In this document: one piece after another, positions 1 to 64,000 of the stretch
Position numbering within the stretch: the first letter of the stretch is position 1
How the letters are laid out: every line of letters begins with the position of its first letter
Virus record (IMG/VR): IMGVR_UViG_3300032242_000738
Span: 1-64,000 of that record
Origin: a virus
Strand: one strand, 5' to 3'
DNA length: 64,000 nucleotides
Notes under the pieces: model-generated
Seen by the model: the letters and a program-made list of their open reading frames with translations, nothing else
What the model was told of the DNA's origin: nothing
Database searches by the model: none
Made by a program: the position numbers and the translations under genes

Positions 1-586
1 AGCTAACCCGATTCGTAGATTTATTATTAGTCCACAAATCTTTACAATCATCAAATCTAGTTTGATGGATCCAGATATGGAAGAATTGCCAACAGACTTT
101 ATGCGTGGTCTTGATTTGAATATCAAGAAAACAAGCAAGGGTGGCTATGCTGATTACAGCACAAGCAATTGGGCACGTAAAGAATCTGCACTAACAGAAG
201 CAGAACAAGCAGCCATTGAAGCACATGGCTTGTACAATTTGGCAGAGTTTTTGCCAAAGCGTCCCGGCGAAGCAGAATTGCGTGTCATTAAAGAAATGTT
301 TGACGCAAGTGTAGACGGTCAACCATATGACTTAGAGCGTTGGGGTAGTTACTATCGTCCTTATGGATTAGAAGCACCTGCAGGAGCAACCGCGGAAAAA
401 CAATCAGCGCCAGTACGTAATGAGGTAAGCGCACCCGCAACAGCACCCGTAGCAGAAACTTCAGCACCATGGGAAGAAGATGCAATGGCAGCAGCCGAAT
501 CTATTAAGGTTCCAACAGCACAACCATCAAGTGACAAAGCACAAGACATTCTAGCAATGATTCGTGCTAGACAAAATAAGTCTTGA
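1..586 (+). CDS. gp32: T4 gp32-like single-stranded DNA-binding protein (5' end outside window)
   Basis: Frame open from base 2 (ANPIRRFIISPQIF...LPTDFMRGLDLNIKKTSKGGYADYSTSNW), matching gp32-type core; lies upstream of uvsX. Confidence 0.8.
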   Translation, partial: ANPIRRFIISPQIFTIIKSSLMDPDMEELPTDFMRGLDLNIKKTSKGGYADYSTSNWARKESALTEAEQAAIEAHGLYNLAEFLPKRPGEAELRVIKEMFDASVDGQPYDLERWGSYYRPYGLEAPAGATAEKQSAPVRNEVSAPATAPVAETSAPWEEDAMAAAESIKVPTAQPSSDKAQDILAMIRARQNKS

Positions 587-591
587 TAGAA

Positions 592-608
592 TGGGGCTAC
601 GGCCCCTT
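592..608 (+). terminator. GC-rich hairpin after SSB
   Basis: ggggc-tacg-gcccc followed by a short T run; may be a stability hairpin instead. Confidence 0.45.
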
Positions 609-623
609 CCTAAGGAGAACTAG

Positions 624-851
624 ATGACACTACCAGACGAAAGATACCGAGCCATTAAGCAAGGTAAAAAACTATTGGAAGAATTATGCGATCCAGGTAA
701 AACCCCACGTGTTCCTAGCTTAATCAGAGATAGAGCAAGAACAGCATTACGTCATTACCCAAATGACTGGGAACTAGAATCTATTGCAGAAAAATGTCCA
801 GATATACTAGACAAACAAACATTTAGTGTGTACACTACTATAAACAAATAA
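624..851 (+). CDS. small hypothetical protein (BPSL0761-like)
   Basis: SD AGGAG; MTLPDER..A..., ARTALRHYP pattern. Confidence 0.6.
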   Translation: MTLPDERYRAIKQGKKLLEELCDPGKTPRVPSLIRDRARTALRHYPNDWELESIAEKCPDILDKQTFSVYTTINK

Positions 852-859
852 GGAATATA

Positions 860-1927
860 ATGGCAAAACCATTCGACATTAGTAAGTTCCGTAAGGACAT
901 TACAAAAAGCATTGAAGGTCTATCAATAGGATTTAATGATCCTACCGATTGGATCAGTACAGGAAATTATGCACTTAACTATCTCATTAGCGGTGATTTT
1001 AATAAAGGCGTTCCTCTTGGTAAAGTTACTGTCTTTGCCGGAGAGTCAGGAGCAGGTAAAAGTTTCATCTGTTCAGGAAATCTCGTTAGACACGCACAAG
1101 AACAAGGAATCTTTGTAGTATTAATTGATTCAGAAAACGCACTTGACGAAGCATGGCTACATGCATTAGGTGTTTCAACAGACGAAAGTAAATTGTTGAA
1201 ACTTAACATGGCTATGATTGATGATGTGGGTAAGACTATTTCAACATTCGTTAAAGACTATAAAGGTCTGCCAGAAACAGATAGACCTAAAGTATTATTT
1301 GTACTTGACAGTCTTGGTATGTTGTTGACACCAACTGACGTTAATCAGTTTGAAGCAGGTGATATGAAAGGTGACATGGGTCGTAAGCCTAAAGCACTAA
1401 CAGCACTTGTTCGTAACTGTGTTAATATGTTTGGTTCATTGAACATTGGACTAGTTGCTACTAATCATACATATGCGTCACAAGATATGTTTGACCCAGA
1501 TGATAAAATCAGTGGCGGTCAAGGTTTCGTTTATGCAAGTAGTATTGTTGTTGCTATGAAGAAATTGAAACTTAAAGAAGATGAAGATGGTAATAAGATT
1601 AGTGATGTGCGAGGTATTCGTGCCGCATGTAAGATTATGAAAACTCGTTATGCGAAACCATTTGAAAGTGTACAAGTTAAGATTCCTTATGAAACAGGTA
1701 TGAGTCCTTACTCAGGTATGCTTGACATGATTGAGAAAGCTGAACTTGTTAAAAAAGAAGGCAACAGTTTAGTCTATACAACACTTGATGGTGAAATCAT
1801 TAAGAAGTTTCGTAAGGCATGGGAAGCAAACACTGACGGTTGCTTAGATAAAGTGATGAGTGAATATAGTCAAAAAGCAACAACAAAGATAAGTACTGTA
1901 ACACCTGAGGAGGATAGTACAGTATGA
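860..1927 (+). CDS. uvsX: UvsX/RecA-like recombinase
   Basis: ISTGNYALN, Walker A GESGAGKS, LDSLG, NHTY, ISGG motifs. Confidence 0.93.
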   Translation: MAKPFDISKFRKDITKSIEGLSIGFNDPTDWISTGNYALNYLISGDFNKGVPLGKVTVFAGESGAGKSFICSGNLVRHAQEQGIFVVLIDSENALDEAWLHALGVSTDESKLLKLNMAMIDDVGKTISTFVKDYKGLPETDRPKVLFVLDSLGMLLTPTDVNQFEAGDMKGDMGRKPKALTALVRNCVNMFGSLNIGLVATNHTYASQDMFDPDDKISGGQGFVYASSIVVAMKKLKLKEDEDGNKISDVRGIRAACKIMKTRYAKPFESVQVKIPYETGMSPYSGMLDMIEKAELVKKEGNSLVYTTLDGEIIKKFRKAWEANTDGCLDKVMSEYSQKATTKISTVTPEEDSTV

Positions 1928-2175
1928 GTTTAGATTTTGTTGCTGAAGTTTGGGATGCATTACGTACACACATTGATTTCAATGACCGTAATGATGCCGC
2001 AGATACATTAATCAATCTATTGATTGACAACAATTACGAAGCTGACGATATCAAAGATGCGTTCAGAAGTGACAAGGAAGTGCTTACTGCATTGAAAGGT
2101 TACGCTGAACAGCATGATATTGAAGATGACTACGAAGAATATGAAGAAGACGAAGACCAAGACGATTGGAACTAA
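1924..2175 (+). CDS. acidic hypothetical protein
   Basis: ATGA overlap with uvsX, 83 aa. Confidence 0.7.
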   Translation: MSLDFVAEVWDALRTHIDFNDRNDAADTLINLLIDNNYEADDIKDAFRSDKEVLTALKGYAEQHDIEDDYEEYEEDEDQDDWN

Positions 2176-2637
2176 ATGTCAAATTGGTATACAAGGATCA
2201 CAACTAATTTAGGTGTGATACCCGATTTTATTTCATATTATGATAACGAAATAATTTCAGCAAAAAGTGATGTAAAGGTATACGGTAATGTTGAAAAGAA
2301 CATTGCCGCATTACCCGGAATTACAGAACATAGATTTAATCAACTACAAGAGATAGAAGCAGTATTGAACTATCTCAACATTCAATTACGGAAAATTCGC
2401 CGAAAGCATTTTCAAAAATACTTAGAAGCGTATAATAGAGCATTGACAAGTCGTGATGCTGAAAAGTATGTTGATGGTGAAGATGAAGTAGTTGACTTTG
2501 AAACACTTATCAATGAAGTAGCATTACTACGAAATCGTTGGTTAGGTATAATGAAGGGCCTTGAAGCTAAACAATGGCAGATGGGTCATATTGTAAGATT
2601 ACGTACAGCTGGTATGGAGGATATTAGAATTGACTAA
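2176..2637 (+). CDS. uvsY: UvsY recombination mediator
   Basis: Helical protein with RALTSRDAEKYVDGE pattern, downstream of uvsX. Confidence 0.75.
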   Translation: MSNWYTRITTNLGVIPDFISYYDNEIISAKSDVKVYGNVEKNIAALPGITEHRFNQLQEIEAVLNYLNIQLRKIRRKHFQKYLEAYNRALTSRDAEKYVDGEDEVVDFETLINEVALLRNRWLGIMKGLEAKQWQMGHIVRLRTAGMEDIRID

Positions 2638-2709
2638 ACATGATGAGTTACAATACTATCAACTTTTGAATTGGAATGTTGTATGATTTTAGGTAATAAT
2701 ATTGCTAGT

Positions 2710-3288
2710 ATGATATTCAGTAATAAAAAACTCACTGATTTTTTATTGCCGGATCCTGACCCATGGCATGGCACTTTCCTCCAGGGCTATGTTGATAAAA
2801 ATAATAAAGTTAAAGGCAAATTTGGTGAAATGTTAGTTGAGGCATTAATGTCACTATATGGACATTCTGTATTCAAACCAATAAATAAAGGTCATGATAG
2901 GATCATAACATCTAATGTAGTTGAACTTACTAATACAATTAAAAAAGTTACAAAAGAATTTAAAGTAGAAATTAAATTTGGCGTTGCACATAGAAATCCC
3001 AAAAACAAGGGAACTGTCCTGCCCGGAGTATTTTCTTTTAATCATTTTGGAATACAAAAAGATTGGGAACGTGCAATCATCATTTCAGTTGATCCGGGCC
3101 CAAATATATATGCTGTATGGTTTGATAAACAAGATTTAATAACAAATATTGCTTCTGAAAATCCCATATTTAGTAGACAGCAAGGCGGTAAAAATGGTAA
3201 CAATGATGATTGGATGTTTATCACTAATCCAACATCCTGGCAAAACTTTATTAATTTGTCTTGGGTTAAGAGCTTAGGACAATGGTAA
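2710..3288 (+). CDS. putative PD-(D/E)XK restriction-type endonuclease (start uncertain: 2671/2683/2710)
   Basis: KGKFGEMLV...GHDRII...VEIKFG catalytic pattern; overlaps a methyltransferase gene. Confidence 0.6.
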   Translation: MIFSNKKLTDFLLPDPDPWHGTFLQGYVDKNNKVKGKFGEMLVEALMSLYGHSVFKPINKGHDRIITSNVVELTNTIKKVTKEFKVEIKFGVAHRNPKNKGTVLPGVFSFNHFGIQKDWERAIIISVDPGPNIYAVWFDKQDLITNIASENPIFSRQQGGKNGNNDDWMFITNPTSWQNFINLSWVKSLGQW

Positions 3289-4280
3289 AACTAGCCGACA
3301 TACTAAATGTACGTTACTCAACACGTAATCTATCAGACATAGACTTTAACGCTGCCGTACCCAGTCTGGCTAAAGAACTAGAACAATATAACTTCTTACC
3401 ACAATACACAGATGATGTACTAAAAAAAGACTGGCAACAACTATGTAAATGGACTACTACTGATACAACAATCAGTAGTACATCACGTTTAGGAATGAAA
3501 CTAAGTGAACACTATTGCCACAATTTCTATGATATTGAAAGTAGTAGTGGTACTAGTTATAGAAGTTTGTGGACTAGTTCTAACTTAGAAAAAGTTCTTA
3601 GATGGAATCGTAGTAGTCATAGTACACCTTACCTTAGTGAATTAAAACGTGGTATATATTTCTGTTGTGGATTGACTAAAAATACAATGTATCGTCCGCA
3701 AATGATGAAATTAGCTTGTATTAAATATAAGCCAGAAATAGTATTAGATCCATGTGCAGGTTGGGGCGGCCGCATGTTAGGTGCAGTAAGCTATGGAGCA
3801 CATTATATTGCCTTTGAACCTAACACACAAACATATGATAATTTGATGAAGATTGTAAATTTCTTAGGTATACAAAACAAAGTTACATTGATATGTGATG
3901 ATGCATTGAACATGAAACAATATAATTTACCTAAAGTTGATTTAGTATTGACTAGTCCACCTTACTTTGATTTAGAAGTTTATACACATGAACCTACACA
4001 ATCAATAACAAAGACACCTACATATCAGGATTGGGCTGATGGGTTTTTGCGTGAGATTATTAAATTAGGTATAGAACATTTGAACCCCAATGGCGTAAGT
4101 TGTTGGAATGTAGGCAAGGTTCGTAATAGAGATATGGCAGATGATGTATTAAAATATCATAACGAATTTGGTTATAGCAAAATTGATATATTATCAGTTC
4201 AAAGTAGCAAACGACAAAGTAATCAAAATACAGTAAAAAACGCTAAAAGTAGTGATGATACCATAGTGTATAGAATTTGA
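3282..4280 (+). CDS. amino (m4C/m6A) DNA methyltransferase
   Basis: Motif I LDPCAGWGGR then motif IV LTSPPYF. Confidence 0.85.
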   Translation: MVKLADILNVRYSTRNLSDIDFNAAVPSLAKELEQYNFLPQYTDDVLKKDWQQLCKWTTTDTTISSTSRLGMKLSEHYCHNFYDIESSSGTSYRSLWTSSNLEKVLRWNRSSHSTPYLSELKRGIYFCCGLTKNTMYRPQMMKLACIKYKPEIVLDPCAGWGGRMLGAVSYGAHYIAFEPNTQTYDNLMKIVNFLGIQNKVTLICDDALNMKQYNLPKVDLVLTSPPYFDLEVYTHEPTQSITKTPTYQDWADGFLREIIKLGIEHLNPNGVSCWNVGKVRNRDMADDVLKYHNEFGYSKIDILSVQSSKRQSNQNTVKNAKSSDDTIVYRI

Positions 4281-4305
4281 CAATAAATGGATATTCCTAT
4301 ATAAT
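4277..4305 (+). promoter_or_regulatory. sigma70-type early promoter, cassette copy 1
   Basis: TTGACA-17nt-TATAAT. Confidence 0.85.
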
Positions 4306-4339
4306 AGAGGCTTAGACAGTCACAAAGCAGGAGTTGTTT

Positions 4340-4552
4340 ATGGGTTATAGTGTTGTTGCTGACAAGTATCAAATGGACGAAATGCGTACAAAATACGGTC
4401 CACGTAAGGGCTTAGAAGGTCCATTCAATTTCAGCGGAAGAGTGTTGTATTATGACAACAGTGAAGGCCAGTACTATGATCCACGTACCGATTTCTATGT
4501 AGAACAGATGGAAATGAACGAAATTCATGCTAATTTAATTGCCAAAATTTGA
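4340..4552 (+). CDS. small early hypothetical protein
   Basis: SD AGGAG at 4329; GRVLYYD..EGQYYDP motif. Confidence 0.7.
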   Translation: MGYSVVADKYQMDEMRTKYGPRKGLEGPFNFSGRVLYYDNSEGQYYDPRTDFYVEQMEMNEIHANLIAKI

Positions 4553-4577
4553 CAATAAATGGGCCCTGTGCTACAAT
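4549..4577 (+). promoter_or_regulatory. sigma70-type early promoter, cassette copy 2
   Basis: TTGACA-17nt-TACAAT with extended -10 TG. Confidence 0.8.
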
Positions 4578-4610
4578 ACTTGTATTGAAACTGATGTAGA
4601 GGACTACGAA

Positions 4611-4988
4611 ATGACTACAGAATATAAATCTTGGGAAGAGTTGACAACTTTAGAGCAGTATTCCAGTATCTATTGGGATATGTATAAGGATGCGTTTGGT
4701 ATTCGTCCACGTGGTATTGATACCTCTGCTTGGACTGAAGCAGACTTCCTAGCTGAGTTCAAGGAGTTGAGTGAAATCATTGACCGTAAAGAAATTGAAC
4801 GTAAAAGTGCCGAAGTTAAGGCTACTGAATTGTTTGAACGCCGTGTAGCAGAATTGATTAGTGTCGGTGCCAAAGACTATGAAATGGCTATGCGTTGGAT
4901 CCATGAAGCTGAGGACACTCAAGGTGATGATGACTATTTGGCTTATACACTAGGCTTGCCCTATCAGTATTTTCGCAAGGTAGCGTAA
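4611..4988 (+). CDS. early hypothetical protein
   Basis: SD GAGG before ATG 4611 (track start 4539 lies upstream of the promoter); DMYKDAFGIRPRG motif. Confidence 0.75.
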   Translation: MTTEYKSWEELTTLEQYSSIYWDMYKDAFGIRPRGIDTSAWTEADFLAEFKELSEIIDRKEIERKSAEVKATELFERRVAELISVGAKDYEMAMRWIHEAEDTQGDDDYLAYTLGLPYQYFRKVA

Positions 4989-5031
4989 TTTGACAATAAA
5001 TGGCATTCGTGCTATAATACTTGTATTGATT
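4987..5031 (+). repeat. 45-bp promoter repeat, copy 3
   Basis: aatttgacaataaatggcattcgtgctataatacttgtattgatt identical to 5387-5431; TTGACA-17-TATAAT. Confidence 0.9.
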
Positions 5032-5047
5032 GATTAAAGGAGCTTAT

Positions 5048-5386
5048 ATGTCTTACTATGATGTTGATGAAGATTCACGTACTAGAACAACTGCTTGGTA
5101 CGCTAGACAAGATTGTGAACAGTACAATCGTGAACACAAACATTTGTATACTAAAGATCAAATTTTGTCAGGCGAGTTATTGAAAAAAGCAGCCGAAATT
5201 GCATACTTTCGTAGTCGTGTGTTTTTGAATTTTCGTGAAAAATTTATGACTGTTAAAGTTGAGGCCCCGCAAATTGCTGATAAAATTTCTAATGAAGTAG
5301 AACAATTATTAATTCATGCAGGAAAAACTGGCATACGTGTTAAGCACGGCAAAGCTAGTGTAATTTTTGAATTTGCACATCGTTGA
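5048..5386 (+). CDS. early hypothetical protein
   Basis: SD AAGGAG before ATG 5048. Confidence 0.7.
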   Translation: MSYYDVDEDSRTRTTAWYARQDCEQYNREHKHLYTKDQILSGELLKKAAEIAYFRSRVFLNFREKFMTVKVEAPQIADKISNEVEQLLIHAGKTGIRVKHGKASVIFEFAHR

Positions 5387-5431
5387 AATTTGACAATAAA
5401 TGGCATTCGTGCTATAATACTTGTATTGATT
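5387..5431 (+). repeat. 45-bp promoter repeat, copy 4
   Basis: Identical to 4987-5031, offset 400 bp. Confidence 0.9.
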
Positions 5432-5448
5432 AACACACAGGAGAGATT

Positions 5449-6477
5449 ATGTCTACTATTCGCATATTGTCAGGTTCTTATCGCAATGAAGCAGTTACAG
5501 GTGAAGTGTTCACACTAGTCAAAGGCTTTCAAACAAGCAAAAAAGGTAGTTATGTGACTGTTAAAAATGAAGGTCAGTTTCCGGGTCGTAGTGATGAGAT
5601 TAAAATCTTAGTGGAAACAATTGATAATATTGAATTTTTGAATGGAGAGAAGGTAATGTCTAATAGTGTAGTAGAATTTAAGAAAGAAACTGTTAAAGAA
5701 ACTGAACAAGAAGCAATGGACCGTATTGCATCACGTTTTGAGGTCCTTGATGAAATGTCACGTGCTTGTATCAATGGTGACATTCGTGCTATGATTGTTT
5801 CAGGCCCGCCCGGTGTAGGTAAGAGTCATGGTGTTGAGACACAAATGGAACGTGCAAGTATGTTTGACAAACTTGCAGGCAAACGTGTACGTTTTCAAAT
5901 CGTCAAAGGTGCAATGACAGCATTGGGTTTGTATACTCAACTGTACAAATATTCTGACACTAAAAACGTATTGATTTTTGATGACTGTGACAGCGTTTTT
6001 ACTGATGACTTGAGTTTGAACATTCTTAAAGCGGCCCTTGATTCAGGCAAGACACGTAGAATTTGCTGGAATAGTGACAGTCGTTTGTTGCGTGAAGAAG
6101 GTATCCCTAATACTTTCAACTTCAATGGCAGTGCTATCTTTATCACTAACTTGAAATTCGGCAACTTGAAGTCTAAGAAATTGCAGGATCACTTAGAAGC
6201 TTTGCAGAGTCGTTGTCACTTTCTGGACCTGACTATTGATGGTGATCGTGACAAGATGTTGCGTATTAAACAGGTACATCGTGATAGTGATGGTGGCTTG
6301 TTCAAAGACTATGATTTTACTGAAGAACAATCACAAACTGTGATTAGCTTTATGTGGGACAATCATACTAAATTGCGTGAAGTGTCCTTGCGTATGTGTT
6401 TGAAGATTGCAGACTTAGTTAAGATCAGTCCCAACAACTGGCAGAATCTTGCTAAGACAACTTGCATGAAAGGTTAA
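5449..6477 (+). CDS. AAA+ ATPase
   Basis: Walker A GPPGVGKS, Walker B LIFDDCD, sensor FITN, ALQSRC. Confidence 0.85.
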   Translation: MSTIRILSGSYRNEAVTGEVFTLVKGFQTSKKGSYVTVKNEGQFPGRSDEIKILVETIDNIEFLNGEKVMSNSVVEFKKETVKETEQEAMDRIASRFEVLDEMSRACINGDIRAMIVSGPPGVGKSHGVETQMERASMFDKLAGKRVRFQIVKGAMTALGLYTQLYKYSDTKNVLIFDDCDSVFTDDLSLNILKAALDSGKTRRICWNSDSRLLREEGIPNTFNFNGSAIFITNLKFGNLKSKKLQDHLEALQSRCHFLDLTIDGDRDKMLRIKQVHRDSDGGLFKDYDFTEEQSQTVISFMWDNHTKLREVSLRMCLKIADLVKISPNNWQNLAKTTCMKG

Positions 6478-6542
6478 CTCCTGCAGTGTGCGTAACGGCA
6501 ATGTCAATAAGTCCGTTTCGTTAATTTTTCTTCAGTACTTTT

Positions 6543-6567
6543 GGGAGACTATGGTCTCCCCTTTTTC
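6543..6567 (+). terminator. intrinsic terminator
   Basis: gggagac-tatg-gtctccc then cttttt. Confidence 0.8.
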
Positions 6568-6610
6568 CTTTAATCATTGTCTATCAACAAAATATATTGT
6601 ATAATTACTA

Positions 6611-7642
6611 ATGGTTGAATTGAATTACAAAGAACATCTAGTCTATTACATGATTAATAACCTACGATTAAGTAGGTATGATATTCGTTTCCTTCAAAAC
6701 CTTGAAAAAATTAGTATAGTTAAAAAAGTTATTACTAGCAATCAGGCTGAACTAGTTGATAAACTTATAGAAAAATATGAACGTCAATTTGTAAAAAATC
6801 AATTGTTCACTAGTGAATTATTAAAACTGCCATGGAAAACAATAATAGTAGAAACTACTGATGAATATACCTCTGCTCATATAGGTATATTGGAAGATAA
6901 CATCATATTGAAAACTCCATACAATAAATTGTTTATTGGAGCATTTAGGTCACTCAGTCAATCTAGTTTTGTTTGGGACCATGTCAATAAATACTATATT
7001 GCTGATTTAAGTACACATTCATTAAAACTGTCAATACACATGGTAAAAAAGTTCTTTAACGAAGTTAGATATAGCGACAATGTTAAAAAACTATTGGATC
7101 AATTAGATTACTATAAAGATGTAAAATATTGGAAACCAACACTAGTTAATAGTAATGGTAATTACATTATTGCTTGCACTAACAATGCACTAAATGAAGC
7201 TATTAGTCATATTGAACTAAACACAGAATTGACTACAATGGCTGAATTAGTAAGATATGGAATAGATATTGATGAGGATATTTTTCTAACTGATGAAGAA
7301 AGATTTGCAGGATCATATAATCCCAAAATAGAATTGTCAAAGATATGTGATATTGTGCCATGGTTAAAGAATATCAAATGTGATTATGTTTCAGTATCAG
7401 GTGTGGGTCTATCAACTTCAGTTAAGTTTAAAATTGAATTTAAACAGGCACTGGAACGTGCAGGAATAAAGTATAATGATACACTAAAGGTTATAGGATC
7501 GGAACATGTAAAACAATATAAGTTCCCTGTAATAGTCAAATTCAGATTAATGTCAGATTTCACAGAATCTGTACATATGGCAAAAGTAATCACTATTGTA
7601 AATAGTCAACCAGTTAACTTGGAAAAGAATGAAACAATGTAA
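6611..7642 (+). CDS. hypothetical protein upstream of uvsW
   Basis: 343-aa ORF behind TTGTCT-17-TATAAT (6577-6605). Confidence 0.7.
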   Translation: MVELNYKEHLVYYMINNLRLSRYDIRFLQNLEKISIVKKVITSNQAELVDKLIEKYERQFVKNQLFTSELLKLPWKTIIVETTDEYTSAHIGILEDNIILKTPYNKLFIGAFRSLSQSSFVWDHVNKYYIADLSTHSLKLSIHMVKKFFNEVRYSDNVKKLLDQLDYYKDVKYWKPTLVNSNGNYIIACTNNALNEAISHIELNTELTTMAELVRYGIDIDEDIFLTDEERFAGSYNPKIELSKICDIVPWLKNIKCDYVSVSGVGLSTSVKFKIEFKQALERAGIKYNDTLKVIGSEHVKQYKFPVIVKFRLMSDFTESVHMAKVITIVNSQPVNLEKNETM

Positions 7643-9086
7643 AATAATCGTCAAAGACGAAGTAAATGTAAAAATTGAGGGACTTGAACTATCAGAACGT
7701 AAAGCTCTAATGAAAATGTTTGAGTACGAAATACCCGGTGCACGTTATCTACCTGCAGTACGTTTAGGTAGATGGAATGGTAAGGTTAGTTACTTCAGTC
7801 TAGCCGGTAGTACGTACATCAATCTACTTCCTGAAATACTTCCTTACCTAGATAATGCAGGATATGATATTGAACTAGATGATTTACGTGATTACACTAC
7901 AACCTTTACTTTTGACAAAGTGTCCGAGAATACATTTATACATAAGAACTGGCCTAAAGGTCATCCTAAAGAAGGTACCCCAGTAGAATTACGTGATTAT
8001 CAAATTGAAATCGTAAACAACTTCTTAGAAAACCCACAAGCATTACAAGAAATCGCTACTGGTGCAGGTAAAACACTAATGACTGCCGCACTTAGCCATA
8101 GTGTTGAGAAGTATGGACGTAGTATTGTTATTGTCCCAAACAAAAGTCTGGTAACACAAACAGAAGCAGATTACATTAATCTTGGATTAGATGTTGGTGT
8201 ATACTTTGGTGATCGTAAAGAATACAATAAAACACATACCATCTGTACTTGGCAAAGTCTTAACAATATGCTTAAGAAAACTAAGTCAGGTGAAGCAGAA
8301 GTAGAGATTGGTGACTTCATTGAGGGTGTAGTTTGTGTAATGGTTGATGAAGTACATATGGCAAAAGCCGATGCACTAAAAACACTACTTACTAGTGTAT
8401 TCAGTAAAGTGCCCATTCGTTGGGGATTGACAGGAACTATCCCTAAAGCTAAGTTTGAATCACAAAGTATCTTTGTAAGTTTGGGTAATGTTATTGGTAA
8501 ACTAAGTGCAAGTGAATTGCAGGATCAGGGTGTATTAGCACGTTGTCATGTTAACATTATACAGTTACAAGATGGTAAAGAATTTACTAACTACCAAAGC
8601 GAACTAAAACATTTACTAGAAGATAGTGAACGATTGGATAAGATTGCCAGTTTAATCAGTGGTATTAATGATACAGGTAACACATTGATATTAGTTGATA
8701 GGGTCAATGCAGGTAAAGAGATTGTTAACAGATTACCCGGTAGTGTATTTGTTAGCGGTGCTACTAATATGAATGAAAGGAAAGAAGAATATGATGAAGT
8801 TGCTACAAGCACTAACAAGATTATCGTGGCTACATATGGTGTGGCTGCAGTTGGCATTAATATCCCTAGAATTTTTAATTTGGTGCTCATTGAGCCTGGT
8901 AAATCGTTTGTGCGAGTTATCCAGTCTATTGGTAGGGGCATCCGAAAAGCTGAGGATAAAGATCATGTCCAAATATACGACATAACTAGTAGTTGTAAGT
9001 TTGCCAAACGTCATTTAACCCAACGTAAAGCTTTTTATAAAGAGGCTAATTACCCTTTTGACGTAGAAAAGTTGACTTATAGATAA
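7629..9086 (+). CDS. uvsW: UvsW-like SF2 DNA helicase
   Basis: LRDYQ, ATGAGKT, DEVH, GLTGT, QSIGRGIR. Confidence 0.9.
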   Translation: MKQCKIIVKDEVNVKIEGLELSERKALMKMFEYEIPGARYLPAVRLGRWNGKVSYFSLAGSTYINLLPEILPYLDNAGYDIELDDLRDYTTTFTFDKVSENTFIHKNWPKGHPKEGTPVELRDYQIEIVNNFLENPQALQEIATGAGKTLMTAALSHSVEKYGRSIVIVPNKSLVTQTEADYINLGLDVGVYFGDRKEYNKTHTICTWQSLNNMLKKTKSGEAEVEIGDFIEGVVCVMVDEVHMAKADALKTLLTSVFSKVPIRWGLTGTIPKAKFESQSIFVSLGNVIGKLSASELQDQGVLARCHVNIIQLQDGKEFTNYQSELKHLLEDSERLDKIASLISGINDTGNTLILVDRVNAGKEIVNRLPGSVFVSGATNMNERKEEYDEVATSTNKIIVATYGVAAVGINIPRIFNLVLIEPGKSFVRVIQSIGRGIRKAEDKDHVQIYDITSSCKFAKRHLTQRKAFYKEANYPFDVEKLTYR

Positions 9087-9100
9087 GAAAGTGTTATAAT
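9072..9100 (+). promoter_or_regulatory. sigma70-type promoter
   Basis: TTGACT-17-TATAAT, 6 nt before ATG 9107. Confidence 0.75.
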
Positions 9101-9106
9101 AATATC

Positions 9107-9607
9107 ATGCGTATACTTACATTAGAAAATTCCTATTATAATCTTGAAACACTTCCGGAAGAAATAGATGACCTTCGTTTTGCTATCTTAGATAACAGTA
9201 ATCCACAAAATGTAGATTATCATTATATCCCATTAATCTTTTTGGAATCATTTAACAGTCCGGCACTTGTATTAAAGATTGGTAATCAAACAATCAAAAT
9301 GCCAGTAGATTGGCAAATATTAATTGGTGAGCAAGAACATGGTGATTTAGAAACATTACCATTAACAAGTATCAATGATAGAGGATTTAATGCTTTTGAG
9401 TTTAATCCACTAACTGCATTTAGTCCTAGCTTTGTACCCATTGAGATTGTAGATATTTACCATGATGTAACATGGTATGCACCACGATTGAAAAACGGAC
9501 AATTCTTATGTGTACCGATTGATGACGGGCCTAAGCCCCGATGTGTATATTTTGTAAAAGAGATTAGTCGTAATTGTGAGATTGTGGACTATAGTCAGGC
9601 TTTCTAA
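9107..9607 (+). CDS. hypothetical protein, possible degenerate Hint fold
   Basis: 166-aa beta-rich ORF; see findings. Confidence 0.65.
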   Translation: MRILTLENSYYNLETLPEEIDDLRFAILDNSNPQNVDYHYIPLIFLESFNSPALVLKIGNQTIKMPVDWQILIGEQEHGDLETLPLTSINDRGFNAFEFNPLTAFSPSFVPIEIVDIYHDVTWYAPRLKNGQFLCVPIDDGPKPRCVYFVKEISRNCEIVDYSQAF

Positions 9608-10197
9608 TGGCAACTAAAAAGACTACTCCAATTGATGAGAAATTTGTAGCGCAAGACTTTGACTTGTTTGATGCACTTACTGCTATGGACAAGAAAGACT
9701 ATGGTTATTATGATAGGTTAAGTGAAGAACAACAAAAGAAGTTTGTACCCTACATGATGACACATTGGATGAGTGCTATTAAGGGCGATGGAGCTGTTCA
9801 AGATTATTATTTGCGTAGTGTAGACTATCATGCCAATAAACATTTGTTTAATGAATATGTACAGAAACATCCCAAATTGCAATGGTATATGTTATGTGCA
9901 AGTAGTCCGGGACTAGGCAAACAATTTCATCAATGGATCCCGCATTTAGGTAGCAAAATAACATCATTAAAAGAACCTGCTAAAACAAAAGAAATAAAAG
10001 AATATTATACTAAGATTTATCCTAAGGTAGATAGTGATGATATTGATGAGATAGCAAAGGCTTTTGTACAAGAACACAAACGCAAATGTTATTTGGCAGA
10101 ACTATATCCCAATTGTAAACAATCAGACATTGAAATTCTCAGTCAATTAGTAACTGAAGAAGATATCAAGCAATATGAAAAAGACCGAGGAAATTGA
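9607..10197 (+). CDS. gp62: clamp loader small subunit (gp62-like)
   Basis: KKFVPYMMTHWMS...HPKLQWYML...KQFHQWI pattern. Confidence 0.65.
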   Translation: MATKKTTPIDEKFVAQDFDLFDALTAMDKKDYGYYDRLSEEQQKKFVPYMMTHWMSAIKGDGAVQDYYLRSVDYHANKHLFNEYVQKHPKLQWYMLCASSPGLGKQFHQWIPHLGSKITSLKEPAKTKEIKEYYTKIYPKVDSDDIDEIAKAFVQEHKRKCYLAELYPNCKQSDIEILSQLVTEEDIKQYEKDRGN

Positions 10198-10873
10198 TAA
10201 CAAACAGTGTTGCGAGTTTTGTAAAGCAGTGTTCCAACGTGAAAGTACAATACTTAAACATATATGTGAACCCAAACGTAGATGGTTAGAGCGTGACCGT
10301 CAGGGTAATCGTGTGGGTTTCCAAGCTTGGTTACAGTTCTATAAGAAGAATACTGCAGGTACAAAGAATCGCACATATGAAGAATTTATCAAGAATCCCT
10401 ATTATCTTGCCTTCATTAAGTTTGGTAACTATTGTGTAGATATCAAGTGTATCAACGTAAGTAGATTTAGTGATTGGTTATTAAAGAATAGTATACGTAT
10501 TGATAATTGGCGACAAGATAGTAACTATACAAGGTTCTTATGTGAATATTTGCGTACTGAAGATCCATTAGATGCAATACATCGTAGTATAGAAACTACC
10601 ATAGAAAAAGCAGAAGCTGAACATATTCAAAGTAGAGATTACTTACGTTATGGTAATGTAAACAACATATGTTATGAGATTGCCAGAGGAAGAATCAGTC
10701 CATGGTTATTGTATCAGAGTACTAGTGGTGTAGAGTTCTTAAGTACATTACGTGATGACCAGCAACGAATGATTATGGATTATATTAATCCAGAGCAATG
10801 GGCATTGAAGTTTAATCGTGATAGTGATAGTGTGAAACAAGTTAAGGAATTATTGAATGCCGGCGGGTACTAA
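10175..10873 (+). CDS. hypothetical protein with N-terminal zinc finger
   Basis: CEFC...KHIC. Confidence 0.7.
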   Translation: MKKTEEIDNKQCCEFCKAVFQRESTILKHICEPKRRWLERDRQGNRVGFQAWLQFYKKNTAGTKNRTYEEFIKNPYYLAFIKFGNYCVDIKCINVSRFSDWLLKNSIRIDNWRQDSNYTRFLCEYLRTEDPLDAIHRSIETTIEKAEAEHIQSRDYLRYGNVNNICYEIARGRISPWLLYQSTSGVEFLSTLRDDQQRMIMDYINPEQWALKFNRDSDSVKQVKELLNAGGY

Positions 10874-11054
10874 AGTTCGTATAGGATGGCAAATAGATTT
10901 CCAATATAATAATTGGAATGAAATTTGTGTTTGGGCCATAGAAAAGTTTGGCTTACCGGGTGATAAATTTGAGACACATGCAACAGAAGAATACATGGAT
11001 TTTTATTTTATAAATGAACGTGATGCTATCTTATTTGAGTTGACTTGGGGATGA
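10857..11054 (+). CDS. small FxLRW-family paralogue 1
   Basis: ends DAILFELTWG. Confidence 0.65.
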   Translation: MPAGTKVRIGWQIDFQYNNWNEICVWAIEKFGLPGDKFETHATEEYMDFYFINERDAILFELTWG

Positions 11055-11266
11055 AACAAGTAACACTGTACATTGATGCTAAAAGAACTATGGAAATAGG
11101 TAATGAGTTACGTACTAGTGGTTGGATCCAAGGTGTTGATTTTGATTATGCTTATTTTAGAACTGAACATGACAATTTCAGCTACGATCCCGTAGTAAGA
11201 CGACATGCAGTATTTACATTTTACAATGATAGTAATGCTAGTTATTTCATGTTGAGGTATGGATGA
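11051..11266 (+). CDS. small FxLRW-family paralogue 2
   Basis: ATGA coupling; ends NASYFMLRYG. Confidence 0.65.
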   Translation: MKQVTLYIDAKRTMEIGNELRTSGWIQGVDFDYAYFRTEHDNFSYDPVVRRHAVFTFYNDSNASYFMLRYG

Positions 11267-11475
11267 GCGATTTACCTTATACTATAATTACTAAGAAACT
11301 TGACCATGATGCAGAAGAATGGTGTAGGGATAACATAGGAGAACGATGGTTTGCTGTGGGTAGAAAGACAGGTAATTGGACATGTTTTTGGGCAGGAAGA
11401 GATGATCCTAAAAGTTATCGTTGGCACTTTAGAAATGAAAAAGATGCTTTTTTCTTTGCGTTGAGATGGCAATGA
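11263..11475 (+). CDS. small FxLRW-family paralogue 3
   Basis: EWC..NIG; ends DAFFFALRWQ. Confidence 0.7.
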   Translation: MSDLPYTIITKKLDHDAEEWCRDNIGERWFAVGRKTGNWTCFWAGRDDPKSYRWHFRNEKDAFFFALRWQ

Positions 11476-11720
11476 TACTTAAAATTGAAGATGGTACAGT
11501 GTACGGTGAACACTATTATTGTGTTTCACTCTCACGTGGTTCAAACGAAGTAATACTCTGGGATGATATTTCAAAATGGTGTGTAGATACATTTGGTCCT
11601 AGTGGTACGGAAGATAGACCCGGAGCATGGACTCCGTATGAACGTTGGTATATAAATAATGCCAGGTATTGGTTTAAAGATAAAAAAGATTTAGAGTGGT
11701 TCAGTCTACGATGGCAGTAA
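11472..11720 (+). CDS. small FxLRW-family paralogue 4
   Basis: KWCVDTFG; ends DLEWFSLRWQ. Confidence 0.7.
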   Translation: MILKIEDGTVYGEHYYCVSLSRGSNEVILWDDISKWCVDTFGPSGTEDRPGAWTPYERWYINNARYWFKDKKDLEWFSLRWQ

Positions 11721-11953
11721 TATTTCAACATTACGACAATAATGTTGGTTGGGAGAACACTAAGCCGGGCTGGCATGAATGTTCAGTCAGAGCGGAACAC
11801 ATTGACAAATACGTTGAAATACTAGATTGGGTAGAACAGCACGTAGGTAAATACACAAGACATTGCAGATGGTGTGTGACTGATACCAGTATAGCAAGTT
11901 TTAAATTTAGATATGAACGTGATTATATCATGTTTACATTGAGGTGGTCATGA
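11711..11953 (+). CDS. small FxLRW-family paralogue 5
   Basis: DWVEQHVG; ends DYIMFTLRWS. Confidence 0.7.
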   Translation: MAVIFQHYDNNVGWENTKPGWHECSVRAEHIDKYVEILDWVEQHVGKYTRHCRWCVTDTSIASFKFRYERDYIMFTLRWS

Positions 11954-12177
11954 CCTATCCTGTATTCAATACAGAATTAAACTTACCGGCATACACCTCA
12001 CATAATTGGACTGAAGTTCAACAATGGTGTAATGATAATATAGGTCCATGGAATGAATCTTGGTATAAATTGGGTATGGATCCAGCTGTCGGAATATTTT
12101 CTGATGTTAAATACCGTGACACATATCTTTTTAAGAACGAACATGATAGACTATTGTTTATATTGAGGTGGAGTTGA
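11950..12177 (+). CDS. small FxLRW-family paralogue 6
   Basis: QWCNDNIG; ends DRLLFILRWS. Confidence 0.7.
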   Translation: MTYPVFNTELNLPAYTSHNWTEVQQWCNDNIGPWNESWYKLGMDPAVGIFSDVKYRDTYLFKNEHDRLLFILRWS

Positions 12178-12443
12178 TGGCGTCAATACCCCATATACAA
12201 GACTATGATGACGATGATCCAGAAATAGAAAGACGAAAGAATCGTTGGAACTATTGGGAAGCATTGAAGAAAGTTCGCAAAGAATATATGCAACAGAACA
12301 GTGAGTTTGATGCATATGACTTTGAAGATTATCTTGTAGGACAATATGGCATAAAGATGAACATAGTTAATGGTAACATCACTGATGGTTATGAGATAGT
12401 TAATGAAAAGAAATACTTAATATTTTTACTGAAATTCCAATGA
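12177..12443 (+). CDS. small protein, divergent member of the same array
   Basis: ends EKKYLIFLLKFQ. Confidence 0.6.
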   Translation: MASIPHIQDYDDDDPEIERRKNRWNYWEALKKVRKEYMQQNSEFDAYDFEDYLVGQYGIKMNIVNGNITDGYEIVNEKKYLIFLLKFQ

Positions 12444-12796
12444 GCAACTTATTTCCCATAACCTCTTTACAAAACGATAAATTTCTAGTATCATGGCCTA
12501 AATGGGAAAACATTAAAAGATTTGATACAAAGAAAAAACTATTAGATGTGTTATTTGACGATATCGGTAGTAGTGAAGTTGGTATCGCAATATTAGCCGG
12601 AATACTAAGCGGTGGTGAAGTAGATGTTATGTGGATAAAATCAAATACTTGGTCACAGGATACATACGGAGAATATGCTAGATACCTAGAAGATATGTAT
12701 GATATTAAAGGTGTAGCATTTAATAGTTTAGATGAAGCAACAAGATTTCAAGATTACTTAGAAAAGAAATATATTTGGAAAACATTACAGGGATAA
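12440..12796 (+). CDS. hypothetical protein
   Basis: 118-aa coupled ORF. Confidence 0.6.
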   Translation: MSNLFPITSLQNDKFLVSWPKWENIKRFDTKKKLLDVLFDDIGSSEVGIAILAGILSGGEVDVMWIKSNTWSQDTYGEYARYLEDMYDIKGVAFNSLDEATRFQDYLEKKYIWKTLQG

Positions 12797-12797
12797 T

Positions 12798-13361
12798 ATG
12801 GCAAACCACATTATGATAGATATTGAAAGTTTGGACACAACACCCAATTGTGTTATACTAACCATTGGTGCAGTACGTTTTGATCCTAAAGGTAGTGGTG
12901 TAGTTGAACGATTGGAACTACGTCCTACAGTTGAGGATCAAACAGAGATTTACAATAGAAGTATCAATGAAGATACATTACGTTGGTGGAGTGAGCAGAG
13001 CCCTGAAGCACTTGAAGAAGCATTGGGAGACAATGGACGCATGCCATTAAAAGACTGCATGGAGATACTTTATAAGTTTTGTTGGAACCGTGATGCTGTG
13101 TGGAGTAATGGTGCAAGCTTTGATGTGGTTGTGATGGAAAATGCATTCAGACAAACAAGTGATAAGCCTAATCCAATACCCTGGCCTTTTTGGACAATTA
13201 GAGATACAAGAACTATTTACGACATTACAGGCGTAAAACTTAAAGATGGTGGGCATAGTACAAGTCATAAAGCAGTTGAAGATGCCGAAAGACAAGCAAT
13301 TGTTGTGCAAAAAGCATATACTAAACTTATTAAAGCAGAATTGGTAGCACCAGCAAAATGA
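12798..13361 (+). CDS. DEDDh 3'-5' exonuclease
   Basis: HIMIDIESL, WSNGASFD, RDTRT, HKAVEDA. Confidence 0.85.
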   Translation: MANHIMIDIESLDTTPNCVILTIGAVRFDPKGSGVVERLELRPTVEDQTEIYNRSINEDTLRWWSEQSPEALEEALGDNGRMPLKDCMEILYKFCWNRDAVWSNGASFDVVVMENAFRQTSDKPNPIPWPFWTIRDTRTIYDITGVKLKDGGHSTSHKAVEDAERQAIVVQKAYTKLIKAELVAPAK

Positions 13362-13921
13362 GAATTGATAGTGACATTGATATAGATTTCGGTGACAGAG
13401 ATACTTTGTTAAGAGTAATACCGCATACCAGAGCGGCTATGCGTAATGTTAAACCTATACGTAATCATGCTACTGGTGTTTATATTACTGATATACCATA
13501 TGATCCGGTGAATAACATAGCAAGTATTGATTATACTGACGCAGAAAAGCGTGGGTATTTTAAACTAGATTTATTGAATGTTCACGTTTATAATCAAGTC
13601 CGTGATGAACAACATTTACTAGAATTAATGCGTGAACCTGATTGGGGTAAGTTGAAAGATCCAGTTTTTGTAGAGAAACTAATACATTTGAACAATCAGT
13701 ATTATAATCTACAAAAGATGCCAGAACCAGTAAATAGTATCCCAAGGTTAGCTATGTTTCTAGCTGTTATTCGCCCCGGTAAAAAGCATCTGATTGGGGA
13801 ACGATGGACTGATATTGCTAAAACAGTATGGGATAAGGGAACTGACGGATATACTTTTAAGAAGTCGCATGCCATAAGTTATTCATGGCTTGTTGCAGTT
13901 CATATGAATCTATTAGGGTAA
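13358..13921 (+). CDS. miniature DnaE (Pol III alpha)-like catalytic fragment
   Basis: SDIDIDF, HATGVY, GYFKLDLL, AVIRPG, YTFKKSHAISY. Confidence 0.8.
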   Translation: MRIDSDIDIDFGDRDTLLRVIPHTRAAMRNVKPIRNHATGVYITDIPYDPVNNIASIDYTDAEKRGYFKLDLLNVHVYNQVRDEQHLLELMREPDWGKLKDPVFVEKLIHLNNQYYNLQKMPEPVNSIPRLAMFLAVIRPGKKHLIGERWTDIAKTVWDKGTDGYTFKKSHAISYSWLVAVHMNLLG

Positions 13922-14293
13922 GCGTTTAACCAGTGTAATGCTACGGCGTTTGCTTCTACGTTTGTTTAATTCAATGATACTACAAACAGGACCATGTAGT
14001 ATTGTGAGACTTTTGTTATTGAATGTTCTAAGATAAGGTTTAAAGATACTCCATTCGTCTTTTAAGAATAGATTTATGGGTATTAATCTATTACTTTCCC
14101 ACCACCAAACGTCTCCTAGTTCTAAGAATTTCTCTTTAATAGTATTATCTATAATAGATCCATAGTCATATATAGTGGTGACTATATCGTCACGGTTTTG
14201 GACAATACCCACATAATCTTGATTTGCATAGGAACAAATGGTTATGAAAGGGTGATTTTCGCTTAGGCGTTTAAAAAACTCGTTTTGTATCAT
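13913..14293 (-). CDS. hypothetical protein
   Basis: 126-aa ORF with GATAAATA late box on minus strand at 14314-14321. Confidence 0.7.
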   Translation of the reverse strand: MIQNEFFKRLSENHPFITICSYANQDYVGIVQNRDDIVTTIYDYGSIIDNTIKEKFLELGDVWWWESNRLIPINLFLKDEWSIFKPYLRTFNNKSLTILHGPVCSIIELNKRRSKRRSITLVKRLP

Positions 14294-14387
14294 TAAAAAT
14301 ATAGTCTCGGATATATTTATCGGGCAAATAAACCCATTAATAAATTAATATTATCCATGACTAAATATACAATAGGAGACTACATTT

Positions 14388-15155
14388 GTGTACTCAACCC
14401 AAGTTTTTGTTTATACACAACGTCAGATTGTTGTATTATTATCAGGATATTCGCCAAGGAGTTATATGCCTCAGTATGCCAAGCCATTGACACTACACAA
14501 GGGTGTAGATAACATGATCCAGTTCCAGTTTTTAAACCAGGAACAAAAGCCAGTAAATATTACAGGCAAATCCATTGTATGTAGGATTATTAATTATACA
14601 GGAAACGAAGTGTTATTACAAAAAGTATTAACATTACAATTACCAGTTACTGGCATTGCAGCATTAATTCTTGGACCAGCTGATATAGACGGATTTGATG
14701 CACAGAAATGTTACTATTCATTAGAAATTCCAGTCAATGAGTTTGATTTCCCTGTATTTGTAGACCAAAATGCAGGTGCACGCGGTGATATTAATATTGT
14801 TAATAGTATCCTTCCAAGCTTTGTCCCTTCAATGCCAGTAACCATTCCTACTGGACAACGTTTTCCTAATAGTAATAGTAATGGAAATAGTGATAGCAAT
14901 TTAATATATTACACAAGTGTAATTAGTACAAATGATAGTAGTATACTAACCTTACAAGCACAATATAGTGATTATTATGGTAATATAGCTATTGAAGGTT
15001 CTACAATTGTAGATGGAGATTGGTATCCTATATTTGCTGACACATATGACGAAGTAACCGACACAAAAGGATATGTGGTAAAAGGATTTCATCCATATAT
15101 TAGGATGCAATTTGAAAGTAATGCCGGTGCTGTAACAAACATATTGGTAAGATAA
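14388..15155 (+). CDS. probable virion structural protein
   Basis: GTG start with AGGAG SD; CTAAATA at 14361; beta-rich. Confidence 0.6.
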   Translation: MYSTQVFVYTQRQIVVLLSGYSPRSYMPQYAKPLTLHKGVDNMIQFQFLNQEQKPVNITGKSIVCRIINYTGNEVLLQKVLTLQLPVTGIAALILGPADIDGFDAQKCYYSLEIPVNEFDFPVFVDQNAGARGDINIVNSILPSFVPSMPVTIPTGQRFPNSNSNGNSDSNLIYYTSVISTNDSSILTLQAQYSDYYGNIAIEGSTIVDGDWYPIFADTYDEVTDTKGYVVKGFHPYIRMQFESNAGAVTNILVR

Positions 15156-15207
15156 ACAACCATAGTTGTTGATATCATTGTTATAGTATGTTATACTACT
15201 ACTACTA

Positions 15208-16182
15208 ATGTTTGATATTTTATCTATAATTCCCGGCAAAAAGAAAACAACAACTAGCGGATGGCATAGTTTTAATGCCATATGTTGTAGCCATTTAGGT
15301 CATAAACCCGATCGTAGAATGCGTGGTGGTATTAAGTTTGATGGACAAACTAATTGGTCAATGCATTGTTTCAACTGTGGGTATAAATGTAACTTTGTAT
15401 TAGGACGTAGTATCAGCTATAAAACTAAACAATTATTGTTATGGTGTGGTATTGATGATACACAAATAGGCAAGTGGAGTTTAGAAAGCCTACAACAAAA
15501 AGACTTATTAGATATTGTAATTCAAAAGAAAACTAAAATAAAAATTAAATTCAAAGATCATGAATTACCAGAAGGTATAATGCTTGATGGAAATAACCCA
15601 ACACACAAAGTGTACATTGATTATGTGCAAGCGAGGGGGATAAATTATAATGAGTATCCGTTCTTGATAACACCTAATCTACCCGGTCGTTATGCAAATA
15701 GAATAATCATCCCCTATACATATAAGAATAAAATCGTTGGTCACACCAGTAGATTCTTAGATAACAAAATACCTAAATATATTAATGAACAACAGCCTGG
15801 ATACGTGTTCAATATTGATATACAGAAACCTGAATGGCAGGTATGTATATTAACTGAAGGTATCTTTGATGCATTAAGCATTGATGGTATAGCAATTATG
15901 CATGATGACATAAGCAATGAACAAGCACAATTAATTGCATCATTAAATAAACAAATTATTGTTGTACCAGATAGAGATAAAACTGGGTTAAAGTTATGTG
16001 ATAGAGCTTTAGAGTTGGGCTATAGTGTTAGTTTACCTAATTGGGAACCGGGTATTAAGGACGTTAACGATGCTGTTGTGAGATATGGTAAGTTACCTAC
16101 ACTATTAAGTATCTTGCAAAATGCTACAATGAGTAAAATTAAAATAGAAATGCAGAGGAAGAAAATTGAGAAAACAATCTAA
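15208..16182 (+). CDS. gp61: DNA primase (gp61-like)
   Basis: Zn motif HCFNCG; TOPRIM TEGIFDALS, VPDRD, KDVND. Confidence 0.85.
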   Translation: MFDILSIIPGKKKTTTSGWHSFNAICCSHLGHKPDRRMRGGIKFDGQTNWSMHCFNCGYKCNFVLGRSISYKTKQLLLWCGIDDTQIGKWSLESLQQKDLLDIVIQKKTKIKIKFKDHELPEGIMLDGNNPTHKVYIDYVQARGINYNEYPFLITPNLPGRYANRIIIPYTYKNKIVGHTSRFLDNKIPKYINEQQPGYVFNIDIQKPEWQVCILTEGIFDALSIDGIAIMHDDISNEQAQLIASLNKQIIVVPDRDKTGLKLCDRALELGYSVSLPNWEPGIKDVNDAVVRYGKLPTLLSILQNATMSKIKIEMQRKKIEKTI

Positions 16183-17605
16183 TAATAAAGAATATACCGT
16201 TGAAATGCAGAAGTTGTTTCTGCAAATGATGATTACCAACGCAGAACTTTATACTAGAGTTATGAACATTATGAACAGTGAAAACTTTGATAAGAGTTTA
16301 AGACCAGTTGCAGAATTGTTTAAAGAGCATACAACAAAGTATAGTGTACTGCCGGATAGCACACAAATTAAAGCAATTACTGGACAAGATATTGAAGTGA
16401 TACCTGAACTAGTACAAGGACATTATGATTGGTTCTTTGAGGAATTTGAAAGTTTTACTAGGCGACAGGAACTAGAACGCGCTATTCTTAAATCAGCCGA
16501 CTTACTAGAAAAGGGTGAGTTTGAACCTGTTGAGAAACTAATCAAGGATGCTGTACAAATCAGTTTACAGAAAGACATGGGTACAGACTATTTCTTAGAT
16601 CCAGCTGGTCGTATTAACAAATACTTCAATAGTGGTGGACAAGTAAGTACAGGTTGGCCCCAGCTTGACAAGATATTATATGGTGGCTTTAGTCGGGGTG
16701 AATTGAATATCTTTGCAGGTGGTAGTGGTTCAGGTAAGAGTTTAGTTATGATGAACATTGCATTGAATTGGTTGCAAACTGGGATGAGTGGTGTATATGT
16801 TACACTTGAATTGAGTGAAGAATTGACCAGTTTGCGTACAGATGCTATGTTAACTAATATGGGTACAAAAGACATTCGTAGAGATATTGGTTCAACTGAG
16901 CTTAAGGTTAAGATGGTTGGTAAGAAGTCAGGACAATATCGTGTTAAAGCATTACCCGCACAAAGCAATGTAAATGACATTCGTGCATATTTGAAAGAGG
17001 TACAGATACAAACAGGGATACGTATTGACTTTGTGATGATTGACTATTTGGATCTAGTTATGCCAGTTAGTGTTAAAGTTAATCCTAACGATCAATTTAT
17101 TAAAGACAAGTATGTTGCTGAAGAATTGCGTAATCTTGCAAAAGAGATGGGTATATTAATGGTAACAGCAAGTCAGTTGAATCGTACAGCGGTTGATGAA
17201 ATTGAGTTTGACCACAGTCATATTGCAGGTGGTATTAGTAAGATTAATACTGCTGATAATGTATTTGGTATCTTTACAAGTCGTAGTATGCGTGAACGTG
17301 GGAAGTATCAGATTCAATGTATGAAAAGTCGTAGTAGTACTGGTGTAGGACAGAAGATTGATTTAGATTATAATGTAGAAACTATGCGTATTAGTGATTC
17401 TGGTGGTGACGGTGAAGATAGTTATAGACCACAACCTAGTGCTACTGATATTATGAGTAAGTTAAAACCACAATCAGTATTACAATCTACAGAACCAATC
17501 ATTGACCAAACTACAGGAGAGATATTAGAACCTGAAAACAAGAAGGTTGTAGTAGATGTTCAGGGTTCAAAACTCAAAAGTTTACTTAATAGTTTAAAGA
17601 AATAA
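16166..17605 (+). CDS. gp41: replicative DnaB-like helicase (gp41-like)
   Basis: GGSGSGKS, LELSE, IDYLDL, TASQLNR. Confidence 0.9.
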   Translation: MRKQSNNKEYTVEMQKLFLQMMITNAELYTRVMNIMNSENFDKSLRPVAELFKEHTTKYSVLPDSTQIKAITGQDIEVIPELVQGHYDWFFEEFESFTRRQELERAILKSADLLEKGEFEPVEKLIKDAVQISLQKDMGTDYFLDPAGRINKYFNSGGQVSTGWPQLDKILYGGFSRGELNIFAGGSGSGKSLVMMNIALNWLQTGMSGVYVTLELSEELTSLRTDAMLTNMGTKDIRRDIGSTELKVKMVGKKSGQYRVKALPAQSNVNDIRAYLKEVQIQTGIRIDFVMIDYLDLVMPVSVKVNPNDQFIKDKYVAEELRNLAKEMGILMVTASQLNRTAVDEIEFDHSHIAGGISKINTADNVFGIFTSRSMRERGKYQIQCMKSRSSTGVGQKIDLDYNVETMRISDSGGDGEDSYRPQPSATDIMSKLKPQSVLQSTEPIIDQTTGEILEPENKKVVVDVQGSKLKSLLNSLKK

Positions 17606-17641
17606 AACCGTAATTTAGATAAATACTATTAGGAAATCATT

Positions 17642-17896
17642 ATGCAAAAACAAACTCGCAGCCTTCTGCAGGAATTGGAAGCTATCGGCAATAATCGTGA
17701 TACAAGTCATGTTATTGAGAGTAGAGCCCACAACATTATTACCAGTGCTATAAATTTGCTAGAGATGATTAATAGGAATTATCCTAAAGAGCAAGCAGAG
17801 ATATTAGAGAGAAAATTGCTTGGTGCAATTAAATCACGTGATCAGGGTAAGTTTTCTAAATCTATAAAGAAGAACAGCGACAAAGAACAGTTATGA
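17642..17896 (+). CDS. late hypothetical protein
   Basis: GATAAATA at 17618, SD AGGA. Confidence 0.7.
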   Translation: MQKQTRSLLQELEAIGNNRDTSHVIESRAHNIITSAINLLEMINRNYPKEQAEILERKLLGAIKSRDQGKFSKSIKKNSDKEQL

Positions 17897-19041
17897 ATTT
17901 ATCGGAAGCATTAGCCTTATTAAAATCTAAAATTGACAGTTTATCTATAAATGAAGATAAGGGTCATTTAGACCATCCAGAAGATTTAATCTTTTTAGGT
18001 GGAAGTGAGGGTGCTAATCGTGCCGTACAATCTATCGTTGCTACAGCTAAAAATCCAGCAACTGTTACAATTAAATGGGATGGATATCCTGCATTGATAT
18101 TTGGTCGTAATAGTTCAGGTAAGTTTAGTATTATGGACAAGCATATGTTCAATAAGAAAGATGGTACAGGACGTCAAGTATTCAGTCCAGAACAATTTGT
18201 ACAATATGACCAAGCACGTGGTGTAGAACGTGATAGTTTATGGCCTATTATTAATGAGATATGGCCTGGTTTAGAAAAAGCTAGTAAAGGTGCTAAAGGC
18301 TATTATTGGGGTGATTTGTTGTTCCATCAACCCTTAAAAGACCAAAATGGTAGTTATGTTTTTAAAGCTAATCCTAATGGCATTACTTATAAAGTAGATA
18401 GCAATAGTCCAATAGGACAACTGATAGGTGGAAAACGTGCTGGTATTGCAGTACATCAGTATATTGATCCTAATGCAATGACTACGGATGAAGCAACTAC
18501 ATTGAATGGAAATATAGGACAATTAAAGAATAATAGTGATGTAGCCATAGTTCCTAGTGCTATGCCAACAGCTCCTAAGCTTGCAGTAGATAATACATTA
18601 GTAAAAAATGCACAGAATGCTATAAAGAAATATGGTCCTGCAGTAGACCAATTGATGAATAGTGCACCTCAAGCACGTAATACGTTTAATCAATTGTTTA
18701 CTGTATATATTAACAAGAAGATTGTTGCAGGGGATTTGAACAATTTACTGGCTGGCTTTATGGATTTTGTACAGAATAGGCCAATGACTGATAGAATGAA
18801 AGCAAAGATAATTGAACATTTGCAAGCCAATGAAGCTGGACTAGTTGGTGCGTTTACTATCTGGAGTGAGATTTATAAACTAAAAATGTCATTGGTTAGT
18901 CAGCTTAATAAAGCCGCAGAAGTTAGTCCTGTTAAAGGATATTTACAAGATGGAACCGAGACACATGAAGGTTTTGTGGCAAATGGCTTAAAATTTGTGG
19001 ATAGAATGGGTTTCAGCCGTCAGAATTTAGCTGGAAGATAA
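17893..19041 (+). CDS. conserved phage protein with ligase-like nucleotidyltransferase motifs
   Basis: HLDHPED, IKWDG, GDLLF, HEGFV..GLKFVDR. Confidence 0.6.
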   Translation: MNLSEALALLKSKIDSLSINEDKGHLDHPEDLIFLGGSEGANRAVQSIVATAKNPATVTIKWDGYPALIFGRNSSGKFSIMDKHMFNKKDGTGRQVFSPEQFVQYDQARGVERDSLWPIINEIWPGLEKASKGAKGYYWGDLLFHQPLKDQNGSYVFKANPNGITYKVDSNSPIGQLIGGKRAGIAVHQYIDPNAMTTDEATTLNGNIGQLKNNSDVAIVPSAMPTAPKLAVDNTLVKNAQNAIKKYGPAVDQLMNSAPQARNTFNQLFTVYINKKIVAGDLNNLLAGFMDFVQNRPMTDRMKAKIIEHLQANEAGLVGAFTIWSEIYKLKMSLVSQLNKAAEVSPVKGYLQDGTETHEGFVANGLKFVDRMGFSRQNLAGR

Positions 19042-19120
19042 GCCCAAATCCTGGATTTTTTTGTGCCAGGCATAAATAATAGTAGAGCTATATGCTCACA
19101 AAACTTAAAGGAATTTTAAA

Positions 19121-19510
19121 ATGGCACAATTTACAAGAACACATGGTGACTATCAACCAGTAATGAACTTTGACGCTCCAGCTTACACAGTTGGTGCAGT
19201 TAACGCAGTAACATCAGGCGCAACAGTACAACCACAAGGTCCTAAGTTAGATTACTTCACAGTAACCGCAGCTTCAGGTACAGGTTTCAGTACTACACAA
19301 GTTAACTTGATGGTTCAAACAATTCAGCAATTAGCTACAATCTATATCTATGAGTACACAGATGCATCTACAGATACATTTGCTTTTGCGGCTTATCCAA
19401 CAGGCGCATGGACAACTACAGCATTAGATACACAGATTCAAGCCGCTTTCACGGCAGCTAGTGTTGCTAACGTTGTTGTTTCATCAGCTACAGCTACATT
19501 CACAAACTAA
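19121..19510 (+). CDS. probable abundant virion protein
   Basis: Late box 19071, strong SD, own terminator, A/T-rich composition. Confidence 0.6.
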   Translation: MAQFTRTHGDYQPVMNFDAPAYTVGAVNAVTSGATVQPQGPKLDYFTVTAASGTGFSTTQVNLMVQTIQQLATIYIYEYTDASTDTFAFAAYPTGAWTTTALDTQIQAAFTAASVANVVVSSATATFTN

Positions 19511-19529
19511 TCTAATTAGTTTATAAAGG

Positions 19530-19554
19530 ACCCGAGAATTTCTCGGGTTTTTTT
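19530..19554 (+). terminator. intrinsic terminator
   Basis: acccgaga-att-tctcgggt then T run. Confidence 0.85.
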
Positions 19555-19574
19555 ACGGATGTTAAATAGTGTAT

Positions 19575-20033
19575 ATGAGTTACATTATTACTTGCTATAC
19601 ACTATTTGATATCACACCGACTGGCGTAGTGAATAGAAACCGTCCTGTAGTTGATGAAGAAATCACTGCATGGCTATATAAAAGAAATACACAATGTAAT
19701 TTTGATACTGTATTACAAGCTATATCATTACGCAGTCAACCTGAAATAGTTAGAATGCCTGAAAAAACACAAATACGTTTTGATGATTTTACAGACTTTG
19801 GCTTTCTATTTGAACAAGTAGAAGATGAATTATACAGTTGCTGGTCATTTGACTTTGAAATACAACATGCTAGTGTGTTTCATGATGGGACTAATGAATT
19901 AGGATCATTATATAGTGATTGTGATACAGTTCCTATGATTAAAACTGATACGGTTTGGGATAAACTTCCTGCATTTTTAGATACAAGTGATGAACTTAAG
20001 AATATATATTTTAAGGTAGTAAAATATGGTTAA
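19575..20033 (+). CDS. hypothetical protein
   Basis: TTAAATA box 6 nt upstream; TLFDIT.TG motif. Confidence 0.65.
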   Translation: MSYIITCYTLFDITPTGVVNRNRPVVDEEITAWLYKRNTQCNFDTVLQAISLRSQPEIVRMPEKTQIRFDDFTDFGFLFEQVEDELYSCWSFDFEIQHASVFHDGTNELGSLYSDCDTVPMIKTDTVWDKLPAFLDTSDELKNIYFKVVKYG

Positions 20034-20505
20034 ACGAACCAATCCAGAAAAGCAGTTAGAAAAACTGATGAAAACTGATTTTGTAGGAAATTTAGAAGAT
20101 GTTATCATTTTTCAAAATCCCGACAATAGCTATGAGTTATTCAACACATATCATATTGATAAAAATAAAGATAATGAATATGTTGTAAAATTACATACAA
20201 CATTCACTACTCATAATTTTAACATACTTAAACATGCTGTGGCCTGGTGTACATTTGACAAAAGAAACATGATATCTCAAGCAAATAGAATATTAAAATT
20301 GGATAATTTATTAGCAGGATTGGATGTGGATATATCCATACATAGTAAAATCTTCAAAAATTCTAAAAATAGTGAGGATCGGTTGATCGTTCTAGCCAAA
20401 TTAAGTGAAGATAAACTGAAAAAACGACAGATTACACAAGAATTAAACATGTATATTAATGATTCTAAGAGATGGCAAAATAATAGATTTAACACAAAAC
20501 CTTAA
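20026..20505 (+). CDS. hypothetical protein
   Basis: 159-aa coupled ORF. Confidence 0.65.
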   Translation: MVKRTNPEKQLEKLMKTDFVGNLEDVIIFQNPDNSYELFNTYHIDKNKDNEYVVKLHTTFTTHNFNILKHAVAWCTFDKRNMISQANRILKLDNLLAGLDVDISIHSKIFKNSKNSEDRLIVLAKLSEDKLKKRQITQELNMYINDSKRWQNNRFNTKP

Positions 20506-20554
20506 CAATAATACAAAAAAGATAAATACTTTATATTAGTCTTGGAATATAACT

Positions 20555-21289
20555 ATGAAACTAACTGAATTTGACAACAAAAAAATATCAACTGCCGCTA
20601 AAGCGTTGAATGAACACTATTCTCTTCCGTTCAATACAAAGAGAATGACCGTTACGGAAACTAAGTCTATGCTTAGTAAAGTTCGTGGATTGATTAATGA
20701 AACTAAATCATCTGCTGAATTTTATCAAAGCCAGACTAGTCCATCATACATGAAACTAGTGTTTATGGAACAAGCATTAGCTGACCATTTTAGCTACTTA
20801 CAGTCACTACCTAAAACACGTATCGTTATTGAGAACGAAGAAGTTGAGAAGTCACAGGTTGTTCTTGCAGCCCAAGACATGGTAGACCAAGTACAGAAGA
20901 TGGTTGAAGAAGTATCTGATATGCTAGTAAAAGAATTACCAGCATTGACATCTGGTGTACAAAGCGAGATTGGTGTTAACGAAAGTGAATCTTTCAATCA
21001 ACAAGTTACTGAAGCATTAACTTCATTACAAGCCGCATTGACACAAAGTAAGGGAACATTGCAATCTGCATTGAACGGTATTACTGGTCAGGGTGGTGAC
21101 ATGATGGGTGGCAATACAGCAGATGATGCATTTGGTGATGACGGTGATGTATCTGCCGATTTAGATATGGACATGTCTGGTGATCTAGCCGGTGACGGTG
21201 AAGATGATTTCAGTGTTGATGATGACATTTCTGTTGAAGAACCAGAAGAAGAAGTTCCTGTAGCTGGTGCTGGCCGCGCAAAGAGATAA
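20555..21289 (+). CDS. probable prohead core/scaffold-type protein
   Basis: Late box 20521; MKLTEF start; helical with acidic tail. Confidence 0.55.
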   Translation: MKLTEFDNKKISTAAKALNEHYSLPFNTKRMTVTETKSMLSKVRGLINETKSSAEFYQSQTSPSYMKLVFMEQALADHFSYLQSLPKTRIVIENEEVEKSQVVLAAQDMVDQVQKMVEEVSDMLVKELPALTSGVQSEIGVNESESFNQQVTEALTSLQAALTQSKGTLQSALNGITGQGGDMMGGNTADDAFGDDGDVSADLDMDMSGDLAGDGEDDFSVDDDISVEEPEEEVPVAGAGRAKR

Positions 21290-21612
21290 TGCGTTTATTT
21301 GAACTATCTAATCCAAACCCACTATTAGTAAGATTAGTTGCTGTAACAAGTCAGTTAACTAGTGATATTGATAGTGGTGTTGAGCATTCGGATTGGACAG
21401 TTGATGAATTATTAAACTATTACAAAGATAATGATATCATATTAGCCAAAGATGATTTGTATGATATGATTAAAAAACCACCATTGAAGAATAAAATCTC
21501 AAACATTCAAGGTGATAAGGTTATATTTAAAGGGCAAGAAACACCAGTTGAGCCTGAAATAGATGATAGTAAAAAAGTTGTCAAGCAAATGGCACAAAAA
21601 GCAATGAAGTAA
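21289..21612 (+). CDS. hypothetical late protein
   Basis: MRLFEL start, coupled. Confidence 0.65.
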   Translation: MRLFELSNPNPLLVRLVAVTSQLTSDIDSGVEHSDWTVDELLNYYKDNDIILAKDDLYDMIKKPPLKNKISNIQGDKVIFKGQETPVEPEIDDSKKVVKQMAQKAMK

Positions 21613-21613
21613 G

Positions 21614-21940
21614 ATGATTACGATCACCGAAAAAGCTTCCAATAAAATAAAACAAATAATAACAAAACGTGGTAAGGGTCTAGGAATACGAATAGGCGTC
21701 AAGACCACAGGTTGTAGTGGTTTGGCATATGTATTAGAATATGTTGATGAATATAGTTATGATGAATCTACCATAAATTATGCACAAGATACATTTATTG
21801 TGTTAGTGGATAAGAAGCATGATGTATATTTAAAGAACATGATTGTAGATTATGTGCGTAATGGACTAAATGAAGGTTTTGAGTTCAGCAACCCAAATGA
21901 ACGTGACCGATGTGGTTGCGGAGAGAGCTTTAGAGTTTAA
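21614..21940 (+). CDS. iscA: A-type Fe-S cluster carrier IscA (auxiliary metabolic gene)
   Basis: TTGCSGLAY and CGCGESF. Confidence 0.92.
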   Translation: MITITEKASNKIKQIITKRGKGLGIRIGVKTTGCSGLAYVLEYVDEYSYDESTINYAQDTFIVLVDKKHDVYLKNMIVDYVRNGLNEGFEFSNPNERDRCGCGESFRV

Positions 21941-21984
21941 CCTAAATACTTGTATTGTGTTATATAATATATTATAATAGCTAA

Positions 21985-22671
21985 ATGTACATTCCAAACA
22001 AATATAACTATGTCCCTATGAGCCGTGTAGAAATTGACGGCAAACGCAGATATGCTACACCAGATGGCGAAAAACTCCCTAGTGTTACAACTATTTTAGA
22101 TGCTACTAAAAGCGAAGAATCTAAGAAAGCATTACACGAATGGCGGAAACGTGTCGGTGTTCAGAAAGCACAAGAAATCACTACAGAAGCCGCAGGACGT
22201 GGAACACGTATGCACAAGTGGCTTGAGAACTATATTAAAACAGGAGAAACAGGTGAGCCCGGAAGCAATCCGTATAGCATCCAAAGCCATAAAATGGCAC
22301 AATCTATCATTAGTCAAGGTCTTGTCAAATGTAATGAATACTGGGGCACAGAAGTTCCCCTTTACTACCCTAAAGTATATGCCGGAACAACTGACTTGGT
22401 TGGCGTACATGATGGTATTCCTGCTATCATGGATCACAAACAGTCTAACAAACTAAAAAAGCGTGAGTGGATTGAAGATTACTTTGTTCAATTAGCCGCA
22501 TATGCTAATGCACACAATGAAGTACATGGTACGAATATCCGTAAAGGTGTTATTTTTATGTGTACAGCAGACAATGTATATCAGGAATTCATTATTGAAG
22601 GTAATGAATTTGATAGTTGGACTGATCGTTGGTTCAAGCGTGTTGAGAAGTATTACGAACAGTTCTTGTAA
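21985..22671 (+). CDS. PD-(D/E)XK exonuclease
   Basis: LPSVTTIL, RGTRMH, E...YAGTTDL, DHK, QLAAY. Confidence 0.85.
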   Translation: MYIPNKYNYVPMSRVEIDGKRRYATPDGEKLPSVTTILDATKSEESKKALHEWRKRVGVQKAQEITTEAAGRGTRMHKWLENYIKTGETGEPGSNPYSIQSHKMAQSIISQGLVKCNEYWGTEVPLYYPKVYAGTTDLVGVHDGIPAIMDHKQSNKLKKREWIEDYFVQLAAYANAHNEVHGTNIRKGVIFMCTADNVYQEFIIEGNEFDSWTDRWFKRVEKYYEQFL

Positions 22672-22715
22672 GAAATAATGATAAATAAGTATAAATCTAT
22701 TAAAGAATTATACTT

Positions 22716-24542
22716 ATGGCCATTATACAGATATCTAAAATCCAACAACGTTCAGGTAACCTTGTAGACCTGCCACAATTAGACCAAGCTCAATTGGGCT
22801 GGGCCAATGATGCTAAACGTCTTTTTATAGGAACTACTAGTCCTAATCCAAATGAAAATGTTGAAGTATTAACAGCATATTCAACTATTACCTTTAGTCA
22901 AATTTCAGGTGGTGAGGGTAATTTAAACATCTCTAATTCTCAGAATGGGCAAATATTAACTTATGTTAGTAGTACCGATACCTGGGAAAACTATACAGGA
23001 AATTCTGTCCAACTAGGTGGACATAAACTTCAGCTTGGTAATGTAGCAAATATATCCATGACCGGTGGTGCCATTGGATATGTATTAGAAACAGACGGAT
23101 TGGGTAATCTAAGTTGGACATCTAAATCAACAATTACTGCATATATCAGTGCAGTATCAAAAGCTAATCCTGGGGTAGTAACTACCACAGTTCCTAATTT
23201 CTTTACAGCCGGTGCATTAGTAACCATTACCGATGTTGTTGGTATGACTCAGCTTAATGGTAACAGTTATTATGCGAAGATATTAACATCTAATACGTTC
23301 TCATTATATTCTGATTCTGGGTTAACTACGCCGGTTGATACAAGTGGCTATACTACATATACTAGTGGTGGTAGAGTAATTTCTTCAGTAGGAGGATCTG
23401 GATCAAGTGCGGCAGCTGGTAGTAATACCACAGTACAATTTAATGATAACAATGTTCTTCAAGGTAGTGCAGGATTTACCTTTAATAAACTATCAGGAGT
23501 TTTAACAGCACCAAATCTTGCAGGTGATGGCGGTAGATTATCAAATATTGCTGGTGCTAATATTACAGGTTCAATACCTCTTGCTACATATGCAACAACT
23601 GCAAATAGTGTAGCTGGTGCTAATGTTTCAGGTGCAGTAGCATACGCAACAACAGCTAATAATGTAGCCGGTGCTAATGTGTCAGGTCAAGTCAGTTATG
23701 CGGCTGTAGCCAATAGTGTAGCAGGAGCCAATGTTTCAGGTACAGTAGGTCTTGCTACATATGCAACAACTGCAAATAGTGTTGCTGGCGCTAATATAAG
23801 CGGCGCTGTAGGTCTTGCTACATATGCGACAACAGCTAATAGTGTAGCCGGTGCTAATGTTTCTGGTGCAGTCAGTTATGCAACAACAGCTAATAGTGTA
23901 GCAGGTGCTAATGTTTCTGGTGCAGTTAGTTATGCAACAACCGCTAATAGTGTAGCAGGTGCGAATGTAAGTGGTACTGTAAGTAGTGCAACTACAGCAG
24001 GTACTGTAACAACCGCGGCACAGCCAAATATCACAAGTGTTGGTACATTAACTTCATTAAATGTAAGTGGTCAAATAACGAATAATAATATTACAACGGG
24101 TGCTAGTTCAACACCGGGCAATCTTACTGGTGCTTGGACATTAAGTAGCGGTTCAACACTACAAGCCACATATGCTGACTTAGCAGAATATTATGAATCT
24201 GATAATATCTATGAACCAGGTACTGTATTAGCATTTGGTGGTGATAAAGAAGTTACCATAGCAGAAGATGCCACTACAAAAGTTGCAGGTATTGTTTCTA
24301 CCAATCCAGCATATGTAATGAATAGTGCATGTGAAGGTGAACATATTGTAGCATTAGCATTACAAGGTCGTGTTCCGTGTAAAGTACGTGGAAATATTAA
24401 AAAGGGTGATATGTTAATAAGTGCAGGATATGGCTTTGCTCGTCCAGCATCATTCCCTGTATTGGGTACAGTCATCGGTAAATCATTAGAAAACTTTGAT
24501 GGTGTAGAAGGTATCATTGAAGTAGCAGTCGGCAGACTTTAA
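22716..24542 (+). CDS. tail fibre/spike-like protein with C-terminal autoproteolytic chaperone (peptidase G2-like) domain
   Basis: N-terminal IQQRSG..LPQL..LGW, 18-21 aa YATTANSVAGANVSG repeats, YADLAEYY...GRVPCKV...IGKSL. Confidence 0.75.
   Translation: MAIIQISKIQQRSGNLVDLPQLDQAQLGWANDAKRLFIGTTSPNPNENVEVLTAYSTITFSQISGGEGNLNISNSQNGQILTYVSSTDTWENYTGNSVQLGGHKLQLGNVANISMTGGAIGYVLETDGLGNLSWTSKSTITAYISAVSKANPGVVTTTVPNFFTAGALVTITDVVGMTQLNGNSYYAKILTSNTFSLYSDSGLTTPVDTSGYTTYTSGGRVISSVGGSGSSAAAGSNTTVQFNDNNVLQGSAGFTFNKLSGVLTAPNLAGDGGRLSNIAGANITGSIPLATYATTANSVAGANVSGAVAYATTANNVAGANVSGQVSYAAVANSVAGANVSGTVGLATYATTANSVAGANISGAVGLATYATTANSVAGANVSGAVSYATTANSVAGANVSGAVSYATTANSVAGANVSGTVSSATTAGTVTTAAQPNITSVGTLTSLNVSGQITNNNITTGASSTPGNLTGAWTLSSGSTLQATYADLAEYYESDNIYEPGTVLAFGGDKEVTIAEDATTKVAGIVSTNPAYVMNSACEGEHIVALALQGRVPCKVRGNIKKGDMLISAGYGFARPASFPVLGTVIGKSLENFDGVEGIIEVAVGRL
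23578..23980 (+). repeat. tandem coding repeats YATTANSVAGANVSGAV
   Basis: About seven 54-63 bp units. Confidence 0.85.
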
Positions 24543-24559
24543 AATAATAGGAAAATAAA

Positions 24560-24847
24560 ATGGCATCAACAATTTACACAGCAAACGGCACCAGTCAACG
24601 TACATCAGCTAGTACTACAGACAAAGTTCGTATTGCTACTACAACATCAGCAATTGCAATATCTTCAGGCAATTCAAGTGTTACTACTGATTTAACAAAC
24701 GGTACAATTATACCAGCAAATACAGTAAACAACAACTTTTTAGTTGGTCAAGGTAATTACATTGCTTATATTAATGTAGCCGGAACAGCAGGTGCATTCA
24801 GTATTAGCACATTGGGGGCAAATCACGCTAATACAGGTACTCAATAA
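24560..24847 (+). CDS. small probable structural protein
   Basis: T/S/A-rich, SD AGGA. Confidence 0.6.
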   Translation: MASTIYTANGTSQRTSASTTDKVRIATTTSAIAISSGNSSVTTDLTNGTIIPANTVNNNFLVGQGNYIAYINVAGTAGAFSISTLGANHANTGTQ

Positions 24848-24874
24848 TAGAGTTTTAAGATAAATATATAATAC

Positions 24875-24930
24875 ACTTGCATTCGGCAAGTTTATGCAGT
24901 AACCCACTGCGTAGCGTCTAGAACACGCTA
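24875..24930 (+). promoter_or_regulatory. structured 5' leader with three hairpins
   Basis: acttgc/gcaagt, atgcagt/actgcgt, tagcgt/acgcta between late box 24859 and SD. Confidence 0.55.
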
Positions 24931-24950
24931 ATTTTATAAAGGAAAATCAA

Positions 24951-26345
24951 ATGGGACGTCCTCTAAAAATCGCAAAGGCTCAAGCAGTCTTAACAATTAC
25001 TGATACAGCACAAACAGGCAGTATCGTTACAATATCAGGTGGTAATCTAACAACTAACCCAACTGTTGGTGTAGCAGAAGGTATGAAATTTGTAGTTGCA
25101 ACTACAGTTGGTGGTTTAGTTGCTGGCACAACATATTATGTTAATGTAGTATTATCAAATACTACATTTAGTGTTTCAGCTACACAAAAAAGTGTACAAC
25201 CGCAAGTTATGGCACCGATGACAGATACCACTGGTCAATCTGTTAGTGCAACATTTAATGGTGTTGATTCATATTTTAACAATCCAGTATCTGGTACAGG
25301 TTATCCAGCAACAAATACAGCAACATACGGTGTAGTTGGTGGAAATACTGCTATCTACGGTAAGCAAGTATTATGTAATGTAGCATTTGGTGTTCAGGGT
25401 ACAGGTACTGTATTCGCAAGCACAAGTAGCAACAATGTAGTTGGTCTTGGTACTGACTTTGCTAACGTAGCTACAGGTTCAATATTATTTGCTCAATGGG
25501 GTAATGACCCAAATGTAGCAATGTTATTAGGTACTACAACTAGTACTAAGGGTAATTTGAGTGTAGTTGTTGCTAACACAACAGTATCAGGTAGTATCAT
25601 TGGTACTTCTGGAAATGCACAAACATTGACAGTAAATACTCCAGTAGTGTTTGATTCTACATTTGGTAGTTTGACAGCAGGTACAACATACTTTGTTAAG
25701 ACTATTGCTAATGCAGCCGCATTTACTGTTTCTACTACACCTGGTGGTGCAGTAAAAACATTGACAGCAAATGCTAGTGTTACTGGTAACGCAATTCAGA
25801 ACCGTGTTGTATTAGGTGCTGTATCAGCAAATAACGCAACTGGTGCTACTAGTTATGGTGATCCATTCGTTCAAGCATTACCAGAAGCAGGTTATATTGT
25901 TCGTCAAAAAGGCAAAACAAAGTATTTGGTAACAGGTACAGTTACAGGTTTGACAGGTGCAGTATATACAGCTAATGTTGCTAACACAGCATTAACACCA
26001 AACACAATGAGTATTATTGCTACTAATGCAGCCTCTGGTACACAATATGTTTCAAGTGTAAATGACTATCAAACAGAATTGTTCCCAACAACAGTTGCCC
26101 CAGGAGCATTAAGTGTAGGTACATTGTATACAATTTATCAATCAGGAACAACAGATTGGACAGCATGTGGTGCAGCAAGTAACTTAACAGGTGTTACATT
26201 TACTGCTACTGCTACAGGTAGTGGTACAGGTCTTGCAGTATTGAATACAGTTAATCCTGATGTGATTTCTTCATTCAATGCGGCTGCCGCAGCTAATGCT
26301 AACCCAGGTCAGCCTAACCCAATCGTAACTATTGCTAATGCTTAA
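24951..26345 (+). CDS. probable virion structural protein
   Basis: MGRPLK start, two GGLVAGTTYYV-type beta domains, GYIVRQKG. Confidence 0.65.
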   Translation: MGRPLKIAKAQAVLTITDTAQTGSIVTISGGNLTTNPTVGVAEGMKFVVATTVGGLVAGTTYYVNVVLSNTTFSVSATQKSVQPQVMAPMTDTTGQSVSATFNGVDSYFNNPVSGTGYPATNTATYGVVGGNTAIYGKQVLCNVAFGVQGTGTVFASTSSNNVVGLGTDFANVATGSILFAQWGNDPNVAMLLGTTTSTKGNLSVVVANTTVSGSIIGTSGNAQTLTVNTPVVFDSTFGSLTAGTTYFVKTIANAAAFTVSTTPGGAVKTLTANASVTGNAIQNRVVLGAVSANNATGATSYGDPFVQALPEAGYIVRQKGKTKYLVTGTVTGLTGAVYTANVANTALTPNTMSIIATNAASGTQYVSSVNDYQTELFPTTVAPGALSVGTLYTIYQSGTTDWTACGAASNLTGVTFTATATGSGTGLAVLNTVNPDVISSFNAAAAANANPGQPNPIVTIANA

Positions 26346-26347
26346 TC

Positions 26348-26659
26348 ATGTCACGAACTATTAATATGCCAGCACAGACTACAAAAACTGATATCGCTGT
26401 ACTTCAAGTTCAAGTTAAAAACATTGAACAAGATGTCAGCGAGATCAAAAGTAGTCTTAAAGAGATGCATGAATGTCTTGACCGTAACGCACATGAAACA
26501 AGAGAAATGTTGAAAGAAATGCGTGAGGAAGATATTAAGGCACACAAAGAACTAGGATCAAAAGTCTCTGCATTAGAAAAGTGGAGATGGATGATGATGG
26601 GTGCAGGCGTAGTAATAGGGTCATTAGGTTTTGATACATTAGCAAAACTACTGAAATAA
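26348..26659 (+). CDS. coiled-coil plus C-terminal transmembrane protein (holin-like)
   Basis: LEKWRWMMMGAGVVIG hydrophobic tail. Confidence 0.5.
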   Translation: MSRTINMPAQTTKTDIAVLQVQVKNIEQDVSEIKSSLKEMHECLDRNAHETREMLKEMREEDIKAHKELGSKVSALEKWRWMMMGAGVVIGSLGFDTLAKLLK

Positions 26660-26684
26660 AAAAACGGTCTTAGGACCGTTTTTT
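26658..26684. terminator. bidirectional terminator between convergent genes
   Basis: A-run cggtc-ttag-gaccg T-run. Confidence 0.8.
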
Positions 26685-27086
26685 CGTAAGTGCTTTTAAT
26701 TTCTTCTGTACAACATCAAAGTTTACTGTACTAAATAACCCAGGATGTAATGGTTTAGGATATTGATTGTCCCCTACCCAAGCATACCCGCAATGTTCAT
26801 AGTTTAATAACGGGATAAATTCTTCATCTATTGCACAAAAGAATGTATGATATGTAAATGTGTTATTGACAAATTTTTGTATTGGAACTAGTTTTGGATT
26901 TTTAGGAAAGTATCCAATTTCTTCATTACATTCTCTAGCGATACCAACTAATAATGTCTCGCCGTTTTCTATTTTACCACCTGGTATACCCCAGTTACCC
27001 GGATTTTTATTGTCCGTTCTAAGTAGGTATAAGAATCGTTGTGTTTTTTTAGCGTAAAAGAATACGCCTGCGGATATATTTGACAT
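26670..27086 (-). CDS. Nudix hydrolase
   Basis: WGIPGGKIENGETLLVGIARECNEEIG Nudix box. Confidence 0.9.
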   Translation of the reverse strand: MSNISAGVFFYAKKTQRFLYLLRTDNKNPGNWGIPGGKIENGETLLVGIARECNEEIGYFPKNPKLVPIQKFVNNTFTYHTFFCAIDEEFIPLLNYEHCGYAWVGDNQYPKPLHPGLFSTVNFDVVQKKLKALTKKRS

Positions 27087-27114
27087 ATGCTAATATATTA
27101 TAGCATAAAGTAAA

Positions 27115-28491
27115 TCAGATTACAATACTATAATCGCCCTGGCCATACCAGCCTTCCCAACTTTTCATCCAAGCTCCTTCGGTATTAACGTAACGATATT
27201 GTACGGTTGTTGTTAAATTGGTAACATATTCTACTGTAGTGGCTGTTGCGCTATCAAATGACACAAACCATTCACCAGTACCACTATCATATTCAATAAT
27301 GTCATTAGCATATGCTATAACATTTCCCCATGCTATGGTTGAATCACCTGTACTACCGATATGATCTACTATAAGATATCTCATACCATTTTCGGCTGGA
27401 GGTAACCCTGCATTTGGTCCTGTGACTAATGGGTTAATCACGCTGTCTACAGGAGCCAATGTATTTTGAGGCAGGGTATCTGGGTCAATATCATATATCA
27501 ATAATCTATCATCAACTGGGTCAGGTACAATCGTACCCACAATCTCTGTATTCATATATGGATTTTGTAACCATATCTGACTAATACCCGGTCTTAATGT
27601 ACCATATACATTTAATAAACTACTCCAATATAAACTTGTATTAGGGTTAGGAGGTAATTCTAAATCTTCATTGTTTGGATAGAAATCCTGATCAGCTGGT
27701 AATAATTGTAAACTATTACCTATTAGTAATAACTTATATCCATATGGTGTAATCTTTTGTCTAGTACCTAATAACAAATCATCATTCTGTATATCATCAA
27801 GTGCCTTACCAGAAAATATACTTGCAATAATCTTTTCAATAACACCCATCTTTTTAAGTTTAGCCGCATTGCTAATCCATATAGGCATATAGAATTTCCA
27901 ACTCATTACATCAATTGGATTTTGTGTACCTTGTGGTATACTACGACTACTAAATGTTAATCCATCTTGATATACAACGCTTAAACTTGTCCAATCAATA
28001 AAGTTATCAGTACTTTGTATTTCTAAAGATGGATTGAATAATGTACCTAGTTGTTCTATCAATTGTAATTTTTGATTATAATTAGTTGTCCAAAAATCTA
28101 CACTAATACGTAATGTATAGGGCACTGGCATTAATCGTTCTACTGTAAATGCTTGTCCTTGTACTGATTCATAACTTTGTGTTTCACTATTATATGTACG
28201 TTGACGAACTTGAATCTTATCAATAAATGTAGGATCTTGTGTACGTCTTTGATCGTATTCTAAACCAGTAATGTAATAGGTAATTAGTGGGGCACTAGGT
28301 GTATTGCTAGCACTGTTATTAGCAATAATTGTAGCAGCCTGTCTACTACTATCGCCATACATAACTGGTACACGTACAAGTATTTCATTACCGTTAGGAT
28401 CTTTACCTTTAGTAACATACCAATTACTAAAGATTTTTCCAAATTGAATTAGAAATCTGCGTACCTGATTATCATAGAAAAATTGTGCCAT
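27115..28491 (-). CDS. gp15: tail sheath stabiliser/terminator (gp15-like) with C-terminal extension
   Basis: FFYD.QVRRFLIQF..IFSN, VPVMYG, PVPY, EQ...LFNP. Confidence 0.7.
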   Translation of the reverse strand: MAQFFYDNQVRRFLIQFGKIFSNWYVTKGKDPNGNEILVRVPVMYGDSSRQAATIIANNSASNTPSAPLITYYITGLEYDQRRTQDPTFIDKIQVRQRTYNSETQSYESVQGQAFTVERLMPVPYTLRISVDFWTTNYNQKLQLIEQLGTLFNPSLEIQSTDNFIDWTSLSVVYQDGLTFSSRSIPQGTQNPIDVMSWKFYMPIWISNAAKLKKMGVIEKIIASIFSGKALDDIQNDDLLLGTRQKITPYGYKLLLIGNSLQLLPADQDFYPNNEDLELPPNPNTSLYWSSLLNVYGTLRPGISQIWLQNPYMNTEIVGTIVPDPVDDRLLIYDIDPDTLPQNTLAPVDSVINPLVTGPNAGLPPAENGMRYLIVDHIGSTGDSTIAWGNVIAYANDIIEYDSGTGEWFVSFDSATATTVEYVTNLTTTVQYRYVNTEGAWMKSWEGWYGQGDYSIVI

Positions 28492-30210
28492 TTAAATTAC
28501 CGGTGGTATTGAATTTGGTGATAATGTTAAGATAGTTGACAGACCTTGTTTCTGAGGTATAGTTGTTCCATCTGTAGTTATTGTCACATTGCTGTTATTT
28601 ATGAAGCTAGATTGTTGTGACAAATCTCCTTCAGTGAATCCTGTTTGTGTTCTTACATTCTTAGATATACGAACCCATATTCTACCGTCCCAGCGATAGA
28701 GAATTTGTGGTAGATAATCTGTACGTAAGAAATATGCACCTACTTGTGGGTTTTGCGGGAAACTTATTCCTGCACCAGTTGGGAATCCATTTGGCGCTTC
28801 GCCTGTACCATCTAAGTATCCTGTGGTATATCCAAAGCTTCTTGGGCTACTACGTGCAATGAATTGGAATCTTGGATCACAATCAGCACGATAGTCCATA
28901 GTATCTGGACCATATGGTTGTGTACCTGTAAAGCCCGGAGCTACTGGATTTTGATCTGCAGTGGCATATGTATTATCTGCTGTACCATATGGACCAGTGA
29001 CCGGACCTGTCGGCAATGCCGTTAATACTATTTCTCCTTGTACAGGACCAGATCCATTACCTATAAGTGTTGGTGCAATTGTTGTTGTTTCTAAGTTTAC
29101 TTGCCTACTATTTTGTAATGGCTCAATAAACATATCTATTGTCATGTCCCAAATACTTTGTACAGTTGATTTTGGAATACGTAATACTGGACTTGGGTTT
29201 TTATATTTAGGGTTATGAACCATTGCAACAGAGGCTCTGGCTACAACCGGTGCACCATTATTATTGGCTATAACATTTACTGGTGGTGCAGGTTGATTAT
29301 ATTTACCTGATAGTTCAGTATTAGTTTCAAATGTACCATAAGTAGGAACAATATATAATTTACTCTTATCATAACCTGATTTAGGTACTAATCTATTAGC
29401 TTCTTCAATAATAGAATTATTGATTTGTAGATTTTTATTATATGTAGCAAGAATATCTTTAAGATTTTGATTAGGATCAAGTTCCCAGAAAGTATCATTA
29501 GGTGGTATAATACCAATTGGTACATCCTGTTTAGCTAGATAATTCTTATCACCATATGTAATAACATAACCAGCTGGATATGTTTTATTAGCTTCCCATA
29601 ATCCAAGATAATTATCTGTGTTAATTGGTTGTTCTAATATCTGACTAAATTCTTGGCTATCAACTAATGGTTCACATTTAATACGCCATAAATGCGGATA
29701 CCAAGTTGGGCTAAATCCTTCACTTGCAAAATTACCATCAGTAATTTGATAAAATCTTTTTAATGCAACTGGTATAGTTTCTTTTAATGGATTATAATCT
29801 AGTAGATGAGGTAATTCTAATACATCACCTACCATTAACTTACGACCAACTAAATCAATCATATCATTATAATGAACGGTAATAAAGATAATGTCATTGT
29901 TTAAGAATAATCCAAATTGACTTAAATCAAAATCTAAATTCTGTACATTATAATGTCCACGTAATCTATAAATACTGGTATCATATGTTCTATCTCTATT
30001 TTCTAAAAACAATAAATCTTGTATATTAGTAGGATCTAACGCATCATATTGTGGTTGAGTATAATCAATACTAGGACCTTGATTAGTTGGTCCTAAATAT
30101 TTGTGTATATATAAATCAGTTGCGCCAACAGTAAACATCTCTGATATTGTTCTATCAAAGAAACGATAATCATTTGATTTCGTGGGGTGATATAATGAGA
30201 GTCTAGGCAT
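28492..30210 (-). CDS. gp14: neck protein (gp14-like) with extensions
   Basis: QDLLFLENRDR.YD, DLSQFGLF, GDVLELP. Confidence 0.6.
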   Translation of the reverse strand: MPRLSLYHPTKSNDYRFFDRTISEMFTVGATDLYIHKYLGPTNQGPSIDYTQPQYDALDPTNIQDLLFLENRDRTYDTSIYRLRGHYNVQNLDFDLSQFGLFLNNDIIFITVHYNDMIDLVGRKLMVGDVLELPHLLDYNPLKETIPVALKRFYQITDGNFASEGFSPTWYPHLWRIKCEPLVDSQEFSQILEQPINTDNYLGLWEANKTYPAGYVITYGDKNYLAKQDVPIGIIPPNDTFWELDPNQNLKDILATYNKNLQINNSIIEEANRLVPKSGYDKSKLYIVPTYGTFETNTELSGKYNQPAPPVNVIANNNGAPVVARASVAMVHNPKYKNPSPVLRIPKSTVQSIWDMTIDMFIEPLQNSRQVNLETTTIAPTLIGNGSGPVQGEIVLTALPTGPVTGPYGTADNTYATADQNPVAPGFTGTQPYGPDTMDYRADCDPRFQFIARSSPRSFGYTTGYLDGTGEAPNGFPTGAGISFPQNPQVGAYFLRTDYLPQILYRWDGRIWVRISKNVRTQTGFTEGDLSQQSSFINNSNVTITTDGTTIPQKQGLSTILTLSPNSIPPVI

Positions 30211-30273
30211 ATCTATTATTTATCGTTTATCCATTGCCCGTCAAATACATGTAAATTTGGGTCAATAGAAAAG

Positions 30274-30302
30274 TTGACAATAAACTAAACATATGCTATA
30301 AT
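30274..30302 (+). promoter_or_regulatory. sigma70-type early promoter
   Basis: TTGACA-17-TATAAT with TG; shares TTGACAATAAA with the cassette promoters. Confidence 0.85.
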
Positions 30303-30334
30303 ACACAAATGAAGTACAATTCTAGGAGAAACTA

Positions 30335-31528
30335 ATGGCAACACGTAAACCCATAAAGAAAATCATTAAAGCTAGTGATTATTCACAGGTTAAGACACTT
30401 AACCCTAAAGACCCGGATACAGAATATTTAGGTCCTGAACCTATGTTTGCCGTACAGCCCGATGCAGATAGACGCCGAGTAGCACTTATGCGTAGTTTTA
30501 CTTGGTATGGACGTTTTTATGGTAAGAAAGATGCTAAAGAATTCTTAGCACAATACTTAGACCTACGTGACCGCCCACAAGAAGCTAAAATCATGCGTAA
30601 GATTGATGAGAAAGAATGTATCAATACACTATGCTGGTTAGCACGTATGGAATTGCGTGGATTAGAACTGTCCGAAACAGAATCAGATACACTACAAAAC
30701 GAAATTGTACGATTGCTTGAAACTATTAATAAGCCACAAGTAGTTGAAGCTTCAATTACCGGTGCACCTGAAGTTCCCACAAGACCTAATATTCAGGAAA
30801 TTCTTAAAGATAAAGCACGTGAAGCCGGTGGTGAACTTGAAGGACTGTTTGATGAATATATTACATCAGGCGCCGGAACAAAACATACATTACGTCCAAT
30901 TGACGAAGTGGCTAAAAAGAATGTAATGCCACAACATATCAGTATGTTGACCGAAGTATGGAAAAAGAAATTGAATGAGATTGAAGAGGTACTGAAAGGT
31001 ACGGATAGTCAATTGGTTCAGGGATATCAGCATCTATCCAAAACACAACTAAAGAATGTTGTAAAGTTTATTGAATTGGTCATCAATGATTTAAACAGTT
31101 ATATTAGTGTTAAGAAAGCGGCAAAAGCACCACGTGCCCGAAAAGCTGTTCCTGTAGAGAAACAGGTGGCAAAATTGAAATATCTGAAAACATTTGTAGA
31201 TACTGCAAATAAGCTTGATTTAGTAAGTGTCAGTCCTATCAAACTACATGGTGCAAGTGAAGCTTGGGTATATGATACCGCAAAGCGTAAACTACATCAT
31301 TATGTTGCAGATGAATATAGCAAAACATTTACTGTTAAAGGTAGCACATTGTTAGGTTTTGATACTGCACAAAGTGAAACTAAGACATTGAGAAAGCCGA
31401 GTGAACAGATTAAAGAAGTTATGGGTAGCAAGCCGGCTGCACGTAAATTCTACAAAGATATTAAAGCAGTTAGCACAACACCTAATGGTCGCTTTAATGA
31501 GAATATGATTATACTGAAAGCATTTTAA
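30335..31528 (+). CDS. early hypothetical protein
   Basis: 397 aa, SD AGGAG. Confidence 0.75.
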   Translation: MATRKPIKKIIKASDYSQVKTLNPKDPDTEYLGPEPMFAVQPDADRRRVALMRSFTWYGRFYGKKDAKEFLAQYLDLRDRPQEAKIMRKIDEKECINTLCWLARMELRGLELSETESDTLQNEIVRLLETINKPQVVEASITGAPEVPTRPNIQEILKDKAREAGGELEGLFDEYITSGAGTKHTLRPIDEVAKKNVMPQHISMLTEVWKKKLNEIEEVLKGTDSQLVQGYQHLSKTQLKNVVKFIELVINDLNSYISVKKAAKAPRARKAVPVEKQVAKLKYLKTFVDTANKLDLVSVSPIKLHGASEAWVYDTAKRKLHHYVADEYSKTFTVKGSTLLGFDTAQSETKTLRKPSEQIKEVMGSKPAARKFYKDIKAVSTTPNGRFNENMIILKAF

Positions 31529-31962
31529 TGAGTAATATTGATTTAAACAGATACAAAGATTTTGTAGAACAAGTAACTAGTCAACCTAGTGATGATTTGA
31601 CTACATTCATAAACCGTCTTGATGAACTTGATGGTAATTACATTGGTGATGGTGTTCATGGACCTAATATCAATGTACCATTATTATTGACTGCATGTTT
31701 AGGACTTGCAGCCGAAAGTGGCGAATTCATTGAAGTGCCCAAGAAGATGTTTTTTCAGGGTAAACCGCTCAATGAAGAAAATCTATTTCACATGAAACGT
31801 GAATTAGGTGACATTATGTGGTATTGGATCAATGCATGTAGAGCATTGAATCTTGATCCAAATGATGTTATTGATGAGAATGTGCGTAAATTAGAAAGTC
31901 GCTATCCCGGTGGCTCGTTTGATGCACATTATAGTGAAAATCGTAAAGAAGGTGACTTATGA
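31528..31962 (+). CDS. MazG-like nucleotide pyrophosphohydrolase
   Basis: GLAAESGE, KRELGDIMWY, NVRKLESRYP. Confidence 0.85.
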   Translation: MSNIDLNRYKDFVEQVTSQPSDDLTTFINRLDELDGNYIGDGVHGPNINVPLLLTACLGLAAESGEFIEVPKKMFFQGKPLNEENLFHMKRELGDIMWYWINACRALNLDPNDVIDENVRKLESRYPGGSFDAHYSENRKEGDL

Positions 31963-32555
31963 AAGCTAAAATTAAATCTCTAAAAGTAAATTTATCTGAG
32001 GTGGATTTTGTAGATCCATCAAAGGTAAATGATGGTACTAATGGTAAAATCCTTGAACAAGCAATGATTGAACAAGGATTCCCTGTAGACACACAAGGAA
32101 CAGTAGATTTGCCGGGTGTTGAAGTTAAAAGCAGGAAAGCAACTACAAATTGTATGCATACAGTTGGTACTATGACATATGATGATATCATTAACACACC
32201 CTGGGATCAAATTCCTTTGAAAGATAAGCTACAAAAACAATATCGTGTTACTATTGATAAGGATGAAACAACAGATACAATTAATGCCACCGGCAAAGTT
32301 GTAGATTTAACTGATCCGGAGATTCAAGAAAGATTTAAAGAGGCATATGAAAAGAATCGTGCAGTACTTATTGCACAAGGTAAAATTCATAAAGGTCAAA
32401 CTATCACTGCCGGTGGACAGTATGGCGCATTAGAACATAAACCTACTAAAACCGGTAAAGGTAAAAGTTATGCAATACGTATTCCAAATTCAGGTATGAA
32501 AAAAGTACTTAATATTGCCAATAGTACATACTCTACTTTGTTTGAAGAAGTCTAA
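31959..32555 (+). CDS. putative PD-(D/E)XK nuclease (MutH/BcnI-like)
   Basis: GKILEQ...VDLPGVEVKSR. Confidence 0.5.
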   Translation: MKAKIKSLKVNLSEVDFVDPSKVNDGTNGKILEQAMIEQGFPVDTQGTVDLPGVEVKSRKATTNCMHTVGTMTYDDIINTPWDQIPLKDKLQKQYRVTIDKDETTDTINATGKVVDLTDPEIQERFKEAYEKNRAVLIAQGKIHKGQTITAGGQYGALEHKPTKTGKGKSYAIRIPNSGMKKVLNIANSTYSTLFEEV

Positions 32556-32556
32556 T

Positions 32557-32598
32557 CATATATGTTTCCTGATAAATATAAGTTAGGAAACATATATG
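32557..32598 (+). promoter_or_regulatory. RBS-sequestering hairpin with late promoter in loop
   Basis: catatatgtttcct / aggaaacatatatg perfect 14-bp inverted repeat around GATAAATA. Confidence 0.75.
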
Positions 32599-33564
32599 TC
32601 AATAACAATTACAGGTGGAATAACTTTTGGTAGTGTAGGTGGTGTAAGTATTATTGCACCGCCCGGTGGCACTCAAAAGGCTATATTTGGATATGGTGCA
32701 AATTCTGGTGCCATAGCTGTTAAAATAACTAACTTAGTAAGTAATACCGGTGTTGTTGCTACGGATACCGCAGGCGCAGGTACAGCTAGGCTTTCTCTAT
32801 CAGCCTCTATATACGGCGGTGATAAAGCTGTATTTGGGTATGGTGCGGATACCGGCGGAGGTGCATTATCAATGACCAATCTAGTAAGTAATACAGGTGT
32901 GGTAGCGACAGATACAACCGGTGTTGGTATTACTAGGTTTTCATTAGCCGCGGCAGGCTATGGCACAGATAAAGCTATATTTGGATATGGCGCAAATTCT
33001 GGTGCTACGTCAATATCAATAACCAACTTAGTATCAAATGCCGGTGTAGTAGCTACAGATACAACAGGTGTTGGTACTGCTAGACGATATCTTGCTGCCG
33101 CCGGCTATGGTACAGATAAAGCTATATTTGGATATGGTGAAGATAGCGGTGGCGGTACATTGTCAATGACTAACTTAGTAAATAATACCGGTGTTGTTGC
33201 TACAAATACCACAGGTGTCGGCACTGATAGAAGTCACCTTGCAGCCACAGGATATGGTAGTTCAGGACAGGCTATATTTGGATATGGATCAAATTCCGGC
33301 GGTATTGGAGTAAAAATAACCAACCTAATAAGTAATACCGGTGTTGTTGCTACTGATACTACAGGAGTAGGCTCTGCTAGGCTTTCTCTATCAGCCTCTA
33401 TATACGGCGGTGATAAAGCTGTATTTGGGTATGGTGCGGATACCGGCGGAGGTGCATTATCAATGACCAATCTAGTAAGTAATACAGGAGTAGTTGCTAC
33501 AGATACAGCTGGTGTAGGTACTGCTAGATATGGATTAGCAGCCGCAGGGTATTCATTAACCTAA
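32596..33564 (+). CDS. six-repeat (about 49 aa) beta-propeller-like virion protein
   Basis: KAIFGYG...TNLVSNTGVVATDT.GVGTAR..LAAAGYG x6. Confidence 0.7.
   Translation: MSITITGGITFGSVGGVSIIAPPGGTQKAIFGYGANSGAIAVKITNLVSNTGVVATDTAGAGTARLSLSASIYGGDKAVFGYGADTGGGALSMTNLVSNTGVVATDTTGVGITRFSLAAAGYGTDKAIFGYGANSGATSISITNLVSNAGVVATDTTGVGTARRYLAAAGYGTDKAIFGYGEDSGGGTLSMTNLVNNTGVVATNTTGVGTDRSHLAATGYGSSGQAIFGYGSNSGGIGVKITNLISNTGVVATDTTGVGSARLSLSASIYGGDKAVFGYGADTGGGALSMTNLVSNTGVVATDTAGVGTARYGLAAAGYSLT
32785..33488 (+). repeat. 113-bp exact direct repeat (32785-32897 and 33376-33488)
   Basis: Base-by-base identity. Confidence 0.85.
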
Positions 33565-33620
33565 AAATCATAATTATTATCTATAGTTTCCTGATAAATA
33601 CAATATACAGGTAAACAACT

Positions 33621-34418
33621 ATGACAATATCATCAACAGCAAATATCCTATCTACACCATCTGGTCTACGACTAGATGAACTAAAACAGGCACTATTCCA
33701 AAACATTAGATATCGTCTAGGTGATGGTATCATTGACTTAGAATTAGATCCTCAACACTATGAGGCTGCTTATAACTATGCTATTAAAGTATATCGTCAA
33801 AGAGCACAAAACGCTACATCAGAATCTTATACTCTTTTTACAATAGAAAAAAACGTAGATACTTATACACTTCCTAGTGAATTCATCAATGTACGCTGTT
33901 TATATCGTAGAACAGTTGGTCTTGAAACAGGGCCAGGTTCTAGCAGTTTTGATCCATTCAGTAGTGCTATTCTTAATACATACTTACTAAACTATAACTA
34001 TGCAGGTGGTATGGCAACATATGACTTTTATGCTGGTTATGTTGAATTAGCCGCACGTATGTTTGGTGGTTATGTTGTATATACATTTGATCCAGTAACA
34101 AAAGTTTTACGTATAGTTCGTGATCCAAAAGGTAGTGGTGAACGTGTTCTTATTTGGGCAGACATACAACGAACAGAAGAAGTATTATTACAGGATCCGG
34201 GCGCTGGTGTTTGGATTGGCGACTTTGTGTTAGCTAATCTTAAAGTAATTATCGGTGAAGCACGTGAGAAATTTGCTAGTATTGCAGGGCCAGGTGGTGG
34301 AACAAGTTTAAATGGTGCAGCCATGAAAGCTGAAGGAAAGGCTGCAATGGAACTATGTATTGACGAACTCAAACGTTATGTAGATTATAGTCAACCACTA
34401 ACTTGGGTACAGGGCTAA
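33621..34418 (+). CDS. gp13: neck/head-tail adaptor (gp13-like)
   Basis: RLGDGIIDLEL...IGEAREKF...PGGG..LNG. Confidence 0.75.
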   Translation: MTISSTANILSTPSGLRLDELKQALFQNIRYRLGDGIIDLELDPQHYEAAYNYAIKVYRQRAQNATSESYTLFTIEKNVDTYTLPSEFINVRCLYRRTVGLETGPGSSSFDPFSSAILNTYLLNYNYAGGMATYDFYAGYVELAARMFGGYVVYTFDPVTKVLRIVRDPKGSGERVLIWADIQRTEEVLLQDPGAGVWIGDFVLANLKVIIGEAREKFASIAGPGGGTSLNGAAMKAEGKAAMELCIDELKRYVDYSQPLTWVQG

Positions 34419-35588
34419 ATGAGAGCCAATGAATTCATAACAGAAGTCAGAGATCGGATGTATCAATACATCCGAAGCATTGTTCCTACATGGCCAGAAT
34501 ATGTTGTGCAAGACTTGTTGTATAAAGGTCGCGGTAAAAATAAAAATTATAATGTCAATAGTGATGTCAAAGGCGAAATCCTTGAAATGATTGCGGACGC
34601 AGGACTAAGTCCCAACACTAACCCTTGGCAACTTGTGCCCAACATGAAGTTTACCATGGATATGTTTACTCCAAAGACCAAACAGAATTTAATAGCAAGG
34701 GCTGGCGGAAAAAGTGATTTAGGTATGGGCATACCAAAAGATGCTGAAAGACATGCTACACAAGCCGCACTTGTTCAACAAGTAGGTGTGAGTAAAGAAC
34801 CAGTGATCTTAATAAAAACACCACACGGATATGCTCTACCAGAAGGTTGGCACAGAACTATACAACACTTTGCCAAGTATCCTGACGGATATACGGGTCC
34901 TGCTTATGTAGCAGTGGCACATGGTCAGAACAGTTTGGAGGAAGGCTTGGAAGATTATGAAGGTATAAAAATCAAGTTCAGCAAAGATTCTAATGGAGTA
35001 GCAATCAAAGCATTATCAAATGACAGCAACAAAGTATTAGGAAGTGTTGAACTATTTTTCAACGAAAAGGGACAGTTAGAACCGCAAGACCTTTGGGTCA
35101 ATGATCGTTATCAAGGACAAGGCATTGCTAAAGCAATGTATGACTTTTTAAAAAATAAAGGCTACACTATTATTAGAAGTTGGGATCAAACTGACGCAGG
35201 TGCAGGATTTTGGAACAAGCACAAAGGCACAGGGGTCAATGTCTGGGAACAAGGTGTGGCGGAAGGCATCTCAAACGACATGTCTACAAAAGATATGATT
35301 GCATATCTAAGACAACACCATGATACAAATCTACATCAAGATTATCTAAATCACATAAACACATTTAGCAAGTTTGTGTTACAAAATGTTCCTGTAAATT
35401 CAATCAAAACAAATTTGCCTAAACTAGATCCTGCAAAAGTAGAACAATACAAACAAATGGATTTTAGTAAGGCTCCTCCTATTGTAATGGGCGGGGGATA
35501 TATTTTAGATGGTTACCACAGAGCCAACGTAGCAAAAGCATTGGGTATTCCTACTATTAAAGCCTATGTTGGTATCACAACAAAATAA
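34419..35588 (+). CDS. modular ParB-like / GNAT / ParB-like protein
   Basis: EGWHR; LWVNDRYQGQGIAKAMY; PPIV..ILDGYHR; linkers LEEG and QGVAEG. Confidence 0.65.
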   Translation: MRANEFITEVRDRMYQYIRSIVPTWPEYVVQDLLYKGRGKNKNYNVNSDVKGEILEMIADAGLSPNTNPWQLVPNMKFTMDMFTPKTKQNLIARAGGKSDLGMGIPKDAERHATQAALVQQVGVSKEPVILIKTPHGYALPEGWHRTIQHFAKYPDGYTGPAYVAVAHGQNSLEEGLEDYEGIKIKFSKDSNGVAIKALSNDSNKVLGSVELFFNEKGQLEPQDLWVNDRYQGQGIAKAMYDFLKNKGYTIIRSWDQTDAGAGFWNKHKGTGVNVWEQGVAEGISNDMSTKDMIAYLRQHHDTNLHQDYLNHINTFSKFVLQNVPVNSIKTNLPKLDPAKVEQYKQMDFSKAPPIVMGGGYILDGYHRANVAKALGIPTIKAYVGITTK

Positions 35589-35647
35589 CCTAATCTCTTT
35601 ACTTTATAGCTCTCCTGTAGTATAATATGTATTACAGGAGTTACCAT

Positions 35648-36280
35648 ATGATTATTGGAATTACGGGACTAATTTCGAGCGGCAAAGACACTATTGCCGA
35701 CTATCTTTGCACATTTCACGGGTTCAAGCGTGTTAGTTTTGCGGCATCATTGAAAGATGCAGTAGCAGCCGTCTTTGGTTGGGATAGAGAATACTTAGAA
35801 GGTTCAACTAAAAAAAGCAGAGAATGGCGAGAACAAAAAGACCAATGGTGGAGTGATCGTTTAGGAATGAATATTACACCAAGATGGGTATTACAATACT
35901 GGGGAACAGAGGTATGTCGTAATAACTTTCACAATGATATTTGGGTAGCTAGCGTAGAGAATAAATTACGTCAAACCACTGATAATATTGTAATTACCGA
36001 TTGTCGTTTTGCTAATGAAGTAAGTGCAATTAAGAATGCCGGCGGAATTACTATGCGTGTTAGTCGTGGTCTACGTCCAGAATGGTATAGTGCGGCAGTT
36101 GATTACAATAATGAACCTGCAGGTAGCGAATCACATCAAAAAGCTATGGTAGAATTAGCTAATTATGCAGTACATGCCAGTGAATATAGCAGTATTGGAT
36201 TATTGTATGACCATTATATTGATAATAATGGATCAATTGATGATTTGCACAAGCAAGTCAACTCAGTAGTCAACTTGTAA
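35648..36280 (+). CDS. gp1: deoxynucleoside monophosphate kinase
   Basis: GLISSGKDT, FAASLKD, LQYWGTEVCR, ITDCRFANE, HASE; SD AGGAG before ATG 35648. Confidence 0.88.
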   Translation: MIIGITGLISSGKDTIADYLCTFHGFKRVSFAASLKDAVAAVFGWDREYLEGSTKKSREWREQKDQWWSDRLGMNITPRWVLQYWGTEVCRNNFHNDIWVASVENKLRQTTDNIVITDCRFANEVSAIKNAGGITMRVSRGLRPEWYSAAVDYNNEPAGSESHQKAMVELANYAVHASEYSSIGLLYDHYIDNNGSIDDLHKQVNSVVNL

Positions 36281-36607
36281 GTCACCACGTTTCCAAGTAA
36301 CTTCTTTCTTTTTAACTACTTCTACACAGTTAAGACATATACTACGTAAGTTAACCAAGTCAGCATTTTCTAAATTACCGTCAATATGAAAGACGGTAAT
36401 CTGACTTGGGAATAGACTTTTGAAACCGCATAAATCACATGCGGTTTTTTTCTTATATCCTTTAGTTTTCCATTTAGGATTTCTAGGTTTAAGTTTGTTT
36501 TTCTTTCTACCACACTCATCACACAAGCTTCTATAGTGTGTTATACCTAGCCGTTTATAGTTAACAGCACAGTGGTTCTTTCCGCAAGTATTACATATAG
36601 GTCGCAT
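36263..36607 (-). CDS. zinc-finger / HNH-like protein
   Basis: CxxC pairs and HIDGNLEN...NL..ICLNC; start MRPIC. Confidence 0.65.
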   Translation of the reverse strand: MRPICNTCGKNHCAVNYKRLGITHYRSLCDECGRKKNKLKPRNPKWKTKGYKKKTACDLCGFKSLFPSQITVFHIDGNLENADLVNLRSICLNCVEVVKKKEVTWKRGDLQVDY

Positions 36608-36727
36608 GATGTATTTACTCACGGAACCTTCAAAGGCACGGTAAGACTGTCTTTTTAAAGGTATTTGATAAATATTAATATGCAATCAGGTAGTAAACCT
36701 CAAAATTTTACATAAAGGAAATATAAA

Positions 36728-39700
36728 ATGGCATTAACATCTCCAGGCGTAGAAGTACAAATCATTGACCAGAGTCAATACCTTCCAGCCCCAACGAATT
36801 CAGTCCCACTTATTTTAGTAGCAACAGCACAAAACAAAGCTGATGCATCTGGAACAGGTGTAGCAGCCGCGACAACAGCAGCTAACGCAAACAAATTATT
36901 CCAAGTAACAAGTCAGAGAGACTTAGTAAACTTGTATGGTACACCGTTCTTCTATACAACGACAAATGGTACACCAATACAGGGTTATGAGTTAAATGAG
37001 TATGGTTTATTAGCAGCCTACAGTACATTAGGTGTAACAAATCGTTGTTATGTCTTACGTGCTGATATTGATCTAGCAAGTTTAGTAGGTCAAACAGGTC
37101 GTCCAACAGGTAGCCCAGACAGTGGTACATATTGGTTAGATACTACAACTAGTACATGGGGTATATATGAATTTAATCAAACTACTGGTCAATTCATGTT
37201 ACAGAATCCTATTGTTATTACAATGGATAGTGATTTAACAGCAGGTGTACCAAACAATAGTATTGGTAATATCGGCGATTATGCTGTAAATGCTATGCAA
37301 GCCATGAGTGACCCTGAAGCGTTAAATGATAGAACATATTTTTACAAAACATCATCAAATGCATGGACAATATTAGGTTCAAGTGCTTGGAAATTAGATG
37401 TTCCTACAATACAAGCAACACAATCTAATCCAACATTAGGTGCAGGTGTATTCACTATCAATTTATCTGGTACATCAGGCGTTACTGCAACTATTAATGT
37501 TTCTAGTGGCAACACTGTTGATAATGTTGCATCTACTATTAATGGTTTTGGATGGGCTGGTATGTATGCTGAAGTTCGTAGTGGTAAATTATGTATTTTC
37601 AGTAATCAATTTGGCAATGGTTCTTGTTTAATTATTGCTAATGTATCTGGTACTGCACTTGCAGATATAGGTATTGCAACTGGTCGTTATAATCAGCCTG
37701 CATTTGTATATGGTACAAGTGCCCAAATGCCATTATGGAACACAAGTCAAACAACTCCTCGTCCAACAGGTAGTGTATGGTTAAAAGTTGGATCAGCTGG
37801 TACTGGTTTAAGTCCAGCACTTTCTGTATACAACGGTGCTACAAATTCTTGGTCAGCTAAGAATGTATCTTTAGCAACAAGTGATTGGGTAGCAAGCGCA
37901 AACTTAGATGCTACTGGTGGTAAAGCAATACTTCCGGGAACTGTATATTGCCAATATGCATTTGATGCAACAGGTGTTAATCCAAGTCAGACTGCTCCTA
38001 TTTACATGTGGGAAAGAATAGCGACAGGTGAAACAGTAGTTACAGGTAATGTAAGTAATCCAATGTTTAATCTTGGTCCATATTACATGGAAGTATCTGT
38101 AAGTGTTCCTGGAAGCACAACTTTAGACGGTCCATATTATTTTGAATTAGACGATAATAGTGATGCAGTTGATTTTGTAACAGCATGGCAAGCAGCTGGT
38201 ATATCTTATACAACTGCAATGGTAACAACAGACGGTGCTATTCAATTAACACATACTGAAGGTGGTGAAATCATATTAAATGACTTTGTTAATAGCTCAT
38301 TTACTAATACAAATGCTTCTAATGGATTAATTGCCGCAGCTGGATTTGTTATAGATACAACATCTGGAGTAAAATATGGTCCTTCTAATACAACATATTT
38401 GAATGTTACTGGCACAGGTGGTACTGGATCAGGAGCTACTTATGACATTCTAGTAACTGCTGGAGTATATATAGTACATAATGCTGGCATAACAAGTCCA
38501 GGTGCAGGTGGTTATACATTGGGTGATCAAATTACTATACCAGGTACACAACTTGGTGGAACTAGCCCAGCAAATAATTTAGTTGTTGAAATAACATCAG
38601 TATCAGTAGGTGGTAACCCAACATCAATTACTTATGTATCAGGTAATCCTACACATACATATCTAACACAGTTAAGTAACTGGAGAGAGTTCACTTATAT
38701 TGCTAATGAAGGTGCGCCAGCAATGGCTCCTGCGAATGATACTAACTGGTTCTATAGTGTAGTAGATCAAGTTGATATTATGGTAAACTTCAGTGGTAAC
38801 TGGTATGGTTATGGTAATCGTAACTATGATAGTAACGGATTCCCATTACCAACATTCAGTACATCAGCTACTAATCCAACTGGTCCATTAATTAGTGCAA
38901 CTGCACCAACAACACAAAGTGATGGTACTAATTTAGTATACGGTGATATTTGGATTGACACTAGTGATTTAGAAAATTATCCAATTATTAATCGTTGGCA
39001 AAGTGTTAATGGTATAAATCAATGGGTATTACTTGATAATACAAATCAAACAAGTAGTACAGGTGTAGTATTTGCTGACGCACGTTGGTCAAGTAATCAA
39101 AACACTATTAGCCCAGTTGATGATCCTATACCAACAATCACTGGCTTATTAGCTAGTAACAACCTTGATTTAGATGCACCTGATCCAACATTATATCCTT
39201 CTGGTATGTTGTTATTCAACACACGCCGTAGTGGTTATAACGTAAAACAGTTCAGAACTAACTACTTCAATGGTACTAGTTTCCCTGATACACAATTACC
39301 ATATTACAAAGATACTTGGGTAACAGTAAGTGGTAATCAAGCAACAGGTGCACCTTACATGGGTCGTAAAGCACAACGTGCAATGGTTGTACAATCATTG
39401 AATATGGCAATTGCTACTAACACAGCAATACGTGATGAAGATAACTTCTTCAACTTGTTAGCAACACCAAACTATCCAGAACTACAACCTGGTATGATTA
39501 CATTAAATAATGACCGTGGTCAAACTGGTTATATTTTAGGTGACACACCGTTGCGTTTACCTGATAGTGCTACTGCAATTCAAGCATGGGCTAACAATGA
39601 AGCTGGCGCAGCAAGTACAGGTGAAGAAGGTTTAGTAACACGTGATACATATATGGGTCTATTCTATCCAAGTGGATTAGCAACTGACTTACAAGGTAAT

Positions 39701-40303
39701 CAAGTTGCAGTACCAGCATCATATATGATGTTGCGTACATTCTTACGTAATGATACGATTAGTTATCCTTGGTTAGCGGCAGCTGGTACTCGTCGTGGTA
39801 CAATTGACAATGCATTAAGTATTGGTTACGTTGATAATATGACTGGTGAGTTTATGCCGATCAAGACACGTTTAGGTATACGTGATGTATTGTATATCAA
39901 TTTCATTAATCCTTTAGTATTCTTTACTGGTGTAGGACTATTGAATTATGGTAACAAGACTAGCTTTAATAGTCAAAGTGCGTTAGATAGAACTAACGTT
40001 GCACGATTGATTGCTTATATACGTAGACAATTAACATTAGCAGCAAGACCGTTTGTATTTGAACCTAACGATGCATTGACACGTAATCAAATCGCAGGTG
40101 TTGTACAGTCATTGATGGTTGATTTAGTTGCTAAACGCGGTCTATACGATTATCTTGTAGTATGTGACGAAAGTAACAATACGCCAGCAAGAATTGATAG
40201 AAGTGAACTATGGATAGATGTTGCAGTTGAACCTGTTAAGGCAGCTGAATTTATCTATATCCCAGTTCGTATAATGAACACGGGCGCTATTGGTGCTCAA
40301 TAA
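36728..40303 (+). CDS. gp18: contractile tail sheath protein with large insertions
   Basis: SPGVEVQIID start; PWLAAAG..RG, LDRTNVARL, FVFEPND, PVKAAEFIYI. Confidence 0.92.
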   Translation: MALTSPGVEVQIIDQSQYLPAPTNSVPLILVATAQNKADASGTGVAAATTAANANKLFQVTSQRDLVNLYGTPFFYTTTNGTPIQGYELNEYGLLAAYSTLGVTNRCYVLRADIDLASLVGQTGRPTGSPDSGTYWLDTTTSTWGIYEFNQTTGQFMLQNPIVITMDSDLTAGVPNNSIGNIGDYAVNAMQAMSDPEALNDRTYFYKTSSNAWTILGSSAWKLDVPTIQATQSNPTLGAGVFTINLSGTSGVTATINVSSGNTVDNVASTINGFGWAGMYAEVRSGKLCIFSNQFGNGSCLIIANVSGTALADIGIATGRYNQPAFVYGTSAQMPLWNTSQTTPRPTGSVWLKVGSAGTGLSPALSVYNGATNSWSAKNVSLATSDWVASANLDATGGKAILPGTVYCQYAFDATGVNPSQTAPIYMWERIATGETVVTGNVSNPMFNLGPYYMEVSVSVPGSTTLDGPYYFELDDNSDAVDFVTAWQAAGISYTTAMVTTDGAIQLTHTEGGEIILNDFVNSSFTNTNASNGLIAAAGFVIDTTSGVKYGPSNTTYLNVTGTGGTGSGATYDILVTAGVYIVHNAGITSPGAGGYTLGDQITIPGTQLGGTSPANNLVVEITSVSVGGNPTSITYVSGNPTHTYLTQLSNWREFTYIANEGAPAMAPANDTNWFYSVVDQVDIMVNFSGNWYGYGNRNYDSNGFPLPTFSTSATNPTGPLISATAPTTQSDGTNLVYGDIWIDTSDLENYPIINRWQSVNGINQWVLLDNTNQTSSTGVVFADARWSSNQNTISPVDDPIPTITGLLASNNLDLDAPDPTLYPSGMLLFNTRRSGYNVKQFRTNYFNGTSFPDTQLPYYKDTWVTVSGNQATGAPYMGRKAQRAMVVQSLNMAIATNTAIRDEDNFFNLLATPNYPELQPGMITLNNDRGQTGYILGDTPLRLPDSATAIQAWANNEAGAASTGEEGLVTRDTYMGLFYPSGLATDLQGNQVAVPASYMMLRTFLRNDTISYPWLAAAGTRRGTIDNALSIGYVDNMTGEFMPIKTRLGIRDVLYINFINPLVFFTGVGLLNYGNKTSFNSQSALDRTNVARLIAYIRRQLTLAARPFVFEPNDALTRNQIAGVVQSLMVDLVAKRGLYDYLVVCDESNNTPARIDRSELWIDVAVEPVKAAEFIYIPVRIMNTGAIGAQ

Positions 40304-40308
40304 AATAT

Positions 40309-40328
40309 GATACCCCGAAAGGGGTATC
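40309..40328 (+). terminator. hairpin/terminator between sheath and tube
   Basis: gatacccc-gaaa-ggggtatc. Confidence 0.65.
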
Positions 40329-40366
40329 TATTTCTAATAGATAAATATTAATAACAGGAGAAAAAA

Positions 40367-41005
40367 ATGGCAACAGCCTCACAATCATTGTTTAACATGA
40401 CAGTAGCGTCAGATAACTCTGGCGGAAATCAGGGCTTGCTAATGCCCAAACTACAATATCGTTTTAGAGTTAATTTTCTAAACTTTGGAGTTAGTAATGC
40501 CACTAATGAATTAACTAAGCAAGTTATTGACGTAACACGCCCATCAGTTAGTTTTGGTGAAATTAACATACCAGTTTATAACTCTACTATGTATTTGGCA
40601 GGTAGACATGAATGGCAACCACTAACGGTTAATGTTCGTGATGATGCATCCGGTAGTGTTTCAAAATTAGTTGGACAACAGTTACAGAAACAAATGGACT
40701 TTGTTGAACAAGCTTCAGCCGCAACAGGTCAAGATTATAAGTTTCAAACAAATATTGAAATACTAGACGGTGGTAACGGTACTGCTACTCCAGTTGTATT
40801 AGAAACATGGGAAGTATATGGTTGCTTCTTGCAGGCAGCTAATTACAATAACCTAGCTTATAGTTCTAACGAAGTTGTAACAATACAATTATCAATTCGC
40901 TTTGACAATGCAATTCAATCACCATTGAGTTCTGGAGTTGGTACAAGTGTTGGTCGTGCCTTAGGTGGTAAATCAACTACAGGTATTGGTTCTGGTCAAG
41001 CTTAA
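40367..41005 (+). CDS. gp19: tail tube protein
   Basis: PKLQYRFRV, RPS, GRHEW..., follows sheath. Confidence 0.8.
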   Translation: MATASQSLFNMTVASDNSGGNQGLLMPKLQYRFRVNFLNFGVSNATNELTKQVIDVTRPSVSFGEINIPVYNSTMYLAGRHEWQPLTVNVRDDASGSVSKLVGQQLQKQMDFVEQASAATGQDYKFQTNIEILDGGNGTATPVVLETWEVYGCFLQAANYNNLAYSSNEVVTIQLSIRFDNAIQSPLSSGVGTSVGRALGGKSTTGIGSGQA

Positions 41006-41023
41006 TATATTTTAATATATTAA

Positions 41024-42211
41024 ATGTCTGGATTTTTTCAGAACTTATTAACAGACACTGCCGCGGGATTCTTCGGCAGTGAATACCTTCGTGATTATAC
41101 TCATGCTAGTAAAACATTTAGACCTAATGCATATCAATATGCACCTAAGTTTAAGTTTCTGTTTCATGTATATTTTGAAATCAATCAAAGTGCATATGCT
41201 GTGGGATTACCACAAGGTGCAAATTTTGGTCTAGCAGTTAAATCTGTAAAATTACCAAGCTATAGTTTTGATACACATACGATGAATCAATATAATCGTA
41301 AACGTATCGTGCAAACAAAAATAAAATATGATCCAATTGATATTAATTTCCATGATGACAATGGAAATTTAATACGTAACATGTGGTATAACTACTATAC
41401 ATATTACTATAAAGATGCAAGTATTCCAGTAGCATCAGTATCAGGCCGTCAAGCACAACAAACAGGTAATGGTAGTACAAATAGTCCCAATAATGCAAAC
41501 TATAACCTACGCAACATATATTCACAATCTATTACCGGTGACACAGATTGGGGCTATATAGGTGAAACATCAAGTACGCCTGCAACTAACATACAAGCAG
41601 GTAATGGACAAACCAAAATTCCATTCTTTAAAAATGTTACAATATTTGGTTTCAATCAACATAAGTATGTAGCTTATACATTAATTAATCCTATCATTAA
41701 TAGATTTGCACATGATACATACAATTATGCCGAAGGTAATGGTACTATGGAAAATACAATGACGTTGGATTATGAAACTGTTAAGTATTTCCAAGGTGCT
41801 ATTAGTGGCAAAGAACCTAGTAACATTGTTGCTGGTTTTGGTCTAGATCAAAATTATGATAGAATAGTTAGTCCTATTAGTAGACCGGGTAGTCAGGCTA
41901 GTATATTAGGTCAAGGCGGACTAGTTGACGGTGTTAATGGTGTCATTGATGATTTATCAGGATCTAATAAAAATATATTAGGTGCTATACAAAAAGCTGG
42001 TGCAACATATAATACTCTTAAAAATATCAATTTAAAACAAGCAATTAAGAGTGAAGTAACTGCAGGTATTACTAATGCTATTATGAATCCATTAAATAAT
42101 ACTGGAAGAAATGTATTGTTTAATTTACCTATATTTGGTAGTACCCCGAATCAAGCAGCACAAGCAAATGGTAGAAACGTACTTCCTCCGGATATAAATA
42201 TAGGGGGATAA
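41024..42211 (+). CDS. tube-like baseplate protein (gp54/gp48-like)
   Basis: VKSVKLPSY, NQYNRK, FHDD, YE tube-fold motifs. Confidence 0.6.
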   Translation: MSGFFQNLLTDTAAGFFGSEYLRDYTHASKTFRPNAYQYAPKFKFLFHVYFEINQSAYAVGLPQGANFGLAVKSVKLPSYSFDTHTMNQYNRKRIVQTKIKYDPIDINFHDDNGNLIRNMWYNYYTYYYKDASIPVASVSGRQAQQTGNGSTNSPNNANYNLRNIYSQSITGDTDWGYIGETSSTPATNIQAGNGQTKIPFFKNVTIFGFNQHKYVAYTLINPIINRFAHDTYNYAEGNGTMENTMTLDYETVKYFQGAISGKEPSNIVAGFGLDQNYDRIVSPISRPGSQASILGQGGLVDGVNGVIDDLSGSNKNILGAIQKAGATYNTLKNINLKQAIKSEVTAGITNAIMNPLNNTGRNVLFNLPIFGSTPNQAAQANGRNVLPPDINIGG

Positions 42212-42214
42212 ATT

Positions 42215-42577
42215 ATGGCAAGAATTATAGACGAAAGAACATCAACTGATTTAACAGTTAAAATATTTGACGATTTCTACGCATTTAACATGGTAGTAAA
42301 TAGCAATGAATTTGACATTGTTAATGGATATTTTAATTCTGTATGTGATACTAAAGCTATTGCGGGAAACTTTACAACGTTTTTATTTAGAATATCACAA
42401 GAAACAGGAATACCTGTATTAGATTTGTTAGGACAAATTCAAGGTACAGGTAGTAAGTTGCAAATGAATCAAATCATAACATACTATCTAAACAGTTTTA
42501 AATCTAAAACAAGTTTATATGGTGTAAGTACTGTACCACAATCTAATCAACCTGTAGCACGTAATATCGTGCAATAA
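42215..42577 (+). CDS. hypothetical protein
   Basis: TATAAATA at 42193. Confidence 0.65.
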   Translation: MARIIDERTSTDLTVKIFDDFYAFNMVVNSNEFDIVNGYFNSVCDTKAIAGNFTTFLFRISQETGIPVLDLLGQIQGTGSKLQMNQIITYYLNSFKSKTSLYGVSTVPQSNQPVARNIVQ

Positions 42578-42579
42578 TC

Positions 42580-43017
42580 ATGGCTAAGTTTGCTCAAGGT
42601 ACATTTGTCCCCAAAAATACTCAAAAATATGTAGGTAAACATACCCCAAGATATCGTAGTGGATGGGAACTAACATTTATGATGTTCCTGGATTCTAATT
42701 CAAACATAATTCAATGGGCAAGTGAATCTATTAGAATTCCATATAGAAATCCCTTAACCGGAAAAGCTAGCATATATGTCCCGGATTTTTTAGTTTTATA
42801 TGAAAATAAGTATAAGAAGCAAATAGCTGAACTTGTTGAAATCAAACCAAAAAAACAATCACTAATTGAAAGTAAAACAGCTAGTGCTAGAGACCAAGCT
42901 ATTGTAGCAGTTAATCACGCTAAATGGGCATCCGCACGTGCATGGTGTTCTCAGAACGGTTTAACTTTTAGAGTAATTAATGAAAATGATCTTTTCTATA
43001 ATGGGCGAAGCAAGTAA
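42580..43017 (+). CDS. gp4: head completion nuclease (gp4/TnsA-like)
   Basis: KYVG...YRSGWE, WASE, YVPDF, EIKP, N.AKW. Confidence 0.85.
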   Translation: MAKFAQGTFVPKNTQKYVGKHTPRYRSGWELTFMMFLDSNSNIIQWASESIRIPYRNPLTGKASIYVPDFLVLYENKYKKQIAELVEIKPKKQSLIESKTASARDQAIVAVNHAKWASARAWCSQNGLTFRVINENDLFYNGRSK

Positions 43018-43029
43018 CTAAATACTTGT

Positions 43030-43515
43030 ATGACAAAAAAATTAACCGAATTGTTTGAGCTACCACAAGATGAGATTGACAGCTTGCATGTTCCTATTCC
43101 GGAAAATGCCAATGAAATAACAAGTGATGCATTAAGTGCGTTAGAAAAGATTGACCAAGCATTGCCACAAGTACGTGGATTAGATGCAAGTGATAGTGAG
43201 TTAGATGAATTAGCACAGATGGCTGTAGATAGTTTTAAGGATCTAAGTGATTTGGGTATGCAAGTTGATAGTAGATTTAGTAGTGAGATTTTTAGTGTTG
43301 CTAGTAATATGTTAGGACATGCTATTACAGCAAAGACTGCTAAATTAAATAAGAAGTTAAAGATGATTGATTTACAGCTTAAGAAAGCACAATTAGACCA
43401 GAAATTATCTAGTAAAGCAGAAGAAATAGAGAACACACCAGTTGGTGAAGGTAAAGCATTAGACCGTAATGAATTATTGAAGATGTTGGCTAATAAAGAA
43501 CCGTCTGATAAATAA
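43030..43515 (+). CDS. probable terminase small subunit
   Basis: Helical gp16-like architecture, late box, next to gp4. Confidence 0.55.
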   Translation: MTKKLTELFELPQDEIDSLHVPIPENANEITSDALSALEKIDQALPQVRGLDASDSELDELAQMAVDSFKDLSDLGMQVDSRFSSEIFSVASNMLGHAITAKTAKLNKKLKMIDLQLKKAQLDQKLSSKAEEIENTPVGEGKALDRNELLKMLANKEPSDK

Positions 43516-43533
43516 TAGTATAGGAATAAAGAT

Positions 43534-44505
43534 ATGTCAGTAACATTTAGTGGAGCATTTACATTTGGTGGTGGTGGATTTACTGCTACTTTGGCACCAC
43601 CCTCAACACCCACAGCAGGTTGGTTTAGTACAGGTGCATATCTATCAACCGTAGATAGAATGATATTTGCAACTGACACCGCAGCAGTATCTGTTCGTGG
43701 ACCAATTAGTGTAGTTAAAAATGGCGCAGCCGCATTTGGCTCAAATACTTATGGATATAATACTGCAGGATACAATAGCCCAGCAGGTGTAATGTCATCA
43801 GTTGATAGAATAACATATGCGACAGACACAGCAACATCAAGTGTACGTGGTCCATTAGTAACAGCTAGATGGAGACATGGCACAACAAGTGACACTACAA
43901 CATATGGTTGGGCTGCTACAGGAGATAGTGTAAATTCATCAGTGGATCGTGTTACTTTTGCAGCCGACACTGCAACTGCTAGTGTACGCGGTCCATTAAG
44001 TTTGGCTAGATATGGATTAGGATCAACCGGGACAAATAGTTATGGATGGTTTATAGGTGGGCGATATGATAATCCAACTGCTGTAGTTGTTTCTACCATT
44101 GACCGCATTACATATGCATCTGACACTGCAACTGCTAGTGTACGTGGACCATTAAACTCAGTTAGATATTATGGTGTGGGAGCAGTCACAGACTATAATA
44201 CGTATGGCTGGTACGGTGGAGGTAACCCACTAGGCCCAGTCACGTCTGCAATTAGTCGTATTACTTATGCAAATGATACAGCAACTACTACTGTTAGAGG
44301 TTCATTATCAAACACCTACCTACAAGGCGGTGCAACCGGAGCGAGCGATACAACATATGGTTGGTGGGGAGGTGGTAATGCAGGAGGATCACCGACGTCT
44401 ATTATTACCCGTATTACATTTGCAACTGATACTGATATTACAACTAATAGAACCGTGTTGTCATCAACTAGATATCAAATTGCAACAACTTCAGGTATCC
44501 AATAA
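43534..44505 (+). CDS. six-repeat beta-propeller-like virion protein
   Basis: YGW..GG...S.VDRITYA.DTATASVRGPL...R repeats. Confidence 0.7.
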   Translation: MSVTFSGAFTFGGGGFTATLAPPSTPTAGWFSTGAYLSTVDRMIFATDTAAVSVRGPISVVKNGAAAFGSNTYGYNTAGYNSPAGVMSSVDRITYATDTATSSVRGPLVTARWRHGTTSDTTTYGWAATGDSVNSSVDRVTFAADTATASVRGPLSLARYGLGSTGTNSYGWFIGGRYDNPTAVVVSTIDRITYASDTATASVRGPLNSVRYYGVGAVTDYNTYGWYGGGNPLGPVTSAISRITYANDTATTTVRGSLSNTYLQGGATGASDTTYGWWGGGNAGGSPTSIITRITFATDTDITTNRTVLSSTRYQIATTSGIQ

Positions 44506-44576
44506 CTCCCCAAGCATTTTACGAAATGCAAATAAAAATCATAAATAGATAAATATATATAAGAAAAAGGATACCT

Positions 44577-45206
44577 ATGCGTAGTCTAAAACAATACATA
44601 ACCGAAAGTCTTAAAAGTTACAATTATACTATAAAGATTGCTGGTGATGTGGATAAAAACTTCTTAGATATGTTTAAATACAATCTAAACAAGTTTGACC
44701 CGATCAGAATCAGCGAGCCAACTAAAACACCTATACAGAAAGATCCGTATGGATTTCCTAATTTAAATAATCAATCTGTAACTATTATTAAAGCTGATTT
44801 TAGATATCCAGCTACTGAGCCAATGATACAACAAATTGCTCAATTATTGGGCTATAATGTTAACATGGTTCGTGTTATTAGTAGCCATTATGATGATAGC
44901 ATTAATAGTGAGGCTGAAGGCTATGCTAATGAAATGAAAGATAGTCCAATACTTACACATGAAGAAATGGGTGAGCAACCTGGTGCTAAAGAAGCTGCCA
45001 AACAATATGGTGATAGTTATTTAACTAGTATTAAAGATCAAATGAAGGGTTCAACTATTGATATTCCTTATGCAGGTCAAAAGACTCCTGATGCGTTTGA
45101 TCCATTCAAGCCATATTTGGATGATAAAAAAATGGGCGATAAGAGTCCAATGAGTACAATTAAACGCCCACCAAAGCCAGCAACTGGCGCTAGCGTATCA
45201 AAATAA
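44577..45206 (+). CDS. late hypothetical (head-associated) protein
   Basis: MRSLKQYITE start; late boxes 44540-44555. Confidence 0.65.
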   Translation: MRSLKQYITESLKSYNYTIKIAGDVDKNFLDMFKYNLNKFDPIRISEPTKTPIQKDPYGFPNLNNQSVTIIKADFRYPATEPMIQQIAQLLGYNVNMVRVISSHYDDSINSEAEGYANEMKDSPILTHEEMGEQPGAKEAAKQYGDSYLTSIKDQMKGSTIDIPYAGQKTPDAFDPFKPYLDDKKMGDKSPMSTIKRPPKPATGASVSK

Positions 45207-45218
45207 AAGGAACATAAA

Positions 45219-47396
45219 ATGGATTTCAAAAGTTTATTATCACAACTAGACCAGTTGAACGAAGCAAAAGAAAAAACTAAAACTGGATTAAAGCATACTG
45301 CTGAGCCAGGTGGTTACGGCCGTAAAGACGATGAAGATGACGAGGGTCATAAAGTTAAAGCCACTAGTGTCAAAAAAGGCAAGGGTCGTCCTAAGAAAGA
45401 TGCAGATGATTCAGGTGAAACTAAAAAGTATGACTTTAGTGCATTTGGTGTTAAGTCTGGTAAAGATGTTAAGTTACCTAAACATGATAAGAAGAAAACT
45501 ACAGTAGTTAAAGGTAAATCACAAAGCCATGCCTCTAATAAAGTAGATGACGGTACTGATCCAGGAGAAGAACCTAAAACAAAGAAAAAAGGTCTAAAAG
45601 AATATTTTGATTCATTGGATAAAGCATTGAACGAAGCTGAACAGATTGTAATCAAACCAGCAAGTCAAATGCCTAAACAACCTGGACAAACATCAATGGG
45701 TCAGAAGCCAGCAGTTCCTGGTCAGCAACAACAAGTTGCAGGTCAGCCACAAAAAGATACACAAGTTATTGCTCAAGGTAATAAGACATTAGGTACAGTT
45801 GACAATCCACAATTAGCACAACAGATTAAACAAAGTATCGGTAAAGGCGAAATGACTTTGATGCCTGATCAAATGCACGAAGAAATGGACGAAGATAGTA
45901 ACTACAGTGCAAAAGACGCACGTGCAGGTAAAGATATTGGTAAGCCAGGCAAATCATTTAGTAAAATTGCAAAATCTGCAGGTGAAAGATATGGTAGTAA
46001 AGCAGCCGGTCAACGTGTTGCAGGTGCAGTATTAGCTAAACTACGTAAAACAAATGAAGCCGATCAACCACCAAACGATAGTTTGTTAAGCCCAATGAGT
46101 GAAGTCAAGAAGCCAGATGCTAACAAGAATGGTATCCCTGACTATGCTGAAGATGGTAAGGGTAAAAACGATTTGAAGAAAAAGAAAGTTAAAGAAGGTA
46201 TGGAACATAAATTAAAAGCAGCTCGCCATACGGGTAAGGCACATGCTTTAGCTAAAGAAAGTTATAACTGCCGTTATGATGATATGGAAGAAGCAAGACA
46301 TTACCATGAAGGCTATAAAGAAGGTCTAGATGAATGCTATGGTCAAATGCCAATTCAAGGTTATGTTGGTGAAACTGGTAATGAATTAGGAAATATGGCT
46401 AGTTATGGTGCACATACTCCTACAATGGAAGATGATTTGGATGAAGTAAGCCGCGGTGAGTACATGAAGCAAAAAGCAAAAAGCACACCGGGCGATACAT
46501 TTAAAGCATTTGGACAAACTTTCCAAGACAAAGAAGTATTAGAAGATAATCCATTCTTTGAATCATTTGAAAAGCAATTAAATTCACTATTAGAAAGTGA
46601 AGAAGTTACTGAAGGTATGACTGTTTCTATCAGTAAAGGTCAGCAAGGTAGTCCTGATTCAGTAAGTGTTTCAGCACAAGATGGTGAAGCCGATCAGTTG
46701 TTATCATTAATCAAATCTGCTGGTTTAGGATTATTTGGTGGTGATGAACAAGCAGTATCAACTGGTTCACAACCAATGAGTGTTGCAGTTGACGGTGAAA
46801 CTACACCTGCTGATATAGAAGTTGTTGACGACCATGATGATATGTTATCATTGATCCGTAAGATGACTGGTCAAGGCCCTGCAGTAGCAGCCGGTGATTA
46901 TGAAGAAGAAGGTGGTGAACCAGCACATGGTCAACATGGACATGAAGAACATGAAGAACATGAAGAAAATTGCAATGAATGCGGTATGGCTTATGAGTCA
47001 TGTGGTTGTGATGACAACGCAGTAGAAGAAAATGAGTCAATGGATCAACGTGAATATGAAGTAGCTGAAGCCGCCGTAGAGACTGATGCTGAAGCTGATG
47101 AAAATGCAGAGGCTGCAGAAGACCAAGCACTAGCTACAGTAGATGCCGCACAAGATGAAAGTCAAGTTGATGAAGAAGAAAAAGTAGAAGAATCATATGC
47201 TAATGGTGATGATGATACATTTGAATCTGATATTGATTTTATGACTAATGTTATTAGTGGTGGTTTAAACAAGCGTAAATCTACTGGTCAGTCAACAATT
47301 CCAGTTGTATCTACACAAGTAAATCGTTTAGGTAGTCCAATGAAAGAATCTACAGATTTATTAACAGATTGGCGTAAACTAAGCGGTATTAAGTAA
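45219..47396 (+). CDS. large charged low-complexity prohead core/internal protein
   Basis: Repeated hydrophobic-x-E sites, acidic tracts, ends RKLSGIK. Confidence 0.55.
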   Translation: MDFKSLLSQLDQLNEAKEKTKTGLKHTAEPGGYGRKDDEDDEGHKVKATSVKKGKGRPKKDADDSGETKKYDFSAFGVKSGKDVKLPKHDKKKTTVVKGKSQSHASNKVDDGTDPGEEPKTKKKGLKEYFDSLDKALNEAEQIVIKPASQMPKQPGQTSMGQKPAVPGQQQQVAGQPQKDTQVIAQGNKTLGTVDNPQLAQQIKQSIGKGEMTLMPDQMHEEMDEDSNYSAKDARAGKDIGKPGKSFSKIAKSAGERYGSKAAGQRVAGAVLAKLRKTNEADQPPNDSLLSPMSEVKKPDANKNGIPDYAEDGKGKNDLKKKKVKEGMEHKLKAARHTGKAHALAKESYNCRYDDMEEARHYHEGYKEGLDECYGQMPIQGYVGETGNELGNMASYGAHTPTMEDDLDEVSRGEYMKQKAKSTPGDTFKAFGQTFQDKEVLEDNPFFESFEKQLNSLLESEEVTEGMTVSISKGQQGSPDSVSVSAQDGEADQLLSLIKSAGLGLFGGDEQAVSTGSQPMSVAVDGETTPADIEVVDDHDDMLSLIRKMTGQGPAVAAGDYEEEGGEPAHGQHGHEEHEEHEENCNECGMAYESCGCDDNAVEENESMDQREYEVAEAAVETDAEADENAEAAEDQALATVDAAQDESQVDEEEKVEESYANGDDDTFESDIDFMTNVISGGLNKRKSTGQSTIPVVSTQVNRLGSPMKESTDLLTDWRKLSGIK

Positions 47397-47412
47397 TTAA
47401 TACTATTCAAAG

Positions 47413-47440
47413 AATACCCGAGTTTATCGGGTATTTTTTT
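47413..47440 (+). terminator. intrinsic terminator
   Basis: aatacccga-gttta-tcgggtatt plus T run. Confidence 0.85.
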
Positions 47441-47491
47441 GGTTATAGTGTTTATAGGAAAACGATAAATACTAAATAAGGTAATATAGTT

Positions 47492-50400
47492 ATGAGCCAA
47501 CAAAATATAGATTTCGGTGCTTTTCCGGATGATCCTCAAGCAGATGCTATAAGAATAGCGTTTCAAAAAGTACAAAATAACTTTGACCAGTTATTTTCAA
47601 CTGCATCCGTAGGCGTAGTTACATCAGTAAATCAAAATGCCGGTGCCGGCATACAAGTTAATACACCTACCGGTAACGTAATTGTTAGTGCTAATATTGC
47701 TTGTGTTCAAGTTGCTACTAGTTCATTAAGTATTGGTCAGGGTGGTAATGGTGGAACTTCTGCAACTATTACACAATCTAGTCAAACACTGGTAGTTGAT
47801 ATTAATCCAGCAAACGTATTTTCAAACAATTTTGCGGCTGTGGGTGGCGGATTAGCCAATATAACAGGTACACTAACTGCATCCGCTTCAGCACAACCTA
47901 ATATTACTACTGTAGGAACATTGGGTAATTTAGTAGTAACCGGTGATACTACTTCAGGTAATGTATATGCTAATTCAGGAACAGTAGTAGCAAGTATACT
48001 AACTGGAACACTAACCACAAACGCACAACCAAATATTACTAGTGTTGGTACATTAAGTAGTTTAACAGTTACAGGTACTATTACTAGTGGTAATGCTACT
48101 TTAGGTAACACAGCTAATGCTAATTATTTTGTTGGTGATGGTAGTCAATTAACTAATATTCGTGCTGATGGTGGTACATCAACTATATTATCTAACGGTA
48201 CTAGTAATGTAAACATTCCAGTAGTTAGTAGCAATGTTACGATAGGTGTTAGTGGTACTGCTAACACAGTTGTTTTTACTACAACAGGTGTTAATGTAAG
48301 TGGATACTTAAATGCAAATAGATTAATATCTACTGTTGCCACAGGTACAGCACCGTTAACAGTAACATCTACTACTCAAGTTGCAAACTTAAATGCAGCT
48401 ACTGCAGGTCTTGCTACATACGCCACTACAGCAAATAGTGTAGCAGGTGCAAATGTTTCAGGAGCAGTACCTTATGCAACTACAGCAAATAGTGTTGCCG
48501 GTGCTAACGTAAGTGGTGCTGTTGGTAGTGCAACTAATGCATCTGCAGTATTAAATAGCACACAAACGACAGGAACATATTATCCTGCATTCGTTTCATC
48601 AACAGTAACCGGTAATTATGCTTTAGCATCTAATACAGCATTTAGTGCTAACTTAGCTAATGGATCATTAACAGCAACAACTTTCATTGGTAATGTTCAG
48701 GGTAATGTAAATGGTAATATTTCTGGTAACATTAATGTAAGTGGTAGCAATACACAGGTGTTGTTCAATGATTCAGGTAATGCTAACGCTACTGCAGGTT
48801 TTACATTTAACAAATCATCAAATCTAGTAACAATGGCTGGTAACTTAATTACAGCTAATGCTAATTTGGGTAATGCCGCATCAGCTAATTATTTTATTGG
48901 AAGCGGTAATAATTTAAGTAATATTCAAGGTGCTAACGTTTCTGGTGCTGTACCTTATGCAACAACAGCTAATAATGTAGCTGGTGCTAATGTAAGTGGT
49001 ATTGTAGCTAATGCCACATATGCGACAAATGCCGGATCAGCAACGACAGCTGGTACAGTAACAACAGCCGCACAACCAAATATCACAAGTGTTGGTACAC
49101 TATCTTCATTAATTGTTAGTGGCAATATTAATGCCGGCAATCTTAGTGCAAATAACTTTACAGTTAATAATGCTAATATATCAGGTCAATATATAACAAC
49201 ACTAACTACAGGTACTGCACCATTAGTAGTATATTCAACTACACAAGTGGCTAACTTAAATGCAGCTACAGCAGGTCTTGCTACATATGCTACAACCGCA
49301 AACGCAGTAGCTGGCGCAAATGTTTCAGGTGCAGTAGCTTATGCAACCACAGCTAATAGTGTGGCTGGTGCTAATGTCAGTGGTGCTGTTGCTAGTGCTA
49401 CTAATGCATCTGCAGTATTGCAAAACACATCAACTGCTACTACAGCTTATCCTACATTCACTACATCATCTGCTAATGGTAACTCATCAATAGTAATTAA
49501 TACTAGTATTAATGCTAATTTATCTAATGGTGCATTAACTGCAACAACATTTATAGGTAACTTCCAAGGTAATATTTCTGGTAATATTAGTGTAGGTGGC
49601 AGTAATACACAAGTATTGTTTAATGATTCAGGTAATGCTAATGCTACTGCAGGATTTACATTTAATAAATCATCAAACCTTGTTACATTATCAGGTAATT
49701 TAATAGCAGCAAATGCTAATTTAGGTAATGCCGCAACAGCTAATTACTTTATTGGTAACTTCTATGGTTTGGCTAATAACTCAACAACAGCAGGTACAGT
49801 AACCTCTAACGCACAACCAAATATCACTAGTTTGGGTACATTAAGTAGTTTATCAGTAACTGGCAATATATCATCAGGTAATGCTAGTTTAGGAAATAGT
49901 GTATCAGCTAATTACTTTGTTGGTTCAGGTAATAACTTAAGCAATATACAGGCTGCTAATATTACAGGAGCAATTCCATATGCTAATATCGCAAATAATG
50001 TAGCCGGCGCAAATGTCTCTGGACAAGTAGGTAATAGTTTAATTGCAAGTACAGTTTATACTAATGCACAGCCAAACATAACTAGTGTAGGTACACTAAC
50101 TGGTTTAACTGTATCTGGGTCAACGAATTTGGGTAATGTAGGCAACGTTACAATTACTGGAGGTAGTGCAAACTATTTCTTAATGACAAATGGTTCTGGT
50201 GCATTAACTTGGACTAATGCCGCATTATCGCCTGTACCAGGTTCTAATACACAAGTTATCTTTAATGACGGTAGTGCGTACGGAGCAAATAGTAATTTAA
50301 CATTTAATAAATCAACAGGAGCATTAAGTGCTACATTACTAACCGGTACATTAACAACAGCGGCTCAACCAAATGTTACAAGTGTTGGTACATTAACTTC

Positions 50401-53400
50401 ATTGATTGTTAGTGGTAATATCAATGCAGGTAACGTTACTGGTGGTAATGTAGTTAGCGCAAATTATTTAACTGGTAACTTAACAACAGCGGCTCAACCT
50501 AATATAACAAGTGTTGGTACATTAACAAGTTTAGGTGTTAATGGTACAGTGACCGCAGTGGCATTTACTGCTAATACAGGTGTGTTCACTGGTAATGGTG
50601 CTGGATTAACTAACTTAAATGGTGCAAATGTATCTGGTTCTATTGCTAATGCAACATATGCACTAAGTGCAAATACAGCAAACACTGCAATTACTGTAAC
50701 AGGTAATAGTCAACCAAATATAACTAGTGTTGGTACGTTAACTTCATTGATTGTTAGTGGTAATATTAATGCCGGCAATGTCAGTGGTGGTAATGCAGTA
50801 TCAGCTAATTATCTTATAGGTAACTTATATGGTACAGCTAATTTAGCTACATATGCAACAACTGCTAATAGTGTTGCCGGTGCTAATGTCTCTGGTCAAG
50901 TGGCTAACAGTTTGGTTGCAGGCACAGTATATACAAATAGTCAGCCAAATATTACAAGTGTTGGCACATTAACTAGCTTAACAGTATCTGGTACAACTAA
51001 TTTAGGTGCCGTAGGTAATGTTACAATTACTGGTGGTACTAGTGGTTATTATTTACAGACAAATGGATCAGGCACACTAACTTGGGCAGCTATCCCAGTT
51101 GGTTCAGGTATAAGTAATGGTAATAGTAATGTAAATATTCCTAGTAGTAATGGTAATGTTAATATCAGTGCTGTGGGTAACGCCAATGTACTAATAGTTA
51201 CAGGCACAGGGATTAATGTAGCTGGCACACTAAATGCTACAGGCAATGCAAACGTAGGTAATATAGGTGCTACTAATGGCGTATTTACTAATGTTAGTGG
51301 TAACGGATCAGCATTAAGTTCTATTACAGGTGCTAACGTAACTGGTACAGTCGCCAACGCAACAAATGCAACTAGTGCAACAAATGCGGCTGCGTTATTA
51401 CAAAACACATCAAGTGCTACAACAGTTTATCCAACATTCACTACTAGTAGTGCTAATGGAAACTCATCAGCAGTAATTAATACTAGCATCAGTGCTAATT
51501 TAGCCAATGGATCATTAACTGCAACAACATTTATAGGTAATGTTTCAGGTAACATCTCTGGAAATATTGCAGTAAGTGGTAGTAATACACAAGTGTTGTT
51601 TAATGATTCTGGCAACGCTAATGCTACAGCAGGATTTACATTTAACAAATCATCAAACTTAGTAACAATGACAGGCAATTTAGTAACTGCTAATGCTAAT
51701 TTAGGTAATGCCGCAACAGCTAATTACTTCATTGGTAACTTCTATGGAACTGCTAACTTAGCTACATATGCAACTACAGCTAATAGTGTCGCTGGTGCTA
51801 ATGTCTCTGGTCAAGTGTCTAATAGTTTAGTTGCAGGTACTGTATATACGGCAGCTCAGCCAAATATTACGTCAGTTGGTACACTAAGTAGTTTAACTGT
51901 AACAGCTAACACAACTAGTGGTAACTTAGTAACCGGTGGAGTAATAACAGTTAGTGGTACAGGCGTAAGTTCTATTAACGGTAATTTGAACATGAACAGC
52001 AAATATGTTGTTTCTGTGTCTGATCCAGTTAATGCACAAGATGTTGCAACAAAGAACTATGTAGATGGTTTGGTAGCCACTGGATTAGCATATCATACAG
52101 CAGTAGTAGCAGCCACAACTACTACATTAGCAATTACTACAGGTGGTACAGTAACATATAACAATGGTGCATCAGGTGTTGGTGCAAATCTTGTAACAAC
52201 AGGTTCATTTAATCTAATTGATACTGCAAACGTACAGACGGTAGGTACTCGTATCTTAGTTAAAGATGAAGCCAACGGAGCTTGGAATGGTGTTTATACA
52301 TGGGCTAATGCTACTACTATTGTACGTTCAACTGATACCAATAGTTATGGTCCGGGTACAACTCAATTAAGCGAAAACGATTATTTCTTTGTAAGTAGTG
52401 GTAGTGTTAATAAAGGATCTGCTTGGGTTGTAACTACTGCAGGTACAATTACTTTTGGTACAACTAATATTATTTTTAGTCAGTTTAGTAGCTCACAGAC
52501 TTATAATGCTGGTACTGGTTTAACACTAGCTAGTACAACATTTAGTATTAGCAATACGGCAGTAACGGCAGGTTCATATGGCAATGGTGATCGTGTTTCA
52601 ACATTTACAGTAAATAATCAAGGTCAATTAACTGCCGCAAGTAATACTGCTATAACTGCTAATGCGGCTAACTTGACAGGTACTACTCTTGCTTCAAGTG
52701 TTGTAACATCAAGTTTAACTACAGTAGGAAATGTAACAGCAGGTATCTGGAATAACAACATTGGTTTAAGTGCAACATTTGCCGCAGGACTGTCAGGTGC
52801 AAACTTAGCAAGCATCACTGGTGCTAACGTAACTGGACAAGTTGGTAACAGCTTAGTTGCAGGTACAGTATACACAAATGCACAACCTAATATTACAAGT
52901 GTTGGTACACTAACAAGTTTAGGTGTTAATGGTACTGTAACTGCTGTAGCATTTACTGCTAATACAGGAATATTTACAGGTAATGGTTCTGGATTAACTA
53001 ACATTAATGGTGCTAACGTAACTGGCTCTGTATCAACTACTGTAAGTGCAACAAATGCATCTGCGTTATTACAAAATACATCAAGTGCTACAACGGTATA
53101 TCCAACATTTACTACTAGTAGTGCAAATGGAAATTCACAAGCAGTATTCAATACTTCTATCAGTTCTAATTTAGCTAATGCATCTATTACTGCTACCACG
53201 TTTGTTGGTGCATTAAGTGGTACTGCTAGTTTAGCTACATATGCAACAACTGCTAATAGTGTTGCCGGCGCTAACGTAAGCGGTGCAGTAGCATACGCAA
53301 CCACAGCTAATAGTGTAGCAGGTGCTAATGTCTCCGGGGCTGTCACATATGCAACAACTGCTAATAGCGTAGCAGGTGCTAATGTAAGCGGTACCGTAGC

Positions 53401-55411
53401 TAATGCAACATATGCAGTAACAGCAGGAACAGCATATTCAGTAAGTGCAGGAAATATTTCTGGTACAGTCAATCTTGCCAATTATGCAACCACAGCTAAC
53501 AGTGTTGCTGGTGCTAATGTAAGTGGTGCGGTATCATACGCAACAACAGCCAACAGTGTCGCTGGTGCTAACGTAAGTGGTGCTGTAGCGTATGCAACCA
53601 CTGCTAATAGTGTAGCCGGTGCTAATGTTTCTGGTGCTGTAGCAAGTGCAACTAGTGCAACAAATGCAGCCGCATTATTACAAAATACATCTAGCGCAAC
53701 GACTGTATATCCAACATTCACTACTAGTAGTGCAAATGGAAATTCACAAGCAGTATTCAATACTTCTATCAGTTCTAATTTAGCCAATGCATCTATTACT
53801 GCTACAACATTTGTAGGTGCATTGAGTGGTACGGCAAGTTTAGCGACATATGCAACAACTGCTAATAGTGTAGCTGGTGCTAATGTATCCGGAGCAGTAA
53901 GCTATGCAACAACAGCCAATAGTGTAGCCGGTGCTAATGTAAGTGGTACAGTAGCCAATGCAACATATGCTACTAGTGCAGGCAGTGCAAGTTCAGCAAG
54001 TAGCGCAACTACTGCAGGAAGTGTAACTAACGCAGTAACATTCAACAATGGTGGAACAGGCGACGTATCAGGAACTACATACAACGGTGGTGCTGCAAGA
54101 ACTGTTTCATATAATACAGTTGGTGCTCCAAGTACTACAGGTACGAATGCCAGTGGTACATGGAATATTAATGTTACAGGTAGTGCAGGTAGTGCAAGCA
54201 CAGCCGGTAGTGCTACTACAGCCGGTAGTGCTACTACAGCAGGAAGCGTAACTAATTCTGTAACATTCAATAGTGGTGGTGCAGGAGACGCATCAGGTAC
54301 TACATTCAATGGCGGCGCCGCAAGAACAGTTTCATATAATACAGTAGGTGCGCCTAGTACTACTGGCACAAATGCTAGTGGTACATGGAGTATTAATGTT
54401 ACCGGTAGTGCAGGTAGTGCAGGTAGCGCATCCAGTGCAACCACTGCAGGTAGTGTAACAAACTCAGTTACATTTAGTACTTCAGGAGGTGCTGCAGCCG
54501 GAACGACATTTAACGGAGGTGCTGCTAGAACTGTTGATTATAGTACAGTAGGTGCGCCTAGTACTACTGGTACAAATGCTAGTGGTACATGGAGTATTAA
54601 TGTTACCGGTAGTGCAGGTAGTGCAAGTACAGCAGGTACTGTAACAACTGCGGCACAACCAAACATTACTAGCGTTGGTACATTGAGTAGCTTATCTGTA
54701 TCTGGTAACATTAGTGGTGGTAACGTTGGGGGTATTATTAGACCTACTGCAGGTAGTGGTACAGCTGGTATTATATTCCCTGCAGACCCCGGAGGCGGAT
54801 CCGGCGATTTGGCAACAATCAAATATTATGCAATAACAGGTGAAACAACTGTATTAGAATTAACTGTAACTAATGATGCTGATGATACTATTAAGTTAAA
54901 TGCCAGTGGCGGAACAACTATTACAAACACATTAACTACTACATCTATAAGTGCAGGATCTAGTGGCACAGCCGGTACTATTACTGGCAACTGGTCACTA
55001 AGTGGTGGTTCACGCTTAAATGCAACATATGCTGACTTAGCAGAATATTACAAATCTGATACTGAACTTGTTGCGGGTGACGTAGTTGTACTAGGTGGTG
55101 ATTTTGATGTAACACTAACAGATGAATCACACGACCACAGAGTTGCAGGTATTGTTAGTACTGATCCAGCATATTTAATGAATCGCAAAGAAGATGATAC
55201 AGGATATGTTGCTGTTGCACTAACAGGACGAGTACCATGCAAAGTAAATGGACCAGTAAGAAAAGGTGATTTATTAGTAAGCTCATCACAAAAAGGTGTA
55301 GCACAAAAATTAGATAATACAAAATGGGTACCAGGTTGTGTTATAGGTAAAGCTATGGAAAACGTTGATGAAGGGCTACATATCATTGAAGTAGCAGTCG
55401 GTCGTTTCTAA
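47492..55411 (+). CDS. giant repetitive tail fibre (2639 aa) with gp9/gp10-like N-terminus and C-terminal autoproteolytic chaperone domain
   Basis: IDFG..PDD..AD.IR.AF.K...NF; AQPNITSVGTL and YATTANSVAGANVSG repeats; YADLAEYY...GRVPCKV. Confidence 0.8.
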   Translation: MSQQNIDFGAFPDDPQADAIRIAFQKVQNNFDQLFSTASVGVVTSVNQNAGAGIQVNTPTGNVIVSANIACVQVATSSLSIGQGGNGGTSATITQSSQTLVVDINPANVFSNNFAAVGGGLANITGTLTASASAQPNITTVGTLGNLVVTGDTTSGNVYANSGTVVASILTGTLTTNAQPNITSVGTLSSLTVTGTITSGNATLGNTANANYFVGDGSQLTNIRADGGTSTILSNGTSNVNIPVVSSNVTIGVSGTANTVVFTTTGVNVSGYLNANRLISTVATGTAPLTVTSTTQVANLNAATAGLATYATTANSVAGANVSGAVPYATTANSVAGANVSGAVGSATNASAVLNSTQTTGTYYPAFVSSTVTGNYALASNTAFSANLANGSLTATTFIGNVQGNVNGNISGNINVSGSNTQVLFNDSGNANATAGFTFNKSSNLVTMAGNLITANANLGNAASANYFIGSGNNLSNIQGANVSGAVPYATTANNVAGANVSGIVANATYATNAGSATTAGTVTTAAQPNITSVGTLSSLIVSGNINAGNLSANNFTVNNANISGQYITTLTTGTAPLVVYSTTQVANLNAATAGLATYATTANAVAGANVSGAVAYATTANSVAGANVSGAVASATNASAVLQNTSTATTAYPTFTTSSANGNSSIVINTSINANLSNGALTATTFIGNFQGNISGNISVGGSNTQVLFNDSGNANATAGFTFNKSSNLVTLSGNLIAANANLGNAATANYFIGNFYGLANNSTTAGTVTSNAQPNITSLGTLSSLSVTGNISSGNASLGNSVSANYFVGSGNNLSNIQAANITGAIPYANIANNVAGANVSGQVGNSLIASTVYTNAQPNITSVGTLTGLTVSGSTNLGNVGNVTITGGSANYFLMTNGSGALTWTNAALSPVPGSNTQVIFNDGSAYGANSNLTFNKSTGALSATLLTGTLTTAAQPNVTSVGTLTSLIVSGNINAGNVTGGNVVSANYLTGNLTTAAQPNITSVGTLTSLGVNGTVTAVAFTANTGVFTGNGAGLTNLNGANVSGSIANATYALSANTANTAITVTGNSQPNITSVGTLTSLIVSGNINAGNVSGGNAVSANYLIGNLYGTANLATYATTANSVAGANVSGQVANSLVAGTVYTNSQPNITSVGTLTSLTVSGTTNLGAVGNVTITGGTSGYYLQTNGSGTLTWAAIPVGSGISNGNSNVNIPSSNGNVNISAVGNANVLIVTGTGINVAGTLNATGNANVGNIGATNGVFTNVSGNGSALSSITGANVTGTVANATNATSATNAAALLQNTSSATTVYPTFTTSSANGNSSAVINTSISANLANGSLTATTFIGNVSGNISGNIAVSGSNTQVLFNDSGNANATAGFTFNKSSNLVTMTGNLVTANANLGNAATANYFIGNFYGTANLATYATTANSVAGANVSGQVSNSLVAGTVYTAAQPNITSVGTLSSLTVTANTTSGNLVTGGVITVSGTGVSSINGNLNMNSKYVVSVSDPVNAQDVATKNYVDGLVATGLAYHTAVVAATTTTLAITTGGTVTYNNGASGVGANLVTTGSFNLIDTANVQTVGTRILVKDEANGAWNGVYTWANATTIVRSTDTNSYGPGTTQLSENDYFFVSSGSVNKGSAWVVTTAGTITFGTTNIIFSQFSSSQTYNAGTGLTLASTTFSISNTAVTAGSYGNGDRVSTFTVNNQGQLTAASNTAITANAANLTGTTLASSVVTSSLTTVGNVTAGIWNNNIGLSATFAAGLSGANLASITGANVTGQVGNSLVAGTVYTNAQPNITSVGTLTSLGVNGTVTAVAFTANTGIFTGNGSGLTNINGANVTGSVSTTVSATNASALLQNTSSATTVYPTFTTSSANGNSQAVFNTSISSNLANASITATTFVGALSGTASLATYATTANSVAGANVSGAVAYATTANSVAGANVSGAVTYATTANSVAGANVSGTVANATYAVTAGTAYSVSAGNISGTVNLANYATTANSVAGANVSGAVSYATTANSVAGANVSGAVAYATTANSVAGANVSGAVASATSATNAAALLQNTSSATTVYPTFTTSSANGNSQAVFNTSISSNLANASITATTFVGALSGTASLATYATTANSVAGANVSGAVSYATTANSVAGANVSGTVANATYATSAGSASSASSATTAGSVTNAVTFNNGGTGDVSGTTYNGGAARTVSYNTVGAPSTTGTNASGTWNINVTGSAGSASTAGSATTAGSATTAGSVTNSVTFNSGGAGDASGTTFNGGAARTVSYNTVGAPSTTGTNASGTWSINVTGSAGSAGSASSATTAGSVTNSVTFSTSGGAAAGTTFNGGAARTVDYSTVGAPSTTGTNASGTWSINVTGSAGSASTAGTVTTAAQPNITSVGTLSSLSVSGNISGGNVGGIIRPTAGSGTAGIIFPADPGGGSGDLATIKYYAITGETTVLELTVTNDADDTIKLNASGGTTITNTLTTTSISAGSSGTAGTITGNWSLSGGSRLNATYADLAEYYKSDTELVAGDVVVLGGDFDVTLTDESHDHRVAGIVSTDPAYLMNRKEDDTGYVAVALTGRVPCKVNGPVRKGDLLVSSSQKGVAQKLDNTKWVPGCVIGKAMENVDEGLHIIEVAVGRF

Positions 55412-55425
55412 TAAAAGGAAAATAA

Positions 55426-56046
55426 ATGGTAACAATAGAATTATTAACAGCAATGTGTCCAAAAACAAAACGCTCTATATTAGAGGGTTATGTTGAGCCA
55501 CTAAACACAGTAGCAGAATACTATGAGATGTTTGACAACCCAAAACGTGTTGCAGGCTTCTTAGCACAAGTAGCACATGAAAGCGGTGGGTTTAATGCTA
55601 CAGTTGAAAACTTAAATTATAGTGCTAAGGGATTGATGGGTACTTTTAAAAAGTATTTCCCGTCAGAAGATATCGCTAAACAATATGAACGTAAGCCAGA
55701 AATGATTGCTAATCGTGTTTATGCTAATCGTATGAAAAATGGTGATGAACATAGTGGTGATGGCTACAGATTTAGAGGGCGTGGATTAATACAATTGACC
55801 GGTCGTGATAACTATACCAAGTTTGCTGAAGCATTAGATATGAGTATTGAAGATACAGTAGCATATTTAGAAACACCAAATGGTGCTGTTGCGAGTGCCG
55901 GTTGGTTCTGGGATAACAATAAACTAAATCAATACTGTGACCGTGATGATTTTGTTACATTAACAAAACGTATTAATGGTGGTACTATTGGTTTGGAAGA
56001 TAGACAACATCACTATCATATTGCATTACAATATTTAGGCGCATAA
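55426..56046 (+). CDS. GH19 family endolysin
   Basis: FLAQVAHESG, FRGRGLIQLTGRDNY, TKRINGG. Confidence 0.92.
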   Translation: MVTIELLTAMCPKTKRSILEGYVEPLNTVAEYYEMFDNPKRVAGFLAQVAHESGGFNATVENLNYSAKGLMGTFKKYFPSEDIAKQYERKPEMIANRVYANRMKNGDEHSGDGYRFRGRGLIQLTGRDNYTKFAEALDMSIEDTVAYLETPNGAVASAGWFWDNNKLNQYCDRDDFVTLTKRINGGTIGLEDRQHHYHIALQYLGA

Positions 56047-56048
56047 TA

Positions 56049-58430
56049 ATGGCACAACCAATTTGGAATACCCCAGCTGGCTCTTTAGGTAGATATCCTG
56101 CTACAATAGCATTGGCAACACAATTATCAGCTACAGCCGTATCTCCTGCAACTACCGTCACTTATAAAGTATTAAGTGGCAAATTGCCATCTGGAATTAG
56201 TATCAGTTCTAATGGATTAATTAGTGGTACTCCTACATTGGTTACGTCAGATACAACTAGTTCTTTTACTATTAGAGCTACTGATAATTTGTCTAATATA
56301 CGTGATAGAACTTTCTCAATGACAATATCTGGTTTAGCTATACCAAGGTTTACTACGCCAATTGGTAGCATATTAAACACGTTAGATAGTTTATGGATTT
56401 CATTACCTATAACATATTCAAATCCAGTAAGCACAAATAAAATTGTAGTAGAATTACAAGAGGGCACATTGCCACCTGGATTAGAAATAAATAGTCAAGG
56501 ATTGATTAGAGGATATCCAAATCCTCCTACAGTAAATGTTACTTTAAATCAAGTAACCACAGTAGCAACATTATCAGATACTACTAATTTGATAACATGT
56601 ACTAGTACTACACAATTTACAGTAGGCAGACCAGTAGTTTTTACAGGTACAACATTTGGTGGTATAGTTAGCGGTACTACATATTATATAAAGACCATTA
56701 ATAGTAATACTACTTTTACTATATCAGCTACTCAGTACGGTAATGTATTTACGTTAACGTCCGGATCAGGATCAATGACTGTTACTTTACCTGCAACATC
56801 GGTAGGTCAACCAACAATACGTACATATTCATTCGTACTTAGACTATCAAGTCTATTAGGTGGAGATACCGCAAATTATACAATTACAGTAGTAAATCAA
56901 AATACACCTGTTAATCAAGGTGGTCCAGGTAATGTTTCTAATTCACGTACCCCTACAATACTTAACACTAGACCTAGAACATTTGTAATACCAAATAGCG
57001 ACCCCTATCAAGGATATTATATATTACCACCTGTTAGTCCTTCTGTAAATGCATTTATAGGCACCATAAAAAGTGGAGAATACTTTACTTTTAAAGTAAT
57101 AGGTTATGATTTTGATGGTAATTCACTAACATATCACTATACAAATTTACCTACAGGATTAACAGGAGATACTGTTACTGGTTGGATAACAGGTACACCT
57201 ACACTAAGTTCAAATGGATTAAGTACCTTTAGTTTTTCTGTAAATGTATATAAAACAAATAACAGTAGTATAACTTCTACTAACTTTAATTATAGTTATA
57301 ATGTAAGTAAAGTAATTACTGATACCGTAATATGGATAACTCCATCAGATTTGGGAACAATATCTAATAGTACAGTAAGCACATTAAGTGTATTTGCTGA
57401 AGCAGATACTACTTTAAATTATAGAATAACTAGTGGTTTATTGCCCAATAATCTTATACTACTAGACAACGGTGAAATAACCGGTAGAGTAGCGGATCAA
57501 CCTACTAGTACACTATTAGCACAAAACAGTGAAACAGTTTTTACATTTACAATACAAGCCTATTCAGAACTATATCCAGGAGTAGAGTCTAGTAAGACAT
57601 TTACAGTAACAGTATTACAGCAATATGCTAGACCAACTGATACGCTTTATATTAAGGCAACTCCTAGTGTAGATGATAGAAATATTATCAATAGTTTATT
57701 GACAAATACTACATTAATTCCTGATGAGTATGTATATAGACTTGATGATATATATTTTGGAAAAGCAACTGATGTAATATATGAACACGCATATGGTATA
57801 TATGCAAGTGATATAGGTGAGTATTTGGCAGCGGTCACCGAAAATCATTATTGGAGAAATATTACATTAGGTGAGATAAAAACTGCAGTAGCAAAAAATA
57901 GTGCAGGCGATGTAATTTATGAAGTAGTATACAGCGAAGTTATTGACGATCTGGTTAATCCATCAGGTATTAGCGTACAACAAGAGATATATTGGCCTAG
58001 ACCAATAGATTTAAACCCGGGTACTGTAAGAACATTATACCCAAACAGTTTATTTAATATGCGTAATCGTGTAGCACAAGTTGTTGGACAAGAATATGAC
58101 AGTGGATTGTTACCTTTGTGGATGACCAGTCAACAGTCAAATGGTGGTATATTGGGCTATACACAAGCTTGGGTAATATGTTATACTAAACCGGGATTTG
58201 CTAATAAAATTAAACAAGATATACAAGATACGTGGCCATATACATTAAATCAAATTAATTTTAAAATTGACAGATTTACTGTAGATAAGAGTGAAACATA
58301 TAATTATGATAAGAACTTAACTCCGGCAGCTTGGACAGGATTACCCAGTGCAAGTCCTGTACCCGATCCATTGGACAGTAAGGATTTCTATGTATTGTTC
58401 CCTAGACAAACAATTTTACCAAACCAATAA
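56049..58430 (+). CDS. baseplate wedge-type protein with Ig-like repeats
   Basis: LP.G..I...G.I.GTP repeats; YEVVY, LPLWM. Confidence 0.7.
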   Translation: MAQPIWNTPAGSLGRYPATIALATQLSATAVSPATTVTYKVLSGKLPSGISISSNGLISGTPTLVTSDTTSSFTIRATDNLSNIRDRTFSMTISGLAIPRFTTPIGSILNTLDSLWISLPITYSNPVSTNKIVVELQEGTLPPGLEINSQGLIRGYPNPPTVNVTLNQVTTVATLSDTTNLITCTSTTQFTVGRPVVFTGTTFGGIVSGTTYYIKTINSNTTFTISATQYGNVFTLTSGSGSMTVTLPATSVGQPTIRTYSFVLRLSSLLGGDTANYTITVVNQNTPVNQGGPGNVSNSRTPTILNTRPRTFVIPNSDPYQGYYILPPVSPSVNAFIGTIKSGEYFTFKVIGYDFDGNSLTYHYTNLPTGLTGDTVTGWITGTPTLSSNGLSTFSFSVNVYKTNNSSITSTNFNYSYNVSKVITDTVIWITPSDLGTISNSTVSTLSVFAEADTTLNYRITSGLLPNNLILLDNGEITGRVADQPTSTLLAQNSETVFTFTIQAYSELYPGVESSKTFTVTVLQQYARPTDTLYIKATPSVDDRNIINSLLTNTTLIPDEYVYRLDDIYFGKATDVIYEHAYGIYASDIGEYLAAVTENHYWRNITLGEIKTAVAKNSAGDVIYEVVYSEVIDDLVNPSGISVQQEIYWPRPIDLNPGTVRTLYPNSLFNMRNRVAQVVGQEYDSGLLPLWMTSQQSNGGILGYTQAWVICYTKPGFANKIKQDIQDTWPYTLNQINFKIDRFTVDKSETYNYDKNLTPAAWTGLPSASPVPDPLDSKDFYVLFPRQTILPNQ

Positions 58431-58462
58431 CAATACTAAATATATAACGGAACAAAAAGAAT

Positions 58463-59860
58463 ATGAGTACAATTAACACAAACGGTATCAATGTAAATTA
58501 CCCTGTACCAGGGGTGAATAACAATAGTCAAGGATTCAGAGATAACTTTGCATCTATTAGAACTAATTTAAATACAGCTGCCAATGAAATCACTGACCTA
58601 CAAAATAAAGTTGTAGTTAAATCTGCACTGGCTAACTCTATTGTTAATAACGACATGGCTAATACTCTTATTAGTAATGCATTAACACGTAGTTTTCGTG
58701 CTAGTACTTATAATTTGGGCGGCGCACTATCTGGTATCGTGTCAGTTAATGTATCATTAGGTGATGTACAATATGGTACAATCGCAGGTAATACTACCAT
58801 TCAATTTACAGGATGGAGTCCAACTGGTACTCAAAGTAATGTACAATTACAACTAGCAGTATCAAATAACTTAGCAACAATTTCATTACCAGCAGAAGTT
58901 ACAACTGGTGTAACATCATTAGAAAACTATGCAAATGTTGCTAATACTACTACCATTACAGTACCGTATGGTGTAACACAATTAGATTATAGATTTAGTA
59001 CAATTGATTGTGGTAATACAATAGTTGTAGAACCATATAATAATAGTAGAGTAGCATCACAAGTTCAAAGTCGCACACCATCTCCAACTGGTTCGCAAGG
59101 TGATGTAGCCGGTGATGTTGCTGTAGATGCAAATTACATTTACGTTTGTACTGGTTCATTTGATTCAAATGTAGCAAATACTATATCTATACCCAGTATT
59201 ACATCAACATATGCAGGTAATTTAATAGACTGTGTTACTACTAGTAGTTTAAGAGTAAATTCACCAATCATATTTAATGGAACTACTTGGGGAAATATTG
59301 TTGCAAATACAGTTTATTATATCAAAACAATACCTGACTCTGCTAATATAACAATTAGTGCTACTGGTTTTAGTGGTATTGCTGGATCAACATTTGTTAT
59401 TAGTGCTGGCACCGGTGCTATGGCAGCGAATAGTTATAACGGTACAGCTATATGGAAAAGTATTGAATTGGCTGGTTTGGGTAGTGCTAATCAAACAATT
59501 CAGGGTAGTTTAACAGTGGGTGGACTATTAGCAGTAAGTTCTAGTGATACTGTTACCGCAGCCGGAACTTTCCAATCAAATGCTACATTATTGTCAAATA
59601 ATATTAATATTGTAACCACTGCACCAACTAGTTCAGGTGTAAAATTACCAATAGCAGTTGCTGGATATAGAATAATCATAAGAAATAATACAGCTAATAC
59701 AATAAATGTATATCCAAATACAGGATCTGAGATTAACGGCGGATCTATCAATGTTCCAGTAACACTAGGTGCTTCATCCTCAACAGAATATTTCTGTTCT
59801 ACCAGTGCTATCTCTAATGTAGGTGGACATTGGTATACATTAAATTCTACTTACGCATAA
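58463..59860 (+). CDS. baseplate/fibre-associated structural protein
   Basis: YPVPG.NNNSQGFRDNF N-terminus; CTAAATA at 58436. Confidence 0.65.
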   Translation: MSTINTNGINVNYPVPGVNNNSQGFRDNFASIRTNLNTAANEITDLQNKVVVKSALANSIVNNDMANTLISNALTRSFRASTYNLGGALSGIVSVNVSLGDVQYGTIAGNTTIQFTGWSPTGTQSNVQLQLAVSNNLATISLPAEVTTGVTSLENYANVANTTTITVPYGVTQLDYRFSTIDCGNTIVVEPYNNSRVASQVQSRTPSPTGSQGDVAGDVAVDANYIYVCTGSFDSNVANTISIPSITSTYAGNLIDCVTTSSLRVNSPIIFNGTTWGNIVANTVYYIKTIPDSANITISATGFSGIAGSTFVISAGTGAMAANSYNGTAIWKSIELAGLGSANQTIQGSLTVGGLLAVSSSDTVTAAGTFQSNATLLSNNINIVTTAPTSSGVKLPIAVAGYRIIIRNNTANTINVYPNTGSEINGGSINVPVTLGASSSTEYFCSTSAISNVGGHWYTLNSTYA

Positions 59861-59895
59861 AAATATCAAGGACATATTATCCGATAAATATTTGA

Positions 59896-60129
59896 ATGGA
59901 ACATCCCTTCATCTCATCACTATCGGATAAGACATTAGAAGAACTACAAACTTCTATTTCTGAACTAACCAAAAAACTTAACTTTGCATATCGTATGCAG
60001 AATGGAGCAATGATCCATCAATTAAATATGGTAATAGAAAGTTACCGAAAAGAATACGGTCGCAAAATGGATGAGTTACTCAAAAAGCAAGGTGACCGTA
60101 CACAAATTAACATTCAAAAAGAAAGCTAA
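59896..60129 (+). CDS. small hypothetical protein
   Basis: GATAAATA 5 nt upstream. Confidence 0.65.
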   Translation: MEHPFISSLSDKTLEELQTSISELTKKLNFAYRMQNGAMIHQLNMVIESYRKEYGRKMDELLKKQGDRTQINIQKES

Positions 60130-60131
60130 AA

Positions 60132-60734
60132 TTGACCACACGTATACAAAGAGACTTTTCATTTCAAGCAGGTGTTTATTTTAAAGAAGAATTTTTAATG
60201 AGCCTCTATACTATAACATGTTACATGGAAGTAGAAACTGAATCTATCAGAGAACAAAACGTAGCAATGGAACGAATAAAGTATTTCTTAAACGAATGTT
60301 TAGACAATTGTTTTTTTGTTCAGGATATTGAACATAAAGTGATTGAGAAATACATGTCATGTGGTTTTAAAGTGTGTACCGTACCAGAAGAACCCTATGA
60401 CCAAATTGTTGCACTATTACTATTAACTAAACTTAACAGTATAACTGAAGGTAGGTTGGTTATTACTGACCTAACATTAGGTTCACGTATAAGTGATGAA
60501 GTTAAGTTTATATGTGATATTGAAAGTCCTCTTGGTCCATTGGAAGCACCAGGTTGGTGGACAGATAACGGAACATCAATCTCTAACCCTATTAAAAAAT
60601 CAGTAAAAAAAGATAAAATAGTTAAACTATTTAAAACTACAACAACAGATTGGGCAGACTATAATTTAGTTTGGAAAGAAAAAGACCCATTGTCTAAGTG
60701 TGAAATTGTTTTTACAACTGAACAAGAAAAATAA
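60132..60734 (+). CDS. hypothetical protein, possible degenerate QueD/T-fold
   Basis: TTG start; see findings. Confidence 0.6.
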   Translation: MTTRIQRDFSFQAGVYFKEEFLMSLYTITCYMEVETESIREQNVAMERIKYFLNECLDNCFFVQDIEHKVIEKYMSCGFKVCTVPEEPYDQIVALLLLTKLNSITEGRLVITDLTLGSRISDEVKFICDIESPLGPLEAPGWWTDNGTSISNPIKKSVKKDKIVKLFKTTTTDWADYNLVWKEKDPLSKCEIVFTTEQEK

Positions 60735-60782
60735 GTATCCAAAATTATTGTATTACAATACCATTTGTGATATAATAAACAA

Positions 60783-61289
60783 ATGAAAACAGACAAATAC
60801 GGACAATTAATATATAATCAAGATGATTTATGTAATCTGTTTTTACAAGATCCAACACGCACTATCAGTAACGCCTTAGTAGATAGACCAATAGAATTTA
60901 ATGGGTTTCTATCATTAGAAAACGTTCCAAATTTAAAAGAATATGTTAATTCAACGTTATCTTTAGAAAAATTTGATAAAATAAATCAATCAAACTGGCA
61001 TATGCCCATAGAATACTATGAGCTAGATATTGCTAAATGGGTGTTAGATCAATGTAAAGATGAAAGTGAATTGCAACGTGCAGGTGATGAACTGATTAAG
61101 TTCCAAGAACGTAATATGTTTGTATTGCTTCAATATTTAAAATATTTGGTTGATACAATGCGTAAACATAACATAGTATGGGGTGTAGGTCGCGGTAGTA
61201 GTGTAGCAAGTTTTGTATTGTTTATTATAGGAATACACCGTATAAATAGTTTATATTACCAATTAGATATTGGTGAGTTTTTAAAATAA
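60783..61289 (+). CDS. miniature DnaE (Pol III alpha)-like N-terminal palm fragment
   Basis: R...EL, VWGVGRGSSVAS.VLF.IGI, ends LDIGEFLK. Confidence 0.8.
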   Translation: MKTDKYGQLIYNQDDLCNLFLQDPTRTISNALVDRPIEFNGFLSLENVPNLKEYVNSTLSLEKFDKINQSNWHMPIEYYELDIAKWVLDQCKDESELQRAGDELIKFQERNMFVLLQYLKYLVDTMRKHNIVWGVGRGSSVASFVLFIIGIHRINSLYYQLDIGEFLK

Positions 61290-61298
61290 GGAAATAAT

Positions 61299-61679
61299 AT
61301 GGCTAATTACAGAACAGCAATGGGTAAAAACGTTGACATGGCAGCACTAACTGCTAAAAATGAAAAAACCAGAGCAGTGGGAAATATGAAAGTTAATGCA
61401 CGTGGTGATTCTATTGATGCAAATGGACATATTGTGCAAACTGCAACAACTAAGGTCAATAATGCATATAACAGAACTGTGGGCAATCGTTCAGCACAAC
61501 CTGTACGAGCAAGACCATCAGCTCCGGCTCCTACGCCACCTAAGCCGTCAATTGATTTGTCACAACTAAATGAAATTGAACGTGAACTAGAAGAATCATT
61601 GGAAGATGATTTGGAAATTGAAAAGATCAAAGCACAAGAAGTTGAAAAAATTAAAACACAGGAAAACAAAAAGAAATGA
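61299..61679 (+). CDS. hypothetical protein
   Basis: RAVGNMKVNARGD motif, SD AAGGA. Confidence 0.7.
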   Translation: MANYRTAMGKNVDMAALTAKNEKTRAVGNMKVNARGDSIDANGHIVQTATTKVNNAYNRTVGNRSAQPVRARPSAPAPTPPKPSIDLSQLNEIERELEESLEDDLEIEKIKAQEVEKIKTQENKKK

Positions 61680-62053
61680 GTGATTACAGTAAACCGGCAT
61701 TTAGCCCCACCAAAGTTGATAAATTAACATTCTTCAATAAAGATATCATTGTAACTGATATGAAGTTTGACCAACGTGTAACTTCAGGTGGTATTATATT
61801 GTTGGACGATGACAAGAAAAGTTCGGGTATTCGTCCAAGATGGGCTAAGATTTATGGTTTGGGTCCAGAACAAGATGACCCACAATTAAGTATTGGAAAA
61901 TATATCCTTATCAGTCACGGTCGTTGGACACGTGGAATTACTGTTGAAACACCAGAGGGCAAATTGACGTTGCGAAAAGTAGATCCTAATGATATACTAC
62001 TAGTATCGGATGAGCCGATGGACGATGAAACATTAAGCGATAAGGTATACTAA
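61676..62053 (+). CDS. GroES-like co-chaperonin
   Basis: TSGGIIL, G.GP, DIL motifs. Confidence 0.75.
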   Translation: MSDYSKPAFSPTKVDKLTFFNKDIIVTDMKFDQRVTSGGIILLDDDKKSSGIRPRWAKIYGLGPEQDDPQLSIGKYILISHGRWTRGITVETPEGKLTLRKVDPNDILLVSDEPMDDETLSDKVY

Positions 62054-62346
62054 TGAAAAGCTGGATTAGACAAAAATTACATAATTTTATATTCCCACAC
62101 GATAATGAGGTTGTGGAAACTAAAACTCATAGAAGAGGTGCTATTGTTTCTTCTAGATCCTCACATATTGATAGTAGAGGTATGAACTTTACAATACATA
62201 TGGCTAATGGCGGGTATGTGTTAGAGTACTCAACATACAATGAAAAAACAGACAGGCACGATACCGCACTACACATCATTACTTCTGATACAGATTTGGG
62301 TCAAGGTATTGCACACGTTATCACACTAGAAATGCTAAGAAAATGA
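62053..62346 (+). CDS. hypothetical protein
   Basis: 97-aa coupled ORF. Confidence 0.65.
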   Translation: MKSWIRQKLHNFIFPHDNEVVETKTHRRGAIVSSRSSHIDSRGMNFTIHMANGGYVLEYSTYNEKTDRHDTALHIITSDTDLGQGIAHVITLEMLRK

Positions 62347-63266
62347 ACAAGAAACTTTGGGTAGAATCATACAGACCACAAACAGTACAAGATTATGTAT
62401 TTGTGGATGATAGACAAAAAGATCAGGTAGAAGGTTGGGTACGTGATGGTAGTATTCCACATCTGTTACTATCAGGTGATCCGGGTACTGGTAAAACAAC
62501 ACTTGCTAAAGTATTGATACATGAACTTGATGTAAGTGAATATGATGTATTAGAAATCAATGCAAGTCGTGAGAATAGCGTTGATGTTGTGCGTAATAAG
62601 ATTGTTAACTTTGTACAAACAATGCCCTTTGGTAATTTCAAAGTGGTATTACTAGATGAAGCAGATTATTTGACACCAGCTGGTCAAGCGGCATTGCGTA
62701 ACGATATGGAAGCATATCACATGACCGCACGATTTATATTAACTTGTAACTATCAACATAGGATTATCCCTGCATTGAAGTCACGCTGCCATGAGTTTCA
62801 CATTACAAAAACAGATAAAACAGAGTTCACTGCGAGAGCGGCAACTGTGTTAGTAAGTGAAAACATTGAGTTTGATTTAGATGATTTAGATAGTTATGTT
62901 CGTGCTACATATCCAGACTTACGTAAATGTCTAAATCAATTACAAGTTAATAGTAGTACAGGTAAACTATTACCACCACAAACACAAGGTAGTAGTGAAG
63001 ATGAGTTATTAGTAGAAGCAACTAATCTATTCAAAGCAGGTAAGATACTTGAAGGTAGACAGCAACTATTGCAATATATTGCATTGTATCCTACACGTAT
63101 TGAAGATACATATGCATGGATGTATCAGAATTTAGATTTGTGGGGTAAGTCTAATGAAAAGCGTGATGCCAGTATTATTGTTATTAGAAATGGTTTAGCT
63201 AATCTAAGCTTAGTGGGTATTCCCGAGATAAGTTTGGCAGCCACATTGGTAGAATTAACAAGTTAA
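62343..63266 (+). CDS. gp44: clamp loader large subunit (gp44/RFC-like)
   Basis: WVESYRP, GDPGTGKTT, INAS, LDEAD, SRC, PDLR. Confidence 0.92.
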   Translation: MNKKLWVESYRPQTVQDYVFVDDRQKDQVEGWVRDGSIPHLLLSGDPGTGKTTLAKVLIHELDVSEYDVLEINASRENSVDVVRNKIVNFVQTMPFGNFKVVLLDEADYLTPAGQAALRNDMEAYHMTARFILTCNYQHRIIPALKSRCHEFHITKTDKTEFTARAATVLVSENIEFDLDDLDSYVRATYPDLRKCLNQLQVNSSTGKLLPPQTQGSSEDELLVEATNLFKAGKILEGRQQLLQYIALYPTRIEDTYAWMYQNLDLWGKSNEKRDASIIVIRNGLANLSLVGIPEISLAATLVELTS

Positions 63267-63276
63267 AGGAAACAAA

Positions 63277-64000
63277 ATGATTAAAAATATATTAATAGGA
63301 ATATTGATTAGTGTAGCATTGATAGCTAAGGCAGAAGATGCACCAACAACATTACTAAACTCTGGTACTATAAGCCCTTATAAGGCTCATCGTGGTGGAA
63401 TATTCTTAGCACCAGACTTTCTAGCTATTATTCCAGGAGATACAAAACTTGACATAAGTACTCAGTCTTGGGTAGATTCTTCAAACAATACAATTGTTCT
63501 TTCAAAGATGCCATATGTCAGTGGTACTAAGTATGCTAAAGACTATGCAAAAGAAGGCAGTGTTTTTACTGTAACCACTGATAACAGGTATCGTTATTTT
63601 AAAGGTAACGGATTACCATCAACACCAATGGGAGAGTATCCTGTACAACAAGGTACCGAAGCATATAAGTATTATAGTGTTGCACCCGGTGGACATGATT
63701 TTAGAACAGGCATTCCTGGTTCAGACTATTCTAGTGCTGCCGCTATTGGCATTAGTCCTTATAACTTAACAGTTCAATTACCAAAACATCCTAAGGCAGC
63801 TATTACCCCAAATCCAATTGCTTCATTGCCAATTGGTGTAACACTAACTGGTACTGTGTGGCATTTTGAACTAGCAAATGCTAGCGGTACTGCATGGTAT
63901 AATCCAACTTCATTATTGCCAATTGACCAATGTTGGGGGCATCCTTATGCTCAACAATATCACCTACATGGCTATTCATGGAAGTGTTTCCCTAATCAAG
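63277..64000 (+). CDS. exported YHYH-domain-like protein (runs off window)
   Basis: Signal-like MIKNILIGILISVALIAKA; GNGLP, IGVTLTG, DQCWGHP..QYHLHG; absent from ORF track because no stop. Confidence 0.7.
   Translation, partial: MIKNILIGILISVALIAKAEDAPTTLLNSGTISPYKAHRGGIFLAPDFLAIIPGDTKLDISTQSWVDSSNNTIVLSKMPYVSGTKYAKDYAKEGSVFTVTTDNRYRYFKGNGLPSTPMGEYPVQQGTEAYKYYSVAPGGHDFRTGIPGSDYSSAAAIGISPYNLTVQLPKHPKAAITPNPIASLPIGVTLTGTVWHFELANASGTAWYNPTSLLPIDQCWGHPYAQQYHLHGYSWKCFPNQ

Follow-up and report, generated by a model that had tools for sequence, protein, structure and literature searches.

A putative two-chain minimal family C polymerase and its clade-specific exonuclease neighbour in a T4-like jumbo phage lineage from lakes

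The window analysed here, a stretch of 64,000 nucleotides forming positions 1 to 64,000 of IMG/VR virus record IMGVR_UViG_3300032242_000738, contains two overlapping plus-strand ORFs, 12798..13361 and 13358..13921, each encoding 187 aa. The second carries motifs of the bacterial replicase DnaE in a protein of very small size, and the original prediction took it for a minimal polymerase core contained in one ORF and coupled to the exonuclease encoded upstream, reminiscent of alpha/epsilon. The questions raised by this locus are whether so short a product is a complete enzyme, a remnant or one part of a larger whole, and whether the exonuclease belongs to it.

The ORF at 13358..13921 (+), hereafter the C half, has the motif order MRIDSDIDIDFGD..., NHATGVY, FKLDLL, VIRPGKK, TFKKSHAISY from N- to C-terminus of its translation, comprising DxDxD (D6, D8, D10), HATGV, K69-L-D71, R139-P-G and K169-S-H171; the elements DIDIDF, HATGV, KLDLL, IRPG and FKKSHA follow one another as they do in DnaE. 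The product matched phrog_11778 ('DNA polymerase') at 1.9e-57, with residues 5-186 on profile positions 7-191 of 197. When a profile built from 74 homologues was compared with the PDB, all nine matches at E<=10 (9/9) were Pol III alpha chains, E. coli 2hnh being matched at 1.8e-5. In this alignment K69/D71 fall on E. coli K553/D555, R139-P140-G141 on R639-P640-G641 and K169-S170-H171 on K758-S759-H760, and the DIDID stretch was placed on D401-F-D403-V-D405 by way of P0168, a natural fused relative described below. Comparison of the C half with a metagenomic DnaE by hhalign gave an E of 1.1e-4. Profiles are required to match DnaE, and the E values are modest (1e-4 to 1e-6): a single-sequence Pfam search of the C half found no match, with a profile of 7 sequences DnaE came up at no better than E 0.5-2, and the 74-sequence profile was needed. 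The finger domain PF17657 gave one sub-threshold match, within the C half of phage 121Q, and is found on 12% of the members of the single 850-member Atlas cluster in which the C half falls. Both proteins queried in the ESM Atlas are listed there, neither with a structure model. Cultured members of the family are at most 48% identical to this C half, and the locus had no megablast match among cultured phages. The observation of two overlapping 187-aa plus-strand ORFs, the second with DnaE motifs in order and intact catalytic Asp residues, is confirmed, and phrog_11778 and the exclusive match to Pol III alpha in the PDB bear out its assignment as a DnaE-derived nucleotidyltransferase piece.

The C half is under purifying selection, with a median dN/dS of 0.088 over the 1176 of 1540 pairs whose dS lay between 0.05 and 2. 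D6, D8, K69, D71 and P140 are invariant in the 74 diverse homologues (30-54% identity), at least 90% of which also have D10, and all 77 close relatives (77/77) retain the DxDxD, KLD, RPG and (S/A)H motifs. A 50%-identity cluster search found the family in 364 clusters, most full-length matches being about 185-215 aa long, and the ends of the ORFs of both halves (the second is described below) are the same in all lineages. That the two polymerase ORFs are what is left of a bacterial dnaE, captured and now in decay, a reading that the loss of large parts of DnaE and the blindness of Pfam to the C half might invite, was rejected on the dN/dS and the invariant catalytic residues; the 364 clusters and the constant ORF ends also stand against it, and we regard its probability as negligible. 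The earlier argument that intact residues speak against decay was therefore sound, the catalytic Asp residues being conserved in orthologues.

The remainder of the palm was found elsewhere in the window. The ORF at 60783..61289 (+), the N half of the same enzyme, encodes 168 aa with the nucleotide-binding element G134-V-G-R-G-S139 and the C-terminus ...EFLK. Its product matched PF07733 at positions 19-94 or 19-96 of 260 (1e-7) and phrog_11127 (1e-37), and an N-half profile matched E. coli DnaE 319-418 at 5.6e-6. GxGRGS is invariant in the N-half alignment, which consists of the 60783 product, five other N halves and three fused forms, and stand-alone N halves end at EFLK/EFLE, plus or minus one residue, in 6 of 6 cases. 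The N half stops exactly where the C half starts, and the C half begins 5 residues before its first Asp. The two genes are 47 kb apart in the window; the N half is also present in all five larger relatives (5/5), at distances of 31-182 kb from the C half, and among phage records 96 carry the C half and 95 the N half. Identical copies of these proteins lie on a 231-kb contig of the lake clade. The suggestion that the 13358 product be examined together with the 60783 product is upheld, the latter being the N half with GxGRGS. The 'minimal core' in one ORF did not survive: the Asp triad is on one polypeptide and GxGRGS, which belongs to the same palm, on another, the 60783 product, so that the predicted active site is composite.

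Natural single-chain forms were also found. The fused proteins P0168, P0271 and P0272 are single chains of 375-376 aa, with 30% identity to the N half (E 5e-20) and 41% identity to the C half (E 8e-29); they match PF07733 positions 12-121 across the junction (about 5e-16) and align with E. coli DnaE 319-417. In the trees these re-fused forms nest inside the split family, with the DnaE outgroup on a very long branch. The quick tree had 96 rows and the later tree 39 of those 96, picked after the quick tree was seen; the AU test gave a p of 0.006 for a group named after the fact. A search of viral contigs with P0168 revealed no related locus, and a search of metagenome contigs gave two weak matches, one of which (L173) is an ordinary long DnaE. 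The single-chain versions confirm that the two halves function as a single unit, and such a chain would be simpler to express. It is highly improbable that the 187-aa C half works alone as a minimal polymerase core: all three catalytic carboxylates do lie on it, but the GxGRGS of the same fold is on the 60783 product, the halves co-occur in 5 of 5 genomes and in similar numbers of records (96 versus 95), and the natural fusions join exactly these two pieces.

The 13358 product would accordingly be read as one subunit of a pair. Joining of the chains by a split intein or by trans-splicing was ruled out, there being no extra length at either cut end and no intein family in Pfam. In the arrangement that we propose, a T4-like jumbo phage would encode a pared-down nucleotidyltransferase of family C (Pol III alpha/DnaE-type) in two chains, and the 13358 product would be its C-terminal subunit. 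This subunit would supply the three carboxylates that bind metal, D6, D8 and D71 (D401, D403 and D555 in E. coli), and K69 (K553), together with a remnant of the fingers bearing the RPG and KSH motifs, and the 60783 product would contribute the part of this Pol-beta-like palm that comes before, with GxGRGS. The cut lies in the loop matching E. coli 393-400, between the GxGRGS motif and the DxD strand. With no intein or linker attached, the two chains would have to assemble non-covalently into one active site.

The two halves are encoded at constant positions in separate replication modules, the C half with primase and helicase and the N half with the clamp loader. The conserved module around the C half has a UvsW-like helicase at its upstream end (7629..9086, +), followed by the conserved upstream neighbour at 10175..10873 (+; phrog_11058), which adjoins the C half directly in the sister clade and in PA5oct. 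In the window the two are separated by a variable block of small ORFs (10857..12796, +), comprising mini-paralogues ending in F-x-L-R-W and a 118-aa ORF at 12440, for which no Pfam or PHROG match was found, and by the exonuclease gene; block and exonuclease together occupy a slot in which the sister clade has no genes, the homologue of the 10175 gene there abutting the C half. Downstream, a conserved convergent gene (13913..14293, -; phrog_11637) overlaps the 3' end of the C half with its own 3' end, and a DnaG-like primase (15208..16182, +) and a gp41/DnaB-like helicase (16166..17605, +) form a replication module with the C half by synteny. The gene for the clamp-loader large subunit (gp44-like; 62343..63266, +; phrog_168 at 1.2e-73) lies about 1 kb downstream of the N half, an arrangement kept in 5 of the 5 relatives examined. 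In a scan for an accessory subunit, the ORFs at 9107, 9607, 10175 and 13913 (-) matched only PHROGs of unknown function. A tRNA scan of the window found no tRNA gene.

The statement that the window lacks a family B polymerase holds for the window and for its 84-kb contig, in both of which none was found, but it probably does not describe the phage: the absence would reflect the fragment, which is about 24% complete, and a family B polymerase is present in all five larger relatives (5/5), including two close contigs, the same five that carry both halves. T4-like replication genes are present on the contig. Searches for the remaining Pol III domains found PHP (PF02811) in 0 of 5 records (the phage's own contig, the two close contigs, PA5oct and 121Q), with a positive control in 14 of 14 genomes, and HHH_6 (PF14579) in 0 of the 5; PHP, finger and HhH domains are all absent from the phage's own contig. 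The mini Pol III would thus accompany the family B replicase and not replace it. Since its halves lie in replication modules (UvsW-primase-helicase and clamp loader), its likeliest job would be a supporting step of DNA synthesis, whether at the replication fork or during repair, as was also proposed by Iyer et al. 2021 (PMC7824862).

The reduction in size bears on what the enzyme may do. The span from D8 to K69 is 61 residues in the C half versus 150 in E. coli (D403-K553), the stretch from RPG to KSH is 28 residues versus 117, and the ORF stops 16 residues past KSH. By this comparison the thumb appears near-absent and the fingers much reduced, and the clamp-binding, HhH and OB parts appear to be missing, in agreement with what had been read from the sequence of the window. 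The heterodimer may then be a real enzyme and yet not a templated DNA polymerase, having been repurposed as a Pol-beta-fold nucleotidyltransferase for, e.g., untemplated tailing, short primer extension or hand-off, or synthesis of a nucleotide signal. The near deletion of the thumb, the shortened RPG-KSH stretch, the loss of clamp-binding, HhH and OB regions and the full family B replicase of the relatives all fit such a role. We nevertheless give it only a small share of the probability, for RPG and KSH are DNA and dNTP contacts of DnaE that go beyond the generic nucleotidyltransferase triad, and both genes hold their places in replication modules across clades.

The upstream gene (12798..13361, +; 187 aa) encodes a DEDDh 3'-5' exonuclease of the Rv2179c-like or phage 'exonuclease A' type. 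Its product matched PF16473 (Rv2179c-like 3'-5' exonuclease domain) at 3.4e-34 over residues 3-172, and no other Pfam family, and it belongs to phrog_255; IDIESLD, NGASFD and HKAVEDA make up, by eye, a DEDDh pattern with intact motifs. It also matched the 227-aa 'Exodeoxyribonuclease' of PDB 8kel (E 1e-3), which we take to be of the T4 DexA type. Compared with phage 'exonuclease A' and Rv2179c-like enzymes, the protein is shorter and is translationally coupled to a polymerase half. The same family occurs in 413 phage records of many unrelated kinds, including 'exonuclease A' genes of T4-like phages.

According to the ORF calls, the exonuclease gene and the C half share the four bases ATGA as stop/start overlap (13358..13361, +). 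This overlap had been given weight; the bases are there, but they are nothing special, ATGA overlaps being found at 8 of 60 same-strand junctions in the window and overlaps of any kind at 21 of 60. Among the close loci, counted as the 65 of 80 with more than 600 nt upstream, the exonuclease lies upstream of the C half in 65 of 65; the two genes abut or overlap in 53, with gap sizes extrapolated from tblastn ends, and show the exact ATGA in 23. Other genes intervene in the remaining 12, for example a dTDP-sugar epimerase with a cytidylyltransferase, or an unassigned 105-aa ORF. The exonuclease is under purifying selection, with a dN/dS of 0.085 from the 15 of 80 loci that gave a full ungapped exonuclease. 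Outside this clade the arrangement was not seen: the exonuclease was found upstream of the C half in 0 of 80 loci of the sister environmental clade (52-67% identical), and none of the 6 cultured relatives (0/6) had it there. The complete genomes of PA5oct and Atu_ph07 lack PF16473 altogether, and in 121Q the domain lies about 38 kb from the C half. The exonuclease therefore looks like a recent, lineage-specific neighbour rather than an old partner, and alpha/epsilon-like coupling as a property of the family, as first suggested, is contradicted by the sister-clade and cultured loci, even with 65 of 65 close loci carrying it.

The resemblance to E. coli DnaE-DnaQ is that a DEDDh exonuclease gene stands beside a family C polymerase piece without an editing domain; the differences are that the exonuclease is of the PF16473 family, that the pairing is limited to one clade and that PHP is absent. 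The DEDDh fold of an epsilon-like partner is present, and an association kept wherever the polymerase occurs was not found. The PHP domain of alpha is where epsilon docks in E. coli. A more ambitious reading is that the exonuclease serves the polymerase of the freshwater clade as a dedicated proofreading subunit, N half, C half and DEDDh enzyme forming a three-chain editing polymerase that mirrors alpha/epsilon. The constant upstream position in the close loci, mostly abutting or overlapping, would suit this, as would the purifying selection on the exonuclease, by which a local functional link is possible, and a mini-polymerase that has neither PHP nor an editing domain of its own. It is unlikely given the sister-clade and cultured loci, the absence of PF16473 from PA5oct and Atu_ph07 and its distance in 121Q, the 12 loci with intervening genes, the routine occurrence of ATGA overlaps in the window, the wide spread of the exonuclease family in unrelated phages and the lack of the domain on which epsilon docks. 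Recruitment of a DexA-type exonuclease as trans-acting editor of the PHP-less mini Pol III in the lake clade is, in the same way, a doubtful proposition; were it true, the three chains (168 + 187 + 187 aa) would be the smallest known proofreading family C polymerase, acting beside a family B replicase, and might extend primers of the primase, whose gene lies downstream of the C half with a few genes between.

We favour the simpler account, in which a DexA/Rv2179c-type phage exonuclease landed in a variable gene slot in the lake-phage clade and would be co-transcribed with the C half by position, without being a family-wide partner. As a clade-specific neighbour, it should be treated as optional at the bench. 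Taken as a whole, a two-chain mini family C enzyme with an auxiliary role, flanked by a clade-specific exonuclease, is very probably the correct explanation of the locus, judging from sequence comparison.

The two-gene polymerase arrangement as such has already been described. Iyer, Anantharaman, Krishnan, Burroughs and Aravind reported, from sequence, that T4-like jumbo phages of group 2.2 have a split minimal DNA polymerase III alpha (Iyer et al. 2021, Viruses 13:63; PMC7824862), and the window holds no new kind of polymerase; it sharpens the points concerning the exonuclease, the fusion and the module positions. As in that family, an N-terminal NTP-binding and a C-terminal Mg2+/template-binding protein stand alone and are encoded by distant genes, no other Pol III domains occur, and a family B polymerase is found alongside in relatives; the gene neighbourhoods are those of PA5oct, Atu_ph07, GAP32 and 121Q, and the PHROGs are phrog_11778 (C) and phrog_11127 (N). 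Unlike the cultured group 2.2 members, the present phage belongs to an uncultured lake-phage lineage and has the DEDDh exonuclease and the mini-paralogue array directly upstream. A full-text literature search, with supplements outside its reach, found Iyer et al. 2021 as the only description and, for all members alike, no data on activity, complexes or expression; in the relevant passages of the PaBG paper only gamma and beta subunits appear, and those of the Sharanji paper merely list a 'DNA polymerase III DnaE' gene. A look-up of RNA runs listed none containing the stretch, a result that is neutral as to expression. The natural re-fused single-chain forms nested within the split family are new here, the text of Iyer et al. 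2021 (PMC7824862), its supplement apart, making no mention of such forms.

Compared with bacterial DnaE (E. coli 2HNH, Thermus aquaticus 2HPI and M. tuberculosis DnaE1 5LEW), the mini Pol III has GRGS, DxDxD, KxD, RPG and KSH in the same order, and Pol-beta-like nucleotidyltransferase chemistry would be expected of it as of DnaE. It differs in having about 355 aa in two chains versus about 1160 aa in one, in lacking PHP, clamp-binding motif, HhH and OB, with the thumb nearly deleted, and in not being the main replicase. The whole palm on one chain, the N-terminal PHP and the full fingers/HhH/OB C-terminal region of a canonical DnaE/PolC are thus all wanting.

Replicative-type polymerases made from separately encoded chains occur in other phages, gp43 being split in some T4 relatives. 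A split family B polymerase has also been described in chimalliviruses (2026 bioRxiv preprint PMC13648687). The mini Pol III resembles these in its separate chains and differs from them in that its palm is of family C and the cut runs within the nucleotidyltransferase fold. The split mini Pol III alpha is among the oddest polymerases known from sequence: it is cut through its own fold, it has lost all accessory domains, and an entire branch of T4-like giant phages retains it next to the family B replicase that they already have.

The interval 12798-13921 holds two plus-strand ORFs of 187 codons each, an exonuclease (12798..13361) and, directly downstream, the C half (13358..13921), which share an ATGA at 13358-13361. 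The exonuclease matched PF16473, the Rv2179c-like 3'-5' exonuclease domain, over residues 3-172 (E 3.4e-34), and also phrog_255 'exonuclease'; its DEDDh residues, read by eye, lie in IDIESLD, NGASFD and HKAVEDA. The C half, for which Pfam gave no match as a single sequence, matched phrog_11778 'DNA polymerase' end to end (1.9e-57) and carries the motifs DIDIDF, HATGV, KLDLL, IRPG and FKKSHA in that order. Both ORFs, their motifs and the overlap were thus borne out as originally described.

Comparison of a 74-sequence C-half profile with the PDB returned Pol III alpha chains only (9 of 9 matches at E <= 10), among them E. coli 2hnh (1.8e-5), Thermus aquaticus 2hpi (1.3e-4) and M. tuberculosis 5lew (1.9e-4), in agreement with the predicted relationship to DnaE. 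In the profile alignment, K69 and D71 of the C half correspond to K553 and D555 of E. coli DnaE, R139-P-G141 to R639-P-G641, and K169-S-H171 to K758-S-H760; hhalign against a metagenomic DnaE was in agreement (E 1.1e-4). Counting along the phmmer alignment of P0168, a natural single-chain relative, places D6, D8 and D10 at D401, D403 and D405. D401, D403 and D555 are the catalytic carboxylates of E. coli DnaE. Among 74 representatives (30-54% identity), D6, D8, K69, D71 and P140 were invariant, and D10, H37, G40, R139, K168 and H171 were kept in at least 90%. In the close clade, comprising 80 IMG/VR loci 78-94% identical, DxDxD, KLD, RPG and (S/A)H were intact in all 77 full-length copies. The C half is under purifying selection, with a median dN/dS of 0.088 (Nei-Gojobori; 1176 of 1540 pairs, dS 0.05-2); the neighbouring primase gave 0.042 in the same comparison. 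The original prediction, which had argued from intact catalytic residues against decay, had correctly spotted a working, conserved gene.

The RefSeq start of the C half in cultured phage Atu_ph07 (NC_042013.1, gp074; L002:4956-5531) is probably 27 codons late, and the annotated protein lacks DxDxD. An in-frame ATG 27 codons upstream gives MKNIPDIDIDF and restores the catalytic motif, so that DxDxD is present in each of the seven sequences, cultured or from the window, that make up the C-half alignment A1.

The 187-aa ORF had been regarded as a minimal polymerase core in itself. Instead it is half an enzyme, whose nucleotide-binding part is ORF 60783..61289 on the plus strand (the N half, 168 aa). 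The last 76 residues of the N half aligned with positions 19-94 of the 260 of PF07733 (DNA_pol3_alpha), or 20-96 in a second search. The N half stops at ...EFLK and the C half opens with MRIDS-DIDID. This cut site is conserved: N halves of the window, two close contigs, PA5oct, Atu_ph07 and 121Q all end in EFLK or EFLE, give or take one residue (6/6), and GxGRGS is invariant across them. Neither cut end carries any extra residues, and Pfam showed no intein family. In the P0168 phmmer alignment, G136-R-G-S139 of the N half corresponds to G361-R362-G363-S364 of E. coli DnaE, and the N-half end to N393; the GS loop of DnaE binds the incoming nucleotide. Because these equivalences place the GS motif and DxDxD on separate chains, the cut falls within the Pol-beta-like palm, after the loop that binds the nucleotide and before the first strand that binds metal, and neither chain alone has a full active site. 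The two halves would assemble non-covalently into a heterodimer with a composite active site, and the pair may have DNA polymerase activity, putatively serving an auxiliary job at the fork or in repair.

The reduction relative to E. coli DnaE is uneven. From D8 to K69 (D403 to K553) there are 61 residues versus 150, with the thumb almost gone; from D71 to R139 (D555 to R639), 68 versus 84; and from G141 to K169 (G641 to K758), 28 versus 117. The C half stops 16 residues past KSH, whereas E. coli DnaE continues for about 390 more. DnaE domains were searched for in five records, namely the phage's own contig, two close contigs (250 kb and 264 kb), PA5oct and 121Q. Neither PHP (PF02811) nor HhH (PF14579) was found in any of the five, and the finger domain (PF17657) gave a single sub-threshold match, within the 121Q C half.

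The gene pair belongs to a known family, the arrangement having already been described by Iyer, Anantharaman, Krishnan, Burroughs and Aravind (Viruses 2021, section 3.4.1; PMC7824862). In their account one protein represents the NTP-binding part and the other the Mg2+/template-binding part, and the enzyme may, they suggest, work alongside the family B polymerase in making one of the strands or in repair; section 3.5 adds that the other Pol III domains are all missing from these phages (PMC7824862). In many phage GenBank records the N half is annotated as 'DNA polymerase III alpha subunit', and full-text literature searches found no experimental follow-up of the split family.

Fused single-chain forms are a new, though small, addition. 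When 1.84 billion cluster representatives were searched with the C half, 364 clusters matched (E <= 0.001), and the full-length ones were almost all 185-215 aa long; P0168 differs, with 375 aa. Its residues 15-180 align with the N half through the last N-half residue (30% identity, E 5e-20) and its residues 190-372 with the C half (41% identity, E 8e-29). PF07733 positions 12-121 span the junction (4.8e-16), and phmmer aligned residues 106-205 with E. coli DnaE 319-417 (3.5e-6). Five distinct single-chain sequences of 375-376 aa were found on at least 10 contigs from two assembly sources. In a tree of 39 rows, picked from 96 after a quick tree, the fused clade (100/100) was nested in a 98/98 clade of stand-alone C halves beginning M-x(4-10)-PDLD. 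The AU test rejected all 35 split rows as one group versus fused forms plus outgroup (p 0.006), with two caveats: the grouping was defined post hoc from the tree, and the outgroup sits on a long branch. Most simply, these forms arose by secondary re-fusion of the two genes, natural evidence that both halves function as a single unit.

The window covers the first 64 kb of an IMG/VR virus contig of 84,219 bp, whose completeness is estimated at 24%, and megablast gave no match to cultured phages. Protein relatives of the C half, all below 60% identity, occur in 96 phage records and those of the N half in 95, with near-identical genus tallies. Among the matches listed for the C half, nearly all genomes are 280-490 kb (PA5oct, Atu_ph07, RaK2, GAP32, 121Q, PBECO4, CBB and others), together with one 141-kb Alishewanella phage. 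This phage, vB_AspM_Slickus01 (141,644 bp), is well under jumbo size, and has an RFC small-subunit gene three genes upstream of its C half; its relative Slicko01 (141 kb) has an N-half match.

Gene order around the C half is common to Atu_ph07, PA5oct, GAP32 and 121Q: a UvsW-like helicase, three ORFs without assigned function, the C half (13358..13921), a small convergent ORF (phrog_11637), a structural protein, a DnaG-like primase and a gp41-like helicase. An N half was found in 5/5 larger relatives, at a distance of 31 to 182 kb from their C half. In the window a clamp-loader large subunit (phrog_168, 1.2e-73) lies about 1 kb downstream of the N half, an arrangement kept in 5/5 relatives. 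With the N half near the clamp loader and the C half in the primase-helicase order, each half therefore has a fixed seat in a replication module. Within 60783-63266, two or three small ORFs, one of them matching phrog_931 'head morphogenesis', separate the N half from the clamp loader downstream, an order common to PA5oct, Atu_ph07, 121Q and the two close contigs (L088-L092). On either side of the C half, within 9107-10873 and 13913-14293 (minus strand), lie four ORFs without assigned function (phrog_11279, 11758, 11058 and 11637). They keep these places in all, or almost all, of the clades examined and could be accessory factors.

A family B polymerase is indeed missing from the window, as had been pointed out, and from the phage's whole 84-kb contig; this absence is uninformative because all five larger relatives, both close contigs included, have one. 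In PA5oct (MK797984.1, 217618-221395) the family B matches lie in two open frames, of 825 aa and 379 aa, separated by about 2.5 kb; in Atu_ph07 (NC_042013.1, 212336-213688) the frames are of 578 aa and 418 aa, side by side. Judging from these frames, the main replicase of these phages may also be encoded in pieces.

The exonuclease link was the part of the prediction that went beyond the description of Iyer et al., and the pairing, which it likened to alpha/epsilon, disappeared outside the close clade. The exonuclease lies upstream of the C half in all 65 close-clade loci whose flank exceeds 600 nt, abutting or overlapping it in 53 (exact ATGA in 23) and separated by 183-918 nt in the other 12, but within 4 kb in none of 80 sister-clade loci (C half 52-67% identical) and nearby in none of six cultured relatives. 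In most sister-clade loci the gene just before the C half is a homologue of the 10175 ORF. PF16473 is found nowhere in the PA5oct or Atu_ph07 genome, and in 121Q it lies about 38 kb from the C half. Members of the exonuclease family were present in 413 records of widely differing phages, some genes being annotated 'exonuclease A' in T4-like phages, and its closest solved relative is 8kel 'Exodeoxyribonuclease' (227 aa, E 1e-3). ATGA overlaps were found at 8 of 60 same-strand junctions in the window. A functional link confined to the close clade would fit an exonuclease kept in place there and under selection (dN/dS 0.085, 15 usable loci), and we consider it quite unlikely. Most likely the coupling is incidental: we read 10873-13358 (2.5 kb) as a variable slot, filled in the close clade by a mini-paralogue block and a DexA-type exonuclease, and the coupling as gene packing, not an old alpha/epsilon-like partnership.

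The exonuclease/C-half junction is an insertion hot spot. Among the IMG/VR relatives, the gap in L021 (3648-4576) holds a dTDP-sugar (dTDP-4-dehydrorhamnose) epimerase-like gene (PF00908) and a cytidylyltransferase-like gene (PF01467), linked to their neighbours through ATGA overlaps, and that in L069 (5687-6004) one 105-aa ORF without assigned function. At 10857-12443 the window has a series of short ORFs of about 77-91 aa that overlap one another, without Pfam or PHROG match, whose products end ...LRWQ, ...LRWS or ...LLKFQ and whose number and identity differ among close relatives.

Follow-up and report, generated by a model that had tools for sequence, protein, structure and literature searches.

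A split and minimal form of the DNA polymerase III alpha subunit was previously reported by Iyer, Anantharaman, Krishnan, Burroughs and Aravind (2021, Viruses 13:63, PMC7824862) in the group 2.2 jumbo phages, where it is accompanied by a family B polymerase. In the account given there, an N-terminal piece that binds the nucleoside triphosphate and a C-terminal piece that binds Mg2+ and the template are encoded by distantly located genes, and no other Pol III domains are present; fused forms are not mentioned in sections 3.4.1 and 3.5 of that article. Neither of these two genes is mentioned in the main text of the omics study of PA5oct (PMC7318152). In the PA5oct-like phage MIJ3, it is the family B polymerase that is split, and the split is associated with an intein/HNH element (PMC6892783). 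The bacterial DnaE proteins, such as those of E. coli (2hnh/5m1s) and Taq (2hpi/3e0d), are single chains of about 1160 aa, which carry the GRGS loop, DxDxD, K-x-D, RPG and KSH motifs in this order. A C-family polymerase that is encoded in two distant genes is also known from cyanobacteria, in which the DnaE pieces carry the halves of an intein and are spliced to a full-length chain.

In this study, we analysed a 64,000-nucleotide stretch of DNA (hereafter, the window) from an uncultured phage, IMG/VR record IMGVR_UViG_3300032242_000738, positions 1 to 64,000. The two genes of interest are as follows:

60783..61289, plus strand: N-half of the predicted split minimal Pol III alpha, 168 aa, with the GxGRGS nucleotide-binding loop and the C-terminus EFLK
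13358..13921, plus strand: C-half of the predicted split minimal Pol III alpha, 187 aa, with D6/D8(/D10), K69-x-D71, the RPG motif and the FKKSH motif

Judging from the sequence comparisons described below, it is highly probable that this pair represents the two subunits of a split minimal Pol III alpha-like enzyme of the group 2.2 (RaK2/PA5oct/Atu_ph07-type) jumbo phages. The window proteins are homologous to those of PA5oct, Atu_ph07, SCTP-2 and RaK2-like phages, and share with the system of Iyer et al. the two kinds of pieces, the distant genes and the lack of other Pol III domains. The window copy differs in its origin from an uncultured phage, in the DEDD exonuclease that is coupled to the C-half and in a putative promoter that lies 6 nt before the ATG of the N-half, none of which is essential. 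The preliminary description of this DNA had proposed the pair as an undescribed system; in view of the 2021 report, this claim has to be withdrawn. Compared with the bacterial DnaE, the same motifs follow each other in the same order, but the window pair comprises only 355 aa in two chains, has neither a PHP domain nor HhH, is without the presumed thumb, most of the fingers and the C-terminal domain, appears to lack the clamp-binding motif and OB, and is probably not the sole polymerase of its genome. Unlike the cyanobacterial DnaE, it has no intein sequence and is cut elsewhere, just before the catalytic Asp. The similarity to the split polymerase of MIJ3 is that a polymerase gene of the same phage group is in pieces, but there it is of a different family, the genes are adjacent and the interruption is due to a mobile element.

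The assignment of the N-half is based on several profile matches. The Pfam family PF07733 (DNA_pol3_alpha) was found with an E-value of 1e-7 (score 32.3 bits, threshold 23.9), with residues 92-167 of the protein corresponding to positions 19-94 of the 260 positions of the profile, and the PHROGs family phrog_11127, annotated as 'DNA polymerase', matched at 1e-37. Residues G134, G136, R137, G138 and S139 were invariant in an alignment of 34 sequences; in DnaE, the triphosphate of the incoming nucleotide is bound by the GxGRGS loop. Using hhalign, residues 125-168 were placed on residues 307-350 of a full-length DnaE (L009, an ATG-started ORF of a metagenomic locus), the aligned stretch ending in ...FERFLN350 (probability 90.6%); the C-terminal letters of the 168-aa N-half are GVGRGSSVASFVLFIIGIHRINSLYYQLDIGEFLK. 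Residues 1-90 had no match to anything known, and the N-half as a single sequence had no significant match to solved structures. The N-half was additionally found in 12 loci of cellular genomes from unrelated phyla, all of which were metagenome bins or uncultured-isolate assemblies and none a cultured isolate; we read these loci as mis-binned phage contigs.

The C-half begins with MRIDSDIDIDF, so that the first catalytic Asp is preceded by five residues. A Pfam search gave no match for this protein, and phrog_11778, also annotated as 'DNA polymerase', matched at 1.9e-57. Among 79 C-half sequences, D6, D8, K69, D71 and P140 were invariant, D10 was conserved in at least 90%, and the RPG and FKKSH finger motifs, which are specific to DnaE, were nearly invariant. 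The profile of these 79 homologues matched the E. coli Pol III alpha (5m1s) with an E-value of 5.9e-6, its positions 55-140 corresponding to E. coli residues 539-641 and its positions 151-180 to residues 739-769; moreover, hhalign placed the C-half on residues 467-597 of the DnaE reference (probability 96.6%). Because the search of solved structures with the single C-half sequence gave no significant match, its link to DnaE rests on profiles. Timinskas et al. (2014, PMC3919608) described D401, D403 and D555 as absolutely conserved across the C family and D405 as specific for DnaE. The equivalents of this catalytic triad (E. coli numbering) and of the DnaE-type D405 are all found in the C-half, which thus has the fourth Asp of the DnaE type and not the Asn of the PolC type.

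The two genes are separated by 46,861 bases, and yet on the DnaE reference the end of the N-half and the start of the C-half are only two to three residues apart. Past residue 350, the L009 DnaE continues as P-D-R-I-S-M-P-D358-F-D360-I-D362-F, which by motif corresponds to M1-R-I-D-S-D6-I-D8-I-D10-F of the C-half. Additionally, a profile that included natural fused proteins spanned the junction on residues 413-482 of the Taq Pol III alpha with an E-value of 3.4e-5. Mixed alignments of fused proteins, N-halves and C-halves (A4 and A6) were left out of the analysis; N-halves were misplaced in A4, which was checked, and A6 was judged by its identities of 14-20%. Together with PF07733, the PHROGs and the other profile matches, the short gap bears out the earlier reading of the two ORFs as complementary halves of one DnaE-like core with abutting ends, 47 kb apart. 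The cut runs inside the catalytic palm, and its position is fixed: after the G of GxGRGS, the N-half stops at 35 residues in 78 of 80 IMG/VR ORFs and at 36 residues in the other two, and the N-halves of PA5oct, Atu_ph07 and BF have the same end point.

The statement that no intein is attached to either half is likewise in agreement with our results. No Hint/intein families were found in either ORF in Pfam at E <= 0.1, the N-half stop was fixed in 80/80 ORFs, and the C-half has no room for an intein since only five residues stand before its first catalytic Asp. Together with the distance of 47 kb, the missing intein families and the lack of room also speak against a rejoining by an intein, which forms part of a broader alternative, namely, that a captured dnaE gene is breaking down and has left these ORFs as its remains, or that an intein, an intron or a recoding event joins the two pieces again. 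In the CBB genome paper, the counterpart of the N-half was considered to be a Pol III alpha truncated to 172 aa compared to 1120 aa (PMC5259590), which fits with a remnant. Against decay, however, the active-site columns are invariant, the ORFs terminate at a fixed position and the C-half is matched by at least 7991 protein clusters at 90% identity, with 364 representatives at 50%, and we find this alternative scarcely credible. As these numbers indicate, the split mini Pol III family is very abundant among uncultured jumbo phages.

What the pair has lost compared with DnaE bears on what it may still do. About 25 residues (C-half 10-35) stand in place of about 105 in DnaE (362-467), and the missing block is presumably the thumb; further on, about 10 residues stand in place of E. 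coli 641-739. According to the alignments, the mini Pol III is without about 80 residues at the DnaE thumb, about 90 of the fingers and everything past approximately E. coli residue 775. The C-half ends about six residues past the stretch that was aligned to E. coli 739-769 and HHH_6 is absent, so that (HhH)2, the clamp-binding motif and the OB domain are apparently missing. PHP, DNA_pol3_finger (PF17657) and HHH_6 had no matches in the phage's own contig or in two 100%-complete relatives, while PF07733 had one match in each of them; the absence of a PHP domain, as first noted from the window, therefore extends to complete genomes. Because the thumb, much of the fingers and the later DnaE parts are missing, templated and processive synthesis is not assured. 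No family B polymerase (PolB, PF00136) matched in the phage's own 84-kb contig, which is 24% complete, and a PolB frame of 900-981 aa was present in all four large relatives. Because of this PolB, the pair would be an accessory rather than a stand-alone replicase.

The N-half heads a run of genes that includes the following features:

60768..60776, plus strand: putative extended -10-like element TGaTATAAT, which ends 6 nt before the ATG of the N-half
61299..61679, plus strand: 126-aa neighbour with an AVGN..NARGD N-terminal domain and an acidic tail, phrog_14844 (unknown function)
61676..62053, plus strand: GroES/gp31-like co-chaperonin, phrog_931 'head morphogenesis' at 1.1e-11, weak Cpn10 match at 0.092
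62343..63266, plus strand: clamp-loader large subunit of the T4 gp44 type, phrog_168 at 1.2e-73, AAA at 2.7e-16, DNA_pol3_delta2 at 7.5e-8

A hexamer that matched TATAAT in at least five of six positions and ended 4-9 nt before the start codon was found in 64 of 79 sequences, compared to 0-13 of 79 at fourteen other offsets. This implies that the N-half run would start with a leaderless or near-leaderless early transcript. Generic promoter and terminator scans were at or below chance. The 126-aa neighbour was directly downstream of the N-half in 83/83 loci; it had no Pfam match, and a 15-sequence profile of it had no match among solved structures. The GroES/gp31-like gene was also present in all 83 loci. 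The clamp-loader gene, the last of the run, was found in 74 of the 83 loci, with no match in the fetched stretch of the other nine, and its identification as gp44, which had been made from the window sequence, was confirmed by phrog_168.

The C-half lies in a second cluster, which was found to contain the following genes:

7629..9086, plus strand: SF2 helicase in the UvsW position, which opens the cluster, ResIII at 6.1e-19, DEAD, Helicase_C
9607..10197, plus strand: 196-aa ORF, phrog_11758 (unknown function)
10175..10873, plus strand: 232-aa zinc-finger-like protein with invariant C13-x2-C16...H29-x-C31, phrog_11058 at 2.2e-51
12798..13361, plus strand: DEDD 3'-5' exonuclease, PF16473 at 3.4e-34, the stop of which overlaps the C-half start (ATGA)
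13913..14293, minus strand: convergent 126-aa ORF with a WWW-motif, phrog_11637 at 5.4e-31, which overlaps the 3' end of the C-half by 9 nt
15208..17605, plus strand: Toprim primase and DnaB-type helicase, Toprim_2 at 1.7e-5, DnaB_C at 1.2e-19, downstream of the C-half

Because the Toprim primase and DnaB follow downstream, the C-half is placed in a replisome gene cluster; this primase/DnaB order is shared with PA5oct, Atu_ph07, BF and CBB. The position of the SF2 helicase is that of the 'RNA-DNA + DNA-DNA helicase' in Serratia phage BF and in phage CBB. In most relatives, among them PA5oct, Atu_ph07, BF and L096, the C-half is immediately preceded by the gene for the 232-aa protein, for which weak C2H2 zinc-finger matches were obtained (best 0.0016); in CBB, the two are separated by one small gene. 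In 13 of 14 loci, the convergent 126-aa ORF was a neighbour of the C-half; it had no solved-structure match. Profiles of the 126-aa neighbour of the N-half, of the 232-aa protein and of the convergent ORF found no DnaE match among solved structures. The preliminary description had assigned the 196-aa ORF to gp62, the other clamp-loader subunit, which we could not confirm: it had no Pfam match even at E 10, PF16790 was not found in the contig, hhalign against T4 gp62 gave a probability of 0.14%, and none of the 19 phage records found using tblastn was named a clamp loader. Only a weak language-model lead (0.91) pointed to gp62, namely to clusters in which 11% of the members have PF16790.

The exonuclease gene was beside the C-half in 7 of 11 uncultured relatives, at 1.2 kb in one more and in none of three isolates, and its adjacency is thus lineage-specific. 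In a BLASTP comparison, the window exonuclease had no similarity to the DnaQ-type exonuclease of phage CBB. This gene is relevant to the alternative in which the pair does form one active site, but that of a nucleotidyltransferase of the Pol-beta fold with another job, such as untemplated tailing, the processing of primers or ends together with the exonuclease, or a nucleotide signal. The translational coupling of the C-half, in the window lineage, to an Rv2179c-like exonuclease, a family that Pfam describes as a 3'-5' exoribonuclease, would fit such a role, as would the loss of the presumed thumb, of much of the finger region and of the parts for HhH, OB and clamp binding, and the presence of a full PolB in the large relatives. 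However, the adjacency is absent from the isolates, both genes are in replisome clusters with helicases, a primase and a clamp loader, and the DnaE-specific finger motifs RPG and FKKSH are kept almost without change. We consider this other job to be unlikely.

The two halves occur together. The N-half was found in 95 phage records and the C-half in 96, with near-identical host tallies; using a fused query, we obtained 186 places in 96 records, none of which covered at least 80% of it in one place. Among the contigs that were selected by the N-half, 11 of 16 also had the C-half, as did 7/7 of those at least 43% complete and 2/2 of the complete ones, and 4 of 5 contigs that were selected by the C-half also had the N-half. 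In relatives, the distance between the two genes was measured as 37-119 kb. Co-occurrence and a conserved split point had been proposed as a check of the pairing, and both were found, with 7/7 contigs at that completeness carrying both genes and the same cut in 80/80 ORFs. The two genes are conserved in RaK2/PA5oct/Atu_ph07-type jumbo phages as well as in many uncultured relatives. Among the matches listed, the isolate homologues gave tblastn E-values of 3e-27 to 1e-17 for the N-half and of 6e-40 to 8e-27 for the C-half, and the identity of the window proteins to those of isolates was at most 46-48%.

In three rare metagenomic proteins of 375-376 aa (P0168, P0271 and P0272), the N-half is followed by the C-half in a single chain, and the join coincides with the cut of the window enzyme. 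They align to residues 4-168 of the window N-half (E 5e-20) and to residues 5-181 of the C-half with a join of 10 residues, and PF07733 is present in all three. These are the only three clusters known, on contigs of 2.4-5.9 kb that provide no context, P0168 being encoded on one 2.4-kb contig. Because in a tree with midpoint rooting they form one clade (support 100) that is nested among stand-alone C-halves, the fused forms are probably the result of a secondary fusion. A search for longer C-half homologues via shared words found none, which is weak evidence because the same search also missed P0168. A scan of viral contigs for the context of the fused proteins gave nothing; the only loci from a metagenome scan for fused proteins were two DnaE genes of the ordinary, full-length kind (L008 and L009), which were then used as references, and L101, from the scan with P0277, was spurious, a giant-virus transferase gene with a short-word match only. 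With their single chain, the fused 375-aa forms would be a convenient starting point for an assay.

The fusion also helps to judge whether the two pieces could have separate roles, for example, the N-half in regulating the clamp loader through nucleotide binding and the C-half as a DNA-binding factor. The genes are 37-182 kb apart in separate runs, each with its own conserved neighbours, as would be expected from independent functions. However, it is one fold that is cut, so that the active site is incomplete in either piece, and none of the catalytic residues has been lost from the N-half or the C-half. Moreover, all of the tested genomes that were complete enough contain both halves, and in one natural lineage the two are fused end to end. 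We regard separate roles as very improbable. We have little doubt that the two proteins are subunits of the same enzyme.

In this two-subunit enzyme, the GxGRGS loop of the N-half would be combined with the three metal-binding Asp, the fourth Asp and the RPG/KKSH finger motifs of the C-half in one active site. The two chains are predicted to associate non-covalently and without splicing, rebuilding a single nucleotidyltransferase site. Both genes are located in replication clusters, the N-half at the head of the run with the putative promoter that ends in gp44, and the C-half between the SF2 helicase and the primase/DnaB. Beside the family B replicase, the enzyme may serve as an accessory DNA polymerase for repair, gap filling or one strand. 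The sequence evidence supports the initial reading as a two-subunit minimal C-family polymerase, and we lean towards an active templated DNA polymerase. No biochemical or structural test of its assembly or activity was found in the literature searched. In a more elaborate and quite doubtful version, the polymerase would consist of more chains, the missing DNA-gripping parts would come from the NARGD, zinc-finger and WWW-motif proteins, and the SF2 helicase might be its partner in DNA synthesis during repair or dependent on recombination.

The arrangement is real, conserved and already known as a sequence-based prediction. What the window adds is a confirmation and a few details, namely the fixed cut, the putative promoter close to the start codon and the partner gene that is always adjacent. 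No smaller relative of the bacterial replicase is known than this C-family polymerase, which is cut through its active site and reduced to about 355 residues. Provided that it is active, it would indicate the minimum of DnaE that catalysis requires and would serve as a natural model of a two-chain polymerase site.

The two halves of the DnaE-like enzyme are encoded on an IMG/VR contig of 84,219 bases (estimated completeness 24%), the first 64 kb of which the window covers, and both open reading frames were found with the ends that the preliminary description had given them:

60783..61289, + strand: N-half, 168 aa, with the GxGRGS loop and the C-terminus ...GVGRGSSVASFVLFIIGIHRINSLYYQLDIGEFLK
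13358..13921, + strand: C-half, 187 aa, with the catalytic DxDxD and the N-terminus MRIDSDIDIDF

The N-half matched the Pfam family PF07733 (DNA_pol3_alpha; E 1e-7; 32.3 bits, the cut-off being 23.9), its residues 92-167 corresponding to profile positions 19-94 of 260, and it matched phrog_11127 'DNA polymerase' over its full length (1e-37); no known relative was matched by residues 1-90. The C-half had no match in Pfam and matched phrog_11778 'DNA polymerase' over its full length (1.9e-57). As single-sequence queries against solved structures, neither half gave anything significant. A profile built from 79 diverse homologues of the C-half matched chains of E. coli Pol III alpha, the best being 5m1s (E 5.9e-6), in which profile positions 55-140 corresponded to residues 539-641 and positions 151-180 to residues 739-769. 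The halves were also compared, using hhalign, with a DnaE reference alignment that consisted of the full-length genes of two loci from the metagenome scan (L008 and L009) and two partial DnaE sequences. N-half residues 125-168 corresponded to DnaE 307-350, ending at ...FERFLN350 (probability 90.6%), and C-half residues 35-142 to DnaE 467-597 (probability 96.6%). After position 350, the reference continues as P351-D-R-I-S-M-P-D358-F-D360-I-D362-F, whose motif counterpart is M1-R-I-D-S-D6-I-D8-I-D10-F of the C-half. The two ORFs therefore abut, as had been proposed, with a gap of 2-3 residues on the DnaE scale.

D6, D8, K69, D71 and P140 were invariant in the 79 C-halves, D10, H37, G40, R139, K168 and H171 were conserved in at least 90% of them, and G134, G136, R137, G138 and S139 were invariant in 34 N-halves. 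The part of Timinskas et al. 2014 (PMC3919608) that deals with these positions describes E. coli D401, D403 and D555 as absolutely conserved across the C family and D405 as a position at which Asp is retained in DnaE and Asn occurs in PolC. Equivalents of all four are present in the phage protein, so the split enzyme is, as judged from these residues, of the DnaE type and not PolC. Our best reading is a two-chain accessory DNA polymerase. Its chains would come together, with no splicing, to form a single active site of the Pol-beta fold, to which one would supply the nucleotide-binding loop and the other the metal ligands. Homology to DnaE, the fixed cut, co-occurrence and natural fusions are demonstrated by the sequences; assembly, templated synthesis and the accessory role are what we deduce.

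The spacing from DxDxD to H-x-x-G-V is about 25 residues in the C-half compared with about 105 in the reference DnaE, and the block missing between them corresponds, in the domain layout of E. coli Pol III alpha, to the thumb. Relative to that enzyme, residues 641-739 are replaced by about 10 residues, and the C-half terminates shortly past the KSH motif. The PHP, DNA_pol3_finger and HHH_6 models had no match in the contig itself or in two 100%-complete relatives (360 and 329 kb), which agrees with the earlier statement that PHP was lacking; no third DnaE fragment was detected in these three sequences, and in each complete relative PF07733 and the C-half were matched exactly once. The main rival explanation accepts a heterodimer and questions templated polymerisation, given the loss of the thumb, of most of the fingers and of every DNA- and clamp-binding domain. 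At L008 (8366-12382), the full-length DnaE is made up of a PHP part of 382 aa and a polymerase part of 933 aa in neighbouring ORFs with 66 nt between them, and this break differs in kind from the phage cut.

The N-half was found in 95 GenBank phage records and the C-half in 96, with nearly equal host tallies (N-half/C-half: Escherichia 34/34, Pseudomonas 11/11, Klebsiella 10/11, Salmonella 8/8, Erwinia 8/8); the matches listed were all to jumbo phages, of the RaK2, PA5oct, Atu_ph07, SCTP-2 and similar kinds. The distance between the halves was 34 kb in Serratia phage BF, 44 kb in PA5oct, 116 kb in SCTP-2 and 182 kb in Atu_ph07. Metagenomes held at least 7991 C-half clusters at 90% identity (364 representatives at 50%), and the IMG/VR scans gave at least 589 N-half and at least 554 C-half stretches. 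Additionally, the N-half was found on 12 contigs from metagenome bins labelled Saccharibacteria, Chitinophagaceae, Polynucleobacter, Fischerella, Rickettsiales, Neomarinimicrobiota (a 335-kb contig), Crocinitomicaceae, Gammaproteobacteria, Legionellales and Thaumarchaeota, which are most likely jumbo-phage contigs that were binned with cells.

The position of the cut was fixed: the N-half stop codon lay 35 residues past the G of GxGRGS in 78 of 80 loci and 36 residues past it in the other two. The C-terminal endings in these loci were EFLK, EFLR, EFIK, DFLK or FLKD, and the N-halves of PA5oct, Atu_ph07 and BF ended in the same manner. Among the larger contigs picked by the N-half, the C-half was also present on 11 of 16, including 7/7 at a completeness of at least 43% and both of the complete ones; the five without it were fragments that were 25-35% complete. 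The N-half was also present on four of the five contigs picked by the C-half, and the fifth was 27% complete with the C-half at most 3.5 kb from the contig end. The preliminary description had named independent loss of one half as evidence against a split enzyme, and no sufficiently complete genome among these 16 and five contigs had lost either. Gene decay is contradicted by this co-occurrence and the fixed cut, together with the homology to DnaE and the natural fusions.

Three metagenomic proteins carry both halves fused. The sole fusion among the 50% representatives, P0168 (375 aa), aligned over residues 15-180 to residues 4-168 of the window N-half (30% identity, E 5e-20) and matched the C-half over residues 190-372; its N part terminates ...IKEFIK, followed by a 10-residue join and then DxD. 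The further fused proteins, P0271 and P0272 (376 aa, 78-81% identical), came from separate assemblies. With a profile that included the fused proteins, Taq Pol III alpha 413-482 aligned unbroken over the junction. The contigs that bear them were 2.4-5.9 kb long, and no phage isolate had a fused gene: in none of 96 records did any one place span 80% or more of the fused query. In a quick maximum-likelihood analysis of 93 C-half sequences, the fused forms made one clade (SH-aLRT 100) nested among stand-alone C-halves in a clade of 12 rows (98); because the root was the midpoint only, secondary fusion is what we infer. Independent functions of the two halves and their splicing into one chain are, like gene decay, contradicted by the data on homology, cut, co-occurrence and fusions taken together.

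The N-half stands first in a tightly packed, co-directional run on the + strand, followed by a 126-aa ORF, a GroES/gp31-like protein, a 97-aa ORF and a gp44-type clamp loader:

60740-60785: putative sigma-70-type promoter, TTG... about 17 nt ... TGaTATAAT, the end of TGaTATAAT lying 6 nt 5' of the N-half ATG
61299-61679, + strand: 126-aa ORF, second gene of the run

The order of the first three genes was the same in 83/83 loci, PA5oct, Atu_ph07 and BF among them, and gp44 was in the run in 74, with no match within the fetched stretch for the remaining nine. A clamp-loader subunit had been expected beside each half; the gp44-type one stands, and gp62 at 9607 was unconfirmed, its sole pointer being a language-model lead. 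Of 79 sequences, 64 had a near-consensus -10 hexamer ending 4-9 nt 5' of the start codon, compared with 0-13 of 79 at fourteen other offsets, and more distant relatives had no promoter element at the N-half start. Its placement suggests a leaderless early transcript. The 126-aa protein of this run has a conserved N-terminal domain of about 60 residues, in which G9, D13, A26, V27, N33, A34, G36 and D37 are invariant (motif ...AVGN..NARGD...), and continues through a variable linker into an acidic tail; it matched no Pfam family or solved structure and is a candidate extra subunit.

The C-half belongs to a replisome cluster that opens with an SF2 helicase. Three conserved ORFs come next, and the C-half is followed by a convergent 126-aa ORF, a gene for a structural protein, a Toprim primase and a DnaB helicase; the order is the same in PA5oct, Atu_ph07, BF and CBB.

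10175-10873: 232-aa protein, phrog_11058, with an invariant N-terminal zinc-finger-like motif, C-x2-C...H-x-C
13913-14293, - strand: convergent 126-aa ORF, phrog_11637, with invariant W63-W64-W65 and a 9-nt overlap with the C-half 3' end

The zinc-finger-like gene adjoins the C-half on the upstream side in PA5oct, Atu_ph07, BF and one uncultured relative. The window lineage has, immediately 5' of the C-half, an insertion of tandem small ORFs, paralogous to one another, and of a DEDD exonuclease (PF16473, 3.4e-34), the stop of which overlaps the C-half start. This adjacency occurred in 7 of 11 uncultured relatives (at 1.2 kb in one more) and in none of three isolates; in CBB the exonuclease is instead of the DnaQ type, lies upstream of the helicase and has no detectable relation to the DEDD one. 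Seven overlapping small ORFs (10857-12443; 65-91 aa), ending ...L-R-W-Q/S or similar, separate the zinc-finger gene from the exonuclease and are not at the same place in PA5oct, Atu_ph07 or BF. The convergent ORF kept its place next to the C-half in 13 of 14 loci; solved-structure and family searches gave no characterised relative. Directly after the DnaB helicase gene lies a DUF6267 protein (17893-19041; 382 aa, 6.1e-40).

The pair had been put forward as an undescribed system; a split minimal Pol III alpha is already known to the field. The relevant part of Iyer et al. 2021 (PMC7824862) describes it in group 2.2 jumbo phages, with its two genes far from each other and as coexisting with a family B polymerase, the CBB genome paper (PMC5259590) records, in its account of this gene, the N-half homologue as a truncated Pol III alpha, and a Pol III alpha subunit appears in a listing of the Atu_ph07 paper (PMC6102473). 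A full-text literature search found no biochemical or structural test of the split enzyme. All four large relatives had a frame of 900-981 aa for a family B polymerase, which was not found on the window's own, 24% complete contig. The assembled enzyme would be an accessory DNA polymerase capable of templated synthesis, and the same part of Iyer et al. proposes that it may help with one-strand synthesis or repair.
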